Assembly: GCA_965652295.1 (NCBI GenBank)
Contig: CBFGTS010000009.1
Location: 96,001-160,000, forward strand
DNA from: an uncultured Haloferula sp.
GTDB lineage: Bacteria > Verrucomicrobiota > Verrucomicrobiia > Verrucomicrobiales > Akkermansiaceae
DNA length: 64,000 nt
Reading direction: 5' to 3'
Below are positions 1-64,000 of the stretch, piece by piece. A program made the position numbers and the translations under genes. Every line of letters starts with the position of its first letter. The first letter of the stretch is position 1. Below the pieces are notes generated by a model, which was not told where the DNA came from, ran no database searches, and saw nothing but the letters and a program-made list of their open reading frames with translations.

Positions 1-152
1 ATCACGTTGGCCATGGTGAAGGTTTTCCCCGAGCCGGTCACGCCGAGAAGCGTCTGATGGCGGTTGCCGGCATCGATCGACTTCACGAGCTTCTCGATCG
101 CCTGCGCCTGATCGCCCTGCGCCTGGTAGTCACTGACCAACTGGAATGCCAT
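1..152 (-). CDS. uvrB: Excinuclease ABC subunit B, N-terminal part (runs off window)
   Basis: Manual translation [22 protein letters not shown]...[18 protein letters not shown] is the classic UvrB N-terminus with Walker A. Confidence 0.95.
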
Positions 153-205
153 CCGGCTGCTTTCCTACGCGCGGGCCGGCGGCATCGCAAGCCGTCCGAT
201 TCCGC

Positions 206-327
206 CTGTCAGAGGCATGACCGTCCCGGTCATCAACGACGGTGCTGAAATCGCTCTGAGAGCTATCGTTACCTTGAAGTGGAAAGCGCCCAACCTTTCA
301 TGACCGGGACGGTCATGCCACTGGCAG
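206..327. repeat. Inverted pair of REP-like palindromes (REPIN-like)
   Basis: 206-236 ctgtcagaggcatgaccgtcccggtcatcaa and the reverse complement of 297-327 match at 28/31. Each arm contains the hairpin ATGACCG-TCC-CGGTCAT. A third copy is at 32159-32187. Confidence 0.85.
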
Positions 328-338
328 ATAACGCCAGC

Positions 339-1187
339 TCACCCCCTCGCCTCGTCTCCCACCGGCGTCAGCCCCACGGCATACAAGCCGATGCCCTTTT
401 CCTCACACAGCGCGTTCACCCGGTCGCGCTCCAATAAAAGCGTTCGGCCCGCCTCGATCGCGATCGCCCCCACGCCCGACTCCGCGCAGGTCTCGATCGT
501 CTGAGGCCCCACCACCGGGACATCGAAACGGAAATCCTGATTCGGCTTCGACACCTTCACCAACATCACGTTTTTCCCCCGGCCCAGCTCTCCGCCGCGG
601 CGGATGCAGGCGTTGGTGCCCTCGAAAGCCTCCACCGCCAGCACCGTGCCGTGGCGGACGACGATCGTCTGCCCGATGTCGAGCCGGCTGGTTTCCTTCG
701 CGATCCGGAATCCGAATTCCGCGTCCTTGATCTGCCGCTCCTTGAACGGCGGCCCGAAAACATGGCCCGGCGTTGGCAGCAGGTCCTCGAGGAAAGTCGT
801 CGCCGGCAACAACGTGATGCCGTCCTTCGCCAGCTCGTCGCCGATCGCCCCGAAAAGCGACTCCGCATTCCGCTCCGGCACCTTGGCCAGCATCATCAAC
901 GTCCGCAGATCCGGACGCAGGTCGAAGAGGTTCTTCGGCGCGATCTGGCCGACCATGATCGCCTCCGTCGCGCCCTGATTCTTGAAAAATTTGATCAACT
1001 TCCCGAGCTGACCGACACGCATCCACTCCACCGCATCCACGGTCTTCGTCGCTTCCTCGCGGGTTTCGTTGTGGAAGGCGGACATCACCAAACGGATGCC
1101 GGGCGAGCTCCGCCGCGCGGCCTCAATGAAGATCATCGGGTAGGCCCCGTTGCCGGCGATGATTCCGATCGTTCGCTGGTCCGCCAT
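339..1187 (-). CDS. lpxI: UDP-2,3-diacylglucosamine diphosphatase LpxI
   Basis: IGIIAGNG, DIGQTIVV, AVEAFEGT, DFRFDVPVVG motifs. Start moved to MADQRT because the longer ORF overlaps the tRNA. Confidence 0.9.
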   Translation of the reverse strand: MADQRTIGIIAGNGAYPMIFIEAARRSSPGIRLVMSAFHNETREEATKTVDAVEWMRVGQLGKLIKFFKNQGATEAIMVGQIAPKNLFDLRPDLRTLMMLAKVPERNAESLFGAIGDELAKDGITLLPATTFLEDLLPTPGHVFGPPFKERQIKDAEFGFRIAKETSRLDIGQTIVVRHGTVLAVEAFEGTNACIRRGGELGRGKNVMLVKVSKPNQDFRFDVPVVGPQTIETCAESGVGAIAIEAGRTLLLERDRVNALCEEKGIGLYAVGLTPVGDEARG

Positions 1188-1210
1188 GCCGGTCGTCACA
1201 AGAAGGAAAA

Positions 1211-1290
1211 TAGCGGCTGTGGGACTCGAACCCACACTCCGAAGAACTCGATTTTGAGTCGAGCGCGTCTACCAATTCCGCCAAGCCGCC
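1211..1290 (-). tRNA. tRNA-Leu (CAA), CCA not encoded
   Basis: GGCGGCTTGGCGGAATTGGTAGACGCGCTCGACTCAAAATCGAGTTCTTCGGAGTGTGGGTTCGAGTCCCACAGCCGCTA folds into a cloverleaf with CAA anticodon, variable arm and GTTCGA T-loop. Confidence 0.96.
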
Positions 1291-1406
1291 CTTGAGGTGC
1301 GCGGATGTTTGCCCTGCCACCCGTTTCCGCGCAAGCGGCAAATGACGCGGCGGTCTTCACCAGTGCTCGCGGCATGCGCTCATCCGGGACGCGGGCCTCC
1401 GAACAT

Positions 1407-1435
1407 AAAAGAGCCGCTTCCTGACAGGAAGCGGC
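1407..1435 (-). terminator. Rho-independent terminator after the His-rich lipoprotein gene
   Basis: gccgcttcctg-a-caggaagcggc hairpin followed by TCTTTT on the minus strand. Confidence 0.75.
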
Positions 1436-1455
1436 CTTCAAAAAATGCCGGCACC

Positions 1456-1632
1456 TCAGTGCGCGTGTTCCTCGCCTTCGGCGTGGTCGTGGCCGGCGTG
1501 ATCTCCACCGTCCCCACCATGTCCATGATCGTCGTGAGTCTCATGCAGGACCTTGGTTTCCTCCCAGTCGTGGCTTTCACACGAAACGGCGGTAAACGCG
1601 GCTACAGCCGCAAGCAGGCAGAAAAGTTTCAT
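1456..1632 (-). CDS. Small His/Asp-rich putative lipoprotein
   Basis: MKLFCLLAAVAAFTAVSC lipoprotein-like signal, then HETHDDHGHGGDGGDHAGHDHAEGEEHAH. Has its own terminator. Confidence 0.7.
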   Translation of the reverse strand: MKLFCLLAAVAAFTAVSCESHDWEETKVLHETHDDHGHGGDGGDHAGHDHAEGEEHAH

Positions 1633-1708
1633 CGCCGCTTCGTTTAGGCGTCCCATCTCCGGCCGGCAAGCGGGAATCGGGCGAGGCGCAGGTCGAAACC
1701 CGCTCCGG

Positions 1709-3139
1709 TTACTCCTGTCTGTCCTCCGACGTTTCGCTACCGACCGGCACGAGCTTGCGGAAATGGATCTGCCCGACCCGGCGGCCGTCAGTGCTGGTGA
1801 CCTTCGCCTCCCAGCCCTCGATCTCCATCGTCTCGCCCACCTCGGGAAAACGCCCGAGCTGCTGGGTCACGTAGCCGCCGATGGTCGTCACCTCGCCGCT
1901 CTCGAGTTCGAGCTCCTCGGTGATGTCGGTGAGATCGTTCAGGGTCACCGTTCCATCCACCACGAATTCGTCCTCCCCCACGCGCACGAAATCCGGACGC
2001 TCGTTGTCGAACTCGTCCTGAATGTCGCCGACGATTTCCTCGATCACGTTGTCGAGGAACACGATGCCCACCGGGGTACCGAACTCGTCCACCGCCAGGG
2101 CGAGGTGCTGGCGCTCCTTGAGGAAGAATTTCAGCAAGGTGTCGAGCGGCATGGTGTCGGGCACCATCTTCAGCTCGCGCTTGATCCGCATGAGATCCGG
2201 ATCGGAATCGCCCACAAGGTCCAGCACGTCCTTGATGTGGATCTGGCCAATGTGGTGGTCGAGGTGCCCCCCCTTCACCAGCGGGAACCGCGTGTGACGG
2301 GTCCGCCGGGCGATCGCCAATGCCTTTTCGAAAGGCTCGTCGGCATCCAGCACGATCACATCCTGGCGCGGCGTCATCACATCGCGCACCCAGAGTTCGT
2401 TCAGCTCCAGCGCGTTGATGGCGATCTCCTGCTCGGTCTCGGTCACCTCCAGCGCCTCACCGCTTTGGGAGACCAACAACACCAGTTCCTCGGCGGAGTG
2501 GACGTGTTCGCCTTCGCTTACAGGATCGATCTGGAAAAACTTCTTCAGCAGGAAGTTCGCCGTGCCGTTGAGAAGCCGGATCGCCCAGTGGAATGACCGG
2601 TAGAACACGTGCAACGGGCTGGCCAGCGCCAGCGTCGTGGCCAGCGACTTGCGGATCGCGATCGACTTCGGCAGCAGCTCGCCGATGACGACGTGCAGGA
2701 AGGTGAAGGAAACGATCGCTAACCCGAGCGAGATCCACTTGATCAGCTCCACGCTCACACCGCCGATCGACATCAGCGGCGGCACCCCGAGCTTGTAGAG
2801 CGTCGGCGAGACCAGCGCGCTGATGAAGGGCTCACCGAGGAAACCGAGCATCAGCGAGGCGATCGTGATGCCCAGCTGGTTGGCGGAAAGGTAACCATCG
2901 AGCTTGGAAACCACGGAGATCGCCCGCGTGGCCTTGCCCGGATGCTCCTCTTCCACGGTCTCCAGCTGGCTGGGCCGCACCTTCACGATGGCGAACTCGG
3001 ACGCCACGAAGAAGGCGTTGAGCAGCAGGAAGAAAATGATCCCCGCAATGTACACGAGGGTTTTCAGAGGAGACGGATAGTCCGTCGAAACCTCGTGGGC
3101 GGCCGCGGCGAGAACAGCCGGATCAAACAACACGTTCAT
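1709..3139 (-). CDS. Hemolysin-family CNNM/CorB transporter (DUF21-CBS-CorC_HlyC)
   Basis: NAFFVASEFAIV, QLGITIASL, GELLPKSIA, VRDVMTPR, VDEFG, IVGDIQDEFD. Confidence 0.9.
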   Translation of the reverse strand: MNVLFDPAVLAAAAHEVSTDYPSPLKTLVYIAGIIFFLLLNAFFVASEFAIVKVRPSQLETVEEEHPGKATRAISVVSKLDGYLSANQLGITIASLMLGFLGEPFISALVSPTLYKLGVPPLMSIGGVSVELIKWISLGLAIVSFTFLHVVIGELLPKSIAIRKSLATTLALASPLHVFYRSFHWAIRLLNGTANFLLKKFFQIDPVSEGEHVHSAEELVLLVSQSGEALEVTETEQEIAINALELNELWVRDVMTPRQDVIVLDADEPFEKALAIARRTRHTRFPLVKGGHLDHHIGQIHIKDVLDLVGDSDPDLMRIKRELKMVPDTMPLDTLLKFFLKERQHLALAVDEFGTPVGIVFLDNVIEEIVGDIQDEFDNERPDFVRVGEDEFVVDGTVTLNDLTDITEELELESGEVTTIGGYVTQQLGRFPEVGETMEIEGWEAKVTSTDGRRVGQIHFRKLVPVGSETSEDRQE

Positions 3140-3145
3140 CGGAGA

Positions 3146-3406
3146 TCACAGCTTTTCGTAAACACCCTGGTCACGCTTCTCAAGAATCGTGAAACCCGCG
3201 GCCTTGGCGTCGCTCACCGAGAGCGGCTTGGCCACCTTGGGGGTATTGATACGGGAAATGACCTTGCGGATCGGATTCCGGCAGGCAAGGCACTTCTCCA
3301 AGGGCGCCCGGTCAACCGGGCGTCGAAGCTCGAATCCTTTGCGACAAATGCGACACGATCGCTCGGGATCGTCCGGATGTTCGGAAACGTATTCGTAAAT
3401 GGGCAT
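3146..3406 (-). CDS. FmdB-family zinc-ribbon protein
   Basis: MPIYEY start, CxxC...CxxC. Confidence 0.8.
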   Translation of the reverse strand: MPIYEYVSEHPDDPERSCRICRKGFELRRPVDRAPLEKCLACRNPIRKVISRINTPKVAKPLSVSDAKAAGFTILEKRDQGVYEKL

Positions 3407-3469
3407 GAGGATGCGGGAGGACGGGCTGTTTCCGCCTCCCGCGAAGAAACTAGCGCATTCCGCGCCAAG

Positions 3470-3739
3470 TCACCAGCTCGACTTCGTCACGCCGGGAAGC
3501 ATCCCGTGCGAAGCCAGCTCACGGAAGCTGATCCGGGAGAGGCGGAAGCGGCGGAGGAACGCGCGGCGGCGACCGGAGTATTCGCAACGGTTCACAACGC
3601 GGGTCGGGCTTGCATCACGCGGAAGCATCGAGAGACCGACGTAGTCCTTCTCGTCCTTCAGCTTGTGACGCAGGTCGGCGTACTTCGCGACAGTGCGTTT
3701 CTTACGGTCGTTGCGGGCAATCCAGCTTTTCTTAGCCAT
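3470..3739 (-). CDS. rpsN: 30S ribosomal protein S14 (89 aa, no full Cys4 zinc site)
   Basis: MAKKS...LPRDASPTRVVNRC...SRISFRELA..G.LPGVTKSSW. Confidence 0.96.
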   Translation of the reverse strand: MAKKSWIARNDRKKRTVAKYADLRHKLKDEKDYVGLSMLPRDASPTRVVNRCEYSGRRRAFLRRFRLSRISFRELASHGMLPGVTKSSW

Positions 3740-3865
3740 AATTCGGGGCGCGGTGGATATCCGCTCACAGCCCTATTGCAAGCCAAAATCGGGGATTTCC
3801 CAAAAACTCCCGCGCTTTACCTTCGAAATTGATCCGTCCCCGACGGATATCCGATGCTCCGCTTC

Positions 3866-4990
3866 ATGCGAGCGCTCTGCATCGTCCTCGATTCCGTCGG
3901 CTGCGGCCACGCCCCCGACGCTTCCGATTTCGGCGATGCCGGGGCGAACACCCTGGGTCACCTCTTCGAGCGCATCCCCGGCCTCCACCTGCCCCATCTC
4001 GCCTCGCTCGGCCTCCACGAGGTGCTGCACGCCAAAGATCCGCAGCTCTCCCTTCCCGACACCACCCTCCACCCGGGCAGCCGCCACGCCCGCCTCACCG
4101 AACGCTCCGCCGGCAAGGACACCACCACCGGCCACTGGGAGCTGATGGGCGCGGTGATCAAAGAACCCTTCGCCACCTTCGAGCGCTTTCCCGAGGACCT
4201 CGTCGCGGAACTGGAGCAAGCCGCGCGGGCTCCGTTCCTCGGAAACGAGGCCGCGTCCGGCACCGAAATCATCGCCCGCCTCGGCGCGGAGCACCTCGTC
4301 ACGGGAAGCCCCATCCTCTACACCAGCGCCGATTCGGTCCTGCAGATCGCCGCCCACGAGGATCCTGCGGTTTTCGCCAACCACCGCCTCCAGCAGCTCT
4401 GCCGCGACGCCCGGGCCATTCTCGACCGCCGAGGAATCCGCGTCGGCCGGGTCATCTCCCGGCCCTTCACCGGAGCCACGCCGGCCGACTTCCAGCGCAC
4501 CTCCAACCGCCACGATTACTCGCTCACCCCGCCGGAGACCGTCCTCAACCGCCTCACCTCCGCCGGCATCGAGGTCCACGCCATCGGCAAGATCAGCGAC
4601 ATCTTCGCCGCCTCCGGCATTTCCCACAGCCATCCGACCCGCTCCAACGCCGACGGCATGGCCGTCATCGAGCGACTCTGGGACGAGCACACCTCCGGCC
4701 TGCTCTTCGCGAATCTCGTCGATTTCGACACCCTTTACGGTCACCGCCGCAATCCGGATGGCTACGCCGCCTGCCTTCGCGAGTTCGATGCCTGGCTCGG
4801 CCCGTTTTTGGAAAAAATCGCCCCGCCGGATGCCCTCATCATCACCGCCGACCACGGCAACGATCCCTATCACCCCGGCACCGACCACACCCGCGAGCAG
4901 GTCCCGCTACTCACCCTGAACAGCCCGCCCATCGCGGAAACTCCCACCTTCGCCGAAGTCGCCCGGCTCATCGAAGCTCTGGAGTGGTGA
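3866..4990 (+). CDS. deoB: Phosphopentomutase
   Basis: IVLDSVG, GKDTTTGHWE, YTSADSV, NLVDFDTLYGHRR, TADHGNDP, DHTRE. Start at 3866 or 3854. Confidence 0.95.
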   Translation: MRALCIVLDSVGCGHAPDASDFGDAGANTLGHLFERIPGLHLPHLASLGLHEVLHAKDPQLSLPDTTLHPGSRHARLTERSAGKDTTTGHWELMGAVIKEPFATFERFPEDLVAELEQAARAPFLGNEAASGTEIIARLGAEHLVTGSPILYTSADSVLQIAAHEDPAVFANHRLQQLCRDARAILDRRGIRVGRVISRPFTGATPADFQRTSNRHDYSLTPPETVLNRLTSAGIEVHAIGKISDIFAASGISHSHPTRSNADGMAVIERLWDEHTSGLLFANLVDFDTLYGHRRNPDGYAACLREFDAWLGPFLEKIAPPDALIITADHGNDPYHPGTDHTREQVPLLTLNSPPIAETPTFAEVARLIEALEW

Positions 4991-5004
4991 TGAATCGCCG
5001 CGGT

Positions 5005-5850
5005 CTAAAGCCGCACGGCACCGTCCCGAAGAGCCTCCACCATCCTTAATGCCTCGCGGTTTTTCCGCACCTCGTGCACCCGGTGGAGCATCGCCCCCTC
5101 CTCGCGCGTCCAGGCCGTGAGCGCCACCGTCGGCCAGTCACGATCCGTCATTTCCTCGCTGTCCAGCAGCCACCCGATGAACCGTTTCCGTGAAAGCCCC
5201 ACCAACAGGGGCCGACCGGCCGGAGCCAGCGAAGCAGTCGCCCGAAGCAACGCGAGATTGTGTTCCAGGGTTTTCCCGAAACCGATGCCCGGATCGTAAA
5301 CGAGAGCCTCAGCGGCGATCCCCGCCGCGACCAGCTCGGCGTGCCGCCGCGCCAGAAAATCCCGAACCTCGGCCACCACGTCCCGGTATTCCGGAGCCTT
5401 CTGCATCGTCCGTGGCTCGCCTTTCATGTGCATCACCACCACGCCACAGCCGGTCTCCCGGCACACCCCGACCATCCGCGGATCACGCAGGCCGCTGACG
5501 TCGTTTACGATGTCGGCCCCGGCCGCGACCGCCGCGCGGGCGACTTCCGGCTTCATGGTATCGATCGAAATCAACCCGTCCCACCCCGCCCTCAGGCCCT
5601 CGATCACCGGCAGTACCCGGTCGATCTCCGCCGCCACCTCCACCGGATCCGCCCCCGGCCGCGTCGATTCGCCGCCGATATCGATCAAGTCCGCGCCCTC
5701 CGCAATCATCTCCTCCGCCCGCCGCAAGGCCGCCGCCGGGGCATCGTGCCGCCCGCCGTCGGAAAACGAATCCGGCGTCACGTTCAGGATCCCCATCACC
5801 GCCGCGCGGTGGCTGAGGTCGAGGGCTTTCCCGCGGAATTTCCACCACAT
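5005..5850 (-). CDS. folP: Dihydropteroate synthase
   Basis: MGILNVTPDSFSDGG, DIGGESTRPG, DPGIGFGK, SRKRF, RVHEV. Confidence 0.95.
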   Translation of the reverse strand: MWWKFRGKALDLSHRAAVMGILNVTPDSFSDGGRHDAPAAALRRAEEMIAEGADLIDIGGESTRPGADPVEVAAEIDRVLPVIEGLRAGWDGLISIDTMKPEVARAAVAAGADIVNDVSGLRDPRMVGVCRETGCGVVVMHMKGEPRTMQKAPEYRDVVAEVRDFLARRHAELVAAGIAAEALVYDPGIGFGKTLEHNLALLRATASLAPAGRPLLVGLSRKRFIGWLLDSEEMTDRDWPTVALTAWTREEGAMLHRVHEVRKNREALRMVEALRDGAVRL

Positions 5851-5907
5851 CTCCCCCCCGGAATGCCGTCTTGCCCCACCCATGGCCAAGCACTAATCTC
5901 CGCCCCC

Positions 5908-6495
5908 ATGAACCGACCGACCCTCTGCGCCATCCTTGGCCTGATCCTCGCGGCGAACGTTTTCGCGCAGGGCCTGCCCGGCATCGGGATCGACGGCCCC
6001 TTCGTCCGCGTGAAGCGCAACGACGATGGCTCCAAAACCGTTTTCGAACGCGGCCAGGACGAGCGCACGATCACCAAGCAGACCTTCACCGCGGGCGGAA
6101 ACCTGACCCTGAAGACCGTCTATCGCCTCGATAAACAAGGCAACCCGCTCAAGTGCGACATCTACGACGGCCTCGGCAACCGGCTCTACAAGACCGCCTT
6201 CGGCTACTCCAAGCGCCCCGGTCCGACCTTCGGCAAGCTGGCCCAGGAACTCCTCTACGATACCCGGGTGAAGCGCTTTTTCCCCGGCACGGATAAGGAA
6301 ATGCCGGTGCACATGTTCGTTTACAAATACAAGCCGGATGGCAGCCCCGAGCTGCCCATCGGCATGACCCTGATCAAGGGCAAGACCGCCGAGGAAGTCT
6401 TCGGCCGCGGCGTCAGCCCCCAGGCGCTGCCCGACCTCAAGGAGCTCGAAGAGGTCAAACCGGCCAACCCGAACGCCCGCCCGGTCGGCCGCTGA
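5908..6495 (+). CDS. Hypothetical secreted protein
   Basis: Signal peptide MNRPTLCAILGLILAANVFAQ, host-like codon usage, promoter-like TTGCCC-N17-TAATCT upstream. Confidence 0.7.
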   Translation: MNRPTLCAILGLILAANVFAQGLPGIGIDGPFVRVKRNDDGSKTVFERGQDERTITKQTFTAGGNLTLKTVYRLDKQGNPLKCDIYDGLGNRLYKTAFGYSKRPGPTFGKLAQELLYDTRVKRFFPGTDKEMPVHMFVYKYKPDGSPELPIGMTLIKGKTAEEVFGRGVSPQALPDLKELEEVKPANPNARPVGR

Positions 6496-6504
6496 TCCGC
6501 CCCC

Positions 6505-7767
6505 ATGCAGCCCCAAACCCTGCTCGCCGTCCTCGTCGGCGGCGCGATCGGAGCCGCCGGGATCCTTCAGGGACTCCAGTGGAAAAATCTCGCCGATGCC
6601 GGGGCCAATGAGGAAAGCCTGGCCCGCATCCGCGAGCTGGAGGCGGAGCTCGAGATGCTGCGTTCGGAAAACGACAGCCTGCGCTCGCTCGCCCAAGGCG
6701 GCGGAGAAATCGAAGTGCCACCCGAACTCGAGCGCTTCATTGAAGATGCCCTCGGGCTCGAATTCCGCAGCTCGCCAGTGGTCCACCGGATCGCCTTCGA
6801 GGAACTTCGCGGCCGGGTCATCGCCTCCATCGAGTCGCGCTTTCCGCCGAACTCGCTCGACCACCGCCAGCAGGCCTGGCGGATGATGGGCCTGCTCGCT
6901 CCCGACGACCTTTTCGCCCCCCAGCTTGCCGCCACCCGCAGCCTCGGCGCGCGCTCGTGGTTCGATGACCAGACCGGCGAAGCCTGGGTGACCGACCAGT
7001 TCGAGCCCACCAGCATTCCCGATCAAGCCGCGCTGCTCCGCGCCCTCGTCCGCATCCTGCTCCACCAGCACTACCCGCCTGGCCCCGGGTACGCGGGCGA
7101 TGAGCCCGACCGCGCCCGCGAAGCCCTCCACCACGGCACCGCCATGGCCATCGAGAACCGCTTCCTCGCCCGGCAAGCCCTCGGCATCGGCTTCACCGGC
7201 ACTCAGAACGGCAACACCGATGCCGCCGACCTCCTCGCCAGTCTGCCCGCTTACATCACCGGCCTCGCCACCTTTCCGGCGCGCATCGGCCTGCCCCGCG
7301 CCGAGCGATTGATGGAAAAGGACGCCCTCCTCACCGACCTCCACTCTCCCCCACAGACGACCGCCGCCCTCTATGGCGACCCTCCCTTTCCGCCCACCGC
7401 CCCGGAAATCGCCGAGGCTCCCGGCACTCTCGTCCTCGAGGAAAGCGCCGGCCGTCTGGGGCTTGAACTCTGGCTCGCCACCCTCGATCTGGAGTGGACC
7501 GCTCCCGCCGCCTCCTGGCGGGGCGATCGCTACCAGCTCCGCGCCCGCAGCGACACCCAGCTCGACCTCTACTGGGACATCGAGCTCACCACGCCCGAAG
7601 CCGCCGACCGCATCCGCGAGGCCGCTCTGGCCTTTGCCAGCGCGCTTGCCGATTCCAAGACGGATGCCACACTGGGCGAGTGGATCACCGCGCCCGACGG
7701 CCACCGGATCACCGTCGAGACCCCCGACCCGACCCACGTCCGCTTCATCCATCTTTCCCCGGAATGA
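6505..7767 (+). CDS. Hypothetical membrane-anchored protein, distant zincin-like
   Basis: N-terminal hydrophobic helix, short coiled coil, LLHQHY and AASWRGDRY segments. Overlaps the marC start (ATGA). Confidence 0.65.
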   Translation: MQPQTLLAVLVGGAIGAAGILQGLQWKNLADAGANEESLARIRELEAELEMLRSENDSLRSLAQGGGEIEVPPELERFIEDALGLEFRSSPVVHRIAFEELRGRVIASIESRFPPNSLDHRQQAWRMMGLLAPDDLFAPQLAATRSLGARSWFDDQTGEAWVTDQFEPTSIPDQAALLRALVRILLHQHYPPGPGYAGDEPDRAREALHHGTAMAIENRFLARQALGIGFTGTQNGNTDAADLLASLPAYITGLATFPARIGLPRAERLMEKDALLTDLHSPPQTTAALYGDPPFPPTAPEIAEAPGTLVLEESAGRLGLELWLATLDLEWTAPAASWRGDRYQLRARSDTQLDLYWDIELTTPEAADRIREAALAFASALADSKTDATLGEWITAPDGHRITVETPDPTHVRFIHLSPE

Positions 7768-8357
7768 ACCTGTTCGCGTTGGCCGCCACCTTCTTCCTCG
7801 TCTTCGATCCCTTCGGGAACGTTGCAGTCTTCCACGGCCTGCTTTCACGCCTCCCCGAGCACCGCCGCCGAACCGTCCTCGTCCGGGAAATGCTCATCGC
7901 CCTCGGCGTGATGCTCGTCTTCCTGCTGTGCGGACGCTTTCTCCTCGGTTTCCTCGCCATTCATCCCGCCACCCTCAGCATCTCCGGCGGCATCATCCTT
8001 TTCCTCATCGCACTCGGCATGCTGTTTCCCACCCGGAGTCTGTTCCACGAGGCGGAGGAAGAGGAACCTTTCATTGTCCCGATGGCGGTCCCCATGTTCG
8101 CCGGACCCTCGGCCATCGCCTTGCTGCTTCTCACCACCTCGAAGCATCCGGACCAACTGCCGTCCATCGCGACCGCCCTCGGGCTTGCGTGGCTCGCCTC
8201 CGCCATCATTCTTCTCCTTTCGCCTGCCCTCATGCACTTCCTCGGAAAGAAGGGCACCCGCGCCACGGAACGCCTGATGGGCCTGCTGCTCATTCTCATC
8301 GCCGTCCAGATGTTCCTCAACGGCCTCACCCAATACCAAACCACCTTCCATCCATGA
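7764..8357 (+). CDS. MarC-family membrane protein
   Basis: DPFGN, ISGGIILF, IVPMAVPMFAGP, ERLMGLLL. Confidence 0.9.
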   Translation: MNLFALAATFFLVFDPFGNVAVFHGLLSRLPEHRRRTVLVREMLIALGVMLVFLLCGRFLLGFLAIHPATLSISGGIILFLIALGMLFPTRSLFHEAEEEEPFIVPMAVPMFAGPSAIALLLLTTSKHPDQLPSIATALGLAWLASAIILLLSPALMHFLGKKGTRATERLMGLLLILIAVQMFLNGLTQYQTTFHP

Positions 8358-8629
8358 TCGCCCGCCGAGTCACCTTCGAGGGCCGCGTCCAAGGCGTCGG
8401 CTTCCGCTACACCTGCAAGGACCTCGCCAAAGGCTTCGAGGTCGTCGGCACCGTCCGCAACCTGCCCGAGGGCACCGTCGAACTCGAGGTCATGGGCGAA
8501 GCCTCCGAGGTCGAGGACTTCATCCAGGAAATCGCCGAGGAAAGCCCCATGGCCCACAACATCAAGGGCATGCACGTGAAGAACATCACGCCGCTGGAGG
8601 GCGTGAAAGGTTTCACCATCACGGGCTGA
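8354..8629 (+). CDS. acyP: Acylphosphatase
   Basis: GRVQGVGFR and GTVRNLPEGTVE motifs. Confidence 0.92.
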   Translation: MIARRVTFEGRVQGVGFRYTCKDLAKGFEVVGTVRNLPEGTVELEVMGEASEVEDFIQEIAEESPMAHNIKGMHVKNITPLEGVKGFTITG

Positions 8630-8698
8630 GGACGGATTGGAACGCGAGCTTCAGCTCGCTCAAGAACCCGGTCGACCTGAAGCTCGCGTTCCAATCTT

Positions 8699-9019
8699 CT
8701 ACCTGACCTCCCCCCCCACCCACTTCAAATACGCCTCCGCTCCGCGCTCCACGGGCAGGGCGAGGATTTCCGGCGTATCGTAGGGATGCAGCTCCCCGAG
8801 CGCCGACTCCAGCTCCGCATACCGGCCACGGGTCGTCTTGATCACCGTCAGCACCTCCGCCTCGTCGCAAACCTTTCCCTCCCAGCGGTAAATCGAGCGC
8901 AGGCCCGGCACCACGTTCACACAGGCCGCCACTTGCTTTTCCACCAGGACTGCGCCAATCTGTCGCGCCGCCAACTCGTCAGGGAAGGTGCATAGCACCA
9001 CCAGCACGTCCGTTTCCAT
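8699..9019 (-). CDS. cutA: Divalent-cation tolerance protein CutA
   Basis: AACVN, SIYRWEG, LHPYDTPEI. Confidence 0.92.
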   Translation of the reverse strand: METDVLVVLCTFPDELAARQIGAVLVEKQVAACVNVVPGLRSIYRWEGKVCDEAEVLTVIKTTRGRYAELESALGELHPYDTPEILALPVERGAEAYLKWVGGEVR

Positions 9020-9063
9020 TTCTTTCCTGAACACTGAAATCTGAAAACTAGCAAACTCTGGAA

Positions 9064-10233
9064 TTGAAATCCGGCTTCCTCGAAAAACTCCTGGCCCGCC
9101 TCGACCGTATCGATCCCGTCGAGGCCCAGCAGCTCCTTTCCCGTCTGATCCGGGAGAAAGGCTTCCTTGAGCAGGTCTTCGAAGCCCTGCACGAGGGCGT
9201 CATCGTTCTCGAAGAAGACGGCGTCATCACCTTCATCAACGGTGCCGCACAGAAATTCTTCGGCCTCGGCGACGAGGTCCTCGGCGAGCCCCTCCAGCGC
9301 CGCGTCCCCGGTCTCGACTTCGCCGCGCTCGCCAAACCAGGCAAGACCGTCTCCCGCGATCTCGAGGTTTTCTACCCCGAGAACCGCTACCTCAATTTCT
9401 ACCTCTCCCCGATCGCTGCGCCGAAGAACAACGGTACCTTCGGCTGGGTCATGCTCGTCCGCGACCAAACCGCCACCCGCCGCGAAGCCGAGGACACACT
9501 GGAAAGCGAGCGCCTCAACGCCCTGACCCTGCTCGCCGCCGGCGTCGCTCACGAAATCGGCAACCCGCTCAACTCGCTCGACATCCACCTCCAGCTCCTC
9601 GCCCGCAAGCTGCGCAAACTCCCGCCCGGCGACCGCGCGCCGCTCGAAGAACACCTCGACACCGCCCGCCGCGAAATCCAGCGTCTCGATACCATCCTGC
9701 GCCAGTTTCTCGAGGCCGTCCGCCCCACCACCCCCAACCGCGAACGCACCGACCTCCACGCCCTGCTCGATGAAACCCTGCGTCTCTTGGAGCCCGAACT
9801 CGCCTCGCGGGAGATCGCTGTCGAACTCGATCTGGCCCACGATTTCCCGCCCGCCGAGGTCGATCCCTCCCAGTTCCAGCAGGTCTTCTACAACCTCCTC
9901 CGCAATGCCTATCAAGCCATCCGCGGAAACGACGGGCTCATCCGCATCGCCACCTTCGCCAACGACTACGAGTCCCGTATTTCCATCTCCGACAACGGCA
10001 GCGGCATCTCGCCCGAGCAGATGGGTTCCCTCTTCGAACCCTACAAAACCACCAAGCAATCCGGCACCGGCCTCGGTCTGCTGATCGTCCGCCGCGTCGT
10101 CCGCAGCCACGGCGGAGAAATCGAGATCGAATCCGAGCCCGAGGTCGGCACCACCATCTCCATCCACCTCCCCCGCGCCCAACGCCCCGTCCGCCTCCTC
10201 GAAGACAAGGCGGACGTCATCGATATCGACTGA
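9064..10233 (+). CDS. PAS-domain sensor histidine kinase (NtrB-like)
   Basis: AHEIGNPL H-box, NLLRNA N-box, DNGSGI and GTGLGL G-boxes. Confidence 0.92.
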   Translation: MKSGFLEKLLARLDRIDPVEAQQLLSRLIREKGFLEQVFEALHEGVIVLEEDGVITFINGAAQKFFGLGDEVLGEPLQRRVPGLDFAALAKPGKTVSRDLEVFYPENRYLNFYLSPIAAPKNNGTFGWVMLVRDQTATRREAEDTLESERLNALTLLAAGVAHEIGNPLNSLDIHLQLLARKLRKLPPGDRAPLEEHLDTARREIQRLDTILRQFLEAVRPTTPNRERTDLHALLDETLRLLEPELASREIAVELDLAHDFPPAEVDPSQFQQVFYNLLRNAYQAIRGNDGLIRIATFANDYESRISISDNGSGISPEQMGSLFEPYKTTKQSGTGLGLLIVRRVVRSHGGEIEIESEPEVGTTISIHLPRAQRPVRLLEDKADVIDID

Positions 10234-10234
10234 A

Positions 10235-10273
10235 AATAGGTCTCGTAGGACCTATTCCCCGGCAGCCCGCCTC
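10235..10273. repeat. ATAGGTCC/GGACCTAT palindromic repeat, copy 1
   Basis: aataggtc-tcgtag-gacctatt followed by ccccggcagcccgcctc. The same unit is at 20282. Confidence 0.7.
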
Positions 10274-10279
10274 ACGCCC

Positions 10280-11695
10280 ATGACTCCCACCCTACTCATC
10301 GTCGACGACGAAAAAGCCACCCGCGACGGGTTGCGCGCGGCTTTGGAGGATGACTTCGATGTCTTCCTGGCCTCCAACCGCGAGGAGGCCCGCGCCATCC
10401 TCAAGGGCGACACACCCGACCTCCTGCTCACCGACCTGCGGCTCGGTGGCGATTCCGGCATGGAGATCCTCGACGACGCCCTCGCGCTCCCCAAGCCGCC
10501 GACCGCGATCATGATGACCGCCTACGGCTCGGTCGATACCGCCGTCGAGGCGATGCGCCGCGGTGCCTGGCACTTCGTCACCAAGCCGCTGAACCTCGAC
10601 GAAGTCGAAATGCTCCTCAAGCGCGCCCTGCGCAGCCAGAAGCTCGAGGTCGAAAACCAGCAGCTCCGCCAGCAGGTCCCCGACCCCGCCGGCCTCGGCC
10701 GCCTCGTCGGCACCTCGGCCGCCATCCGCCGTGTCGCCGAAACCGTCAAACAGGTGGCCCCCACCCGCGCCAGCGTCCTGATCGAGGGCGAGAGCGGCAC
10801 CGGCAAGGAAGTCGTCGCCCACGCCCTCCACAGCCTCTCCGGCCGCCCGGCCGAGAAGCTCGTGATCGTCCACTGCGCCGCCCTCTCACCGCAACTCCTT
10901 GAGTCCGAGCTTTTCGGACACGAAAAGGGCGCCTTCACCGGTGCCGCCCAGCGCCGGATCGGCCGCTTTGAGCAGGCCGATGGCGGCACGCTTTTCCTCG
11001 ACGAAATCGGGGAAATCGACGCCTCCACCCAAGTCAAGCTGCTGCGCGTCCTCTCCGAACGAACCATCGAGCGCGTCGGTTCCAACAGCCCGATCAAGGT
11101 CGATGTCCGCGTCGTCGCCGCCACCAACAAGAACCTCGCATCCCTCGTCGAAGCCGGTGATTTCCGCGAAGACCTCTATTTCCGGCTCAACGTCGTGCGC
11201 ATCGAGATGCCGCCGCTCCGCACCCGCGCCGAGGATGTGGTGTTGCTGGCGGGAAAATTCCTCAAAGAATTCGCCGACGAGAACGGGCGGCCCGTCAAGC
11301 CGCTGTCGGACGCCGCCATGGAAGCCTTGCGCCGCCACCCGTGGCCCGGGAACGTCCGCGAACTGCGCACCGCCATCGAACACGGCGTGGTGATGTCGAA
11401 CGATCCGGTCATCGACCTCCGCCACCTGCCGGGCGACCTGCTCCGACCCGCGCTCTCGCCACCGCCTTCTGCTGAGGCCCGCGAGCCACGGGACGCGGGG
11501 AAAATCCCCCTTGCCGCTCCACTCGAATTCAACTTGCATGCGCTCGAAGCTCAAACGATCCGGGCGGCATTGGCCGAGGCCGATGGCAATCGCACCCGGG
11601 CCGCCGAGCTTCTTGGCATCAGCCGCCGAACCCTCCAGCGCAAGCTGAAGGAGGAAGGCGGCTCGTCCGATCTCCCCGATTTTCCGAACCCATGA
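10280..11695 (+). CDS. Sigma-54-dependent response regulator (NtrC/AtoC family)
   Basis: REC domain (VDDE, TDLRL), GESGTGKE, GAFTGA, WPGNVREL, C-terminal Fis HTH. Confidence 0.95.
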   Translation: MTPTLLIVDDEKATRDGLRAALEDDFDVFLASNREEARAILKGDTPDLLLTDLRLGGDSGMEILDDALALPKPPTAIMMTAYGSVDTAVEAMRRGAWHFVTKPLNLDEVEMLLKRALRSQKLEVENQQLRQQVPDPAGLGRLVGTSAAIRRVAETVKQVAPTRASVLIEGESGTGKEVVAHALHSLSGRPAEKLVIVHCAALSPQLLESELFGHEKGAFTGAAQRRIGRFEQADGGTLFLDEIGEIDASTQVKLLRVLSERTIERVGSNSPIKVDVRVVAATNKNLASLVEAGDFREDLYFRLNVVRIEMPPLRTRAEDVVLLAGKFLKEFADENGRPVKPLSDAAMEALRRHPWPGNVRELRTAIEHGVVMSNDPVIDLRHLPGDLLRPALSPPPSAEAREPRDAGKIPLAAPLEFNLHALEAQTIRAALAEADGNRTRAAELLGISRRTLQRKLKEEGGSSDLPDFPNP

Positions 11696-13527
11696 GCACA
11701 TCTCCCGCCCTCCCCGACGCCGCGACTTTGGTCCGCCGCATCGTGTTTATCCTCTGTCTGCTCGGCCTGACCGCCATCCACTTAGGCGTCGTTTTCCGCG
11801 GCCTCGGCACCCCGGAGGCCATGGACCAGGCCCAGCTCGGACGCGAAATCGCCCGCGGCGAAGGTTTCGCCACCAAGGTGATCCGCCCGCTGGAACTCCA
11901 CCTGGCCGAATCCCACCAGGAAAGCGCCGTTCCGTTCATCGGCCTGCGGGATACCTACCAGTCCCCGCTCAATCCGCTCGTCCTCGGTGCCGTTTTCAAG
12001 CTCGTCGGTGCCGACCAACCGGACAAATGGACGATGCCGACCGACAAATTGGTGTATGATCTCGACCGGGTCGTCGCCCTCGTCTCGACGCTCTTTTTCC
12101 TGATGGCCATCGGCGTCACCTACCTTCTGGTCAGCCGGATATTCGACGGAAAAATCGCCGGCTTCACCGCCGTGCTGATGATGTTCTGCGACATGTACTG
12201 GCGCTTCTCCCAGAGCGGCCTTCCTCAAATGCTGCTGCTGCTGCTTTTCACCTGCGGCCTCTACTTCGCCTACCGCACCATTGAAGACCAAGAGGAAGGA
12301 AAGAACTCCTTCGTGCAGCCACTCCTCGCGGCCGTGTTCTTCTCGCTGATGGTCCTCGCCCACTGGCTCGCCGCCTGGGTGTTCTTCGGTTTCCTCCTCT
12401 ACGCCGCCATCGCCTTCCGACCCCGCGGCATCATCGCCCTCTCCTCGCTGGTCGTCCTGCTGGCCTTCATCGCCTTCCCGCTGTACCGGATGGCCTCGAT
12501 CACCGGCCAGCCCTTCGGCGTGGCGCGCTTCGTGTTCTACAACGGCCTCTCCGCAGGATCCGAGTCGGCCGTCATGCGCACGCTCGACCTCAGCTCCACC
12601 CCGCTGGTGATGGACGGGCTGCTGATGAAAATCCTCGGCACCACCCTGGTCCAGGCCACCAACCTGATTCCGTTCTTTGGTGGCATCATCGCCGCGCCCA
12701 TTTTCTTCATCGCCCTGCTGCACCCTTTCAAGCGCCCCTCGATCGCACGCTTCCGCTGGATGATCGCCCTGATGTGGCTCTTTGCCGCCGTGGGGATGGC
12801 GATCTTCGGCATCAACAGCTCGTCCACCCTGCATCCGAACCAGATCCATCTGCTGTTCGCGCCCATCATGGCGGCCTACGGGCTGGCTTTCCTTTCCATC
12901 CTCTGGAGCCGTCTGCCGATCGTCAGCCAGGTCCCCGCCCTGCGCTACGCCCACTACATCGCCGTGGTCGTCGTTTCCGCCGCCCCACTCATCCTTTCCC
13001 TCCCGCGCGACGTCCGCACCTTCCTCCTTTTCGCCGACAAGGGAGGCTGGCCGCAGTGGCCGCCCTACTACCCGCTCATCCTCAACCGCGGTCTTTCCTC
13101 CTGGGTGGATAAAAACCCGGAATCCGCGGAAATCATCATCTCCGACCAGCCCTGGGCCGTGGCCTGGTACGCCGACGCCCACTCGCTCTGGCTGCCGAAG
13201 TCCCTGGTGGATTTCAACAACCTCGACGCCAAGGCCATCGATCAGGGCAACCGCTTCGCCGGCGTCCTGATCACCCCCTCCTCGCGCGATGACGGCTCGG
13301 TTTCCAGCGTAATCAAGGAAAACGGCGATTTCGCCCCCCTGGTCCTCGACGGCACCGTGGCCTCCATCACCGGCAACAGCCAGCGTCAGTCCGGCTTCGC
13401 GATTTACAACAGGGCCCCCACCATTGAGTCCTTCGCCAAGCGCTTCCCCATTCGCTATCCGCTTCTTGGCGAGCAGATGGTCTACTACAGCGAAAAGCGG
13501 ATCTCCGACGAAAACCTCCGCAATTGA
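11692..13527 (+). CDS. Polytopic membrane protein, probable GT-C fold glycosyltransferase (GT39/ArnT-like)
   Basis: Many TM helices, acidic loop after TM1 (PEAMDQ), YQSPLNP, IISDQPWAVAWY. Confidence 0.65.
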   Translation: MSTSPALPDAATLVRRIVFILCLLGLTAIHLGVVFRGLGTPEAMDQAQLGREIARGEGFATKVIRPLELHLAESHQESAVPFIGLRDTYQSPLNPLVLGAVFKLVGADQPDKWTMPTDKLVYDLDRVVALVSTLFFLMAIGVTYLLVSRIFDGKIAGFTAVLMMFCDMYWRFSQSGLPQMLLLLLFTCGLYFAYRTIEDQEEGKNSFVQPLLAAVFFSLMVLAHWLAAWVFFGFLLYAAIAFRPRGIIALSSLVVLLAFIAFPLYRMASITGQPFGVARFVFYNGLSAGSESAVMRTLDLSSTPLVMDGLLMKILGTTLVQATNLIPFFGGIIAAPIFFIALLHPFKRPSIARFRWMIALMWLFAAVGMAIFGINSSSTLHPNQIHLLFAPIMAAYGLAFLSILWSRLPIVSQVPALRYAHYIAVVVVSAAPLILSLPRDVRTFLLFADKGGWPQWPPYYPLILNRGLSSWVDKNPESAEIIISDQPWAVAWYADAHSLWLPKSLVDFNNLDAKAIDQGNRFAGVLITPSSRDDGSVSSVIKENGDFAPLVLDGTVASITGNSQRQSGFAIYNRAPTIESFAKRFPIRYPLLGEQMVYYSEKRISDENLRN

Positions 13528-13826
13528 TGCCCGCCCGGAAAAAATCCACACCCGGAGACACCGGGGAAGCCACCTTCGAGGAGGCGCTGGCGGAGCTGGA
13601 ATCGATCGTCCACGCGATGGAGGAAGAACAGCTTCCCCTTGAAGACCTCGTCTCCCGCTACGAAAAAGGGATGAAACTGCTCGGTCGCTGCCAGACCGTC
13701 CTCAACAGCGCCCGCGAGCGGCTGCAAACCATCAGCGCGACCGCCTCAAACACCTTGACCCCGGACGAATCGGAGACCACCGACACGCCCGACGACGATT
13801 CCGATGACGACATCCGCCTCTTCTGA
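13527..13826 (+). CDS. xseB: Exodeoxyribonuclease VII small subunit
   Basis: TFEEALAELESIV..ME...LPLEDL...YEKG..L...C...L..A; adjacent to dxs. Confidence 0.92.
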   Translation: MPARKKSTPGDTGEATFEEALAELESIVHAMEEEQLPLEDLVSRYEKGMKLLGRCQTVLNSARERLQTISATASNTLTPDESETTDTPDDDSDDDIRLF

Positions 13827-15696
13827 GCCTCCCCACCTGGGGCCGATCCTTTCCCAGCTCCACTCACCCCAGGACCTCAAGGCGCTCCCCGAGGCGGACC
13901 TGTTGAAGCTGGCCGTGGAAATCCGCGAGGCCCTCATCACCAACCTCTCCCGCACCGGCGGCCACCTCGGCCCCAACCTCGGCGTGGTCGAACTCACCAT
14001 CGCCCTCCACCGCGTCTTCTCCACTCCCAAGGACCACTTCGTGTTCGACGTCGCCCACCAGGGATACGTCCACAAGATGCTCACCGGCCGCGCCGACAAG
14101 ATCCACACCATCCGCACCTACCAGGGCCTCAACGGTTTCCTCCTCCGCAGCGAGTCGGAGCACGATTGCTACGGCGCGGGTCACGCCGGCACCGCCCTCT
14201 CCGCCGCCCTCGGCATGGCCGCCGGCCGCGATCTCAATCAGGACGGCAGCCATGTCGTCGCCCTCGCCGGCGATGCCGCCTTCACCTGCGGCCCCACCCT
14301 TGAGGCGCTCAACAACATCGCCGAGACCACCAAGAAATTCATCGTCGTCCTCAACGACAACGAGTGGTCGATCGACAAGAACGTCGGCGCCATCGCCCGC
14401 TACTTCAACGCCCTCCAGACCCACTCGACCTATTCGTCGGTCCGGAGCGCCGCCGCCGAGTTCGTCGAAAAAATCGCCGGCAAGGCCACCCGGAACCTCG
14501 CTCACAAGGTCGAGCAGAGCGCCAAAAACCTGCTTTTCCCGAACGTCCTCTTCGAGAAGTTCGGCATCCGCTACTTCGGCCCCATCGACGGCCACGACCT
14601 TCCCCTGCTGGTCAAAACCTTCGACTACCTCAAGACCCTCAACGAGCCGGTCGTCCTCCACGTCATCACCGAAAAGGGTCGCGGCTACCAGCCCGCCATC
14701 GACAACCCCGGCAAGTTCCACGGCCTCGGCACCTACAAGGTCGAGGATGGCTCCACCGACACCTCCGCCACGCCCACCGCCTCGGACATCTTCGGCCGCA
14801 CCGTCACCGATCTCGCCAAACAAGACCCGAAGATCGTCGCCATCACCGGTGCCATGCCCGGCGGCACCAAGCTCGAGATCTTCAAGAACGAGCTGCCCGA
14901 ACGCTACTTCGACGTCGGCATCGCCGAGGAACACGCCGCCCTCTTCGCCTGCGGCCTCGCCACCAAAGGCATTCGCCCGTTCCTGGCGATCTACTCGACC
15001 TTCATGCAGCGGGCCTACGACATGATCCTGCACGACATCGCGCTGCAGAACCTGCCCGTCCGCCTCTGCATGGACCGCGGCGGCCTGTCCGGGGATGACG
15101 GCCCCACCCACCACGGTCTTTTCGACATCGGCTACCTCCGGATCGTCCCCGGCCTCATCCACATGGCACCCAAGGACGAAGCCGAATTCGTCGCCATGCT
15201 CCAATGGATGGCCGCCTACGATGACGGCCCCAGCGCCATCCGCTACCCGCGCGGCTCCATCGCCGGCACCCCCGTGGACGGCCCCTGCGCCCCCATCGAA
15301 GCCGGCAAGGGCGAACTCGTCTCCGAAGGCTCCGACGTCGCCCTGATCGGTCTCGGCACCATGTTCTCGATGGCCTTGGAAACGAAGGCACGGCTTGAGG
15401 CGCAAGGTCTGTCCGTCTCGCTCGTCAACCCGCGTTTCATCAAGCCCCTCGATGGCGCTCTGCTCGAAAAAGTCGCCCGTAACGCCAAGGTCGTCTGCAC
15501 CTTCGAGGACCACGTTCTCATGAACGGCTTCGGCACCGGCGTCATCGAGCATCTCCACGACGCCGGCATCCGCACCCCGGTCGAGCGCATCGGCTGGCCC
15601 GACGCCTGGATCGAGCACGGAAAGATCGACATCCTGCGCGAAAAACACGGCCTCACGGTCGAACACGCGCTGGAGAAGATCGCCCGGCATCTGTGA
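13804..15696 (+). CDS. dxs: 1-deoxy-D-xylulose-5-phosphate synthase
   Basis: GGHLGPNLGVVELT, GHAGT, GDAA...NDN, DVGIAEEHA, DGPTHHG, IRYPRG. Confidence 0.97.
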   Translation: MTTSASSEPPHLGPILSQLHSPQDLKALPEADLLKLAVEIREALITNLSRTGGHLGPNLGVVELTIALHRVFSTPKDHFVFDVAHQGYVHKMLTGRADKIHTIRTYQGLNGFLLRSESEHDCYGAGHAGTALSAALGMAAGRDLNQDGSHVVALAGDAAFTCGPTLEALNNIAETTKKFIVVLNDNEWSIDKNVGAIARYFNALQTHSTYSSVRSAAAEFVEKIAGKATRNLAHKVEQSAKNLLFPNVLFEKFGIRYFGPIDGHDLPLLVKTFDYLKTLNEPVVLHVITEKGRGYQPAIDNPGKFHGLGTYKVEDGSTDTSATPTASDIFGRTVTDLAKQDPKIVAITGAMPGGTKLEIFKNELPERYFDVGIAEEHAALFACGLATKGIRPFLAIYSTFMQRAYDMILHDIALQNLPVRLCMDRGGLSGDDGPTHHGLFDIGYLRIVPGLIHMAPKDEAEFVAMLQWMAAYDDGPSAIRYPRGSIAGTPVDGPCAPIEAGKGELVSEGSDVALIGLGTMFSMALETKARLEAQGLSVSLVNPRFIKPLDGALLEKVARNAKVVCTFEDHVLMNGFGTGVIEHLHDAGIRTPVERIGWPDAWIEHGKIDILREKHGLTVEHALEKIARHL

Positions 15697-15937
15697 CCGT
15701 GGTGCCACCCGCCTGCGGCGGTTGATCCGTAGCCGCCCATCCCGCAGTCGCCCGCTTCGGAGGAGCGGTAAGCACCGCCCCTCTGCGCCCCCCCTTTGGA
15801 GGGGAGAAATCCACTGGAGCCACAATCCCGGGGGCGGTTATGCTGTCGGCTAAGTGAGGCCAAAACGCTGCTCAGGAGCTGTCGCATTGAAGACGGCACT
15901 GCAGCACCCAGTACCTCACTAAACCCCGAAAAACCCC

Positions 15938-16879
15938 ATGAACCGCAACCTCCTCCTTCCTGTTCTCGGCCTGACCCTGCTGCCCTCGGCATCGGTCGTC
16001 GCCGCCAACGTCACCCTCAATGCCAGCGATGGCTTCGGCGCGTCGTCCTTCAACGCCGCCGGAAATTGGAGCAACGCCGCCGCTCCCAGCGCCGGGAACG
16101 ACTACTTCACCAACGGCCTGCTGCTCCGCACGCCCGCCGACACCGGCAGCCACACCTTCGCCGGGGATTCGCTCACCGTGTCCGGCTCCGCGAGCTTCGG
16201 CGCCGCCAACAACGAAGCCCTCATGTGGAAGGGTTCCGGGACCACCTCTACCATCACCGTGCCGAATCTGATCGTCAACGGCGGCCAGCTGCGTCACGGG
16301 CAAGGCGACGCCGACTCCTTCACTTTGGCGGGAGCCATCACCGTCGGTGCCAGCGGCATGGGCGTTGCCGCCCAAGGCGGTTTCAATATTTCCGCTCCGA
16401 TCTCCGGCAGTTCCCAGATCGTCGTGATGGGCAATGGCAACGGATCGGCGGCCCGCATGGTCACCTTCTCCAGCAGCTCCAGCACCTTCACCGGCAACCT
16501 GAATCTCAACAACGTCCAGAGTTTCGCCACACTCGCGGATGACGCGGTTTTCAACTTCGTCATCGGTGCGAGCGGAGTGAACAACCAGATTCTTGGAACC
16601 GGCAACCTCACCCTCAACGGCGACTTCGCCCTCGATCTCAGCGGAGCCAGCTCCACCCTCGGTGATTCCTGGCTCCTGGTCAACAACGCGACCTTGGCCG
16701 AAACCTACGGCTCGAGCTTCAGCTTGACGGGCTTCACCGACAATGGAGACGACACCTGGTCCTCCGGCAACTACCTGTTTGCTGAAGCAACCGGCACGCT
16801 CTCGGTGGTCGTTCCCGAGCCCTCGATCGCCCTGCTTGGCGCGTTCGGCGTCCTCGGCCTTCTGCGCCGTCGCCGCTGA
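15938..16879 (+). CDS. PEP-CTERM surface protein
   Basis: Signal peptide, Gly/Ser/Thr/Asn-rich beta-helix-like body, C-terminal VPEPSIALLGAFGVLGLLRRRR. Confidence 0.92.
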   Translation: MNRNLLLPVLGLTLLPSASVVAANVTLNASDGFGASSFNAAGNWSNAAAPSAGNDYFTNGLLLRTPADTGSHTFAGDSLTVSGSASFGAANNEALMWKGSGTTSTITVPNLIVNGGQLRHGQGDADSFTLAGAITVGASGMGVAAQGGFNISAPISGSSQIVVMGNGNGSAARMVTFSSSSSTFTGNLNLNNVQSFATLADDAVFNFVIGASGVNNQILGTGNLTLNGDFALDLSGASSTLGDSWLLVNNATLAETYGSSFSLTGFTDNGDDTWSSGNYLFAEATGTLSVVVPEPSIALLGAFGVLGLLRRRR

Positions 16880-16904
16880 GCCCGACCCCCTCTATTCTCC
16901 TCTC

Positions 16905-16936
16905 AAAAAGGCGGACCCCACCGGGTCCGCCTTTTT
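16905..16936 (+). terminator. Rho-independent terminator (bidirectional type)
   Basis: aaaaaggcggaccc-cacc-gggtccgccttttt. Confidence 0.9.
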
Positions 16937-17091
16937 CTTTGCCTTCGTGGCCAACCACCCGACGCGTGCAAAAAGAACACAATTTCCTTGCGCCGGCAGG
17001 CATTTCGGGCGACACGGAAACCACATGAACCGCTTCTTATCAGCGGATCGTGTTCCCCAAACAACGAAAACCTCAAAAACCCTACGAAACG

Positions 17092-17697
17092 ATGAAGAAG
17101 TATTTAGGTCTCACCGCTGCGGCACTGATCACGGTGTCGGGAAGTCAGGCTGCTCTCGTCTCCCTCACCAATGCCGACTTCGAGGCAGGAGTGGGGAATT
17201 TCCCCGATGGATTTGATGCTGATCCGGATATTCCGGGATGGATGGACCTCACAATCACTGACGCAGGAGTTGAAGCTGCCGGTGCGTGGTGGGGTACGTT
17301 TGACGGTCATTCCGCCTTTTTGGCGGTCGGAAACGGCGCCTATCTCCTGAGCGGCTATACCATTCAGGATGGCGACGAGTTCACCGTCGGAGCCGCCGCC
17401 AAAACCTGGGACGCCACCTCCGAACTCACCGCTACGGTGTTCTATGATGATCCCGCGAACGTGATCGGAACTTACACCATCGGGGTCGATAATACTTGGA
17501 CCCTCTATTCGTCGACACCGATTGCGGCCACTCCGGCTTCGATCGGGGGAACGCTCGGGATCAGCATCGAGAATTCGGCGTCCAGCGGGTTCCTGAATTT
17601 CGACGACGTCTCGATCGATGTCGTTCCCGAGCCCTCGGTCGCCCTGCTGGGCGGTGTGGGTATCCTCGGTCTGCTTCGCCGCCGGCGCTCGTTCTGA
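17092..17697 (+). CDS. PEP-CTERM surface protein (CBM-like N-terminus)
   Basis: MKKYLGLTAAALI signal, LTNADFE motif, C-terminal VPEPSVALLGGVGILGLLRRRR. Confidence 0.9.
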   Translation: MKKYLGLTAAALITVSGSQAALVSLTNADFEAGVGNFPDGFDADPDIPGWMDLTITDAGVEAAGAWWGTFDGHSAFLAVGNGAYLLSGYTIQDGDEFTVGAAAKTWDATSELTATVFYDDPANVIGTYTIGVDNTWTLYSSTPIAATPASIGGTLGISIENSASSGFLNFDDVSIDVVPEPSVALLGGVGILGLLRRRRSF

Positions 17698-17976
17698 GCC
17701 GCTTCCGGTGATTTAGACATCTGATTTCCAAACGGGCGATGCCGCGACGGCGTCGCCCGTTTTGTTTGCCGCAGGAATCGGCGTCCTTGGCGACCGATTC
17801 ACTGCTCTCGATTCCCGTCGCCCACGCCCTCATCGTAAGCGCCAAAGAGGCCCAACGAGCACAAACCGTAGGAGCAGGCCCTGCCGATTCCTCACGGAAC
17901 CGGCCACTGCCACGCAAACCGCCATCCCGGCCAAATTCCTTGGCGTCCTTGGCGAGTTGTCGATTCACTCCTCCCG

Positions 17977-20244
17977 ATGCCCGCCGCCCGCGTCCTGATC
18001 GACGGCCCCTCCGAGCTCGTCTTCGACTACGCCATTCCTGACGGACTTCCCGTCCGGGCCGGCTGCCGCGTCCGTGTTCCCCTGCGCAACAAGACCTCCA
18101 CCGGCACCGTCCTCGCCGTCTCCGATACCGATCCCGCCGACCTTGGCTTCGCTTTGCGGCCGCTCCATTCCCTCACCGATCCCGAACCGCTCCTCACGCC
18201 GAAGCTCCTCGAACTCGCCCGCTGGATCGCCGACTACTACGCATGCAGTATCGAGAGCGTCGTCCGCGTCCTCCTTCCCGAAGCCGTCCGCACCGAGGAC
18301 AACTCCGCCAAGACCCGCAAGGCCGTCGTCCTCGCCCAGTCGCCCGACGAGGAAACCCTCGCCCAGCTCGCCAAGCGCGCGCCCAAGCAACACACCATTC
18401 TCTCCCTGCTGGTTCACACCCCGGGGAACCACCTCCTGCTGACCGACCTCGGTGCCACCGCCGCGGCCAGCGTCAAAGCCCTTGCGACAAAAGGCCTCGT
18501 CCGTCTGATCGACCAGGAAATCCGCCGTGACCCCGAAGCCGACGGCATCGAGGAAATCCTTCCCACCATCGATCTCCCGCTTTCTGAAGAACAACAAGCC
18601 GCCCTCGACGCCATTCTCGCCAACGTGGAGTGCACGGTGCGGAACGCGGAACAGGATCCCGGCTCCACGCTCCGCACTCCGCGCTCACCGCTTCTGCTCC
18701 ACGGCGTCACCGGCTCCGGTAAAACCGAAGTCTACCTCCAGGCCGCCCGCGCCACCCTCCAGGCCGGGAAAACCGTCCTCGTCCTCGTCCCCGAAATCTC
18801 TCTCACCCCCCAGACCGTCCGTCGTTTCCGCGCCCGCTTCGCCGACGTCCAGGAGCAGGTGGCCGTGCTTCATTCGAACCTGAGTCAAGGCGAGCGCTTC
18901 GACGAGTGGCACCGCATCCGCAAGGGCAAGGCCCGCATCGTCATCGGTGCCCGCTCCGCCGTCTTTGCACCGCTACCCGACCTCGGGCTCATCCTCATCG
19001 ATGAGGAACACGAGAACACCTACAAGCAGGACCAGATCCCCCGCTACCACGGCCGCGATGTCGCCGTGCTCCGCGGCCACCTCGAAGGGGCCACCGTCGT
19101 GCTCGGCACCGCCACCCCTTCGCTCGAATCCTGGCAAAACGCCCTCGACGGCAAATACCAGCTCCTCCGTCTAACCCACCGCGTCGACAGCCAGTCGCTC
19201 CCCCTCATCCGCGTCGTCGACATGCGGCTGGAGTCGAAAAAGCAAAAGTCCAAGGACACCTTCCTTTCCGACCGCCTCCGCAACGCCATCCAGAACCGCC
19301 TCGAAAAGAACGAGCAGACCATTCTCTTCCTCAACCGCCGCGGCTTCGCCCGCTCGCTCCAGTGCCCCGCCTGCGGCCACGTCTGCCAGTGCCCCCACTG
19401 CGCCCTCGCCCTCACCTACCATCGCACCGACGACCGCCTGATCTGCCATATCTGCGGCCATCAGGCCGTGGTTCCGCGGAAATGCCCCGAGTGCAAGGAC
19501 CCTGCCATCATCCTCCAGGGCTTCGGCACCCAGAAGGTCGAAGACGTTTTCCGCAAAGTCTTCCCCACCGCCCGCATCGCCCGCATCGATGCCGACGCCC
19601 TGCGGAAAAAGAACGCCCTGCGCGACCTGCTCAACGCCTTCCGCGCCCGTAAGATCGACTTGCTCATCGGTACCCAGATGATCGCCAAAGGCCTCCATTT
19701 CCCCAACGTCACCCTGGTAGGCATCCTGAATGCCGACATCGGCCTCCACGTCCCCGATTTCCGCGCCGGCGAGCGCGTCTTCCAGCTCCTCACCCAGGTC
19801 GCCGGTCGTGCCGGCCGTGGCGCGTTGGAGGGGGAGGTGATTGTCCAGACCTTCACCCCCCACTCGCCGAGCATCCAGTTCGCCCGACACCACGATTTCG
19901 ATGGCTTCGCCGAGCAGGAGCTCGAAATGCGCCGCCAGTTCGGCTACCCGCCCTTCACCCGCTGCGCCGTCCTTACCAGCCGCTCCACCCACGAGCGCCG
20001 CGCCGAGTTCACCCTTCAGACGCTTCACCGGCGGTTAAAGGAGGACCTCCCCCAGGGCATCGAGCTCGGCGAGCCCCTCCCCAGCCCGCTGGTGAAGGCA
20101 CACGGTCAATACCGCTTCCAACTCATCCTGCGCGGGCCGAAGGCCCGTCCGCTGACAAAGCACGTGCAGCAGGTCCTCGCCAGAACCACCCTCCCGGAGG
20201 ACGTGACGGTCGTCTTTGATATGGACGCTCTCTCCTTCAGCTGA
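17977..20244 (+). CDS. priA: Primosomal protein N' (PriA helicase)
   Basis: [32 protein letters not shown], four CxxC pairs, GTQMIAKG, QVAGRAGR. Confidence 0.97.
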   Translation: MPAARVLIDGPSELVFDYAIPDGLPVRAGCRVRVPLRNKTSTGTVLAVSDTDPADLGFALRPLHSLTDPEPLLTPKLLELARWIADYYACSIESVVRVLLPEAVRTEDNSAKTRKAVVLAQSPDEETLAQLAKRAPKQHTILSLLVHTPGNHLLLTDLGATAAASVKALATKGLVRLIDQEIRRDPEADGIEEILPTIDLPLSEEQQAALDAILANVECTVRNAEQDPGSTLRTPRSPLLLHGVTGSGKTEVYLQAARATLQAGKTVLVLVPEISLTPQTVRRFRARFADVQEQVAVLHSNLSQGERFDEWHRIRKGKARIVIGARSAVFAPLPDLGLILIDEEHENTYKQDQIPRYHGRDVAVLRGHLEGATVVLGTATPSLESWQNALDGKYQLLRLTHRVDSQSLPLIRVVDMRLESKKQKSKDTFLSDRLRNAIQNRLEKNEQTILFLNRRGFARSLQCPACGHVCQCPHCALALTYHRTDDRLICHICGHQAVVPRKCPECKDPAIILQGFGTQKVEDVFRKVFPTARIARIDADALRKKNALRDLLNAFRARKIDLLIGTQMIAKGLHFPNVTLVGILNADIGLHVPDFRAGERVFQLLTQVAGRAGRGALEGEVIVQTFTPHSPSIQFARHHDFDGFAEQELEMRRQFGYPPFTRCAVLTSRSTHERRAEFTLQTLHRRLKEDLPQGIELGEPLPSPLVKAHGQYRFQLILRGPKARPLTKHVQQVLARTTLPEDVTVVFDMDALSFS

Positions 20245-20281
20245 CCCGGCTCTTCCGCCCGCTGTGGAGAGCTCTTTTCCC

Positions 20282-20319
20282 ATAGGTCCTATAGGACCTA
20301 TCCCCCGGCAGCCTGCCTC
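20282..20319. repeat. ATAGGTCC/GGACCTAT palindromic repeat, copy 2
   Basis: Perfect palindrome ataggtcctataggacctat followed by cccccggcagcctgcctc. Confidence 0.75.
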
Positions 20320-20333
20320 CCCAGGTCCCGCGG

Positions 20334-21023
20334 TCACTTTCTGCGCGCAAGGTAGATGCAGTGCCGCGGCTTCTTGGATTTTTCGTGAGGCTTGGCGGGC
20401 ACCGCTTCGACCCGGAAACCCGCACGCAAAAGCTTTTTCTCAAACTCCGGCGTCGGATGGGCCATCCAATAGGCCGCACAGCCGTCCGGCTTGAGAGCCT
20501 CACGGACCTTGGCGAAGAACGACGGCGTGTAGAGCCGCGAGTTGCCCTCGGTGATCAGCATGTCGGGGCCGTCGTCGATGTCGACCAGCAGAGCATCGAT
20601 ACTACTTTTCCCGTACTTCGCCAGGCATTCGAAAAGATCGCCCTGATGCACGCGGGTTCGTTCGTCGTCGAGGATCGGTCCGTTGTGTTCGGAAAGAAAC
20701 GTGCGGTTCCATTCGATGATCTCCGGCATCAACTCCGCCACCTCGGCGGTCGCCGGGCTTCCCACCACTTCCAGCGCGCGCTTCAGGGTGAATCCCATCC
20801 CGAGCCCGCCGATCAACACCCGCGGATGCGCCGGACGGCCCGGCTTGCCGGCCGCGATCGCCGCGCAACCAAGTTCGGCAAGCAACTCCTCCGAATAGGT
20901 CATCCGCGTGCTCATCAGCTCACGACCGTCGTTCTTGAGGTAGAACTTCCCGTCGTGCTGGTGCAGGGAAAACACGGTGCCATCGGCCAGCCGGGCCTCG
21001 GCGAGTTGGATGTACGGCTTCAC
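20334..21023 (-). CDS. Spermidine-synthase-like SAM-dependent methyltransferase
   Basis: VLIGGLGMGFTL, VAEL, LVDIDDGP. Probable GTG start at VKPYIQL. Confidence 0.75.
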   Translation of the reverse strand: MKPYIQLAEARLADGTVFSLHQHDGKFYLKNDGRELMSTRMTYSEELLAELGCAAIAAGKPGRPAHPRVLIGGLGMGFTLKRALEVVGSPATAEVAELMPEIIEWNRTFLSEHNGPILDDERTRVHQGDLFECLAKYGKSSIDALLVDIDDGPDMLITEGNSRLYTPSFFAKVREALKPDGCAAYWMAHPTPEFEKKLLRAGFRVEAVPAKPHEKSKKPRHCIYLARRK

Positions 21024-21114
21024 TCCCGCGACCATTCCCGGATTCACCCCGTGGGCAAGGACAGAGGCAAGGCAGCGGACCGCGGCCCGGATCGCCTCCT
21101 GCCCGCCAACCACG

Positions 21115-21146
21115 AAAGAGCCGGAGCCCCGCAGAGGAACTCCGGC
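21115..21146 (-). terminator. Putative terminator after the TonB-dependent receptor
   Basis: gccggag...ctccggc stem followed by TCTTT on the minus strand. Confidence 0.55.
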
Positions 21147-21171
21147 CCTTCAGATACGTGTCGAAAGCCGC

Positions 21172-23418
21172 TTAGAAGGTCGCCTCCACCCCCGCGAACC
21201 AGGTCCGCGGCAAGTTCGTCCGCGGGCCTTCCGGCAGACGGGTCACCACCGCCCGTTCGTCGAACAGATTGTGCAGGCCACCCACCAGCTTGACGTGGTC
21301 GTTGATCTTGTAGTCCCCGGTCAAGTCCACCGTCAGCACGGCATCGATCTTGCCCTGGCGTGCCGTGGTCACCGGCACCGGAGAATTCAACGCCGTGCCA
21401 TAGGTGTGGCTGAGGAACAGGGCGTCGAGGTTCACTCCCCAGCGCTCGGCCTCAAAGCCGATCCCCGCCGCCAGCTTCCATTCCGGCACGTAGGGAATGT
21501 CCGCCCCCGGTTGACCGCCAGCGTAGATATCATCCGCGCCACCGGTCGTCAGCGCCTGCTTCAACTCCGCGCTCGTCCAGGTGGCGCTGACATACATCGG
21601 TAAGCCATAAGCCCAGCCGCGGTCCACCGCCGGATCGTAGGCGATCAGGCTTTCCACGCCCCATGTTTCGGCCTTGCCCGCGTTCTGATTCACCCCGCCC
21701 GCGAGGCCCGCATCGACGCCGATCAGGTTCTCGAAGTCGGTGAAGAAGGCCGCGGTGTCGAGTGTCAGCCCGCCGTTGCGGTACCGCCAGCCCAGCTCAT
21801 AGCCGAGGCTTTCCTCGATATCGACACCGCCCATGAACGAGCTCGGGCCCGGCAGAGAGACTCCGCGGTAGATGCCACCATACATCGAGTGACAGTCATT
21901 GAACTCGTAGTTGGCACCGATCCCGCCAGCCCACACGTCGAGATCATCGGACATCTTCAGGCCACCGCCGTTGAAGTTGGTAGCGGCCAGCTCCACGTGC
22001 TCATAGCGCACGCCCGGACGCAGCGTGAGTTGGCCGATCTTGACCACATCCTCGACGAAGAGTGAGGTGGCGAAGGCTTCCTCAAGCGCGTTGCTCTCGT
22101 CGCCCGGAGTACCGCGGCTGATCGAGGTGAACGTGCCGTCACCGTTGGCGTTGAAGACATCCACCCACTGTTCGCGGAATACCCGGTCGTAGTGAAGCCG
22201 CAACCCCGCCGTCAGCTCATGCTGCACCGCTCCGGTATCGAAAAGCCAGGTAGCCTGATTCTGCCAGCCGTAGGCATCGTAGTACCGCGCGTTGGCCTTG
22301 ACCCCGATCGATCCGGGTGCCGAGCCCTGCAACACCGCCAGCAGACCGGGGTTGAGCAGCGCCGCATTCAGACTGGTACGGCCCGAACCTCCCGAGATCC
22401 GTCCGCGTCCGTCGATCCCCGGATTCAGCGTCGTGGACACATGGTCGAGCTTGTACCAGTTGCGCTCGAATTGATTCCAATAAAGCGCCGACTCCAAGCT
22501 GAAAGAGTCGCTGGGCTCGACCAAGTATTTGAAATATGATCGCGTCTGCTCCGTGTCCATGTGGTCGAAGGCCGATGCCACATAGCGGGCGTCCGGGTTG
22601 AACCGCGCGTCCGCTTCGGACAGCCCCAGATAACCTTCGTCGGACTCGAAATCCGTATGGCCGATCTTGAACTCGAAACGCTGCCGCACCGGCCCGTCGA
22701 GTTCCCAGAACGCCTTGAACATGGGCTCCCACAACTGGAATCCGCTGTCGCGATCCAAGCCGCCCAGGTATTTCCGGTAGCCATCGGTCTGCTGGCCGTG
22801 GAACTCCAGCACATAGCCGAAGCGGCCGCCCTCGACCTCCACGGTGTCTCCGTACCAGGTGTGATTGGAGAAGGTCGAATCACTCCCTCCGGTCGTCCGT
22901 GAGTAGAAGTTCGAGTCCACCGGTACCTCGGTGGACAAGAAATTCAGCACCCCACCGGTGGTCTGAGGACCGTAACGCACCTGGCTCGAGCCCTTGAGCA
23001 CCTCCACTGCCGACATCCGCGCCACCTTCGGAAAATAGTAAGCCGCCGGTGCCGAGTACGGGGCTGGAGCGGTCAGGATGCCGTCCTCCATCACCGTGAC
23101 CTTCTCCGTCCGCGTGCCATCCGCACCGCGCATCGAGATATTCGGGAAATTGCCGTATCCATCCTCCTGGCGGACATACACACCCGGCACCTTCGCCAGC
23201 ACGCTGGCGATGTCCGTGTAGCCCCGCTCGCGGAATTCCTCAGCGTCCACGTAGGCCGCGGAACCTGCCAGGTTCCACACGTTTTCAACGCTGCCCACCA
23301 CCGTCAACGGTGCCAACGTGTCCAGCGGCTCCACCGCATCCTGCCCCACAGCCGACCCGGCCAGGGCCATCAGTCCGGCGCAGACCAGCAGCTCAATTCT
23401 TCGGTTGGTCATTTTCAT
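21172..23418 (-). CDS. TonB-dependent receptor (FecA-like iron uptake family)
   Basis: Signal peptide, plug (KVPGVYV, NISMRG, VEVLKG...YGP...GGVLNF), NLFD near the C-terminus, terminal Phe. Confidence 0.92.
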   Translation of the reverse strand: MKMTNRRIELLVCAGLMALAGSAVGQDAVEPLDTLAPLTVVGSVENVWNLAGSAAYVDAEEFRERGYTDIASVLAKVPGVYVRQEDGYGNFPNISMRGADGTRTEKVTVMEDGILTAPAPYSAPAAYYFPKVARMSAVEVLKGSSQVRYGPQTTGGVLNFLSTEVPVDSNFYSRTTGGSDSTFSNHTWYGDTVEVEGGRFGYVLEFHGQQTDGYRKYLGGLDRDSGFQLWEPMFKAFWELDGPVRQRFEFKIGHTDFESDEGYLGLSEADARFNPDARYVASAFDHMDTEQTRSYFKYLVEPSDSFSLESALYWNQFERNWYKLDHVSTTLNPGIDGRGRISGGSGRTSLNAALLNPGLLAVLQGSAPGSIGVKANARYYDAYGWQNQATWLFDTGAVQHELTAGLRLHYDRVFREQWVDVFNANGDGTFTSISRGTPGDESNALEEAFATSLFVEDVVKIGQLTLRPGVRYEHVELAATNFNGGGLKMSDDLDVWAGGIGANYEFNDCHSMYGGIYRGVSLPGPSSFMGGVDIEESLGYELGWRYRNGGLTLDTAAFFTDFENLIGVDAGLAGGVNQNAGKAETWGVESLIAYDPAVDRGWAYGLPMYVSATWTSAELKQALTTGGADDIYAGGQPGADIPYVPEWKLAAGIGFEAERWGVNLDALFLSHTYGTALNSPVPVTTARQGKIDAVLTVDLTGDYKINDHVKLVGGLHNLFDERAVVTRLPEGPRTNLPRTWFAGVEATF

Positions 23419-23445
23419 AGTTCTCGAAGATTTCGCGCGAACGAC

Positions 23446-23460
23446 TGAGACGCATTCGCA
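23446..23460. promoter_or_regulatory. Candidate Fur-like box upstream of the TonB-dependent receptor
   Basis: TGAGACG-C-ATTCGCA is an imperfect 7-1-7 palindrome (11/14 to TGAGAAT-N-ATTCTCA), about 28 bp before the start. Confidence 0.4.
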
Positions 23461-23610
23461 GCAACGGCGGCGGTGTGAGCCGATCCCACGCCGAGCGCAA
23501 TCCCGGACTCTGACATTCCACCCCCCCGGATGTGACGGAAAGCTACAAGCGCCCATGTCTGGCACAGCTGTGACGATTCCCAGTAGGGCCCACCTTCACT
23601 CACGGCCGGA

Positions 23611-25179
23611 CTACCCCGCCACGGCGTCGGCGACGCGCATACCGTCGAGGGCGGCGCTGACGATGCCCCCGGCGTAACCCGCGCCTTCTCCGCAGGGAAA
23701 AAGACCGGCGAGATCGGGATGCTGGAGCGTCGAAGAATCGCGCGGAATACGCACCGGCGAGCTGGTCCGGGTTTCAAAGCCGAGCAGCAGGCCCTGCCCC
23801 CCGGCGAATCCGCGGATGCGCCGGTCGAAGAGATTCAAGCCATCGCGCATGCGGCTGACAATGCCGCTTGGCAGGAGATCGTGCAGCGGAACGCTCCTCG
23901 CTCCCGGGAAGTAGCTCATCTCCGGGAGATCGGCGGACAGCTTCCCGGCGAGGAAATCGGAGACGCGCTGACCCGGCGCGACCTGCCCGCCCCCTCCGGC
24001 ATTCTTGGCGACCCGCTCCAGCTCCTTCTGGTAGGCGATCCCCGCCAGCACGCCGTGCTCCTTTTCAAAGCGGGCGACATCCTCAGGCTCGACGGTGACG
24101 ACGAACCCGGAGTTCGCGAAGGGGGAGTCGCGGCGGGCGAGACTCATACCATTGACCACCACTTCGTCGTTTTCCGTGGCGGCGGGAACGATGAACCCGC
24201 CGGGACACATGCAGAAAGAATGGACGCCACGGCCGCGGATCTTGGTCGCCAGCGAGTAGCGGGCGGCAGGCAACAGGCGGGGCCGCTCGCCGTCCTTGCC
24301 GAGGTGATACTGGCAGCGGTCGATGAACGGCTGGGGGTGCTCGATCCGCACGCCGACCGCAAAAGGCTTCGGCTCCAGCAGGATTTTTTCCTCAGCCAGC
24401 AGCCGGTAGATGTCGCGCGCGCTGTGGCCGGTGGCCAGGATCACTCGATCCGCGACGACCTCCCCGCCATCGGCAAGGCTCACGCCACGGATCTTTCCTT
24501 CGCTCCGCAGCAGGCCCGCGACCTTGGCCCCGAAACGCACCTCGCCACCCGCCGCGCGGATCGACTCGCGCATCGCCATGACCACCTTCGGCAAAAGATT
24601 CGAGCCGATGTGCGGATGGGCATCGATCAGGATCCGCTCCGGTGCACCGTGGGCGACGAGGATCTCGTAGACCCGCCGGACCGGGCCACGCTTGGTGGCG
24701 CGGGTGTAGAGCTTGCCATCGGAAAACGTTCCCGCCCCGCCCTCGCCGAAGCAGTAGTTCGAGTCCTCGATCACCCGGCCCTCCCGCAGAATCGGCGCGA
24801 GGTCGAAACGGCGCGCGGAGGCGTCCTTGCCGCGCTCGAGAACGATCGGCTTCAGCCCGAGTTCCAAGCAGCGTAGTGCGGCGAACATGCCGGCCGGGCC
24901 GCAGCCGACGATCGCCACCGCCCGCGGATTCGCCGGCAGCGGCGGGCATTCCCACCTCGGTGCGATTTCCTCAGGCAGTGGCCCGTCCACGCCCACCTCC
25001 AACCGGAGCTGGACCTTCACCTCACGCTGGCGGGCATCGATAGAATGCTTCAGCAGCCGCACCTCCGAAACCCCAGGCAGGCCCAGTTTTTTCGCCGCCG
25101 CCTGATGCCATGCCGCGGCATCCTCGGATGCGGCGAGCGGCAGGACCACGTCGACCGTTTCAATCCTGACGTCGCTCAT
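23611..25179 (-). CDS. NAD(P)/FAD-dependent oxidoreductase (uncharacterised family)
   Basis: VGCGPAG, GEGGAGTFSDGKL, SFCMCPGG, GEGAGYAGGI. Confidence 0.88.
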   Translation of the reverse strand: MSDVRIETVDVVLPLAASEDAAAWHQAAAKKLGLPGVSEVRLLKHSIDARQREVKVQLRLEVGVDGPLPEEIAPRWECPPLPANPRAVAIVGCGPAGMFAALRCLELGLKPIVLERGKDASARRFDLAPILREGRVIEDSNYCFGEGGAGTFSDGKLYTRATKRGPVRRVYEILVAHGAPERILIDAHPHIGSNLLPKVVMAMRESIRAAGGEVRFGAKVAGLLRSEGKIRGVSLADGGEVVADRVILATGHSARDIYRLLAEEKILLEPKPFAVGVRIEHPQPFIDRCQYHLGKDGERPRLLPAARYSLATKIRGRGVHSFCMCPGGFIVPAATENDEVVVNGMSLARRDSPFANSGFVVTVEPEDVARFEKEHGVLAGIAYQKELERVAKNAGGGGQVAPGQRVSDFLAGKLSADLPEMSYFPGARSVPLHDLLPSGIVSRMRDGLNLFDRRIRGFAGGQGLLLGFETRTSSPVRIPRDSSTLQHPDLAGLFPCGEGAGYAGGIVSAALDGMRVADAVAG

Positions 25180-25180
25180 C

Positions 25181-25996
25181 TTACTGCGTGGGCGCCGTCG
25201 TTGGCGGTGCCTGCTTCTTCTCGGCGGCGTCCTTGATTTCCTCCCACTGGTTGCGGAGTTTCCTCAGTTCGCCGTTCTCCGAGGCCTCTTTGAAGGCCGC
25301 CATGCCGCCGGTCATCAACCCGAGCACGCCGATCGCCAGCGCCCCCAGGAAAAGCAGCCAGTAGAGCACCGCCAGCACCTTGCCCACGGTATCAAGCCGT
25401 TTTGTGTAAATGTAGCCCGGCGGACAGGCGAAGAGACGGTACTGGAGCCAGATATTCAGAAATGGCACGAAGAGAAATCCGAGCAGCCACCAGCCCGACA
25501 TGCCGAGGTTTTGAAAGCGTTTCACCGTGACCACCAGAATCACGATCACCGGGATCAGCATCAGTAGGGCGGCGAAAGACTCGTTCCCCTTGCCAAGCAG
25601 CGGGGAAACCTGAGGGACGGCGAGGGCGATGCCCGCGAACAAGGCCGCCGGCAGCACGGTGGTGCCGAGGAACCATCCTAGGCGCGTGGCACCCGGCAGA
25701 CGGAGTTTTTCCGCGCCGCGCTGGCTGAAATCGAAGTCACCGCTGTCGGAAAGCTTGTCCTCGCCTGGAATGCGCGGCTCGCCGGTCTCCTCCGCGAGCG
25801 GGGACGGCGAGTTCCGCTCGAAGACACCATCCACATCGCCGGCAGGCACCCAATCAGCCAGGTCGGCACTGAAGAGCATGTCCGTCCTCGGTTCCAGGCG
25901 TCCCGCCTTGGCGGCCTCGACCACCTCGGCAAACGTCACCGGTCCAAACTGGTGCCCCTCCCGGGAAACCCACCATTCGTCTTTCTGCTCCGCCAT
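25181..25996 (-). CDS. GYF_2 (DUF4339) plus DUF805-like membrane protein
   Basis: WWVSREGHQFGPV...L...W GYF_2 pattern, then VKRFQNLGMSGWW TM region. Confidence 0.75.
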   Translation of the reverse strand: MAEQKDEWWVSREGHQFGPVTFAEVVEAAKAGRLEPRTDMLFSADLADWVPAGDVDGVFERNSPSPLAEETGEPRIPGEDKLSDSGDFDFSQRGAEKLRLPGATRLGWFLGTTVLPAALFAGIALAVPQVSPLLGKGNESFAALLMLIPVIVILVVTVKRFQNLGMSGWWLLGFLFVPFLNIWLQYRLFACPPGYIYTKRLDTVGKVLAVLYWLLFLGALAIGVLGLMTGGMAAFKEASENGELRKLRNQWEEIKDAAEKKQAPPTTAPTQ

Positions 25997-26170
25997 CCCG
26001 TGCGCTTCTTATCGCTCGCCCGCCACCCGGTCAATCCCGCCGCTTCACTTTGGAGTGCTCCGGCATGACGGAGCTTTGAAGGTAGAGCCGAAAGTCGCCT
26101 GGCGAGCCGGGCCGGAGCCGGCATGTCGGCCATGAAAGTTCCGATCTGCTCGGAACACTCCGAACCGGAC

Positions 26171-26863
26171 CTACCCTACGTTCGTAGCAGCCAGCAAATC
26201 TTCCCACCCTGCCGGGTCCGTCAAATCATCCAACACCCTCCAGGCCCCAGCCAACTCGGACGCGGGAATATGACCGGTGGCCACCGCCAGGCAGCGGGCA
26301 TCGATCGCTCGGGCGCAGGCGATGTCTTTCGGCGTGTCGCCGACGATCACGATCTCATCGGCATCGAAAACCCGACCCGCATGCGCCGCGGCGCGTTCGA
26401 GGGCGACAGGTCCGAGGCGGTCGCGGTCGGCATGATCGCAGCCGTAGGCACCAAAAGTGAAAAACCGGTCGAGCCCGAAATGGCGCATCTTCACCCACGC
26501 GCCTTCCTTGATGTTCCCCGTGAGGAGTCCCACCACCGCATCGGGCTCGCGGGCAAGACGCCCGAGCATTTCCTCCACTCCGGGCAGCACCCGGCCGGGG
26601 TAATCGCCGCTGGATAAATGAAACTCCAGCCGCTCCAGATAAGCCTCGTAAAACCTGTTGGAGGCATCCGGACAAACCGCCCGCGCGAAGTGGCGGAACA
26701 TGCCGGCGAGGATGCCGCTATCGGTCGCGCCGCAGAGATTCAACTTGGGACCGCGATCGCCAAACACCCGCTCGGCGGCATCGCCGAGCGCGGTGAGGCC
26801 GGCACCGCCGGTATCGACCAGGGTGCCGTCAATATCGAACAACCACAGCGAGACGCGCGGCAT
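26171..26863 (-). CDS. HAD-superfamily hydrolase
   Basis: FDIDGTL, LLTGN, VGDTPKD. Confidence 0.9.
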   Translation of the reverse strand: MPRVSLWLFDIDGTLVDTGGAGLTALGDAAERVFGDRGPKLNLCGATDSGILAGMFRHFARAVCPDASNRFYEAYLERLEFHLSSGDYPGRVLPGVEEMLGRLAREPDAVVGLLTGNIKEGAWVKMRHFGLDRFFTFGAYGCDHADRDRLGPVALERAAAHAGRVFDADEIVIVGDTPKDIACARAIDARCLAVATGHIPASELAGAWRVLDDLTDPAGWEDLLAATNVG

Positions 26864-27582
26864 CAGGCGGACTTCCCGCTCTCTTCCGCTTCAGCTTCCT
26901 CCGCTTCCTCGATGTCATCCGCCTCGTCATCGTCCTCGGAAGTCACGACGACATCGTCGTCCTCTTCCTCGTCGTCATCGAAGTCGTCTTCGTCGATCAA
27001 CTCACCGTGGAAGAGCTGGAACCGGCGCTTGCGGTGATGTGGTGGCAGTGGCGAGAGGGTCATGCCGACCATCCGGCCCTGAAGGCGCGGCTCCTGATCC
27101 ACATTGGCCATCGTTTTGAGGTCGCCGATGATCCGCTGCATCTTCTCGAAGCCCAGCTCGCGGTGCGCATTCTCGCGGCCGCGGAACTGGAGCACCACTC
27201 GAACCTTGTGACCTTCGTCGAGGAAAGTCTCCAGGCGGTTCAGCTTGATGTTGTAGTCGTGCTGCTCGGTCCGGACGCGGAACTTCACCTCCTTCATTTT
27301 GGTGGCGCTCTGCGACTTCTTCTGAGTCTTTTTCAACTTGGCCTGCTCGTACTTGAACTTGCCGTAGTCAATGATCCGACACACCGGCGGGTCCGCCTTG
27401 GCGGCGATCTCGACGAGGTCGAGCCCGACCAGCTTCGCCTTCGCGAGGGCCTCCTGGGCGCTCATGATCCCGAGCTGTTGGCCGTCCGGCAGGACGACGC
27501 GCACGCGCGGGGCGCGAATCCGTTCGTTGACCCGCGTCATGTCGCGCGGTTCCCTTCTGAAGCGTTTCTTTGGCTTGGCTAT
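26863..27582 (-). CDS. infC: Translation initiation factor IF-3 (probable AUA start, first ATG at 27540)
   Basis: VNERIRAPRVRV, LDLVEIA, PPVCRIIDYGKFKYE, KEVKFR, FRGRE; follows thrS. Confidence 0.93.
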   Translation of the reverse strand: MAKPKKRFRREPRDMTRVNERIRAPRVRVVLPDGQQLGIMSAQEALAKAKLVGLDLVEIAAKADPPVCRIIDYGKFKYEQAKLKKTQKKSQSATKMKEVKFRVRTEQHDYNIKLNRLETFLDEGHKVRVVLQFRGRENAHRELGFEKMQRIIGDLKTMANVDQEPRLQGRMVGMTLSPLPPHHRKRRFQLFHGELIDEDDFDDDEEEDDDVVVTSEDDDEADDIEEAEEAEAEESGKSA

Positions 27583-27713
27583 GGTCTTGGTCGGTGCGGG
27601 TTCAGTGCGACGCGGAAATGGATGTCATGAAAGACATCGGGACCGCGAAGGTTGGTTCGGAACGATGGACGTGAGCTTCGATCATGCGGAGTCACGGGAG
27701 GTGGCGCCGGTCA

Positions 27714-29588
27714 TCAAAGGGACCGGTGGGTGATTTCCTCGCATATCGTTCCAATGAAATCATCGAGAGGCATGGAGCCGAGGTCCTCCCGCTCGCGGTG
27801 GCGGACACTGACCGTGCCTTCCTCCACCTCGCGGGCGCCTAGAACGAGCATATAAGGCACCCTTTCCATGCGGGCAAGACGAATCTTGGCACCGACTTTG
27901 TCCGAGGTGCGGTCGAGCGAAACGCGCACGCCGGCGTCGGCGAGCTTCTTCGTCACACCCTCGGCGGCTTCCAGAAACTTGTCGGAAATCGGCAGCACGC
28001 GCACCTGCTCGGGCGAGAGCCAGGTCGGGAACTTGCCTTCGAAGTGCTCGATCAGCAGGCCGGTAAAGCGTTCGAGCGAACCGAACGGCGCGCGGTGGAT
28101 CATCACCGGGCGGTGCGTTTTGTTGTCGGCACCCACATATTCGAGGCCGAAGCGCTCAGGCAGGTTGTAGTCCACCTGCACGGTGCCGAGCTGCCAGTCG
28201 CGGCCGATCACGTCCTTGACGATGAAGTCGATCTTCGGCCCGTAAAAGGCGGCCTCGCCCTCGGCCTCGATGTAATCGACGCCCAACGCCTGCACCGCCT
28301 CGCGCAGCGCGGCCTCGGCCTTGTCCCAGTTTTCCGGCGAGCCGACGTATTTGTCGCTGTCCGGATCGCGCAGCGAAAGCCGGACCCGGTAGTCGGTCAT
28401 GCCGAGCGTGTTGAGCACCGTTTTCACGAGCCCCAGACAGCCTTGGATCTCTCCGGAGACCTGCTCCGGCGTGCAGAACAGGTGGGCATCGTCCTGGGTG
28501 AAACCGCGGACCCGCGTCATGCCACCCAGCTCGCCGCTCTGCTCCCAGCGGTAAACGGTACCGAACTCGGCCAGGCGCACCGGCAGATCGCGGTACGAGC
28601 GGTGCTCGCTGGCGTAGATCTTGATATGGTGCGGGCAGTTCATTGGCTTGAGCAGGTAGCCTTCGTATTCGCCCTGCTCGAGACCGTTGATGAGCTGATC
28701 GCAGCTCGCTTTTTCATCGGCCAGCTTCTCCAGCGTGTCCCGCTCGGCGATCGGTGGATACTGGCTTTCCTGGTAATACGGGAAGTGGCCGGACGTGCGG
28801 TAGAGATCGAGCTTGCCGATGTGCGGCGTGAAGACCTGCGAGTAGCCCTGCTTGTCGAGCTCCGCGGTGATGAAATCCTGCAGCGCGCGGCGCACCAGCC
28901 CGCCTTTCGGTTTCCATAGGATCAATCCCTGGCCGACGGCTTCATCGATGTGGAAAAGCTGCAACTCGCGGCCCAGCTTTCGGTGGTCGCGCTTCTTCGC
29001 CTCCTCAAGGCGCTGGAGGTGCTGGTCCAGCTCGTCCTTCGTCGGGAAAGCCGTGCCGTAGAGGCGCTGGAGCTGCCCTTTCGACTCGTCGCCCATGTAG
29101 AAAGAGGAGGAGACGTTCATCAGCTTCACGTGCTTGGTTTTCGCCGTCGAGCCGACGTGCGGACCGGCGCAGAGGTCGATGAACTCGCCGTTTTGGAAAC
29201 AGGAGATCTCCTCGCCTTCGGGAATCTTCTCGATCAGGTCGAGCTTGAAACGACTGGCATTGCCCGGGCGCTCCGAAAGCCCGCCGAGGCGACCGCTCTC
29301 CGCCATCGCTCGCGCTTCTTCGCGCGAGACGACCTTCTTTTCGAAGCGCTGATTCTCCTTCGCGATCTTGCGCATTTCCGTCTCGATCCGCTCGAAGTCG
29401 TCCGGGGTGATCCGGTGCTTCATTTCGAAATCGTAATAAAAACCGTTCTCCACCGGCGGACCATAGGCGAACTGGGCGTCGGGCCAGATGCGGAGGATCG
29501 CGGTAGCCATCACGTGGGCGCAGGAGTGCCGGAGGCGCTCCAGATCGGACATCTGCTCACGTTCTTCGAGGGTCTTCCGTTCGGACAT
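27714..29588 (-). CDS. thrS: Threonine--tRNA ligase (no N-terminal TGS domain)
   Basis: RHSCAH, DLCAGPH, RDHRKLG, KPMNCPHH, RVRGFTQDD, FYGPKID, MIHRA. Start at MSERKT. Confidence 0.97.
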   Translation of the reverse strand: MSERKTLEEREQMSDLERLRHSCAHVMATAILRIWPDAQFAYGPPVENGFYYDFEMKHRITPDDFERIETEMRKIAKENQRFEKKVVSREEARAMAESGRLGGLSERPGNASRFKLDLIEKIPEGEEISCFQNGEFIDLCAGPHVGSTAKTKHVKLMNVSSSFYMGDESKGQLQRLYGTAFPTKDELDQHLQRLEEAKKRDHRKLGRELQLFHIDEAVGQGLILWKPKGGLVRRALQDFITAELDKQGYSQVFTPHIGKLDLYRTSGHFPYYQESQYPPIAERDTLEKLADEKASCDQLINGLEQGEYEGYLLKPMNCPHHIKIYASEHRSYRDLPVRLAEFGTVYRWEQSGELGGMTRVRGFTQDDAHLFCTPEQVSGEIQGCLGLVKTVLNTLGMTDYRVRLSLRDPDSDKYVGSPENWDKAEAALREAVQALGVDYIEAEGEAAFYGPKIDFIVKDVIGRDWQLGTVQVDYNLPERFGLEYVGADNKTHRPVMIHRAPFGSLERFTGLLIEHFEGKFPTWLSPEQVRVLPISDKFLEAAEGVTKKLADAGVRVSLDRTSDKVGAKIRLARMERVPYMLVLGAREVEEGTVSVRHREREDLGSMPLDDFIGTICEEITHRSL

Positions 29589-29756
29589 GCGGCCCCGGAG
29601 AAAGCAGACCTGAGGCGGACTTACAACCGCGAATCGGGACAAGGACGGCGGCCTTCCGGGGAATTGATCGCAGGACGAGCGGACACAATGGACGGCTCCT
29701 TCCACCATCCACCGCCGGGCTCCTGAGCTTTTTGAAAAAAAATTCTCAGAAACTTT

Positions 29757-29782
29757 GAACGTCTCGTTAGGTGGACGGTCTA
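29757..29782 (+). promoter_or_regulatory. Candidate ECF (sigmaE-type) promoter
   Basis: GAAC-N17-GTCTA preceded by an A/T tract (tttgaaaaaaaatt). Confidence 0.45.
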
Positions 29783-29787
29783 TCCCA

Positions 29788-29911
29788 CTGAACACCGTGA
29801 CAAGCGGGTTCAAAGTAAGGGTAACAGCACAGTCGATTTTTCCCATGGGTGTGGGAATTTTGACCAACTTGAGGCCGCCGGACGTGGGACTCCGGCGGCC
29901 TCGTCCTTTTT
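29788..29911 (+). ncRNA. Candidate small RNA
   Basis: Lies between the ECF-like promoter and a strong plus-strand terminator that no plus-strand gene explains. AT-richer than its flanks, with an internal hairpin. Confidence 0.45.
29871..29911 (+). terminator. Rho-independent terminator with no upstream plus-strand CDS
   Basis: Perfect 12-bp stem gaggccgccgga/tccggcggcctc, then gtccttttt. Confidence 0.75.
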
Positions 29912-29990
29912 CCGTGGCCTCGGTTCCGCGGTCCCATCGTGATCGAAAGAATGCCGGTCCAGATCCTTTTCTTCCGAGCTTCCCAAACGG

Positions 29991-30020
29991 AAAAAGGCCC
30001 CCGGGGAGTCCCGGGAGCCT
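29991..30020 (-). terminator. Terminator of the 30042-31094 gene
   Basis: Minus strand aggctcccggg-actc-cccgggggcc-ttttt. Confidence 0.75.
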
Positions 30021-30041
30021 CTTCACGTAGGCTGAACGTCC

Positions 30042-31094
30042 TCAATCGTTCCGTGCGGAGGCTTGACTCCGTTCGTCCTGACTCTGGCTGTTCCGGGCGC
30101 TGGAGCCCTGCTGCGAGCCGGAGCCGCGGAGCCGCGTCTGGTCGCCCTCAACACGAATCTTCTTCGCGACGATCAGCGTCTTGCCGTCGACCTTCTTGCG
30201 GTCGCCCTGAATCCAGACGGTGTCGCCCTTGTCCAGGTTCAGATCGCTCAGCTCGGTGCCGGCACCAAGGTCGGCGACGCAGCTGCGGCCGTCCTTCATT
30301 TCAAGACGCACCACAAGGTTGTCCTCACGCTGCTGGTTATCGAGGTCGACCTTCGTGACGTCCTCCAGCGTGCCGCGGCGTGTGATTGGGTTCTGGTTCG
30401 AACGATTTTGCTGGGAGTTCTGTGACAGGTCCGGCTGGTTGCGATCCTGCACGCGGAACGTCTCTCCGCCGGTGCGGATACGGTTCGCCAGGATCACCTT
30501 GCGCCCGTCCACCTTCGCCACCGGTCCGGAGACCGAAATGCGGTCGCCTTTTTCAAGGTCGAGTTCGCCGACGCTCTTGTCGCTGCCGAGGCTGATCACC
30601 CGGCTCTTGCCGTCCTGCAGATTCACCTTCACGAACGAATGCGATTCTTTCACGCCCTTCTGGTCGGTCAGGTCGACCTGGCGGAAACCATCGATGGTCC
30701 CTTGAAGGCGCGCGGTCTGACGGTCGGAGGAGCGGTTGTTCCGGTTCGAGGCCTGCTGCTGATTCGAGGTGTCCTCGGTCCAGTCGGTTTCGACAGGATC
30801 CCAGTAGTAGTAGACGTACCCGACGGGGTCATAGAGGCCGTAGGTGTCGTAAGTGTCATCCCAATAAGTGTCGGACCAGTCGGTGTCCGACTCATACGAG
30901 ATCTGGTTGTCATCGTTGAACCAATCGCCCGGATCATACCACTCTTCCTCGTGGTAGCCCTTCTCGGCGTCATATTCGATCTCGGTGTCGGCAAATGCCG
31001 CGCCGGAGCCAAGCCCGACGGCAAGGGCCGTGCCGAGCGCCAGTCTCCTGAGTGAACGGCGGCTCAAGTACATTATGTCTTGTGTCTTCTTCAT
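30042..31094 (-). CDS. Secreted hypothetical protein with an acidic/aromatic N-domain and two OB-fold-like repeats
   Basis: Signal peptide ending AAFA, D/E/Y/W-rich segment, two repeats of G...V.L.DG.S.V..LG....L.L.KGD...V.G...VDG...I.A..IR. Confidence 0.75.
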   Translation of the reverse strand: MKKTQDIMYLSRRSLRRLALGTALAVGLGSGAAFADTEIEYDAEKGYHEEEWYDPGDWFNDDNQISYESDTDWSDTYWDDTYDTYGLYDPVGYVYYYWDPVETDWTEDTSNQQQASNRNNRSSDRQTARLQGTIDGFRQVDLTDQKGVKESHSFVKVNLQDGKSRVISLGSDKSVGELDLEKGDRISVSGPVAKVDGRKVILANRIRTGGETFRVQDRNQPDLSQNSQQNRSNQNPITRRGTLEDVTKVDLDNQQREDNLVVRLEMKDGRSCVADLGAGTELSDLNLDKGDTVWIQGDRKKVDGKTLIVAKKIRVEGDQTRLRGSGSQQGSSARNSQSQDERSQASARND

Positions 31095-31446
31095 GGTTTT
31101 CTGCGGTTGGGGTTGCTGTTTCCGACGTCCACAGCCGGCGAGCGTTCGCCCACCTCAAGGGTGCCGATTTTCCGCACCCGCGGCGGCCAGCCCGGGAGGC
31201 GGCCGATCGTGGACATCCACGGATTTGAACTCGCAATGGCTGTACCGACCCCACCCGGGCGCCACCTCCACCTCCGTGAGTCCACGGCCTTTCAAGCCTC
31301 ACGCACCTTGAGAAAATACGTGGTTCTGTTAGAAAGCAATTCCTCGGAGGAGCCTCGGGCTTCCGGCACCGCACGATGCAACCCCGATCGAGCGGAATGC
31401 GAAGAAGCTCTGGCGATTCTTGCGACTCGACGGAGAAGCCAGATCG

Positions 31447-32073
31447 TCACGGCTCGAACCACGGCTGCCCGGGCGCGGCCTCGATGCCCATCACCCGCCG
31501 GACAGCGCGCGGGTAGCTGACGTTCTCGGAATTCTCCAGCTCCAGCCGGTCGATGACCCTCAGCAAATGGCCGGCATCTTCCGATTCCGCCGCCACCGTT
31601 TGCAACACCGCTCCATTGACCTTCACCTCATCGAATTCCACCCGGCAGCCATCGATCCGGAACTTCCACCTCTTCTTCTCCACCCACGCCGCCGCCACCC
31701 GCGAGTGGGTGCCGATGACCTCCCGCACCAGCTCCATCAGGGAGAACGACGTCCGCCGGGCGTCCAGCGGGTCCACCCCCAGATCCGGCCCCAGAGGCCC
31801 GCCAACGAACTCCCGCGACAAGGGCAGTGGCTTCTTCGCCACCGGTTTCCAGCGCTCCAAGCCATCCCTCCGCTCGATCAAAAGCTTCATCTCCAGCGCG
31901 CTGCCTCGGATCTTCACGTTCCGGCTCCAGGCGTTCCGCTCCCGGCTGACCAAGTAGGTCTCGCTGCTCTCCACCACCTCCTCGACCTCCGCCACCCCAC
32001 GCAGCCGCCCCTCCACCCGCTCCAGCGACGGCGCGAAGACCCTGAACTCGAAACGCGAGACCACCTCTTCCAT
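31447..32073 (-). CDS. CYTH-like (triphosphate tunnel) domain protein
   Basis: EFRVF N-terminal strand, ETY, NVKIR, VEKKR, EFDEV, terminal SY fit the CYTH pattern. Confidence 0.6.
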   Translation of the reverse strand: MEEVVSRFEFRVFAPSLERVEGRLRGVAEVEEVVESSETYLVSRERNAWSRNVKIRGSALEMKLLIERRDGLERWKPVAKKPLPLSREFVGGPLGPDLGVDPLDARRTSFSLMELVREVIGTHSRVAAAWVEKKRWKFRIDGCRVEFDEVKVNGAVLQTVAAESEDAGHLLRVIDRLELENSENVSYPRAVRRVMGIEAAPGQPWFEP

Positions 32074-32158
32074 CACCCGCCACCCTCGCCTCTCTCCGCC
32101 CAGCTGTCCATGTTTCACCCTCCAGAGTCAGAAACCCACCCAACGATCCCCGTACCGC

Positions 32159-32187
32159 CTACCAGTGGCATGACCGTCCCGGTCATG
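32159..32187. repeat. Single REP-like palindrome (same family as 206-327)
   Basis: ctaccagtggcatgaccgtcccggtcatg. Confidence 0.85.
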
Positions 32188-32250
32188 TGAAGAGAAAGGC
32201 TCGGTCCACCCTTCTCATCCCTCAGACCTCGTTCCACACCCGCTTCCATC

Positions 32251-35200
32251 TCACCCCACCCGCCCATACGGCCGGAAGGTCTCGAGGGTGCCCATGGCTT
32301 CATCGTGAAGCAGGGCCCGGTGCAGGCCCAGGTTGCCGGCGGCGGGGCTGTCGATGAGCGCGGAGGAATCGTTGGCGCTCATTTGGAAAAGCACCCGCAT
32401 CCGGAAGTCGGCCAGCGACTTGCGCGGGATCCAGCGGCCGAGGTTGTTCCAGGTATCGACGCTCACGATCAGATGCACGCCCGCCGCGGGCCCTTCGCTG
32501 ATGAGCGTTTGAAAAGCCTTCGCCGGGCTCGTGCCGGACGAGGCGTCGTCATCGAAGGAGAACTTGAACTCGTCCTCCTCCCGCAACGCCTTGAAGCGGT
32601 GCAGATCGCGCACGAACACGAAGACTTCCGTTTCATCCGTGCTCTCCACGCGCCCGGCGAGGTCGGTCATGATGCCGCCGAGATCGCCGGGAAGATGACA
32701 TTCCGATGGCTGCGGCAACCGCGCGGCGAAACGCGCCAACTCACCTTCCGCACCTTCGCTGTCGAGCACGATGAAGCGCGCGCCATCGGTCGGGTACTGA
32801 GCGGAAAGCGACTGCATCGCCGCCTCCATCAACGACTTCATCCGCTCCTCGCCCTGGCCGACGGCGAGCAGGTGCGAGCCGCTTTCGCGACGGAACACCG
32901 CCGCGGTCGGCCCCTTGATCGAGTTCGGCGCACCGAGCCAGGCCGAGGCCTTCTCCGGTCGGCGGGCGGGCGGGTTGGCGAGCGCCGCGGTCAGCTCTTC
33001 GTTGTCGCGCAAATCGGCCGGGGCGTTGCCTTCGAACACCACCGGCGCTTTCCTGGAAAGACCGTGCTCCTTTGCCATCGCCGCCACCTCATCGAGCCGG
33101 GCGTTCCTATCCTCCTCGGACAGCCATACGGTCTGAAACGGGCTGTTCGCCGCCAGCGCGCCGGCGTTGTCGTTGTAGATTCCCTCACCCGGACGCGTCA
33201 GCAGGCGCGGCGCGGGATTGTCGTCGTCCATGATGAGGTAGGCGTCGGCCTCGTTGCACTGGAGCGCGATGCGGATGACCATCTGCCCCAGCGTCGCGCG
33301 CGCCAGCGTGTAAGCACCGCCGAGCGTCTGGGAGCCGAGGATTGCGTGAATCCCAAACGCGCGACCCTGCCGCACGATCCGATCCAGCAACAGCGAGGCT
33401 TCCTGTGCGATGCCATCGTCCTCGGTGAAAAATTCCTGGAACTCGTCGATCAGCAGCAGCGTCCGCGGCAGCGGTTTCCCGGTCGCCTTGCGATAGCCCG
33501 CCACATCCTGCGCACCCGCTTCGCGGAAACGTTCGCCGCGCTGGCGGAGTTCCTCATCCACCCGCCGCAGCACGCTCAGGCCGAACTCGCGATCGCTTTC
33601 CACCGCCACCACCCGCGCGTGCGGCAGCTTCTTGGAGCCATAACACTTGAACTCCACGCCCTTCTTGAAATCGACCAGATAAAACTCCACCTCCTCCGGG
33701 CTGCAATACAGCGCGAGATTGGTGATCATCACGTGAAACAGCGTCGATTTCCCCGAGCCCGTCTTGCCCGCGATCAGCGCGTGCTGGCGGGTGCCCTTGC
33801 CGATCGAGAGATATTGCAGCTTCTTGGCGCCCGTGCGGCCGATCGGAACCCGCAACTCGTCGCCCGTTTCCTCCGTCCACCACTCGCCCTGCGGCGCGAT
33901 GCTGGAAAACGGCACCTCCACCCGGTTCGAATCGACGCTCGCTTTCCCAAAGCGGTGCACCAGTGAGGTGAGCAAGGCCGGCTCCGGCGCGCGTTCCAGC
34001 ACCACCTCGCCCGGCTGACCATCGAGCTTCCAAACTCCGCCGTCCTGCTTGAGGCAGAGACATGCTTTTCTCAACTCCGCATCAAGCGCCGCATCGCCGC
34101 CGGGCCTGTCCATGTGGATCATCAGGAAAACCCCGCAGCGCGCGCCGCTCGCCGCGAGGCTGCGCAAGCGCTGCATCGCCGTTTCGCTGAAATTCGAGGG
34201 GAACCCCGCGATGAAAACGAACTGGTATTTCTCCGCGATCTCCCCGGCCTGACGGTTGTATTCCGAGATCGTCTCAAACTCGTTGCGGAGATACATCTGG
34301 ATGACTTTCTCCACATGTTCGTTCAACTCCGCGAGCCGTTCCTCGATCTGCTGGCTCTGCGTCCAGATCCGACCATGAATTAGCGTGTCCTCGTAATCGG
34401 CAAGATGCATCAGGCCCGCGAAATCCCGGCCGAGGCCGACCGGGTCGATGAACGTGAACGCGGCCTGACCCGCCGGTCGGGTGGCCAACAGCCTCAACGC
34501 CACCGCATTCATCGCCTCGGTCGCCGCCGACATCTCCCCCTCGAAAAGCACCGAGCCATGTCCGGGGAAGCCGAGGTTCAGGGGAGTTTCGAGAGACTTC
34601 GGCAGATCGTAGGCGGTGTGCGCCGGCAGCCGCTCCGCCAGGTCGGTCCGACCCAGGCGGAGCGTGGCAAAGGGAATGATCTCCTCGCCCTCGCCCGGTG
34701 GTCGCCATGACTCCGCCATGGCGTCCGACCACGCCGGAAAACGCGCGACCTGGCTCGAAGTGAGATCGCCCAAGGCATCGAGCGGACGTGTGACATCGCG
34801 CTCCCAGTTCGAGCCGATCTCCGCGAGCACCGCCTCATGCCTCTCGTGCGTACCGACGTCGGCATCCTTCTTCATCGCCTCGATCTTCTCCGAGAACTCC
34901 AGTATCTCCGCCTCGAGCGCGGCCCGCCGCGTGGCGGCCGACTTCTCCCTGCGTGCGAGGCGCGCCGCATGCAAGGCCTTCTCCTTCTCCATCAACCTCG
35001 TCAACTGCTTCTCCAGCTTCCTCCTGCCGCGGCGGATGCGCTCTTCCGTTTCCTCGCCGGACTCCCGGAGGGTTTCGCTGAAACCCGCGCGCATGGCCGA
35101 ATCCTCCTCTTGAATCTGCGCCTTCAAACCCGCCACGCGCTCGTTCATCGAGGCCACCGCCATCGATCCCGACAAACGGATCCGCTGGATGGCATCCGCC

Positions 35201-35997
35201 AACCGGACGGCCGCACCCCAGATGAAACCAAGCGCCACTCCATACACCACGACCAGCACTCCAACCGCGATCCCCGCCGCGGGCAGCCACGCTTCCACCT
35301 GCGCCGGCATTCCTGAGGACCACGCCGCGATTCCCACCGCCACCACCAGCAGCACGGGAAACGGTAAGAAACGGAAGACCTTCGCCAGCGGCAAAGCCCG
35401 TACCTTCTCCAAGGCAGCCACGGCTTCCGCCTTCAGATCGCCGGCATCTCCCGCCGGGATCGAACTACCCTTGCCGCCGTACTTCTTCGCGAAAAACGGC
35501 TTGAAGCCCCAGAGATGCCTGAGGCCCTCGTCCGCCATCCGGTCGGCTTCCGCGCGGTCTTCCGTCGCCTTGGCATGCAGCGCGTGCAGTTCCTTTTTCG
35601 CCCGCTCGTAGGTTTCCTGAAGCTCCTCCTGGCGCTTCATCATCGTCCCCTGCGCCTGACCCACCACTTGGTCCCGCTCGGCGTTGATTTCGTTCGTGAG
35701 CCCCTGCCTGGCACCATGATAGCGCTCCTGAATCCACTCCTTCCGCCGCTCGTGCAACAGGATCACCGCTTCCCCTTCCGCAGCCAGTTCGCGTTCCAAG
35801 GCAGCCCGCTTTTCCGCCATTTCCGCCTCGGATTTCTCCTGCTCCAGGCGCGCTGCGCGGCGGGTCGCGATGATATCCTCATCCAGCGCCTCCTTCGCAC
35901 GGTCCTCGTTGGTGGCGACCTCCTCGATCGCCTTTCTCACCTGGCTCAGCGTACCCAGCACATGGCCGGGGTGGAGGGGGTCATTCGCAGTCGGCAT
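32251..35997 (-). CDS. FtsK/SpoIIIE-family ATPase, EssC/EccC-like
   Basis: Coiled coil, two TM helices, coiled coil, then three RecA-like modules. Walker A AGKTGSGKST, LVDFKKGVEF, Walker B LLIDEFQE, RQGRAFGIH. Confidence 0.9.
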   Translation of the reverse strand: MPTANDPLHPGHVLGTLSQVRKAIEEVATNEDRAKEALDEDIIATRRAARLEQEKSEAEMAEKRAALERELAAEGEAVILLHERRKEWIQERYHGARQGLTNEINAERDQVVGQAQGTMMKRQEELQETYERAKKELHALHAKATEDRAEADRMADEGLRHLWGFKPFFAKKYGGKGSSIPAGDAGDLKAEAVAALEKVRALPLAKVFRFLPFPVLLVVAVGIAAWSSGMPAQVEAWLPAAGIAVGVLVVVYGVALGFIWGAAVRLADAIQRIRLSGSMAVASMNERVAGLKAQIQEEDSAMRAGFSETLRESGEETEERIRRGRRKLEKQLTRLMEKEKALHAARLARREKSAATRRAALEAEILEFSEKIEAMKKDADVGTHERHEAVLAEIGSNWERDVTRPLDALGDLTSSQVARFPAWSDAMAESWRPPGEGEEIIPFATLRLGRTDLAERLPAHTAYDLPKSLETPLNLGFPGHGSVLFEGEMSAATEAMNAVALRLLATRPAGQAAFTFIDPVGLGRDFAGLMHLADYEDTLIHGRIWTQSQQIEERLAELNEHVEKVIQMYLRNEFETISEYNRQAGEIAEKYQFVFIAGFPSNFSETAMQRLRSLAASGARCGVFLMIHMDRPGGDAALDAELRKACLCLKQDGGVWKLDGQPGEVVLERAPEPALLTSLVHRFGKASVDSNRVEVPFSSIAPQGEWWTEETGDELRVPIGRTGAKKLQYLSIGKGTRQHALIAGKTGSGKSTLFHVMITNLALYCSPEEVEFYLVDFKKGVEFKCYGSKKLPHARVVAVESDREFGLSVLRRVDEELRQRGERFREAGAQDVAGYRKATGKPLPRTLLLIDEFQEFFTEDDGIAQEASLLLDRIVRQGRAFGIHAILGSQTLGGAYTLARATLGQMVIRIALQCNEADAYLIMDDDNPAPRLLTRPGEGIYNDNAGALAANSPFQTVWLSEEDRNARLDEVAAMAKEHGLSRKAPVVFEGNAPADLRDNEELTAALANPPARRPEKASAWLGAPNSIKGPTAAVFRRESGSHLLAVGQGEERMKSLMEAAMQSLSAQYPTDGARFIVLDSEGAEGELARFAARLPQPSECHLPGDLGGIMTDLAGRVESTDETEVFVFVRDLHRFKALREEDEFKFSFDDDASSGTSPAKAFQTLISEGPAAGVHLIVSVDTWNNLGRWIPRKSLADFRMRVLFQMSANDSSALIDSPAAGNLGLHRALLHDEAMGTLETFRPYGRVG

Positions 35998-36196
35998 GGA
36001 TTTTTGAAATCAGTCGTTCGATATCGGCGATCACTTTGGTCGCCCGTGCGGCTTCATCGGCCAGCCCGTCCAGATGGGCGGCGGCGAATTGATCCGCCTT
36101 CGCATCGCGCCACGATTCGCGCACGCGGTGCCAGCTCGTGATCAGGTCCCGGGTCGCCTCGCGGATGGTCGAGGCCGCCGCACCCGCCGCGCTCAT
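35981..36196 (-). CDS. Small WXG100-like helical protein (W-x-D)
   Basis: 71 aa helical hairpin with ESWRDAKADQF, GGAGG RBS, overlaps both neighbouring genes. Confidence 0.75.
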   Translation of the reverse strand: MSAAGAAASTIREATRDLITSWHRVRESWRDAKADQFAAAHLDGLADEAARATKVIADIERLISKIHADCE

Positions 36197-36711
36197 GGCG
36201 GGCCTCCTTCCCCGCTTTCCGGCGTCGACCGCGGTTTCATCTCGCGCTCGGCATAGGCATCCAGCGCGCGGATCAGCCCGTCAAGCGTCCCGATCGCCTT
36301 CGGCAAATCCCCCGCCACGCGGTCGCGAAGGCTGTCGAGCGGCTTCTGCGCCGGGGCCACGACGCTGTCGAAATTCCGCGCCCATTTCTTGGTCGCCGCC
36401 AATTTCGTCTCCGCTTCCTCAAGCGTCCGGATGGCTTTCTTCACCGCCATCTTCTGTGCCAGCACGTCATCCTGAAGACCGGACATCTCGGCGGTCATCA
36501 ACTCGGCTTTCGCCTGTTCAAGGCGCCTCGTGCAGCGCCTCACCTCGCCTTCCCACGCGGTCCGTCGCTCGTAAGCCAGCCAGTCGCGGAGCCGCTTCAT
36601 TTCCGAGGAAACGTCATCGAGTGCGGTCTTCGTCCGCTGGCTGTAGCGCACCAACGAGGCGCGGAAATCCTCCAACGCCTCGATCGATGCCACTTTCGCC
36701 TGTTCCGCCAT
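36193..36711 (-). CDS. Coiled-coil protein in the WXG100 operon
   Basis: All-helical 172 aa, AKVASIEALEDFR N-terminus similar to WXG100 helix 1, WEG motif, GGAGG RBS. Confidence 0.8.
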   Translation of the reverse strand: MAEQAKVASIEALEDFRASLVRYSQRTKTALDDVSSEMKRLRDWLAYERRTAWEGEVRRCTRRLEQAKAELMTAEMSGLQDDVLAQKMAVKKAIRTLEEAETKLAATKKWARNFDSVVAPAQKPLDSLRDRVAGDLPKAIGTLDGLIRALDAYAEREMKPRSTPESGEGGPP

Positions 36712-36725
36712 CTTCGTGCCTCCGC

Positions 36726-36998
36726 TCAACGTTGGTCGAGATACTGTTGGATCCGTTCCGCCTTGCGCAGCAGATACGGCCCGTGTCGCTCCGCGACCTC
36801 GGTAAAGCGCTTGATGCCCTTCATCGTCTGCACGAACTCCGCGGCGAACTTCTCCTGCTCCTGGTCCTGCCAGGTTTCCCCCAGCGAGGTGAAGCGTGCC
36901 ATCAGCGAGGACGAACGGTCGCGCAGTTCCTCGTTGAAGCGCTTCAGCTCGACGGCAAACCGGCGCAGCTCCTCCGGATCGACAATGGCTTGGGACAT
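36726..36998 (-). CDS. WXG100-family type VII secretion target
   Basis: 90 aa, AIVDPEELRRFA N-terminus, central ETWQDQEQEKF turn. Confidence 0.88.
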   Translation of the reverse strand: MSQAIVDPEELRRFAVELKRFNEELRDRSSSLMARFTSLGETWQDQEQEKFAAEFVQTMKGIKRFTEVAERHGPYLLRKAERIQQYLDQR

Positions 36999-37070
36999 GA
37001 AAAGAACCTAACTCCCGGGCGCCGCCTCACAAGCGGCAATCCGGTGTGCCCACCCGGCTCCGAGCCGCTT

Positions 37071-37508
37071 TCACTCTCCGATGTCCTCGTTCCACAGGGT
37101 CGGCTTCGCCTCGATGAAGCGGGTCATCATTTCCACGCACCCGGCGTCATCCACCACCTCGACGTCCACGCCCCGCGAACGGAGCCACTCTTCCTCACCC
37201 ATGAAGGTCCGGTTCTCGCCCACGATCACCCGGGGAATCCCGTAGAGCAGGATCGCCCCGCTGCACATGCTGCACGGCGACAGGGTGGTGTAGATTTCGC
37301 ACTCCTGATAGACGGAAGCCGGGAGCCTGCCGGCGTTCTCCAAAGCATCCATTTCTCCGTGTAAAACGACGCTTCCACCCTGGACGCGGCGGTTGTGCCC
37401 GCGGCCGATGATTTTCCCTCGGTGGACCAGCACGCTGCCGATCGGGATGCCGCCTTCTTCGAGGCCCAGACGGGCTTCCCGGATCGCCTCTTCAAGAAAT
37501 CGATGCAT
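37071..37508 (-). CDS. Cytosine/nucleoside deaminase (yeast FCY1-like)
   Basis: EGGIPIGS, GHNRR, HGE, TTLSPCSMC, WNEDIGE. Confidence 0.9.
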   Translation of the reverse strand: MHRFLEEAIREARLGLEEGGIPIGSVLVHRGKIIGRGHNRRVQGGSVVLHGEMDALENAGRLPASVYQECEIYTTLSPCSMCSGAILLYGIPRVIVGENRTFMGEEEWLRSRGVDVEVVDDAGCVEMMTRFIEAKPTLWNEDIGE

Positions 37509-37587
37509 TTCACCGGGAGTGTCGCTATAATGAAGCAACGCGCCAGCCGATTCCCCTGCTGGCCCAGTGAATCCAAGAACGAAACCC

Positions 37588-38664
37588 ATGGCAAAAGTCC
37601 GCCTCTCAGGCACGGTCACCGGTGCCGACGATCCTCATCGCTCGATACGCGCCAAACTTCTCTACCTGCTCTACGACGCCGGCTGGGACATCTACAACTC
37701 CAACGGCGATCAACGCATCACCCTCGCCAACATCGAGCGCAAGATTGCGGAAGCCGACGGGTTTGTTTTCACCCCGGGCGCCAGCCTTGAGGACATGTTC
37801 AAAGCGGTCTCCGTCTTCGTCGGCTATCAGACGATCGACAAGCACCTCGCCGGAAAGCCCACCGTCATCCTCAACAGCGACCGCTCCTGGGACCCCTTCT
37901 ACGGCGTGCTCTCCCATCTTCACAAGCTCGGCACCATCAAGCAGGAGTTCCGCGAGTTCCTGCTTTCCGCCGACACTCCGGAAAGCGTGCTTTCGACCCT
38001 CGCCGGTGCCTGGCAGACGGGCGTGCCCGACGCCGGTCGCGAGAAAATCGGCGAGGCGGTGATGCCCGACGTCATCGATGCGCCGCCACCGTCCCACCTC
38101 CTTGGAAACGTTTGCGTCTTCTGCTCCGCCACCCTTGAGGAAGCTTCGTATTTGAATGATGGCGAACGCCTCGGGCGAACCATCGCGGAAAGCGGCTTCG
38201 GCTGCGTTTCCGGGGCCGGCAAGTCCGGCATCATGGGCGCGGTGGTCAAGGGGGCGGTCGAGGCGGGCGGCTGGACCGGCGGCTCGAATGTTCCGCACAT
38301 CATCGAGCTGGAAGGCTTGCCGGAAGGGCTTGCCTCGTTCTGGCTCCGACCGGACATCTACACCCGGATGGAGGTCATGATCCAGCACTCCGACGCCTTC
38401 GTCATCATGCCCGGCGGCGCGGGAACCTTCCAGGAGCTGCTCGCCCTGATGATTTTCCGCCAGCAGGGAAACGAGCTGATGAAAGACAAACCCGTCGTCA
38501 TCTACAACCGCCAGAACCACGGCGGCATCGGCTTCTGGGATCCGCTCATCGACCTCCTCGACGGCGTGTGCAAGCCCGGCGAATTCGTCGTCGCGAACCA
38601 ATTCGACGACATCCTTCCCGCCATCCAAACACGTCTTCCGCAGGCCGTTTCTAAAGCTTCCTGA
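37588..38664 (+). CDS. LOG-family (SLOG) nucleotide phosphoribohydrolase, two-domain
   Basis: C-domain VCVFC, GIMG, PGGAGTFQEL, KPVVIYN..FWDP. The N-domain is a degenerate copy (FTPGA, KPTVILN..WDP). Confidence 0.85.
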   Translation: MAKVRLSGTVTGADDPHRSIRAKLLYLLYDAGWDIYNSNGDQRITLANIERKIAEADGFVFTPGASLEDMFKAVSVFVGYQTIDKHLAGKPTVILNSDRSWDPFYGVLSHLHKLGTIKQEFREFLLSADTPESVLSTLAGAWQTGVPDAGREKIGEAVMPDVIDAPPPSHLLGNVCVFCSATLEEASYLNDGERLGRTIAESGFGCVSGAGKSGIMGAVVKGAVEAGGWTGGSNVPHIIELEGLPEGLASFWLRPDIYTRMEVMIQHSDAFVIMPGGAGTFQELLALMIFRQQGNELMKDKPVVIYNRQNHGGIGFWDPLIDLLDGVCKPGEFVVANQFDDILPAIQTRLPQAVSKAS

Positions 38665-38698
38665 TCGCGACCGCCGTGGGCTCCCGGCGCGGCGGCGC

Positions 38699-39865
38699 TC
38701 ACCCGGCGATTTTGGCCGCCGTCAACAAGGCACCGCCCATAAAGACCGCCGCCGCCAGCAGCCCGCCGATCCGGTCGGGCAAGGTCGTCTGCGGCCGGCT
38801 GGCCGAGGCCGACGAGGGAAACACGCCGAACGCGTAGGCCATGCCCAGCACCAATCCACCCCCGTGGGCGGCGTTGTCGATGAAACGGAAGCCGATGATT
38901 CCGATCACGGCCGTCAGGACCAAACCCGCGATGAGCCGTCGCCGCGAACTCTCCGGCACCAGCCGGCGGTGCAACCACTCGAACACCAACAGGAAGCCGA
39001 GCATCCCCATCAACCCGCCCGAGGCGCCGAGCGAGGGCGCACCGACCCACCGAGCCGAGCATTCACCCCCGACCCAGGCCGAGAGGACGAAAACCAGAAG
39101 CACGTGCGGCCAGCGCGCCAGCACCTCCATTCGCCGTCCGAGGTAAAGCAACGCCGACCCATTGAAAAGAAGGTGCAGCGGGTGGCCGTGCAGGAAGGGA
39201 GCCGTCGCCAGCCGCCACCAGTCTTCGGGGCGACCGTTCATTTTGGTAAGCCCCGCCACCTGGACCTGCTGCGCGAGGTTGAGCGGCCCCAGCCACTGGA
39301 GCAGGGCGATGCCACCGATCACGCCCATCATCGCCTTCGTTACGGGTGCTTTCTGGGCCAGCAGCCAGGTTTCGAAACGAAGGCCCTCGAGATCCGGCAA
39401 GCCTTCTTCCGCCCGCCACGCGATCGCCCGCCGGAGCCGTTTTTTGCCCCGATACCACGGAAAAAAACCGAGCATCAGGAACAGGATCAGCGCGAGACCC
39501 AGCGTGCTTATCGCCGATGCCGCCCCCCCCGTGAGGAAGGCGAAAAGTGCGAAACCGGCCATGAAGAGGCCGAAGATCCTCATCTGGCTCACCCCTTCCC
39601 GAATCTCCCACTGCGCCCACCGGACCCGCGCTTCCTTGAGTGCGGGCAGCAGCGGGGGGATCTCCTCGGGCAACACCAGATGCCCATGATCCGGCGTCCA
39701 GACCATATCGACGCTCGCGCCGGCGTCATCGACGATCGCCGCGGCGAGTTCATCGGCTCCAGCGCAGGCGTGGTGCCGGCCTTTGCGATCGACCCAGCCC
39801 CAGCCGGGTTCCGCGGGCGGAAAAGCGTCCGGGCGTTTCCAGGCAGGGAGATCGAGATCGGACAT
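38699..39865 (-). CDS. Rhomboid-family intramembrane serine protease
   Basis: WWRLATAPFLH, HLLFN, GASGG, NAAHGGG. Confidence 0.92.
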   Translation of the reverse strand: MSDLDLPAWKRPDAFPPAEPGWGWVDRKGRHHACAGADELAAAIVDDAGASVDMVWTPDHGHLVLPEEIPPLLPALKEARVRWAQWEIREGVSQMRIFGLFMAGFALFAFLTGGAASAISTLGLALILFLMLGFFPWYRGKKRLRRAIAWRAEEGLPDLEGLRFETWLLAQKAPVTKAMMGVIGGIALLQWLGPLNLAQQVQVAGLTKMNGRPEDWWRLATAPFLHGHPLHLLFNGSALLYLGRRMEVLARWPHVLLVFVLSAWVGGECSARWVGAPSLGASGGLMGMLGFLLVFEWLHRRLVPESSRRRLIAGLVLTAVIGIIGFRFIDNAAHGGGLVLGMAYAFGVFPSSASASRPQTTLPDRIGGLLAAAVFMGGALLTAAKIAG

Positions 39866-39925
39866 GACGCCAGTGAAAGCGCCGTAAGCGGCGATGTCCG
39901 CGTAAACTTGTCGGCGGCGGTGAAA

Positions 39926-40480
39926 TTACGGCTGCTCAGGCTCGGCCGCGTCGCCCTCTTCGGCAGGAGCCGGCTCTTCCGCGGGAGCTTCTTCCACCGG
40001 TGCCGAGGTTTCGGTCGCCTCCTCAGCAGCGGGAGTTTCTTCGGCTGCGGGAGTTTCCTCAACCGCCGGAGTTTCCTCGGCTGCGGGTGCTTCCTCAGCG
40101 GCCGGCGTTTCCACCGGGATCGATTCCTCGAGAGGCGGCACGGTTTCCTCCGCCGCGGGCGTGTCCACCTGCTCTTCGGCAGGGGGTGCCGGCTCGGCCA
40201 CCAGCGAGATCTCGCGGGCCGTGCGGCGCGAGTAGAGGATCGCCAGCGTCAGGGTGAGGACGAAGAACAGCGTGGCAAGATAGACGGTCGCCTTCTGCAG
40301 CACGTTGGTCGTGCGCGCGCCGAACATCTGGTCGGTCATGCCGGAGCCGAAGGCCGCGCCAAGTCCTTCCTGCTTCGGCCGTTGCATCAAAACAACCAGG
40401 GCCAGCAGAAGGCAGACGATCACGAAAACAACCAACAGGAGGTTGATGCTGATGGAGAGCCAGTCGGCAGCGAGGATCAT
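39926..40480 (-). CDS. secG: Preprotein translocase subunit SecG with a long acidic tail
   Basis: VLMQRPKQEGLGAAFGSG...FG...L.K.T..LA.LF. Confidence 0.92.
   Translation of the reverse strand: MILAADWLSISINLLLVVFVIVCLLLALVVLMQRPKQEGLGAAFGSGMTDQMFGARTTNVLQKATVYLATLFFVLTLTLAILYSRRTAREISLVAEPAPPAEEQVDTPAAEETVPPLEESIPVETPAAEEAPAAEETPAVEETPAAEETPAAEEATETSAPVEEAPAEEPAPAEEGDAAEPEQP
40020..40111. repeat. 18-bp imperfect coding tandem repeat (E-E-T/A-P-A-A) in secG
   Basis: gcgggagtttcttcggct/gcgggagtttcctcaacc/gccggagtttcctcggct/gcgggtgcttcctcagcg. Confidence 0.8.
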
Positions 40481-40550
40481 GGGGGCGGGAACCTGTCAGA
40501 GCCCGTGGGCGATGTAAAGAGGGGTTTTGCCCGGGAAAAACAGCCGGTTT

Positions 40551-41864
40551 TCACCCCGCTCGGGAGGCTTCCGTAGGCGGATGGACGATGATCCGCGCTC
40601 CCGGCTGATTGCGCATGTAGGCGAACGACCAACCCAGCAGCACCACCAGTTTGTTGCGGAAACCGATGAGAAAAAGGATGTGCACCAACAGCCATGCCAT
40701 CCACGCGGGGAAGCCCTTCAGGCGGAGCTTGCCGGACTTCACCACCGCGGCGTTCTTGCCGATGATGGCCATCAGGCCCTTGTCGCGATAACGGAACTTC
40801 GGACGCAGGTCGTAGCGGGCTTCGTCGAACTTGTCGTCGCGGGACTTCAAGTCATCGCGCAGCACCTTGGCCACATGCTCGCCCATCTGGACGGCGGCGG
40901 GGGCCACGCCGGGGACCGGCTTCCCCTCGGTGTCGGTCATCCGCACGAGGTCACCGATCACGAACACGTCCGGATTTCCCGGCAGGGAGAGATCCGGTTC
41001 GGGGGTCACCCGGCCGGCGCGATCGGCCAACTCCACGCCGAGCTGCCGGGTCAGCGGATGAGCCTCGACTCCCGCCGCCCAGATGACCGCCCCTGCTTCC
41101 AAGCTGCCGCCATCGCTGAAACCCAGCCGACCCGCCGCCACCTCCGCCACGCGGGTACCGGTCAACACCTCCACACCCAGCGATTCCAGACGCTGCCGAG
41201 CGTACTCGCTCTGATCCGGGTCGTAGGCCTCAAGAATACGCTCGGAGTTTTCGATCAACAGAACCCGCAGCTTCGAGGTGTCGATGTGGCGGAATTCGTC
41301 CTTCATCGAGCGATGGATCAAGTCGGCGAAGGCGCCGGCCAGCTCGACCCCCGTCGGCCCGCCACCGACGATCGCCACCGTCATCAGGATCCGCCTCTCC
41401 GCCACGTCGTCGGTCCGTTCCGCGCGCTCCAGATTCGACAGCACCCGACGCCTTACGCCCTGCGCGTCCTCCAGCGTTTTCAGGCCGAGCATGTGCTTCT
41501 CCCAATCCGCGTTGCCGAAAAACGAGGTCCGCGCCCCCACCGCCAGCACCAGCGTGTCCCAGCCATACTCCTTTCCCGAACGTCCGATCGCCCGTCGCCC
41601 GGGCATGTCGAGCGTGTCGATCTCGTCCATCAGCACCTGGACATTGCGCGCTTTCTCCAGCACCTGGCGGATCGACCGCGCAATGTCCGGTGCCGCCAGC
41701 GAGGCGGTGGCCACCTGATAGAGCAGCGGCTGGAAAAGGTGGTGGTTGGCACGATCGACCAGCGTCACCTGAAAGCGCTCGTCATTTGCCAGCTCGCGCG
41801 CGCACGTCAGGCCACCGAAGCCGCCGCCGATCACCAACACCTTGCGGGGAGTCATCTCTGCCAT
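40551..41864 (-). CDS. ndh: Type II NADH dehydrogenase
   Basis: GGGFGG, FQPLLYQVAT, GGGPTGVELAG, WAAGV, VFVIGD, YRDKG.MA.IG. Confidence 0.92.
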   Translation of the reverse strand: MAEMTPRKVLVIGGGFGGLTCARELANDERFQVTLVDRANHHLFQPLLYQVATASLAAPDIARSIRQVLEKARNVQVLMDEIDTLDMPGRRAIGRSGKEYGWDTLVLAVGARTSFFGNADWEKHMLGLKTLEDAQGVRRRVLSNLERAERTDDVAERRILMTVAIVGGGPTGVELAGAFADLIHRSMKDEFRHIDTSKLRVLLIENSERILEAYDPDQSEYARQRLESLGVEVLTGTRVAEVAAGRLGFSDGGSLEAGAVIWAAGVEAHPLTRQLGVELADRAGRVTPEPDLSLPGNPDVFVIGDLVRMTDTEGKPVPGVAPAAVQMGEHVAKVLRDDLKSRDDKFDEARYDLRPKFRYRDKGLMAIIGKNAAVVKSGKLRLKGFPAWMAWLLVHILFLIGFRNKLVVLLGWSFAYMRNQPGARIIVHPPTEASRAG

Positions 41865-41970
41865 GAGCCCAACATCCCGACGGATCCCGTTCCCGCAAGC
41901 GCCGTCTGGCCTCGCCCGGCCCATGATCCGCCTTGTCCGCCGAATACGGAACCGCTCATAGTTCGCCCAC

Positions 41971-42897
41971 ATGCCAGCTCCCGCCCTCCGCCGCCTGCTC
42001 GACGAGATCGGCACTGTCGACGCCACCGGCGTCGAGGAACGCGTCGCGAAATACGCCACCCGCTCGATCAAGAAGCAGTCGAAGGTCTTCGGCCTCAAAC
42101 TCGCCGTGAGCATGGTCGATCTCACCACCCTTGAAGGCAAGGACACGCCCGGCAAGGTCGCCTCGCTCTGCCAGAAAGCGCTCCGTCCGCACCCCCAGGG
42201 AGATGTCCCGCGGGTCGCCGCCGTCTGCGTTTACCCCTCGATGGTCAAACACGCCGCCAGGCACGTCAAAGACTCCGGCGTCCGCATTGCCAGCGTCGCC
42301 ACCGCCTTCCCCTCCGGCCAGGCACCTTTGAAAACCCGGCTCGCGGAAGTCCGGCAGGCCGTCGCCGACGGAGCCGATGAGATCGATATGGTCATCAACC
42401 GGGGCGCGTTCCTCAGCGGCGGCTTCGCCGAAATGCAGGACGAGATCGCCGCCGTCTCCGAAGCCCGCGGCGACGCCACCCTCAAGGTCATCCTCGAAAC
42501 CTCCGAGCTGGAAACCTACGACAACATCCGCGCCGCCAGCTTCCTCGCCATGCGCGTCCTGCGCCCCGGCGACTTCATCAAGACCAGCACCGGCAAGACC
42601 TCCGCCAACGCCACCCTCGGCAACAACCAGGTGATGCTCGATGCCATCCGCGACCATTACCTCGAGACCGGCATCGAAATCGCGATGAAGCCCGCCGGCG
42701 GCATCAAGACCGCCAAACAGGCCCTCCAGTTCCTCATCTCCGTCAAGGAAACCCTCGGCGACGCCTGGCTCAACAACACCCGCTACCGATTCGGCGCCTC
42801 CTCCCTCCTCAACGACCTCCTCCGCCAACTCGAAACCCAGCGCACCGGCGCCTACCAGGCCCCCTGGACCTTCACCGAAGACGCCGGCGGATACTGA
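41971..42897 (+). CDS. deoC: Deoxyribose-phosphate aldolase
   Basis: DLTTLEG, AAVCVYP, EIDMVI, LKVILET, FIKTSTGK, KPAGGI, RFGASSLL. Confidence 0.96.
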   Translation: MPAPALRRLLDEIGTVDATGVEERVAKYATRSIKKQSKVFGLKLAVSMVDLTTLEGKDTPGKVASLCQKALRPHPQGDVPRVAAVCVYPSMVKHAARHVKDSGVRIASVATAFPSGQAPLKTRLAEVRQAVADGADEIDMVINRGAFLSGGFAEMQDEIAAVSEARGDATLKVILETSELETYDNIRAASFLAMRVLRPGDFIKTSTGKTSANATLGNNQVMLDAIRDHYLETGIEIAMKPAGGIKTAKQALQFLISVKETLGDAWLNNTRYRFGASSLLNDLLRQLETQRTGAYQAPWTFTEDAGGY

Positions 42898-42938
42898 CTC
42901 CACTTTCCACTTTTTACTTTCCACTCGGCACCAATCCC

Positions 42939-44432
42939 ATGCCCGCCAAGAAAAGCACCGCCCCGAAATCCCGCACCAAGGTCCGCGAGCTGATGTTCGG
43001 CGACCTCTGGGAATTCGATCCCGCGCCCGAGTCCGCACCCGCGTTCATCGATGATCGCTACCAGCTCTTCATCGGCGGCAAACACGTCACGCCGAAATCC
43101 AAAAGGCACTTCGATTCCATTTCCCCGCGCGATGGCAAAAAGCTCGCCGAGATCCCCCACGCCAACGCCGTCGACGTCGATGCCGCCTACGCCGCCGCGA
43201 AGAAAGCCTTCGGCCCATGGTCCAAACTCCCCGGTGCCGAGCGCGGCAAATACCTCTTCCGCATCGCCCGCCTGCTCCAGGACCGTTCGCGCGAGTTCGC
43301 CGTCGCCGAAACCCTCGATGGCGGAAAGCCCATCAAGGAATCGCGCGACTTCGACCTGCCGATGGCCGCCGCCCACTTCTTCTACCACGCCGGCTGGGCC
43401 GATAAACTCGACTATGTCGCCCCCGGCCGCACGCTCGCGCCGCTCGGTGTCGTCGGCCAGGTCATCCCGTGGAATTTCCCGCTCCTCATGCTCGCGTGGA
43501 AAATCGCCCCCGCGCTTGCTACGGGAAACACAGTGGTCATCAAACCCGCCGAAACCACCTCCATCACCGCGCTCAAGTTCGCGACATTGTTAGAGCAGGC
43601 CGGTCTGCCGCCCGGGGTCGTCAACATCGTGACCGGGGCGGGCGAAACCGGGGCCGCAGTCGTCAACCACCCCGACGCCGCCAAGATCGCTTTCACCGGC
43701 TCGACTGAGGTCGGAAAGATCATCCAGTGCGCTCTCGCCGGCAGCGGGAAAAAGCTCACCCTCGAACTCGGTGGCAAGGCCGCCAACATCGTCTTCGACG
43801 ACGCCCCGCTCGACCAGGCCGTCGAGGGCATCGTCAACGGCATCTTCTTCAACCAAGGCCACGTCTGCTGCGCCGGCTCCCGCCTGCTCGTCCAGGAAGG
43901 CATCGAGCGCGAACTCATCGCCCGCCTCAAACGCCGTCTCGCCACCCTCCGCGTCGGCGATCCCATGGACAAGAACACCGACATCGGTGCCATCCATTCC
44001 AAGGAGCAGCTCGACCGCATCCGCGGGCTCGTTCAAAGCGGCATCGACGAAGGCGCACAAATCCACCAACCCGCCTGCAAGCTCCCGGACAGCGGCTTCT
44101 ATTTCCCGCCGACTCTCTTCACCGGTGTCGCCCAGAGCCACCGCATCGCACAGGAGGAGATCTTCGGTCCCGTCCTTTCCATCCTCACCTTCCGCACGCC
44201 CGAGGAAGCCATCGAAAAGGCCAACAACACCTGCTACGGCCTCAGCGCCGGCGTCTGGACCGACAAAGGCAGCAAGATCCTCAAGATGGCCGCCGCCCTC
44301 AAAGCCGGCGTCGTCTGGGCCAACACCTACAACAAGTTCGACCCCTCCAGTCCCTTCGGCGGCTACAAGCAATCCGGCTTCGGCCGCGAAGGCGGCAAGC
44401 ACGGCCTTCTCGATTACTCTCAACTGAAATAG
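42939..44432 (+). CDS. Aldehyde dehydrogenase (catalytic)
   Basis: PWNFP, KPAE, FTGSTEVG, LELGGK, catalytic Cys in GHVCCAGSR, EEIFGP, FGGYKQSG. Confidence 0.95.
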   Translation: MPAKKSTAPKSRTKVRELMFGDLWEFDPAPESAPAFIDDRYQLFIGGKHVTPKSKRHFDSISPRDGKKLAEIPHANAVDVDAAYAAAKKAFGPWSKLPGAERGKYLFRIARLLQDRSREFAVAETLDGGKPIKESRDFDLPMAAAHFFYHAGWADKLDYVAPGRTLAPLGVVGQVIPWNFPLLMLAWKIAPALATGNTVVIKPAETTSITALKFATLLEQAGLPPGVVNIVTGAGETGAAVVNHPDAAKIAFTGSTEVGKIIQCALAGSGKKLTLELGGKAANIVFDDAPLDQAVEGIVNGIFFNQGHVCCAGSRLLVQEGIERELIARLKRRLATLRVGDPMDKNTDIGAIHSKEQLDRIRGLVQSGIDEGAQIHQPACKLPDSGFYFPPTLFTGVAQSHRIAQEEIFGPVLSILTFRTPEEAIEKANNTCYGLSAGVWTDKGSKILKMAAALKAGVVWANTYNKFDPSSPFGGYKQSGFGREGGKHGLLDYSQLK

Positions 44433-44457
44433 GTCCTATAGGACCCATACGACCTAT
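44429..44457. repeat. ATAGGACCT 9-mer repeat, copy 3
   Basis: ataggtcct-ataggaccc-atacgacct-at spans the ALDH stop codon and the next ATG. Confidence 0.7.
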
Positions 44458-45319
44458 GTCTTTGCAAATCACCAAAACCCCGAAATGCTACGTCGGTGGC
44501 GCCTTCATCCGCTCCGAATCCGGCCGCGTCTACGAGATCCATAGTATCTCCGGCGGGTTCCTCGCGAACATCCCGCTCTGCTCGCGCAAGGACCTCCGCA
44601 ACGCTGTCGAAGCCGCCGCCAAGAGCGGCCCCGGCTGGTCCAAACGCTCGCCCTACAACCGCGCCCAGATCCTCTACCGCCTCGCCGAGATGCTCGAATC
44701 CCGCGCTGACGAGATGGCGGAAGCCCTCGGGGAGCGCCGGCGTCCCGCGGGCCGTCCGTCGGCCGCAGCCGAAGTCCGCGCCACCATCGACCGCATCGTC
44801 CACTTCGCCGGCTGGGCCGACAAATACGAGCAGGTCCTCGGCAGCGTGAACCCCGTCGCGTCGTCGCACTTCAATTTCACCCTCACCGAGCCCATGGGCA
44901 TCGTCGGCATCCTCGCGCCCGAGGATACACCGCTGCTCGCACTGATGACCCTCGTCCTCCCGGCCATCGTCTCGGGCAACACGGTCGTCGCCCTCGCCTC
45001 GAAGTCGCAGCCCTACGCCAGCATCCTGCTCGGCGAAATGCTCGCCGTCTCCGATCTGCCCGGCGGCGTCATCAACCTTCTCACCGGCGACCGCTCCGAG
45101 CTGCTCCCCACCTTCGCCACCCACGAACACCTCCGTGCCCTCGCAGCGACCGCCACCCGGGACGAGGCGACCCTTCTCCAACAAGGCGCCGCCGAGTCCG
45201 TGAAACGCGTCGTCCTTCACGACCCGGAGACCGACTGGACCTCCGCCACCCACGATTCACCCTACTCCATCCGCGATTTCACCGAGGCGAAAACCGTCTG
45301 GCATCCCGTCGGCACGTGA
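44456..45319 (+). CDS. Short aldehyde-dehydrogenase-like protein lacking the catalytic domain
   Basis: K.YVGG.F.RSESGR, RKDLRNAVEAA, AGWADK, EPMG, PGGVINLLTG, EAKTVWHP; no LELGG or Cys motif. Confidence 0.88.
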   Translation: MSLQITKTPKCYVGGAFIRSESGRVYEIHSISGGFLANIPLCSRKDLRNAVEAAAKSGPGWSKRSPYNRAQILYRLAEMLESRADEMAEALGERRRPAGRPSAAAEVRATIDRIVHFAGWADKYEQVLGSVNPVASSHFNFTLTEPMGIVGILAPEDTPLLALMTLVLPAIVSGNTVVALASKSQPYASILLGEMLAVSDLPGGVINLLTGDRSELLPTFATHEHLRALAATATRDEATLLQQGAAESVKRVVLHDPETDWTSATHDSPYSIRDFTEAKTVWHPVGT

Positions 45320-45412
45320 GGACACAGGAGCGGGACGTGGAAAACATCGCGGAATCATGCGGCAGGAAACTTCCCGGTTTCCTCCCGCAAAATCCCGGTT
45401 ATCTCTATCGCG

Positions 45413-46492
45413 ATGGTCCGCTCCGCCCTATCTCTCTTCCTGATCCCCGCACTGGCGGTGGGGGATGATTTCTTTTCCACCCTCGATGCCGATGGCAACG
45501 GGCGGATCGGCCCCTCCGAGCTTCCGAAGGAAGCCGCTCCTTTCCTCGGACTGGTGGACACCGATGGCGATGGCTCGCTTTCCAAAAGCGAGTTCGAACG
45601 CGTCGCCGCCACCCTCCGCACGATGGTCCCGCAGGAAGCTGCGGAAGCCTCGGAGACTCGCAACGTCGACTACGTCGGAGCCGGCCACCCGCGACAGACC
45701 CTCGACCTCTATTTTCCCGAAAAGACGTCCGCGGCGGCGCTGCCGCTGGTTGTTTACATCCACGGCGGCGGCTGGATGTCCGGGACGAAACAGGAAGGCC
45801 GCCCGGTCGCCGACGCCCTGACCGCCACCGGCGAATACGCCGTGGCATCGATCAACTACCGCCTCATTCAGGACGCGCTGTGGCCAGCGCAGATCCACGA
45901 CTGCAAGGCCGCCATCCGCTTCCTGCGGGCGAATGCGGGGAGATACGGAATCGAGCCCGAGCGCATCGCCGTGATGGGCATCTCCGCCGGCGGTCACCTC
46001 GCGGCGCTGCTCGGCACCACCATCGGCGAGGAGCAGGTCGAAGGAACGCTCGGAGCCTTTCGCAATACCTCCAGCAAGGTGAGCGCGGTGATCGACATCT
46101 TCGGGCCTGCCAATTTCGAAACCTTCTTCGGAAAGGGCAGCGACATCGTCGAAATGAGCCGGACGAACGCCGCGATCCGTTTGCTTGGCCTGAGCGATGA
46201 AGTCATCCGGCGAAACGCGCGGCTGGCCTCGCCCGCGCATTGGATTTCGGAGAACGACCCTCCTTTCCTCATCGTCCATGGCACCCGCGATCAGGTGGTG
46301 CCCTTCGCCCAATCCGAAGAGCTGCACGGTGAACTCACAGCAGCCGGAGTCGAGAGCCACTTCATCACGGTGGAGGGCGGCGGCCACGGCTTCACCAGCA
46401 GCGACCTGAATCGCCGTATCAAGGTCTTTCTCGACCGCCACCTCCACGATGGAGCGGCCCAGGTATCGACCTCGCCGATCCGGCTGCGGTGA
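45413..46492 (+). CDS. Secreted EF-hand-containing alpha/beta hydrolase (esterase)
   Basis: DADGNGRIG..E and DTDGDGSLS..E EF-hands, HGGGW, GISAGG, HGTRD, GGH. Confidence 0.88.
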   Translation: MVRSALSLFLIPALAVGDDFFSTLDADGNGRIGPSELPKEAAPFLGLVDTDGDGSLSKSEFERVAATLRTMVPQEAAEASETRNVDYVGAGHPRQTLDLYFPEKTSAAALPLVVYIHGGGWMSGTKQEGRPVADALTATGEYAVASINYRLIQDALWPAQIHDCKAAIRFLRANAGRYGIEPERIAVMGISAGGHLAALLGTTIGEEQVEGTLGAFRNTSSKVSAVIDIFGPANFETFFGKGSDIVEMSRTNAAIRLLGLSDEVIRRNARLASPAHWISENDPPFLIVHGTRDQVVPFAQSEELHGELTAAGVESHFITVEGGGHGFTSSDLNRRIKVFLDRHLHDGAAQVSTSPIRLR

Positions 46493-46719
46493 CCTCTCCG
46501 GGCGGTGCCCGTCGTTGATTCAAGCCATTCACGTTGCAGCGCCCAACCCCTTCAGCGCGTCAACAAGAATGGTTTCCCGGTAATTTCTGGCTGGCCAGCC
46601 GACGTGGGGAGGCTTTCCTACTCGGTTACCCAAGATCGAGCTACTGACACATTTCGCGCAGCGATCCACTGCAAGAGCGTTTCGCGGTGTCCAGTAGTTC
46701 ACCCGTCCAACCCAAGATC

Positions 46720-49011
46720 ATGTCAACCCAGCCCGCACTTCGTGTGCGACGGCCTTTTGCCGTCGCAGCTCTATCTCTTGCCCTCGTCGCCCCGCTTCAT
46801 GCGGAGGATTCACCGGCCGATCTGGTCGTGACCCTCCAGGGGTCCGACTCCACCCACAGTTTCTCGCACGGCAATACCTATCCAGCGGTCGCTCTGCCCT
46901 TCGCGATGAATGCCTGGTCGCCCTTCACCCAGCCGGTGAAGGATTCGTTCTTCTACCAATACCGGCAGACCAAGCTCCGCGGCTTGCGCCAGACCCACCA
47001 GCCGAGCCCATGGATCGCCGATTACGCCGCCTTCGCCGTGATGCCGGTCAGCGGCGAGCTGGTCTGCGACGAAGAAGGCCGCGCGTCCGAGTTCAGCCAT
47101 CAGCGGGAGATCGCGAAGCCCTACCACTACAAGGTGAAGATGGACACCTGGGATGTCGTCGCCGAGCTGACTCCCACCGAGCGCTGCGCTTCGTTCCGCT
47201 TCACTTATCCCGATGACAAAGACGCTTTCGTGGTCCTCGATGCGTTTCCGAAAGGTTCCTCGGTCGAGGTCCAGCCGGACGAGAACCGAATCATCGGCTG
47301 GGTGAAGAACAACAACGGCGGTGTGCCGGAGAATTTCGCCAATTATTTCGTCGTCCAGTTCGACCAGCCGTTCCTCGATCAGGGCACTTGGAAGCCCGGC
47401 TCCGAACCCACGAAGGACCTCAAGGCCGAGGACGAACACGTCGGTGCGTGGGTGAAAGTTGACCCCGCCAAGGGACCCGTGACTTTCCGGGTCGCGTCGT
47501 CGTTCATCGACCTCGACCAAGCCGAGGTGACGCTTGAGCGCGAGATCGGCGACCTCTCTTTCGATGAGGTGAAGGACAAGGCTTTCAAGCGCTGGAACGA
47601 GATCCTCGGCAAGATCGAGATTGAGGGCGGCTTGCCCGATCAACGGCGCACCTTTTACACCGCGCTCTACCGCTCGACCTTGTTTCCCCACCGTCTCAAC
47701 GAACCCGACAAGAACGGCAAAGACCGCTACTACAGCCCCTATGATGGCAAGGTTCACAACGGGGTGATGTTCACCGACAGCGGCTTCTGGGACACCTTCC
47801 GCTGCGTCCATCCGCTCTTCAACATCCTGTTCCCCGAGCTGAACGAGGAGATCCTCACCGGCGTCCTCGCCGCCTACGACCAGAGCGGCTGGCTGCCCGC
47901 CTGGGCGAGCCCCGGTCACCGCCCGTGCATGATCGGCAACCACGCCTTCTCGCTCTTCGCCGACGCCTGGGCCAAGGGCAATCGCGACTTCGATGCCAAG
48001 AAGGCGGTCAAGGCGATGCTCCACGATTCGGAAAATGAAGGACCGATGCATTCGATCGGGCGCGACGGTGCTCCGTCCTATCTGGAACGCGGATACGCAT
48101 CCCACGACAAGACCCACGAGTCCGCCGCCAAGACGCTCGAATACGCATACAACGACTACTGCGCGATGCTCGTCGCCGAGGGTGTCGGCAACAAGCAGGC
48201 CGCGGAAACGTTCCGCGAGCGGACCCAGAACTACAAAAAGCTCTGGGACCCCGAGGTGAAGTTCATGCGCGGACGGCTTTCCGACGGCGAATGGATGCCG
48301 GACTTCGATCCCGCCCGCTGGGGAAGCCCGTTCACCGAAGGTTGCTCGTGGCACTACACCTGGAGCGTTTTCCACGACATGCAGGGGCTCATCGACCTGA
48401 TGGGCGGTGACCAGGCTTTCACCGAAAAACTCGACTCCGTCTTCCAGGCCGACCCGCGCGTCAACACCGGCGCCTACGGCGGCATGATCCACGAAATGGC
48501 TGAAATGGTCGCCGCCAACATGGGGCAATACGCGCACGGCAATCAGCCGATCCAGCACATGATCTATCTCTACGGATACGCCGGCCAGCCGTGGAAAACC
48601 CAGGCACGGGTCCGTGAAGTCATGAACCGGCTCTATTTCCCCACGCCCGACGGCCTCTGCGGCGATGAAGACAACGGGCAGACTTCCGCCTGGTATGTCT
48701 TCAGCGCGCTCGGGATGTACCCGGTGAATCCCGCGAGCGATGAATACGTGATCGGCAGCCCGCTCTTCGACAAGGCGACGCTGCATCTCGACAACGGCAA
48801 GACCTTCGTCGTCACGGCCGACACCAACGGTCCGATGCGCCCCTACATTCAGGAAGCCAGCCTCAACGGCGAGCCGCTGAACCGCTGCTTCCTGCGTCAC
48901 GGCGAGATCGCCGGCGGAGGCGAAGTGCGGTTCCGCATGGATTCCTTCAAAAAGGAAGACTGGGCCGCCGGACCGGACGCCCGCCCCTCCTCGCAGTCCG
49001 CCCGGGATTGA
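46720..49011 (+). CDS. GH92 alpha-mannosidase
   Basis: GNTYP, THQPSPWI.DY, FWDTFR, MIGNH, TLEYAY.D, EG.SW.Y, HGNQP, GDEDNGQTSAWY. Confidence 0.95.
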   Translation: MSTQPALRVRRPFAVAALSLALVAPLHAEDSPADLVVTLQGSDSTHSFSHGNTYPAVALPFAMNAWSPFTQPVKDSFFYQYRQTKLRGLRQTHQPSPWIADYAAFAVMPVSGELVCDEEGRASEFSHQREIAKPYHYKVKMDTWDVVAELTPTERCASFRFTYPDDKDAFVVLDAFPKGSSVEVQPDENRIIGWVKNNNGGVPENFANYFVVQFDQPFLDQGTWKPGSEPTKDLKAEDEHVGAWVKVDPAKGPVTFRVASSFIDLDQAEVTLEREIGDLSFDEVKDKAFKRWNEILGKIEIEGGLPDQRRTFYTALYRSTLFPHRLNEPDKNGKDRYYSPYDGKVHNGVMFTDSGFWDTFRCVHPLFNILFPELNEEILTGVLAAYDQSGWLPAWASPGHRPCMIGNHAFSLFADAWAKGNRDFDAKKAVKAMLHDSENEGPMHSIGRDGAPSYLERGYASHDKTHESAAKTLEYAYNDYCAMLVAEGVGNKQAAETFRERTQNYKKLWDPEVKFMRGRLSDGEWMPDFDPARWGSPFTEGCSWHYTWSVFHDMQGLIDLMGGDQAFTEKLDSVFQADPRVNTGAYGGMIHEMAEMVAANMGQYAHGNQPIQHMIYLYGYAGQPWKTQARVREVMNRLYFPTPDGLCGDEDNGQTSAWYVFSALGMYPVNPASDEYVIGSPLFDKATLHLDNGKTFVVTADTNGPMRPYIQEASLNGEPLNRCFLRHGEIAGGGEVRFRMDSFKKEDWAAGPDARPSSQSARD

Positions 49012-49100
49012 CGCGCCCCGTTCCGCCCGCCTGCACCACGATCCCGGCGCTCGCGGCATTCTGCTAGAACCCTTCATCTCCAAGAAACCATAAAGCCCAT

Positions 49101-50261
49101 ATGAAACTCCATACCATGCCGATCCTGTTGGCCTTCCTCCTCATGGGGGTGGCCGATGCCATGGGGCCGCTGTCCGACGCCGTGAAGAAGCAGTTCCAGC
49201 TCTCCACGGTGATGGCGACGCTGATGCCCTTCTTCGTGTTCATCGCCTTCGCCATCTTCAGCGTGCCCGGCGGGGTTCTCGCCGCGCGGATCGGAAAGAA
49301 GAAGGTCCTGCTCCTGGGTCTCGGGCTCAATACCATCGCGGTGGCGGTGCCCGCTTTCATGAACCCACCCTACGCATTGCTGCTGGCCTGCATCTTTCTG
49401 TTGGGCGTCGGCACCACCTTCCTGCAGGTCGCGGGGAATCCCATCATGCGCGATGTCAGCCCTCCCGGCGACTACAGCCGCAACCTCGCCCTGGCCCAGG
49501 GATTCAAGGGCATTGGCAGCTCCGCTTCCGCCTTGCTGCCTTATGTCATCGGCGGCGTCGCCATCCTCGCCGCCATGGGCTGGCGCGGTGCGTTTCCCAT
49601 CTTCTTCGCGCTGATGGCGATCGCCTTCGTGCTCGTCGCCATGATGAAGATCGATGAAGCCAAGGCCGAAGTCCCACCCAGCATCGGCAGCTCTCTGGCG
49701 CTGCTCAGCATTCCGACCTTCGCCCTGGCCGTGCTGGGCATCTTCCTCTACGTCGGCGCGGAAGTCTGCATGGGCACCTTCCTCAAGCCCGTCCTCGCGG
49801 ATTTGGGCATGTCCGAGGAAAAGGCCGCCGGTTTCGGTCCCACGATGTTCTTCGCCTTCGTCACCGTCGGCCGGTTGGTCGCCGGCGTCATCAAGATCAA
49901 CCCCCATACCTTCTTCCGCGCTTCCGCCCTGCTCGGCCTCATCGGCGTCGGCTGCGTGATGTCCGGCATCCAGCAGCTCGCCCTGGTCGGCGTGGTGCTC
50001 GGCGGGCTCGGCTTCGCCAACATCTGGCCGATGCTGTTTTCGATCACCGTCGAGGAGAAACCGGAAGCCTCCAGCGAGCTTTCCGGCCTCATGTGCATGG
50101 CGATTTCCGGCGGAGCCCTGGTGCCGCTGGTGATGGGCAAATTGGTGGACACCGGCATGGCCAAGACGCTCGCCTTCGGCGTCCCCGCCGTGTGCTTCGT
50201 CTATCTCCTTCTGCTTTCCCTGAAGAGCGGCAAATCCACTCCGGCCGTCACCGCCGCCTGA
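49101..50261 (+). CDS. FucP-like MFS sugar transporter
   Basis: LQVAGNP, IFLYVGAEV, WP..F, MAISGGA..P. Confidence 0.88.
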   Translation: MKLHTMPILLAFLLMGVADAMGPLSDAVKKQFQLSTVMATLMPFFVFIAFAIFSVPGGVLAARIGKKKVLLLGLGLNTIAVAVPAFMNPPYALLLACIFLLGVGTTFLQVAGNPIMRDVSPPGDYSRNLALAQGFKGIGSSASALLPYVIGGVAILAAMGWRGAFPIFFALMAIAFVLVAMMKIDEAKAEVPPSIGSSLALLSIPTFALAVLGIFLYVGAEVCMGTFLKPVLADLGMSEEKAAGFGPTMFFAFVTVGRLVAGVIKINPHTFFRASALLGLIGVGCVMSGIQQLALVGVVLGGLGFANIWPMLFSITVEEKPEASSELSGLMCMAISGGALVPLVMGKLVDTGMAKTLAFGVPAVCFVYLLLLSLKSGKSTPAVTAA

Positions 50262-50280
50262 ACCCAGTCCTGACCGACTC

Positions 50281-51381
50281 ATGCAACTCGAATCCGACTC
50301 CCGCATCGTCCTAACGCTCGACGCCGGCGGCACGAACTTCCGCTTCGGTGCCATGCGCGGCGGCAAACCGCTCATCGAGACCGTGCTCCTGCCGTCGAAT
50401 GCCGACAACCTGGAGCTCTGCCTGAAGAATCTCATCGAGGGCTTTGAGACCGCCCGCTCGCGCTGCCCGGAGTCCCCGGTCGCCATCAGCTTCGCGTTTC
50501 CGGGACCGTGCGACTACCCCGCGGGCATCATCGGAGATCTGCCGAACCTCCCCGCCTTCCGCGGCGGCGTGCCGTTGGGTCCGATGCTTCAGGAAAAATT
50601 CGGCATCCCCGTGTTCATCAACAACGATGGCGACCTCTTCGTCTATGGCGAGGCGATCGCCGGTTTGCTGCCCCACGTCAATGCGCTGCTCGAACGCGTC
50701 GGCAGCCCGAAGCGCTACAAGAACCTCTTCGGCATCACCCTTGGCACCGGCCTCGGCGGCGGCATCGTCCGCGACGGCCACCTTTTCATCGGCGACAACT
50801 CGGTGGCCGCCGAAGTCTGGACCGTGCGCAACAAGCTCGACCCCCAGATGAACGCCGAAGAAGGAGCCTGCATCCGTGCCGTACGTCGCGTCTATGGCGA
50901 GCGGACCGGCACGCCTTTCGAGGAAACGCCGGAGCCGAAGGTGATCCACGACATCGCCCAAGGCATCGAGCCCGGCAATGTCGACGCCGCCCGCGAGGCC
51001 TTCCGCCGCCTCGGCGAAGTGGCCGGCGACGTCATGGCCACGGCGCTCACGCTGCTCGATGGCATCGGCGTCATCGGCGGCGGCGTCTCCGGCGCATGGT
51101 CCGCGTTCCTGCCGGCCTTGATCGAGGAAATGAACAGCGACTTCATTTCGCCCGACGGCAGCCGCTTCCGCCGTATGCCCGCCCGGGCCTTCAACCTCGA
51201 AGACCCCGCACAGCTTGAAACCTTCCTCAAAGGCGAATCGCGCGAGGTCGCCATTCCCGGCTCCGACCGCACCGTGCTCTACGATCCCATGCAGCGCACC
51301 GGCGTCGGCATGAGCCGCCTCGGCACCAGCGAGGCGATCTCCCTCGGGGCCTACGCCTACGCCCTGCAACAACTTGGCTGA
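50281..51381 (+). CDS. ROK-family sugar kinase
   Basis: LDAGGTN, AFPGP, FINNDG, TLGTGLGGG, IGGG. Confidence 0.9.
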   Translation: MQLESDSRIVLTLDAGGTNFRFGAMRGGKPLIETVLLPSNADNLELCLKNLIEGFETARSRCPESPVAISFAFPGPCDYPAGIIGDLPNLPAFRGGVPLGPMLQEKFGIPVFINNDGDLFVYGEAIAGLLPHVNALLERVGSPKRYKNLFGITLGTGLGGGIVRDGHLFIGDNSVAAEVWTVRNKLDPQMNAEEGACIRAVRRVYGERTGTPFEETPEPKVIHDIAQGIEPGNVDAAREAFRRLGEVAGDVMATALTLLDGIGVIGGGVSGAWSAFLPALIEEMNSDFISPDGSRFRRMPARAFNLEDPAQLETFLKGESREVAIPGSDRTVLYDPMQRTGVGMSRLGTSEAISLGAYAYALQQLG

Positions 51382-51396
51382 CATCTCAGACATCTC

Positions 51397-52809
51397 ATGA
51401 AATCGACCCAAGCCCTTCGTTTCCTCCTCGCCGCCGCGGTCGCCGCGCCGCTGCTCGCCGCCGATCCTCCGACCGCCCGCCCACCGGTCGACGAACGGCA
51501 CTTCCACAGCGAGGCCGTCGAAACGTTCATCGACAAGGTCAAGGCCGACATCGCCGATGGCGAAACCGCCCGCACCTTCGAGAACTGCTTCCCGAACACC
51601 CTTGATACCACCGTTTACTACACGGAGGAAAACGGCGTGCCGGACACCTACATCATCACCGGCGACATCGATGCCATGTGGCTGCGCGACTCATCCGCGC
51701 AGGTGAACCACTACATTCCGCTCGCCAAGGACGACGAGAAACTCGCCAATCTGATCGAAGGTCTGATCCGCCGCCAGACGCGCTACATCCTCATCGATCC
51801 CTACGCCAATGCCTTCTACCCCGAGCCTGACAAGGTCGGCGAATGGCAGAGCGACATGACCGAGATGCAGCCCGGCGTGCACGAACGGAAGTGGGAACTC
51901 GACTCACTGACCTACTGCATCCGCCTCGCGTGGAAATACTGGAAGGCCACCGGCGACACCGCGCCCTTCGACGAGACCTGGCTGGACGCGATGCAGCTCG
52001 CCGTGGACACCATGATCGTCCAACAGCGCAAGAATGGCAAAGGTCCCTACAGTTTCATGCGCAAGACCGAGTGGCAGACGGACACCGTGCCCGGCGCGGG
52101 CTTCGGCAATCCGATCAAGCCCACCGGCATGATCTGCTCGACCTTCCGCAACTCCGACGACGCCGCCACCTATCTCTTCAACATTCCCGAGAACCTAATG
52201 GCCGTCGTCAACCTCCGCCGCCTGGCCGAAATGCTCGATGCCTTGGAGAAAAAGCCCGAACTGGCCAAGACCGCCCGCGAGCTGGCCGACGAGGTCGAGA
52301 ACGCCGTCAAGCAGCATGGCATCGTCGATCATCCGAAACACGGCCGCATGTACGCCTACGAAGTCGACGGCTTCGGCAACGTCCTCATGATCGACGACGC
52401 CGGCCTGCCGAGCATCGTCGCCATCCCCTACCTCGGCTACGGCTCGATCGATGACGAGGTCTACCAGAACTCCCGTAGTTTCGCGCTGAGCGAGGACAAC
52501 CCGTATTTCTACAAAGGCAAGGCCGCGGAAGGCACCGGCAGTCCGCACCTCGCCCGCGCCGGCGACGGACTCATCTGGCCGATGGGCATCTCCTCCCGCG
52601 TGCTGACCAGCGACGATCCGCAGGAAATCGACAAGTGCCTGGAAATGCTCGTCCAGAACACCGGCGGCACCGGTTTCATGCACGAGGGCTTCCACAAGGA
52701 CGACGGCGACAACTACACCCGTCCGTGGTTCGCGTGGTCCAACTCGCTTTTCGGCGAGGCGGTCGTCTACACGTGGAAGAACCACCCCGAGGTGCTCAAG
52801 CAGCCCTGA
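51397..52809 (+). CDS. GH125 exo-alpha-1,6-mannosidase
   Basis: FENCFPNTLDTT, ITGDIDAMWLRDS, DPYANAF, ERKWELDS, AYEVDG, MHE.F, FAWSNSLF. Confidence 0.95.
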   Translation: MKSTQALRFLLAAAVAAPLLAADPPTARPPVDERHFHSEAVETFIDKVKADIADGETARTFENCFPNTLDTTVYYTEENGVPDTYIITGDIDAMWLRDSSAQVNHYIPLAKDDEKLANLIEGLIRRQTRYILIDPYANAFYPEPDKVGEWQSDMTEMQPGVHERKWELDSLTYCIRLAWKYWKATGDTAPFDETWLDAMQLAVDTMIVQQRKNGKGPYSFMRKTEWQTDTVPGAGFGNPIKPTGMICSTFRNSDDAATYLFNIPENLMAVVNLRRLAEMLDALEKKPELAKTARELADEVENAVKQHGIVDHPKHGRMYAYEVDGFGNVLMIDDAGLPSIVAIPYLGYGSIDDEVYQNSRSFALSEDNPYFYKGKAAEGTGSPHLARAGDGLIWPMGISSRVLTSDDPQEIDKCLEMLVQNTGGTGFMHEGFHKDDGDNYTRPWFAWSNSLFGEAVVYTWKNHPEVLKQP

Positions 52810-52836
52810 TTCCGGGAAAAGACTTTCCGCAAGTTC

Positions 52837-52871
52837 CGGCCCGCCTCCCGTTTTCGGGAAGCGGGCCGTTT
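52837..52871. terminator. Hairpin/terminator between convergent GH125 and pfk
   Basis: cggcccgcctcccg-tttt-cgggaagcgggccg-ttt. Confidence 0.7.
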
Positions 52872-52919
52872 ACTACCTGCTTGCGTCGAAACCGGCGCGC
52901 AAGCCACTCCCAGCGAAAT

Positions 52920-54254
52920 TCAACCCTTCATCACCGACGGCTGGCCGGTCGCCTCGACCACCGAGCGCCAGAAATCGCCGTGCGGATCGACCTTCCGCCG
53001 CCCGCGGGTCACGACCTTCATCGGCAGATGGACGAAACGCTGGTGCCAGCGCGCGACCACCATGCCCGTCTTGCCCGCCATCCCGGCGTGGACGGCGTGG
53101 CGGGCGAGGTTGAGGCAAAACACCCGGTCCTCCGGCGCGGCGGGGACACTGCGGATGGTATAACTCGGATCGATGTATTTCAGAGTCACGTCCTTTCCCT
53201 GCTCCTTGAAATGGCGGTTGATCCGGTCGCGCAGGAAAATTCCGATGTCCTCGTGCAGCTTGTTGCCCGAGGCATCGAGCCGCGCATCCGAAGCCGGGAT
53301 CAGGTCCTGTCCCGCGCCCTCCGCCACCACGATCACCGCATGGCCGCGCTGTTCGAGCCGCCGCCCCAGTGCCGCCAGCAGGCCGTGCTCGCCCTCCAGA
53401 TCGAAGCTCACCTCGGGGATCAGAACGAAATTCACCTCACCGGTGGCGAGCGCCGCCGAGCAGGCGATGAAGCCGGAGTCGCGACCCATCAGCTTCACCA
53501 GCCCGATCCCGTTCCGCGCGCCCCGGGCCTCGGCATGCGCGCCGGTCACCGCGTGGCAGGCGGCTGCGAAGGCCGTTTGGTAGCCGAAGCTTCGGTCCAT
53601 GAACATCAGGTCGTTGTCGATCGTCTTCGGCACACCGATGATCGAGATCCCGTTGCCGCGGCTCTGGCATTCCTCGTAAAGATCGGTGGCACCGCGCTGC
53701 GAGCCATCGCCCCCGATCACGAACAGGATATCCACGCCCAGCGCTTCCAGCCGGTTGACCATGACCTTGGTGTCCTTCCGTCCCCTCGAGGAGCCGAGAA
53801 ACGTCCCGCCGAAATACGGAAGATTCATCACCATCTCCGGAGTCAGCTCCAGCGGGCGGTGCCCGTGGGCGGGATCGAGCCCTTCGTATCCATACTGGAT
53901 GCCCAAAATACGACGCACGCCGTAGGCGTAGTAGGACTGCATCACGATCGTGCGGATGACGTCATTGAGGCCCGGGCAAAGGCCGCCGCAGGTGACGATG
54001 GCGACACAGGTCTGGGAGGGGTTGAAATAGATTTCCTTCCGCGGTCCCGCCAGTTCGATCGTCGGCAGGGCCTCGCCCCGTTCCAGCGCCTCCTCGATTT
54101 TCCGGATGTGGTCGCAGAGCACGATGCGGTCGCCATCGGTGTGCCAGCCGGTGCCGTCGGCCGAGAAATTGCGCTGCCAGCCGGGTGACGGGAATCGCTT
54201 TTCGCCGAGGTTCGGGATCTGAAGTTCTTCGAGGGTGATGGAATGATGGCTCAT
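52920..54254 (-). CDS. pfkA: ATP-dependent 6-phosphofructokinase (group X type)
   Basis: TCGGLCPGLN, GGDG (Gly, ATP-type) with PKTIDND, MGR, YIDPSY.IRS. Confidence 0.92.
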   Translation of the reverse strand: MSHHSITLEELQIPNLGEKRFPSPGWQRNFSADGTGWHTDGDRIVLCDHIRKIEEALERGEALPTIELAGPRKEIYFNPSQTCVAIVTCGGLCPGLNDVIRTIVMQSYYAYGVRRILGIQYGYEGLDPAHGHRPLELTPEMVMNLPYFGGTFLGSSRGRKDTKVMVNRLEALGVDILFVIGGDGSQRGATDLYEECQSRGNGISIIGVPKTIDNDLMFMDRSFGYQTAFAAACHAVTGAHAEARGARNGIGLVKLMGRDSGFIACSAALATGEVNFVLIPEVSFDLEGEHGLLAALGRRLEQRGHAVIVVAEGAGQDLIPASDARLDASGNKLHEDIGIFLRDRINRHFKEQGKDVTLKYIDPSYTIRSVPAAPEDRVFCLNLARHAVHAGMAGKTGMVVARWHQRFVHLPMKVVTRGRRKVDPHGDFWRSVVEATGQPSVMKG

Positions 54255-54407
54255 GGCGTTTGGCGGAACGACGTGAAGCTAGCACGATGCCGGACGGGGA
54301 CGAATCCCATGGCTTGCGCAATGTCCCGCGGATTCTGATTTCCCCGCGCATGAATCCTGAATTCCCGATGGACCTTGCGGGGCATTGCCCGAAATTGGGG
54401 CCGCGCC

Positions 54408-55718
54408 ATGCCGGAGAAACCCCGCCCTCAGATCCCCGATACGACCACGGGTGACGTGCGGCGGCTACCGGCGGGAAGGTGGCGGCTGCCGGAGGCTCTG
54501 TCGGCCTTCAGCCACCGGAACTACCGGATCTTCTTCACCGGACAGGCTGTCTCGCTGATCGGAACCTGGCTGCAATCCACCGCGGAAGGTTGGCTGGTTT
54601 ATCAGCTCAGCGGCTCCTCGGTCGCGCTCGGCTTCATCCGCTTCGCCCACATGCTGCCCTTCGCGCTGCTGGCGCTATGGGGCGGGATCGCGGCCGACCG
54701 GCACCCGAAACGCTCGATCCTCCTCTGCACCCAGACCGCATCGATGATGCTGGCGCTGCTGCTGGCCCTGCTCGTCTGGCAGGACGTCATCGAAGTCTGG
54801 CACGTCGCCGCCATCGGCTTCCTGCTCGGCACGGTCAACGCCTTCGATGTGCCCGCACGGCAGTCCTTCGTGGTCGAACTGGTGGGCCGCGACAACCTCG
54901 ACAACGGCATCGCGCTGAATTCGTCCATGTTCAACCTCGCCCGGGTCATCGGTCCCGCGGTGGCCGGGCTGCTGATCGGTTTGGTGGGAATGGCGGGCTG
55001 TTTCCTGCTCAACGGCCTTTCCTACCTCGCGGTCATCGCCGGCTACCTGATGCTGCGATTGCCCCATTTCGAGAAACGGCGGGATCATCCCACCTTCGGC
55101 AGCGCGATCCGCGAGGCCGGTGCCTACATCCTCGGCAACGGGCCGCTGCGGAGGATCATGATGCTCGTTTCGACCTTCAGCATTTTCGGGATCAGCTTCA
55201 TCGTGCTGATGCCGGTCTTCGCCAAAGACATCCTCGGTGGCGACGCGGCCACCTTCGGCACGCTCATGGCCTGCAATGGCGGCGGTGCGCTGGCCGGTGC
55301 CCTGACGCTGGCCACCTTCGGCAAACGGTTCCGCCGCCGGACCCGTCTCTATGCCGGCCTCTTCGGATGCAGCGCGCTGAACGTCGTTTTCGCGCTGTCC
55401 CGTATCGAGTGGCTCTCCTGCCTGCTGCTGCTTTTCTCCGGGTTCTTCATGATCATCTTCCTGGCGACCGCGAACACCTCCACCCAGCTGCGTTCGCCCG
55501 ACGCCCTGCGCGGCCGGATCATGGGTTTCTATTCGCTCGCCTTCCTCGGGCTCAGCTCGGTCGGCAGCCTGCTGACCGGGTTTCTGGCGAAACATCTCGG
55601 TACCCCGCAGACCGTGGCACTGGGCGCGACCGTCTGCGCTGTGATTGGGTCGTTGCTCCTCCGGCGCATCACCCCCTTGGCTGCCGATCCTCGTGCCGAG
55701 CAGGAAAAGTCCGACTGA
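54408..55718 (+). CDS. MFS transporter (DHA3/MFS_3 family)
   Basis: SLIGTWLQ, GG..ADR..KR, AFDVPARQSF, IALNS..FN.ARV.GP, RGR.MG. Confidence 0.88.
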   Translation: MPEKPRPQIPDTTTGDVRRLPAGRWRLPEALSAFSHRNYRIFFTGQAVSLIGTWLQSTAEGWLVYQLSGSSVALGFIRFAHMLPFALLALWGGIAADRHPKRSILLCTQTASMMLALLLALLVWQDVIEVWHVAAIGFLLGTVNAFDVPARQSFVVELVGRDNLDNGIALNSSMFNLARVIGPAVAGLLIGLVGMAGCFLLNGLSYLAVIAGYLMLRLPHFEKRRDHPTFGSAIREAGAYILGNGPLRRIMMLVSTFSIFGISFIVLMPVFAKDILGGDAATFGTLMACNGGGALAGALTLATFGKRFRRRTRLYAGLFGCSALNVVFALSRIEWLSCLLLLFSGFFMIIFLATANTSTQLRSPDALRGRIMGFYSLAFLGLSSVGSLLTGFLAKHLGTPQTVALGATVCAVIGSLLLRRITPLAADPRAEQEKSD

Positions 55719-55760
55719 GCCCTCTACTTTAGACTGGCTCCTCTGTGAGCTTCTCCGACC

Positions 55761-56189
55761 TCACTCCTTCCCATCGAGGTATTTCCACTCCCCCCGATGG
55801 CGGCGGAAGCGCGACACCTCATGAAGCTCCTGCGGTTCGCCCTGCACAAAATACGTCGCCACGAACTCGACCTTGCCGACCTTGTCGTCCCGCTCGCCCT
55901 TCGCCTTCCCGAGGATCTCCAGCCCGGCCCAGTTCACCTGATGGATCATCTTCTCGATCTCCTTCCGCAAGCCCGGCTCGCGGGTGTCCGGATGGGTTGT
56001 CTCCACCAGATACCCGGTAAGACGGAAATAGTAGGCGCTGTAGCGCGACCGCATCAACTGCTCCGCCGTCGCCGGCTTCGCCTTCGAGTGATGGAACGGC
56101 ATGCAGCAGGTTTCATACGACCGGCCGCTCTTGCACGGGCAAGCGCCTTCGTATCGCGGACGGACGGTTTTTCCTGATGGCTTGCTCAC
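55761..56189 (-). CDS. ychJ: YchJ-family SEC-C metal-binding protein
   Basis: CPCKSG..Y..CC, TAEQLMRSRYSAY, VEF.A, W.YLDG. Confidence 0.92.
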   Translation of the reverse strand: MSKPSGKTVRPRYEGACPCKSGRSYETCCMPFHHSKAKPATAEQLMRSRYSAYYFRLTGYLVETTHPDTREPGLRKEIEKMIHQVNWAGLEILGKAKGERDDKVGKVEFVATYFVQGEPQELHEVSRFRRHRGEWKYLDGKE

Positions 56190-56196
56190 AATGAAT

Positions 56197-57054
56197 TCAA
56201 TCTTCTCTCATCGACCGGATCGCCAGCAGCAGCGCGCCGCGGATGCCGGCCTGCTGCCCGTGACGGGGCGGGACGATGAACGTCTCCTCACCCTCCGCCA
56301 CCGGGAAATACCCGGCCGCCCGCTCGCGGACCAGCTTTTCAACCCGCGCATGAAATCCCTCCGCCTGCGACACCCCGCCGCCGATCACGATCCGCCGCGG
56401 CGAAACAGTCGCCAGCAGGGTCATCACGGCCTCCGCCAGATAGTGGGCCTCGAACTCCCACGCCCGGTGATCGTCCGGCAGATCCTTCGCTTCCTTTCCC
56501 CAGCGCTTCGCGATCGATGGGCCGCTCGCCATCCCCTCAAGACAGTCCTTGTGGAACGGGCAGACTCCTTCGAAATCGTCGCCCTCCGCGCGCACCGGCC
56601 GCCAGTGACCGAATTCCGGATGCAATGCTCCGTGCACCAGCCGTCCGTCCGACAAAATCCCGCCGCCGATCCCGGTCCCGATGGTGATGTAGACCAGATC
56701 CGGAAGCCCCCCCGCCTCCGCCAGCGCCGCCGCGTTCACATCCGTATCCAGCGCGAACGAAGCCCCGGGAAACGCATCGGACAGCGCCCCGCGGATCGAG
56801 AATCCCTTCCACCCCGGCTTCGGCGTCGATAGCATGCTGCCGTATTCCACGCTCGTGGGATTCACATCCACCGGTCCGAACGCGGCCACGCCGATCGCCG
56901 ACGGCTGTCCCCGTTCCTTGAACCAGGCGATGGCCCTTTCGAAAGTCTCCGGCCCGTCCGTCGTCTCATAGCGATGCTCCTCGAGCACCTCCCCGGCCCC
57001 GTTGCCGATGGCCACCACCGTCTTGGTGCCTCCCATTTCAATGCCGCAAATCAC
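56197..57054 (-). CDS. ROK-family fructokinase (ScrK/YdhR-like)
   Basis: IEMGGTK, FGP, TPKPGW, TDVN, TIGTGIGGG, HPEFGH, CPFH..CLEG. Confidence 0.9.
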   Translation of the reverse strand: MICGIEMGGTKTVVAIGNGAGEVLEEHRYETTDGPETFERAIAWFKERGQPSAIGVAAFGPVDVNPTSVEYGSMLSTPKPGWKGFSIRGALSDAFPGASFALDTDVNAAALAEAGGLPDLVYITIGTGIGGGILSDGRLVHGALHPEFGHWRPVRAEGDDFEGVCPFHKDCLEGMASGPSIAKRWGKEAKDLPDDHRAWEFEAHYLAEAVMTLLATVSPRRIVIGGGVSQAEGFHARVEKLVRERAAGYFPVAEGEETFIVPPRHGQQAGIRGALLLAIRSMRED

Positions 57055-57246
57055 AGCCGCAAGGAATCACAGGCCCCCGCCGCCCTCCAGCCACAAAATT
57101 CGCGCCCTGCGTCAAGCTCCCACCTCGAAAGCTGCTATTCGCCGCCTCGCTTGCAGAACCGGACCCTACGCGTTCCCTGAGCGAGAATCCGCATTCTGCA
57201 TTCAGCATTCGACAATTGGCACCCCGGCCGCTACCCCGCCCGGGTC

Positions 57247-58278
<1,032 letters not shown>

Positions 58279-58292
58279 TTTGATCCTTTTGC

Positions 58293-58333
58293 AAAGGAGG
58301 GCGGATCCGGTGACGGGTCCGCCTTCTTTTTTT
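58293..58333. terminator. Rho-independent terminator after fba
   Basis: aaaggagggcggatccg-gtga-cgggtccgccttc-ttttttt. Confidence 0.9.
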
Positions 58334-58397
58334 GGGGGGCGGCCCCATGCCAGCAGGAACCCGTGTTGAGAATCACCCTCCCACTTCCTCGAGGACG

Positions 58398-59846
58398 CTA
58401 CAAACTCCGCCAGATATGCAGCACCGCATAGCTCCGCCAAGGCCTCCACACCTGGGACATCGCTTCCGCCCGCTTCGCACTGACGCCACCCAGCTTGTTG
58501 CGCACCGCGATGTCCTCCTTCGGAAAAGCATCCGGCCAGCGCAATGCCCGCATCGCGATGTAGTGCGCTGTCCATCGCCCGATTCCCGGCAGTTCGACCA
58601 AGCGTGCGATGGCCGCATCCGGATCCGATCCGGCATCAAGCGTCAATGCTCCCGTGTGATACGCCTTCGCCATCGCGATGATGCTGGCGGCGCGCGTGCT
58701 GACAATGCCGAGCTTCGCCACCTCATCGATCTTCGCTGCAGCCACCTTTGAAGCCACGGGCGAAAGCCGCGACAATTCCGGAAACGGTGTGCTGACCTCC
58801 TCTCCGAAGGCCTCGGCAAAGCGGCCGGCCATGGTCGTCGCCGCCTTCACGCTGATCTGCTGCCCGAGGATCGCCCGGATCGCCATCTCGAAGCCGTCGA
58901 AGGCCCCTGGCACCCGCAGTCCCGGATGGGCTGCGACGCTCTTCTCCAGCAGCGGATCCTTCTGCAAATGCCCGGCGATGAGATCCGGCCTCGCCGCCAG
59001 ATCGAAGAGATTGCGGAGCCTCCCCAGCAACGCCGGCAGCGCCGGCGTGAGCGAGTGCGTGAACTCCACCAGCAGCGAATGCTTCTGCGGCGCATGCGTG
59101 ACGCGCACCCAACCCCTGTGTTTCCCGAGGCGGACCACGCGCGAGTAACCGTCCCGGGTCACGAACTCCACACCACGGATGCAGCGACCGCCCAGGAAAT
59201 CCAAGGTGCCCTGCCAGTCATACGGCGGCCGGTATCCCAGCTGCAGGGTGGAGGTCTCCGCGGCACCGATGGCAGCAGCATCCCCCGCCACCTCTTTCCG
59301 CATGCGCGTGGGAGGCATCCGGTAGCGGGTGCTGAAAGCGTGGTTGAAGCGGCGAAGACTGGAGAAGCCACTGGCGAAGGCGACCTCAATGACCGGCAGC
59401 TTGGTCTCGGTCAGCAGTTGCTTGGCGAGCAGCAGACGGCGGGTCTGCAGCAACTCGATCGGCGAAACCCCCAGCTCCTTCTGCACAATCCGGCGCAACT
59501 GGCGGGAGCCGACCCCGAACTCCGCCGCGATCTCCTCAAGTCCGGCACCCTCATCGGCCAGTCCTTCGTGGATCCGCTGCACGATCAGATGGGCCATGCG
59601 ATGCGCCTTGTCTACCGGTGCATTGCCCGGTGCCAATTCCGGGCGACAGCGGAGGCAGGGTCGGAAGGAGGCCTTCTCGGCCGCCTCCGCACTTTCAAAA
59701 AAGAGACAGTTCTCCGGCTTTGGTGCCTTCACCGTACACACCGGCCGGCAGTAGATGCCGGTGGAGGTGACGCCGACAAAGAACACGCCATCGAACCGCG
59801 GGTCCCGCGAAGTCATGGCCTGGTAGGCGGCTCGATCATCAATCAT
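58398..59846 (-). CDS. alkA: Ada-AlkA fusion (Ada Zn/AraC domain plus 3-methyladenine DNA glycosylase)
   Basis: TGIYCRPVC, FRPCLRCRPE, AraC HTH, AlkA_N, RAILGQQISV, HhH LPGIGRWTA, WRPWRSYA. Confidence 0.93.
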   Translation of the reverse strand: MIDDRAAYQAMTSRDPRFDGVFFVGVTSTGIYCRPVCTVKAPKPENCLFFESAEAAEKASFRPCLRCRPELAPGNAPVDKAHRMAHLIVQRIHEGLADEGAGLEEIAAEFGVGSRQLRRIVQKELGVSPIELLQTRRLLLAKQLLTETKLPVIEVAFASGFSSLRRFNHAFSTRYRMPPTRMRKEVAGDAAAIGAAETSTLQLGYRPPYDWQGTLDFLGGRCIRGVEFVTRDGYSRVVRLGKHRGWVRVTHAPQKHSLLVEFTHSLTPALPALLGRLRNLFDLAARPDLIAGHLQKDPLLEKSVAAHPGLRVPGAFDGFEMAIRAILGQQISVKAATTMAGRFAEAFGEEVSTPFPELSRLSPVASKVAAAKIDEVAKLGIVSTRAASIIAMAKAYHTGALTLDAGSDPDAAIARLVELPGIGRWTAHYIAMRALRWPDAFPKEDIAVRNKLGGVSAKRAEAMSQVWRPWRSYAVLHIWRSL

Positions 59847-59899
59847 GGTGCTCTCAGATGCCGTTGCTGCACGAAGCTAGGGCATCCGCAGCACCTCCG

Positions 59900-59953
59900 C
59901 TGGCCGTTTTCGGACATGCGATTGTTTTTACTCTCATGTCCGAAAACGGCCAG
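59900..59953. promoter_or_regulatory. Perfect 19-bp inverted repeat, probable paired Ada operator for divergent alkA/ogt
   Basis: ctggccgttttcggacatg (59900-59918) N16 catgtccgaaaacggccag (59935-59953). Confidence 0.75.
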
Positions 59954-59986
59954 TAGTTCTTCAAAACCGGGTCATACTCCAGCAGA

Positions 59987-60529
59987 ATGAAAGCGACGAA
60001 GACGACCTGCCATTTCAAGACTATGCCCTCACCGGTCGGCGAGCTGACCCTCGTGGCAAGCGACAAGGGCCTCGCCGCGATCCTGTGGGAGAACGATGCC
60101 CTGGATCGCGTGAAACTCGGGGAGATGATGGAAAGCCACGACCATCCTGTGCTCCTCGAAACGGAGCGGCAGTTGAAGGACTACTTCGAGGGAAGGTTGG
60201 AGAAGTTCACGGTGAATCTCGATTTCGCGACCGGAACCGATTTCCAGAAGCGGGTCTGGCGAGCCCTGACCACCATCCCCTTTGGCGAAACCCGGAGCTA
60301 TGCACAGATCGCGGAGCAGATCGGAAGTCCCACCGCCGTCCGTGCGGTCGGTGCCGCCAATGGCAAAAACCCCATTTCGATCATCGCACCCTGCCACCGG
60401 GTGATCGGCTCGAATGGCAAACTCACGGGCTTCGCCGGCGGCCTGGAAGCGAAAGCCTACCTCCTCGGCCTCGAATCCAAGAATGGCCCACAGGCCGGAT
60501 CGTCCCAAGGAATACTTTCCCTCGCCTAG
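59987..60529 (+). CDS. ogt: Methylated-DNA--protein-cysteine methyltransferase
   Basis: SPVGEL, GTDFQ..VW, IPFGET.SY, RAVG.ANG.NP, PCHRV. Confidence 0.96.
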   Translation: MKATKTTCHFKTMPSPVGELTLVASDKGLAAILWENDALDRVKLGEMMESHDHPVLLETERQLKDYFEGRLEKFTVNLDFATGTDFQKRVWRALTTIPFGETRSYAQIAEQIGSPTAVRAVGAANGKNPISIIAPCHRVIGSNGKLTGFAGGLEAKAYLLGLESKNGPQAGSSQGILSLA

Positions 60530-60551
60530 CGAAGGAAGAGGACGCGTTCCA

Positions 60552-60588
60552 CCGCTCCACCGGACAGACCATCTTCGGCAAGGTGTGA
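60552..60588 (+). repeat. 37-bp direct repeat, copy 2 (displaced fba 3' fragment)
   Basis: ccgctccaccggacagaccatcttcggcaaggtgtga encodes RSTGQTIFGKV*, identical to the Fba C-terminus. Confidence 0.92.
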
Positions 60589-60653
60589 CTACGGAGAGCG
60601 GCCTTACGCAAGTCGCTCCTCTTCATACCCACAGGCCTCAAGCCCCCTCTCCC

Positions 60654-60681
60654 AAGCCCGGCGCACCCCGCCGGGCTTTTT
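60654..60681 (+). terminator. Rho-independent terminator
   Basis: aagcccggcg-caccc-cgccgggctt-ttt. Confidence 0.85.
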
Positions 60682-60790
60682 CGTGTCCACCCCGATGGAG
60701 CGGGCTCTTCAAGCCGCCCCCCATGGGCGAGCCCATGACACAATCCAGAGTGGAGAGGTTTCCACCCACCAAGACGCCACGAACTTCACG

Positions 60791-61330
60791 TCAGCTCTCG
60801 TGCTGGCCCCCACATGCACCCAGCGCACTGAGGCAAGCCGCCAAGTCGGCGGAAGTCCTCACGTGAAAGAACCGTGGGGACATGGACCCTTCATCGAGAA
60901 TCTCCGGCCGGACCCTCAAGGGGAACCTCCAAATCAGCCGGAACAGCGTCGGAATGATCAGGATCTCCGGACACCTCTCCGGCAAACCCGGCCGCGACCG
61001 AAAGAGGAACCGCCAGTTTCGCTTCATCACACGCAGAAACGAGATTCTCCTCGGGACGTCGAGAAACACGACCGTGTCGGCTCGCGCCTGCACCTCAAAC
61101 GAGACTCCGTCGATCACCCATGCATCCCGCTTCACGAATTCGCCGATCATTTCCGATCTCTCGTCGGCTCCCCGCTTCTTCCACCCCGGCTGCCATATCA
61201 CGCAGTCCAAACCATGCAAAGGAAGAGACAACTCGGCGGCGATGCGCCTCGCCACGGTGGATTTCCCCGAGCCCGCGTTGCCAGTCACCAGAATGCGTTT
61301 GGACCCTCCCGCCTGAGGCATCCTACTCAT
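60791..61330 (-). CDS. Adenylate-kinase-like P-loop protein (FlaR/topology modulation family)
   Basis: RILVTGNAGSGKST, LD...WQPGW, WVIDG, ADTVVFLD, CPE. Start at 61330 or 61321. Confidence 0.8.
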   Translation of the reverse strand: MSRMPQAGGSKRILVTGNAGSGKSTVARRIAAELSLPLHGLDCVIWQPGWKKRGADERSEMIGEFVKRDAWVIDGVSFEVQARADTVVFLDVPRRISFLRVMKRNWRFLFRSRPGLPERCPEILIIPTLFRLIWRFPLRVRPEILDEGSMSPRFFHVRTSADLAACLSALGACGGQHES

Positions 61331-61802
61331 ACGATGTGTAAATTGCCACCAGCTCGCCATCACTAGAGTAAACCACATCGAGCGGAGCCGACCACAGCAG
61401 CAGGTACTGGATCATCCGCTCTCCCGCTTGAAGGCGGTGCTCGCAGCCCCACGCCGACTCGGATGGTTGAATCTCCTTCTTCGAATAGAGCGACAAATAC
61501 GATTCCAGTTCGACTTCCGAGCGAGGCTTCGCCGGGGACCATTTCGATTCCAAGTGCAGCGCCCACAAATAAGGAGCGCTCCCCGAAACCGTAACAAGGA
61601 ACACCACCACAAAGGCGACACCCCCGGTACCCGCGAACCACCGCACCCACTTCTGCCGGTACCGGAGCGCTGCAATGATCAAGCCAGTGCCCAAAAGTAG
61701 TGGCACCACAAAAAGTAGGCTGACGGCTGACCCATTCATGGATGAGACGGAGGAGACGGAGTTCAGGTCGATCACGGTCGATACCGTCCTACGTTCGCTC
61801 AT
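61323..61802 (-). CDS. Hypothetical membrane protein
   Basis: Two hydrophobic segments, coupled to the downstream gene. Start uncertain (61802 or 61739). Confidence 0.55.
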   Translation of the reverse strand: MSERRTVSTVIDLNSVSSVSSMNGSAVSLLFVVPLLLGTGLIIAALRYRQKWVRWFAGTGGVAFVVVFLVTVSGSAPYLWALHLESKWSPAKPRSEVELESYLSLYSKKEIQPSESAWGCEHRLQAGERMIQYLLLWSAPLDVVYSSDGELVAIYTSYE

Positions 61803-61915
61803 CTCTTTTGTCGAGGTCGCAGCGATCTCAAGGAAGAGCCGATACGCGATCGCCGGGGCCTCCGCTCATTGGCCCTATATACGCTTCGGCAGACACGTTC
61901 CGCCGTTCCTTTGGA

Positions 61916-63886
61916 TCACCCCGCCTTGCGCGCGAGCGGGTCCATGATTTCCAGCCAGGGCCTGGTGAGGCCATCCGGCCAGCGTTTCCATAGCTCCATA
62001 TGCAGCCGGCCCACGGCGTGAGGATCGGAAATCAAGGCCATGCGATCGGATTCGTTGAGACCGGCGGTGCCAGCACCAAGCACATAGGGATCGATGTCCA
62101 CCGTTGCCGTAACGGAAGTTTCTCCCAGCAGAGCGAGGTGGGCGGCGTTCCAAACCGGGTCGGCGAGAAGCATTTCGAGATCATCCGGGGGCGTGTCGGA
62201 TTCTCCGTCCGCGCCCAGGGCGATGGCGACCTCCGGGGGAGGCTGGATTTCCTCCGGCGTGCGGAAAAGCCCGCGCAGGGAGGGCCACGCGCGGCTGCTG
62301 ACCACAGAGATCGCGGGACTGGCGAGCAAGCCGAGGATGACCGGCGAGGCGAGCACCATCGCCGCCACGCCACCGATCCTCCATGCGAGCAGCGCCAGGA
62401 CCGCGCCCAGCACCACCTGCCAGCCGTGGGCGATCCAGGCGATCCGCCATGGCGTGCCTTCGGCACCGCGATGCTGGGTGTCCCATCCGACGGTTTTCCC
62501 CAACAGGTTCCACACAACGAAGCGGGTGTGGAAGGCCATGTTGATCGGCGCGATCAGGGCGGAGAAAATCGTTTCCAAGGTCGTGCCGGCCACCACCTTC
62601 GCGAGGCCGCCGAAGCAGCGACGACTCTCGCGATGGCGCGCGAGGTCGAGCACGCAGAGCATCTTCGGGAGGAACAGCAGCAACGCGGTGAAGCCGAGGA
62701 GCTTCCATGCCGCGGAGGCATCGCTGATCCCGTTTTGCGCCATCACCGGGATGCCCAGCAGCACGAGCATCAGCCAGAGCGGTGAAGAGACGTAGCCGAG
62801 GATGCCATTCAGGAAATGCAGCTTGGTCCGCCAGTGGAACCCACGCACACCCAGCAGGATCGAATGCTGGAGATTGCCCTGGCACCAGCGGCGGTCGCGC
62901 ACGGCAGCATCGATCAGCGACTGCGGACCTTCCTCGTAGCTTCCATCCAACTCCGGTACCAATCGTACTTCCCAGCCGGCGGAAACCAGCAGCCCCGCCT
63001 CGACAAAATCGTGCGAGAGGATCGGTCCACCGAAGGGCTGCCGCCCCGGAAGCTCCGGCAACGCGCATTCCCGCATGAAGGGCTCCAGCCGGATGATGGC
63101 GTTGTGCCCCCAGAAGTTTCCGCCGCCTTGCTGCCAAAAGCCGAGCCCGTCCATGAAGACCGGACCGTAAAGACGGTTGGCGAACTGCTGGAGCCGGCCG
63201 TAAAGGCTCTCCGCCCCGACCACCCGCGGCATGGTCTGGAACAGCGCCACATTCGGCTCCATCAGCATCCGCCTGCGCAACTCCCACAAGGTCGGTCCGG
63301 TCATGACGCTGTCGGCGTCGAGCACCACGATGAATTCGTAGTCGCCTCCCCGTTCGCGGCAGAAATCGGCGACGTTTCCGGCCTTCTTCCCGTGATTCCG
63401 CATGCGGTGCCGATAGAAAACGCGGCCCTCCCAAGCCTCGCCGAGAATCCATTCCAACCACGCGCGTTCCTCGGCGAGCCAGGCATCGGAGCGATTCGAA
63501 TCGCTCAGGATGTGGAGGTCGAAATGCTCACCCTCTTCACCGGCCGTGACCGATTCCATGATGGCGCGCAGTCCGCGGAAAACGCGCGCAACCGGCTCGT
63601 TGTAAACCGGCATCAGGATGGCCACGCGGCCATTTCCCGGACCCAGCTCCTCGCCAGGCATGGTGCCCGACCGCGCGCCGGACCACCGGACCCAGACACC
63701 GATCGCGGCATGACTGAAGCCGAAGGCCAGATAAAGAAACAGCGCCGCAAAGATACAAAAAAGCGCCCCTTCGCCAAGGGACCACCCATCTCGCGCAAGC
63801 ACTTCCGCGAACAGCCCCGCGCCGCTCAGAAAGAGTGCTAGCACGAGACCGAAGAAAGCGACCGCCTTGGCCGGATTGCTTTTCAT
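61916..63886 (-). CDS. mdoH: Osmoregulated periplasmic glucan glucosyltransferase OpgH/MdoH
   Basis: MPVYNE, ILSDS, KKAGN, VLDADS, FWGHNAIIR, LSHDFVEA, RDRRWCQGNLQH. Confidence 0.95.
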   Translation of the reverse strand: MKSNPAKAVAFFGLVLALFLSGAGLFAEVLARDGWSLGEGALFCIFAALFLYLAFGFSHAAIGVWVRWSGARSGTMPGEELGPGNGRVAILMPVYNEPVARVFRGLRAIMESVTAGEEGEHFDLHILSDSNRSDAWLAEERAWLEWILGEAWEGRVFYRHRMRNHGKKAGNVADFCRERGGDYEFIVVLDADSVMTGPTLWELRRRMLMEPNVALFQTMPRVVGAESLYGRLQQFANRLYGPVFMDGLGFWQQGGGNFWGHNAIIRLEPFMRECALPELPGRQPFGGPILSHDFVEAGLLVSAGWEVRLVPELDGSYEEGPQSLIDAAVRDRRWCQGNLQHSILLGVRGFHWRTKLHFLNGILGYVSSPLWLMLVLLGIPVMAQNGISDASAAWKLLGFTALLLFLPKMLCVLDLARHRESRRCFGGLAKVVAGTTLETIFSALIAPINMAFHTRFVVWNLLGKTVGWDTQHRGAEGTPWRIAWIAHGWQVVLGAVLALLAWRIGGVAAMVLASPVILGLLASPAISVVSSRAWPSLRGLFRTPEEIQPPPEVAIALGADGESDTPPDDLEMLLADPVWNAAHLALLGETSVTATVDIDPYVLGAGTAGLNESDRMALISDPHAVGRLHMELWKRWPDGLTRPWLEIMDPLARKAG

Positions 63887-63896
63887 CTCATCGTCC

Positions 63897-64000
63897 TCAC
63901 AAGCCCATGGCCGCCATCAGGGCAATGGTTCCGACCAAGGAAGAAGCCAGCAGAGGCATGGTGGCCCGCTGCCAGACGGGCCGGATGTAATGCCGACGGC
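63897..64000 (-). CDS. C-terminal end of a gene upstream of mdoH (partial)
   Basis: Open frame RRHYIRPVWQRATMPLLASSLVGTIALMAAMGL* ending 10 bp before the mdoH start. Confidence 0.5.
   Translation of the reverse strand, partial: RRHYIRPVWQRATMPLLASSLVGTIALMAAMGL

What the first reader, a model, noticed from the sequence alone, without database searches (positions are those of the whole stretch)
32251..36998. Minimal type VII secretion-like operon in a diderm (LPS-making) bacterium
Seen: four tightly coupled genes. They are a 90-aa WXG100 protein with W-Q-D, a 172-aa coiled-coil protein containing WEG, a 71-aa helical protein with W-R-D, and a 1248-aa FtsK ATPase. No EssA/EssB/EsaA, EccB/D/E or mycosin genes lie nearby. 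Known: WXG100 plus EssC/EccC ATPase defines T7SS, which is characterised mainly in Actinomycetota and Bacillota. lpxI, a TonB receptor and opgH show this host has an outer membrane. Inference: this is a stripped-down, W-x-D variant T7SS-like module of PVC bacteria. Its function is unknown: inner-membrane export, interbacterial activity or a non-secretory role.
Basis: partly seen in the sequence, partly recalled or inferred. Interest (0 to 1): 0.8.

Follow-up and report, generated by a model that had tools for sequence, protein, structure and literature searches.

The report
Toxin-free type VII-like four-gene module
This outer-membrane bacterium carries a conserved four-gene relative of the type VII protein-export machines, a family noted by computation since 2012 but with no experimental test found here; it likely handles a bundle of three small helical proteins at the inner membrane, carries no toxin, and one related genus keeps it without its membrane anchor.

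Summary
Observation confirmed: four coupled genes in a Haloferula-like, LPS-making verrucomicrobium. They encode a WXG100 protein (W-x-D), a 172-aa helical hairpin, a 71-aa W-x-D protein and an EccC/EssC-fold ATPase whose middle domain alone has intact motifs. The 'WEG' is not a conserved motif. The unit is near-core in the genus (27 of 31 genomes, one copy each) and intact in 62 of 67 relative loci. No other T7SS membrane component was found.

It is not new as a family and not PVC-specific. Zhang et al. 2012 list this ATPase and solo WXG proteins in verrucomicrobia and planctomycetes. Bell 2024 and Uchiyama 2016 describe the nuclease-linked versions (CoCoNuT, Helicobacter HP0062/HP0066). This scan found it twice before on other DNA.

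Added here: the verrucomicrobial form has no nuclease or immunity gene and carries a transmembrane hairpin inside a long coiled coil. One genus (Prosthecobacter) lost that hairpin (26 of 26 full-length ATPases) yet keeps the ATPase under purifying selection. The hairpin is therefore probably an anchor, not the pore as in EccC.

The parts
36726..36998 (-). P0001, 90-aa WXG100 protein with W-Q-D-x-E at the turn (EsxA/HP0062-like); the most conserved part
   Evidence: Pfam PF06013 over cut-off; best solved relative H. pylori HP0062, 3FX7/2GTS, E 2e-7; mean column identity 79% in 64 rows; dN/dS 0.04
36193..36711 (-). P0002, 172-aa single long helical hairpin (helices 2-77 and 80-158) with a low-complexity tail; sits in the operon slot where relatives carry a coiled-coil-nuclease fusion, but has no toxin domain
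   Evidence: AlphaFold pLDDT 92.6; no specific fold match; invariant R17, W44, W110, Y153; 2676 family representatives, best 150 all 265 aa or shorter; slot comparison
35981..36196 (-). P0003, 71-aa short WXG100-like protein with W-x-D-x-K, overlapping the ATPase start
   Evidence: W29 and D31 in 69 of 69 rows; weak hits to TIGR03930 (E 0.045) and S. aureus EsxA (E 0.34); overlap of 8 or 17 nt with the ATPase in 53 of 62 loci; not folded
32251..35997 (-). P0004, 1248-aa EccC/EssC-like ATPase: coiled-coil arm, transmembrane hairpin, return arm, three RecA-like domains
   Evidence: Foldseek top 8 hits are EccC/EssC, E 2.5e-34 to 1.8e-18; TIGR03924/03925/03928 hits below their cut-offs
35197..35397 (-). 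Predicted transmembrane hairpin (residues 201-267) in the middle of the N-terminal coiled-coil region
   Evidence: Kyte-Doolittle peaks 2.24 and 2.48; present in 63 of 67 full-length relatives; cleanly deleted (about 62 aa) in the Prosthecobacter clade. Hydropathy only; this part was not folded
33928..34602 (-). First RecA-like domain, no Walker A or B but strongly conserved; lies where EccC has its dead DUF domain (inferred equivalence)
   Evidence: motif table; 57% mean identity against about 20% for the coiled coil; folded with an alpha/beta pattern
33103..33900 (-). Middle domain, the only one with intact ATPase motifs (Walker A 744-751, Walker B IDEFQE, RQGRAFG)
   Evidence: motifs intact in 68 of 68 rows; best match is the first ATPase domain of EccC, EccC5 and YukB
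32260..32955 (-). Third RecA-like domain, degenerate
   Evidence: profile match to the middle domain, probability 96.5%; Walker motifs lost

Best explanation
These four genes are the toxin-free verrucomicrobial form of the three-domain, middle-active EccC-like ATPase/WXG100 module, and the ATPase likely sits at the cytoplasmic face of the inner membrane, binds a predicted rod-shaped bundle of the three small helical proteins and uses ATP to deliver it into or across that membrane. Shown: gene content, coupling, conservation, fold, single intact ATPase site, hydrophobic hairpin, absence of the searched T7SS subunits and of a linked toxin. Inferred from known T7SS: hexamer formation; the long hairpin P0002 plays the LXG/PPE-like carrier role with P0003 and P0001 as partners; the first, dead domain is the equivalent of the EccC DUF and the active one of ATPase 1. 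Inferred from the Prosthecobacter deletion: the transmembrane hairpin is a tether, so the passage would be formed by the small proteins themselves or by an unlinked membrane protein. The end point would be the inner membrane or periplasm, not a rival cell.
For: Fold and sequence are closest to EccC/EssC, not to FtsK DNA pumps. P0001 is a WXG100 protein whose solved relative HP0062 is a dimer of hairpins. All three small genes precede the ATPase in 62 of 67 scoreable loci (61 plus L086). Where the operon is split, P0001 is still in the genome (5 of 5; L075), in 3 of those 5 with both other small genes beside it. In Caballeronia, a Helicobacter plasmid and G198/G298 the same order carries a coiled-coil-nuclease plus a small (in Helicobacter SMI1/KNR4 immunity) gene in the P0002 slot, the layout of an exported or released cargo. 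LXG carriers form rods with two small partners (PMC10801868, abstract and introduction); WXG100 proteins EsxE/F can form membrane channels themselves (PMC7810871, passages).
Against: No export data exist; RNA runs were uninformative. No EssB, YukD, EccB, EccD or EsaA was found. In ESX-5 the EccC helices form the pore (PMC8232910, passages), yet 26 of 26 full-length Prosthecobacter-genus ATPases lack the hairpin while keeping Walker A/B with dN/dS 0.06-0.17 in 8 pairs. The hairpin sequence is poorly conserved (22% identity). No YxxxD/E-type export signal is apparent at the conserved C-termini (motif recalled). Homology of P0002 to the nuclease carriers is weak (probability 16%) and a bridging test failed. 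No cargo is known.
Confidence: 0.45

Rival explanations
1. Non-secretory machine: the ATPase assembles or takes apart bundles or filaments of the three helical proteins on the cytoplasmic side of the membrane (an envelope or stress role), and nothing crosses the membrane.
For: A whole genus keeps the ATPase with no transmembrane segment; no hydrophobic segment was flagged in the P0002 rows checked in those loci; the six distant ATPases examined also lack the hairpin (Bell 2024, section 10); single copy and near-core in the genus; no cargo gene.
Against: All characterised EccC/EssC-WXG100 pairs export (established knowledge); 63 of 67 relatives keep a membrane-spanning hairpin; P0002 shows no specific likeness to PspA/Vipp1/ESCRT-III (TM-score 0.34-0.38).
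Confidence: 0.3
2. Delivery system for unlinked toxins used against other bacteria.
For: The Helicobacter plasmid version has an HNH nuclease and a SMI1/KNR4 immunity gene; T7SSb does this in Bacillota.
Against: No second copy of any small-protein family among 46,814 open frames of the genome; no longer P0002 relative (a weak test, best 150 of 2676 seen); no flanking family in more than 6 of 80 loci; no outer-membrane component linked. [quoted passage not shown]
Confidence: 0.1
3. Anti-phage or stress-triggered defence module, as proposed for the CoCoNuT/TerY-P-linked relatives.
For: Relatives lie inside VWA-PP2C-kinase-helicase operons (the upstream VWA part; PMC11090510, PMC4978471); patchy in the phylum (10 of 301); flanks vary.
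Against: No effector; neighbours here are housekeeping genes; native GC and GC3; PADLOC hits cover only the generic ATPase or coiled coils; 27 of 31 retention in single copy is unlike typical defence genes.
Confidence: 0.1
4. A DNA translocase (FtsK/SpoIIIE or coupling protein) with incidental small neighbours.
For: Pfam FtsK_SpoIIIE hit; FtsK and TcpA appear among lower hits.
Against: The genome has a separate 836-aa FtsK-type frame on contig C3; EccC/EssC outrank FtsK by many orders; tight coupling to WXG100 genes.
Confidence: 0.03

Closest known systems
'Mobile versions of T7SS' of Zhang et al. 2012 (PMC3482391, Table 1 footnote 6; passages read); also Anantharaman et al. 2012 (not held, known only through citing papers)
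   Same: Solo WXG proteins with a YueA-like ATPase of three FtsK/HerA domains, only the middle one active; verrucomicrobia and planctomycetes are named.
   Different: The footnote gives no gene list, no membrane anchor and no mechanism. Here the unit looks resident (27 of 31 genomes of the genus, single copy, native GC) rather than mobile.
CoCoNuT type III-A 5' extension / TerY-P-linked WXG100-FtsK module (PMC11090510, section 10 read)
   Same: Three ATPase domains with the middle active, long N-terminal coiled coil, two WXG100-like proteins, same gene order; P0001 profile hits the Caballeronia WXG protein at E 2e-25 and the ATPase profile at E 1e-113 among 24 proteins.
   Different: No nuclease, no small DNA-mimic/immunity gene, no VWA/kinase context; a transmembrane hairpin is present, which the paper says its ATPases lack.
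Helicobacter pylori HP0062/HP0066 locus (PDB 3FX7, 2GTS; PMC3397514 and PMC4978471, passages and section 17 read)
   Same: W-R-D hairpin protein beside an FtsK-type ATPase in an LPS diderm, called a minimal type VII set.
   Different: The Helicobacter plasmid locus examined has an HNH nuclease and SMI1/KNR4 gene and a shorter ATPase (823 aa) without the hairpin.
T7SSa (ESX, EccC) and T7SSb (Ess, EssC/YukB)
   Same: ATPase fold, WXG100 partner, two predicted membrane helices ahead of the ATPase domains.
   Different: No EccB/D, EssB, YukD or EsaA found; three RecA-like domains instead of four; membrane hairpin set in about 200 and 160 residues of coiled coil; W-x-D rather than W-x-G; LPS outer membrane.

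Membership tests
Middle-active three-domain ATPase + WXG module (Zhang 2012; Bell 2024) | Three FtsK/HerA domains, only the middle with Walker A/B | tested here: met
Middle-active three-domain ATPase + WXG module (Zhang 2012; Bell 2024) | Long N-terminal coiled coil on the ATPase | tested here: inconclusive
   Charged helical-type sequence, only coiled-coil-type hits; residues 1-399 were not folded and no coiled-coil predictor was run
Middle-active three-domain ATPase + WXG module (Zhang 2012; Bell 2024) | Two linked solo WXG100-like proteins | tested here: met
   P0001 over Pfam cut-off; P0003 by weak profile hits and invariant W-x-D
CoCoNuT III-A / TerY-P-linked subtype | Coiled-coil-nuclease fusion plus small partner gene, VWA/kinase context, no transmembrane segment | tested here: not met
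T7SSa (ESX) | EccB and EccD membrane subunits | tested here: not met
   (EccE and mycosin not searched)
T7SSa (ESX) | EccC with two membrane helices, DUF and three ATPase domains | tested here: not met
   two hydrophobic helices and EccC fold present, but three RecA-like domains in all; TIGR03924 114.9 vs cut-off 509 bits
T7SSb (Ess) | EssB/YukC, YukD, EsaA, LXG effectors | tested here: not met
   (EssA not searched)
T7SS, any type | Small proteins form heteromeric helical bundles that bind the ATPase | not tested
T7SS, any type | ATPase-dependent export of the WXG100 protein | not testable with these tools
   needs fractionation or secretion assays
WXG100 (PF06013) | About 100-aa hairpin with central W-x-G | tested here: inconclusive
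   P0001 passes the family cut-off but has W-x-D like HP0062; P0002 fails

The most novel reading that the evidence does not exclude
A third branch of type VII-like machines in LPS diderms that works with no dedicated membrane channel: a soluble or merely tethered EccC-like motor drives a WXG100-type bundle that itself inserts into or crosses the inner membrane, and free-living PVC bacteria have domesticated a toxin-free version as a housekeeping envelope machine. Prosthecobacter would be the natural proof that the EccC membrane helices are dispensable.
Probability: 0.2. Interest if true: 0.75.

Novelty: new member of a known kind. Interest (0 to 1): 0.4.

Why it matters
Reviews treat type VII secretion as a feature of Actinomycetota and Bacillota, and one states it is absent from LPS diderms (PMC3796261, passages). 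This four-gene unit is the smallest natural candidate for asking what an EccC-type motor and WXG100 proteins can do alone. Two natural versions, with and without the membrane hairpin, exist in harmless cultivable genera, so the question of what forms the T7SS pore becomes directly testable. The family itself is not a discovery, and no function is shown.

Tried and rejected
Complex prediction of P0001+P0003+P0002 was not available, so binding is untested. The VIA-align searches never ran (queues full); only Foldseek results exist. Fold search of P0002 gave no match at E 0.001, only generic coiled coils, so a PspA/Vipp1/ESCRT-III reading is not supported. PDB profile searches with P0002 and P0003 gave nothing significant. 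Homology of P0002 to the nuclease carriers: hhalign probability 16%, E 0.0016, controls E 0.05-0.22; 65% to one Rhodococcus protein; two divergent P0002 members did not bridge (probability under 1%), and family scores averaged 4.9 bits against 2.0 for reversed sequences with equal maxima: left as positional equivalence only. An amphipathic replacement tip in Prosthecobacter was not picked out by a hydrophobic-moment scan. Promoter scan found no sigma-70 site. Two RNA runs shared 5-7% of words and show nothing on expression. The Planctopirus essential-gene supplements list one FtsK and no WXG100 entry, uninformative. Anantharaman 2012 was not held. The tree is the quick version; long branches make the position of distant rows unsure, and its 'toxinlinked' label wrongly includes Deinococcus, where I identified no toxin, and Rhodococcus, whose C-terminal domain I did not identify. 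Eight paper searches showed no experimental study of this module; subscription papers are not covered.
Full report
What is there. The window holds four minus-strand genes at 36726-36998, 36193-36711, 35981-36196 and 32251-35997, separated by 14 nt, a 4-nt overlap and a 17-nt overlap. GC and GC3 match the surrounding genes. The closest named relative of the ATPase is from Haloferula sargassicola (80%), so the host is a Haloferula-like verrucomicrobium. It has LpxI and a TonB-dependent receptor in the window, and LpxC and BamA elsewhere.

The small proteins. P0001 is a WXG100 protein whose best solved relative is H. pylori HP0062, a dimer of helical hairpins with W-R-D in place of W-x-G (PMC3397514, passages). 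W43 and D45 are invariant in 64 rows. P0003 has an invariant W-x-D in 69 rows and only weak profile links to WXG100 proteins. P0002 folds as one hairpin of two helices of about 77 residues (pLDDT 92.6) with no specific structural match. Its WEG is mid-helix and the glycine is kept in 22 of 66 rows, so it is not a WxG motif.

The ATPase. Residues 400-1248 were folded (pLDDT 82, pTM 0.57); the eight best Foldseek hits are EccC and EssC. Only the middle domain has Walker A, Walker B and the RQGRAFG motif (68 of 68 rows); the first and third domains have lost them. The active domain best matches the first ATPase domain of EccC, EccC5 and YukB. EccC has a dead ATPase-fold DUF in front of that domain (bioRxiv 2024.01.26.577026, abstract), so I infer the order DUF-like, ATPase 1, one degenerate domain; the DUF equivalence is by position, not by a significant alignment. 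Residues 201-267 are a hydrophobic hairpin between two long charged arms.

Distribution. Full-length ATPases occur in 20 of 24 genus relatives and 6 of 16 other genomes of the order. P0001 is in 27 of 31 near-complete genomes of the genus, one copy each. In a phylum-wide draw 10 of 301 genomes matched, own genome included, two of them of the nuclease-linked type. Of the best 80 loci fetched, 67 had enough upstream DNA; 62 carry all three small genes in order (61, plus L086, whose P0003 hit is). Among open frames of 90 aa or more, no flanking family recurred in more than 6 of the 80 loci. When the operon is split the WXG gene is still in the genome (5 of 5), in three cases with both other small genes. 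Atlas clusters point to Planctomycetota as well; I did not examine planctomycete loci. All four genes are under purifying selection. EssB, YukD, EccB, LXG, EccD and EsaA were not found in the genome, nor a second copy of any small-protein family.

Prior art. Zhang et al. [quoted passage not shown] Bell et al. 2024 describe the same ATPase with a long N-terminal coiled coil and no membrane helices, two WXG100 proteins, a coiled-coil-nuclease and a small partner inside CoCoNuT operons (PMC11090510, section 10). Uchiyama et al. 2016 call HP0062/HP0066 a minimal type VII set (PMC4978471, section 17). I recall a 2011 survey by Sutcliffe with a similar message; it was not seen. Anantharaman 2012 was not held. 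Two earlier reports of this scan found the same module in other genomes. My eight searches showed no experimental study.

Relatives outside the group. Five of 1051 plasmid records matched over 80% of the first two domains; I opened four. Caballeronia has WXG, a 436-aa coiled-coil protein with a D...ExK C-terminal domain, a 113-aa gene, a 76-aa gene and the ATPase, within a VWA-kinase operon. A Helicobacter plasmid has WXG-like, HNH nuclease, SMI1/KNR4, 77-aa gene, ATPase. G198 and G298 repeat the Caballeronia layout. Deinococcus and Rhodococcus have the ATPase and small W-x-D proteins in other orders. P0002 thus occupies the slot of the nuclease fusion. Sequence homology to its carrier part is weak and one test failed, so only the slot is shown. 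The P0002 family (2676 representatives) shows no long member among the best 150, and a search of longer proteins found none, a weak test.

The membrane hairpin. It is present in 63 of 67 full-length verrucomicrobial ATPases and in none of six distant ones (two have single marginal windows). The four exceptions share a clean deletion of about 62 residues and form one clade (SH-aLRT 100) among hairpin-bearing rows, with weak support for the forks around it (quick tree); this is one event, not four. In the genus of L072 (Prosthecobacter by its record title) 31 of 61 genomes match; of 30 loci fetched, 26 are full-length, and all 26 lack a hydrophobic segment and keep both Walker motifs, with dN/dS 0.06-0.17 in eight pairs. 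Several genomes of that genus carry broken or contig-split copies, and half have no match, so some decay there is possible. In ESX-5 the two EccC helices line the pore (PMC8232910, passages). Here they can be lost while the motor is conserved, which favours a tether role.

How it likely works. By analogy with LXG-Lap-Lap rods (PMC10801868), P0002 would bind P0003 and P0001 along its length; the ATPase, held near the inner membrane by its coiled-coil stalk, would bind this rod on a dead domain and use the middle domain to release or push it. With no channel subunit, passage would need the small proteins to insert themselves, as EsxE/F can (PMC7810871), or an unlinked partner. I put export to or into the inner membrane at 0.45, a cytoplasmic-side assembly role at 0.3, toxin delivery and phage defence at 0.1 each. 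Family identity is near certain; every mechanistic step is inferred, and complex prediction could not be run.

Verdict. Real, conserved and untested, but a known family. The additions are the toxin-free four-gene layout, the membrane hairpin and its loss in one genus, which I did not find in the papers read. Interest 0.4. Supplements of Bell 2024 and Zhang 2012, not opened, may already list verrucomicrobial members and their architecture.

Noticed in passing
L070, L072, L075, L097, L112-L141: Prosthecobacter-genus ATPases have a precise deletion of the transmembrane hairpin, leaving a short conserved basic, phenylalanine-containing segment; motifs intact, purifying selection.
   Followed up: yes
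L110:6177-6605: In Deinococcus a separate 142-aa protein with one C-terminal hydrophobic helix lies just before an ATPase that has a short N-terminus; it may be a split-off anchor.
   Followed up: no
L108:5480-9448: The Rhodococcus plasmid ATPase has an N-terminal domain that looks TerD-like (recalled resemblance) and lies near annotated TerD genes.
   Followed up: no
L104, L105: Two genomes of the same phylum carry the VWA-WXG-nuclease-ATPase version of the module (L104 with PP2C, kinase and helicase, beside an insertion sequence), so both subtypes occur in the phylum.
   Followed up: partly
L145, L146, L144 versus L102, L103, L091: In three genomes the three small genes form their own unit away from the ATPase gene; in L145/L146 a kinase-like frame follows.
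   Followed up: partly
window 36999-37030: By eye, a -10-like hexamer ends about 6 nt before the P0001 start codon here and in several relatives, suggesting a leaderless transcript; the promoter scan did not call it.
   Followed up: partly
window 30042-31094 and 31447-32118: Two ORFs downstream without a Pfam hit at E 0.001: a 350-aa protein with a signal-peptide-like start and two repeated beta-rich domains, and a 223-aa protein.
   Followed up: no
G011:C96 and G039:C112: About 1840-aa frames with an FtsK-type domain, in genomes lacking the full-length ATPase; possibly SspH/MADS-type defence ATPases.
   Followed up: no
L096, L098, L100: Records titled Klebsiella, Limnocylindrales and Bacteroidetes carry ATPases nested among Verrucomicrobiota; mislabelled or contaminated assemblies are likelier than transfer.
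   Followed up: no
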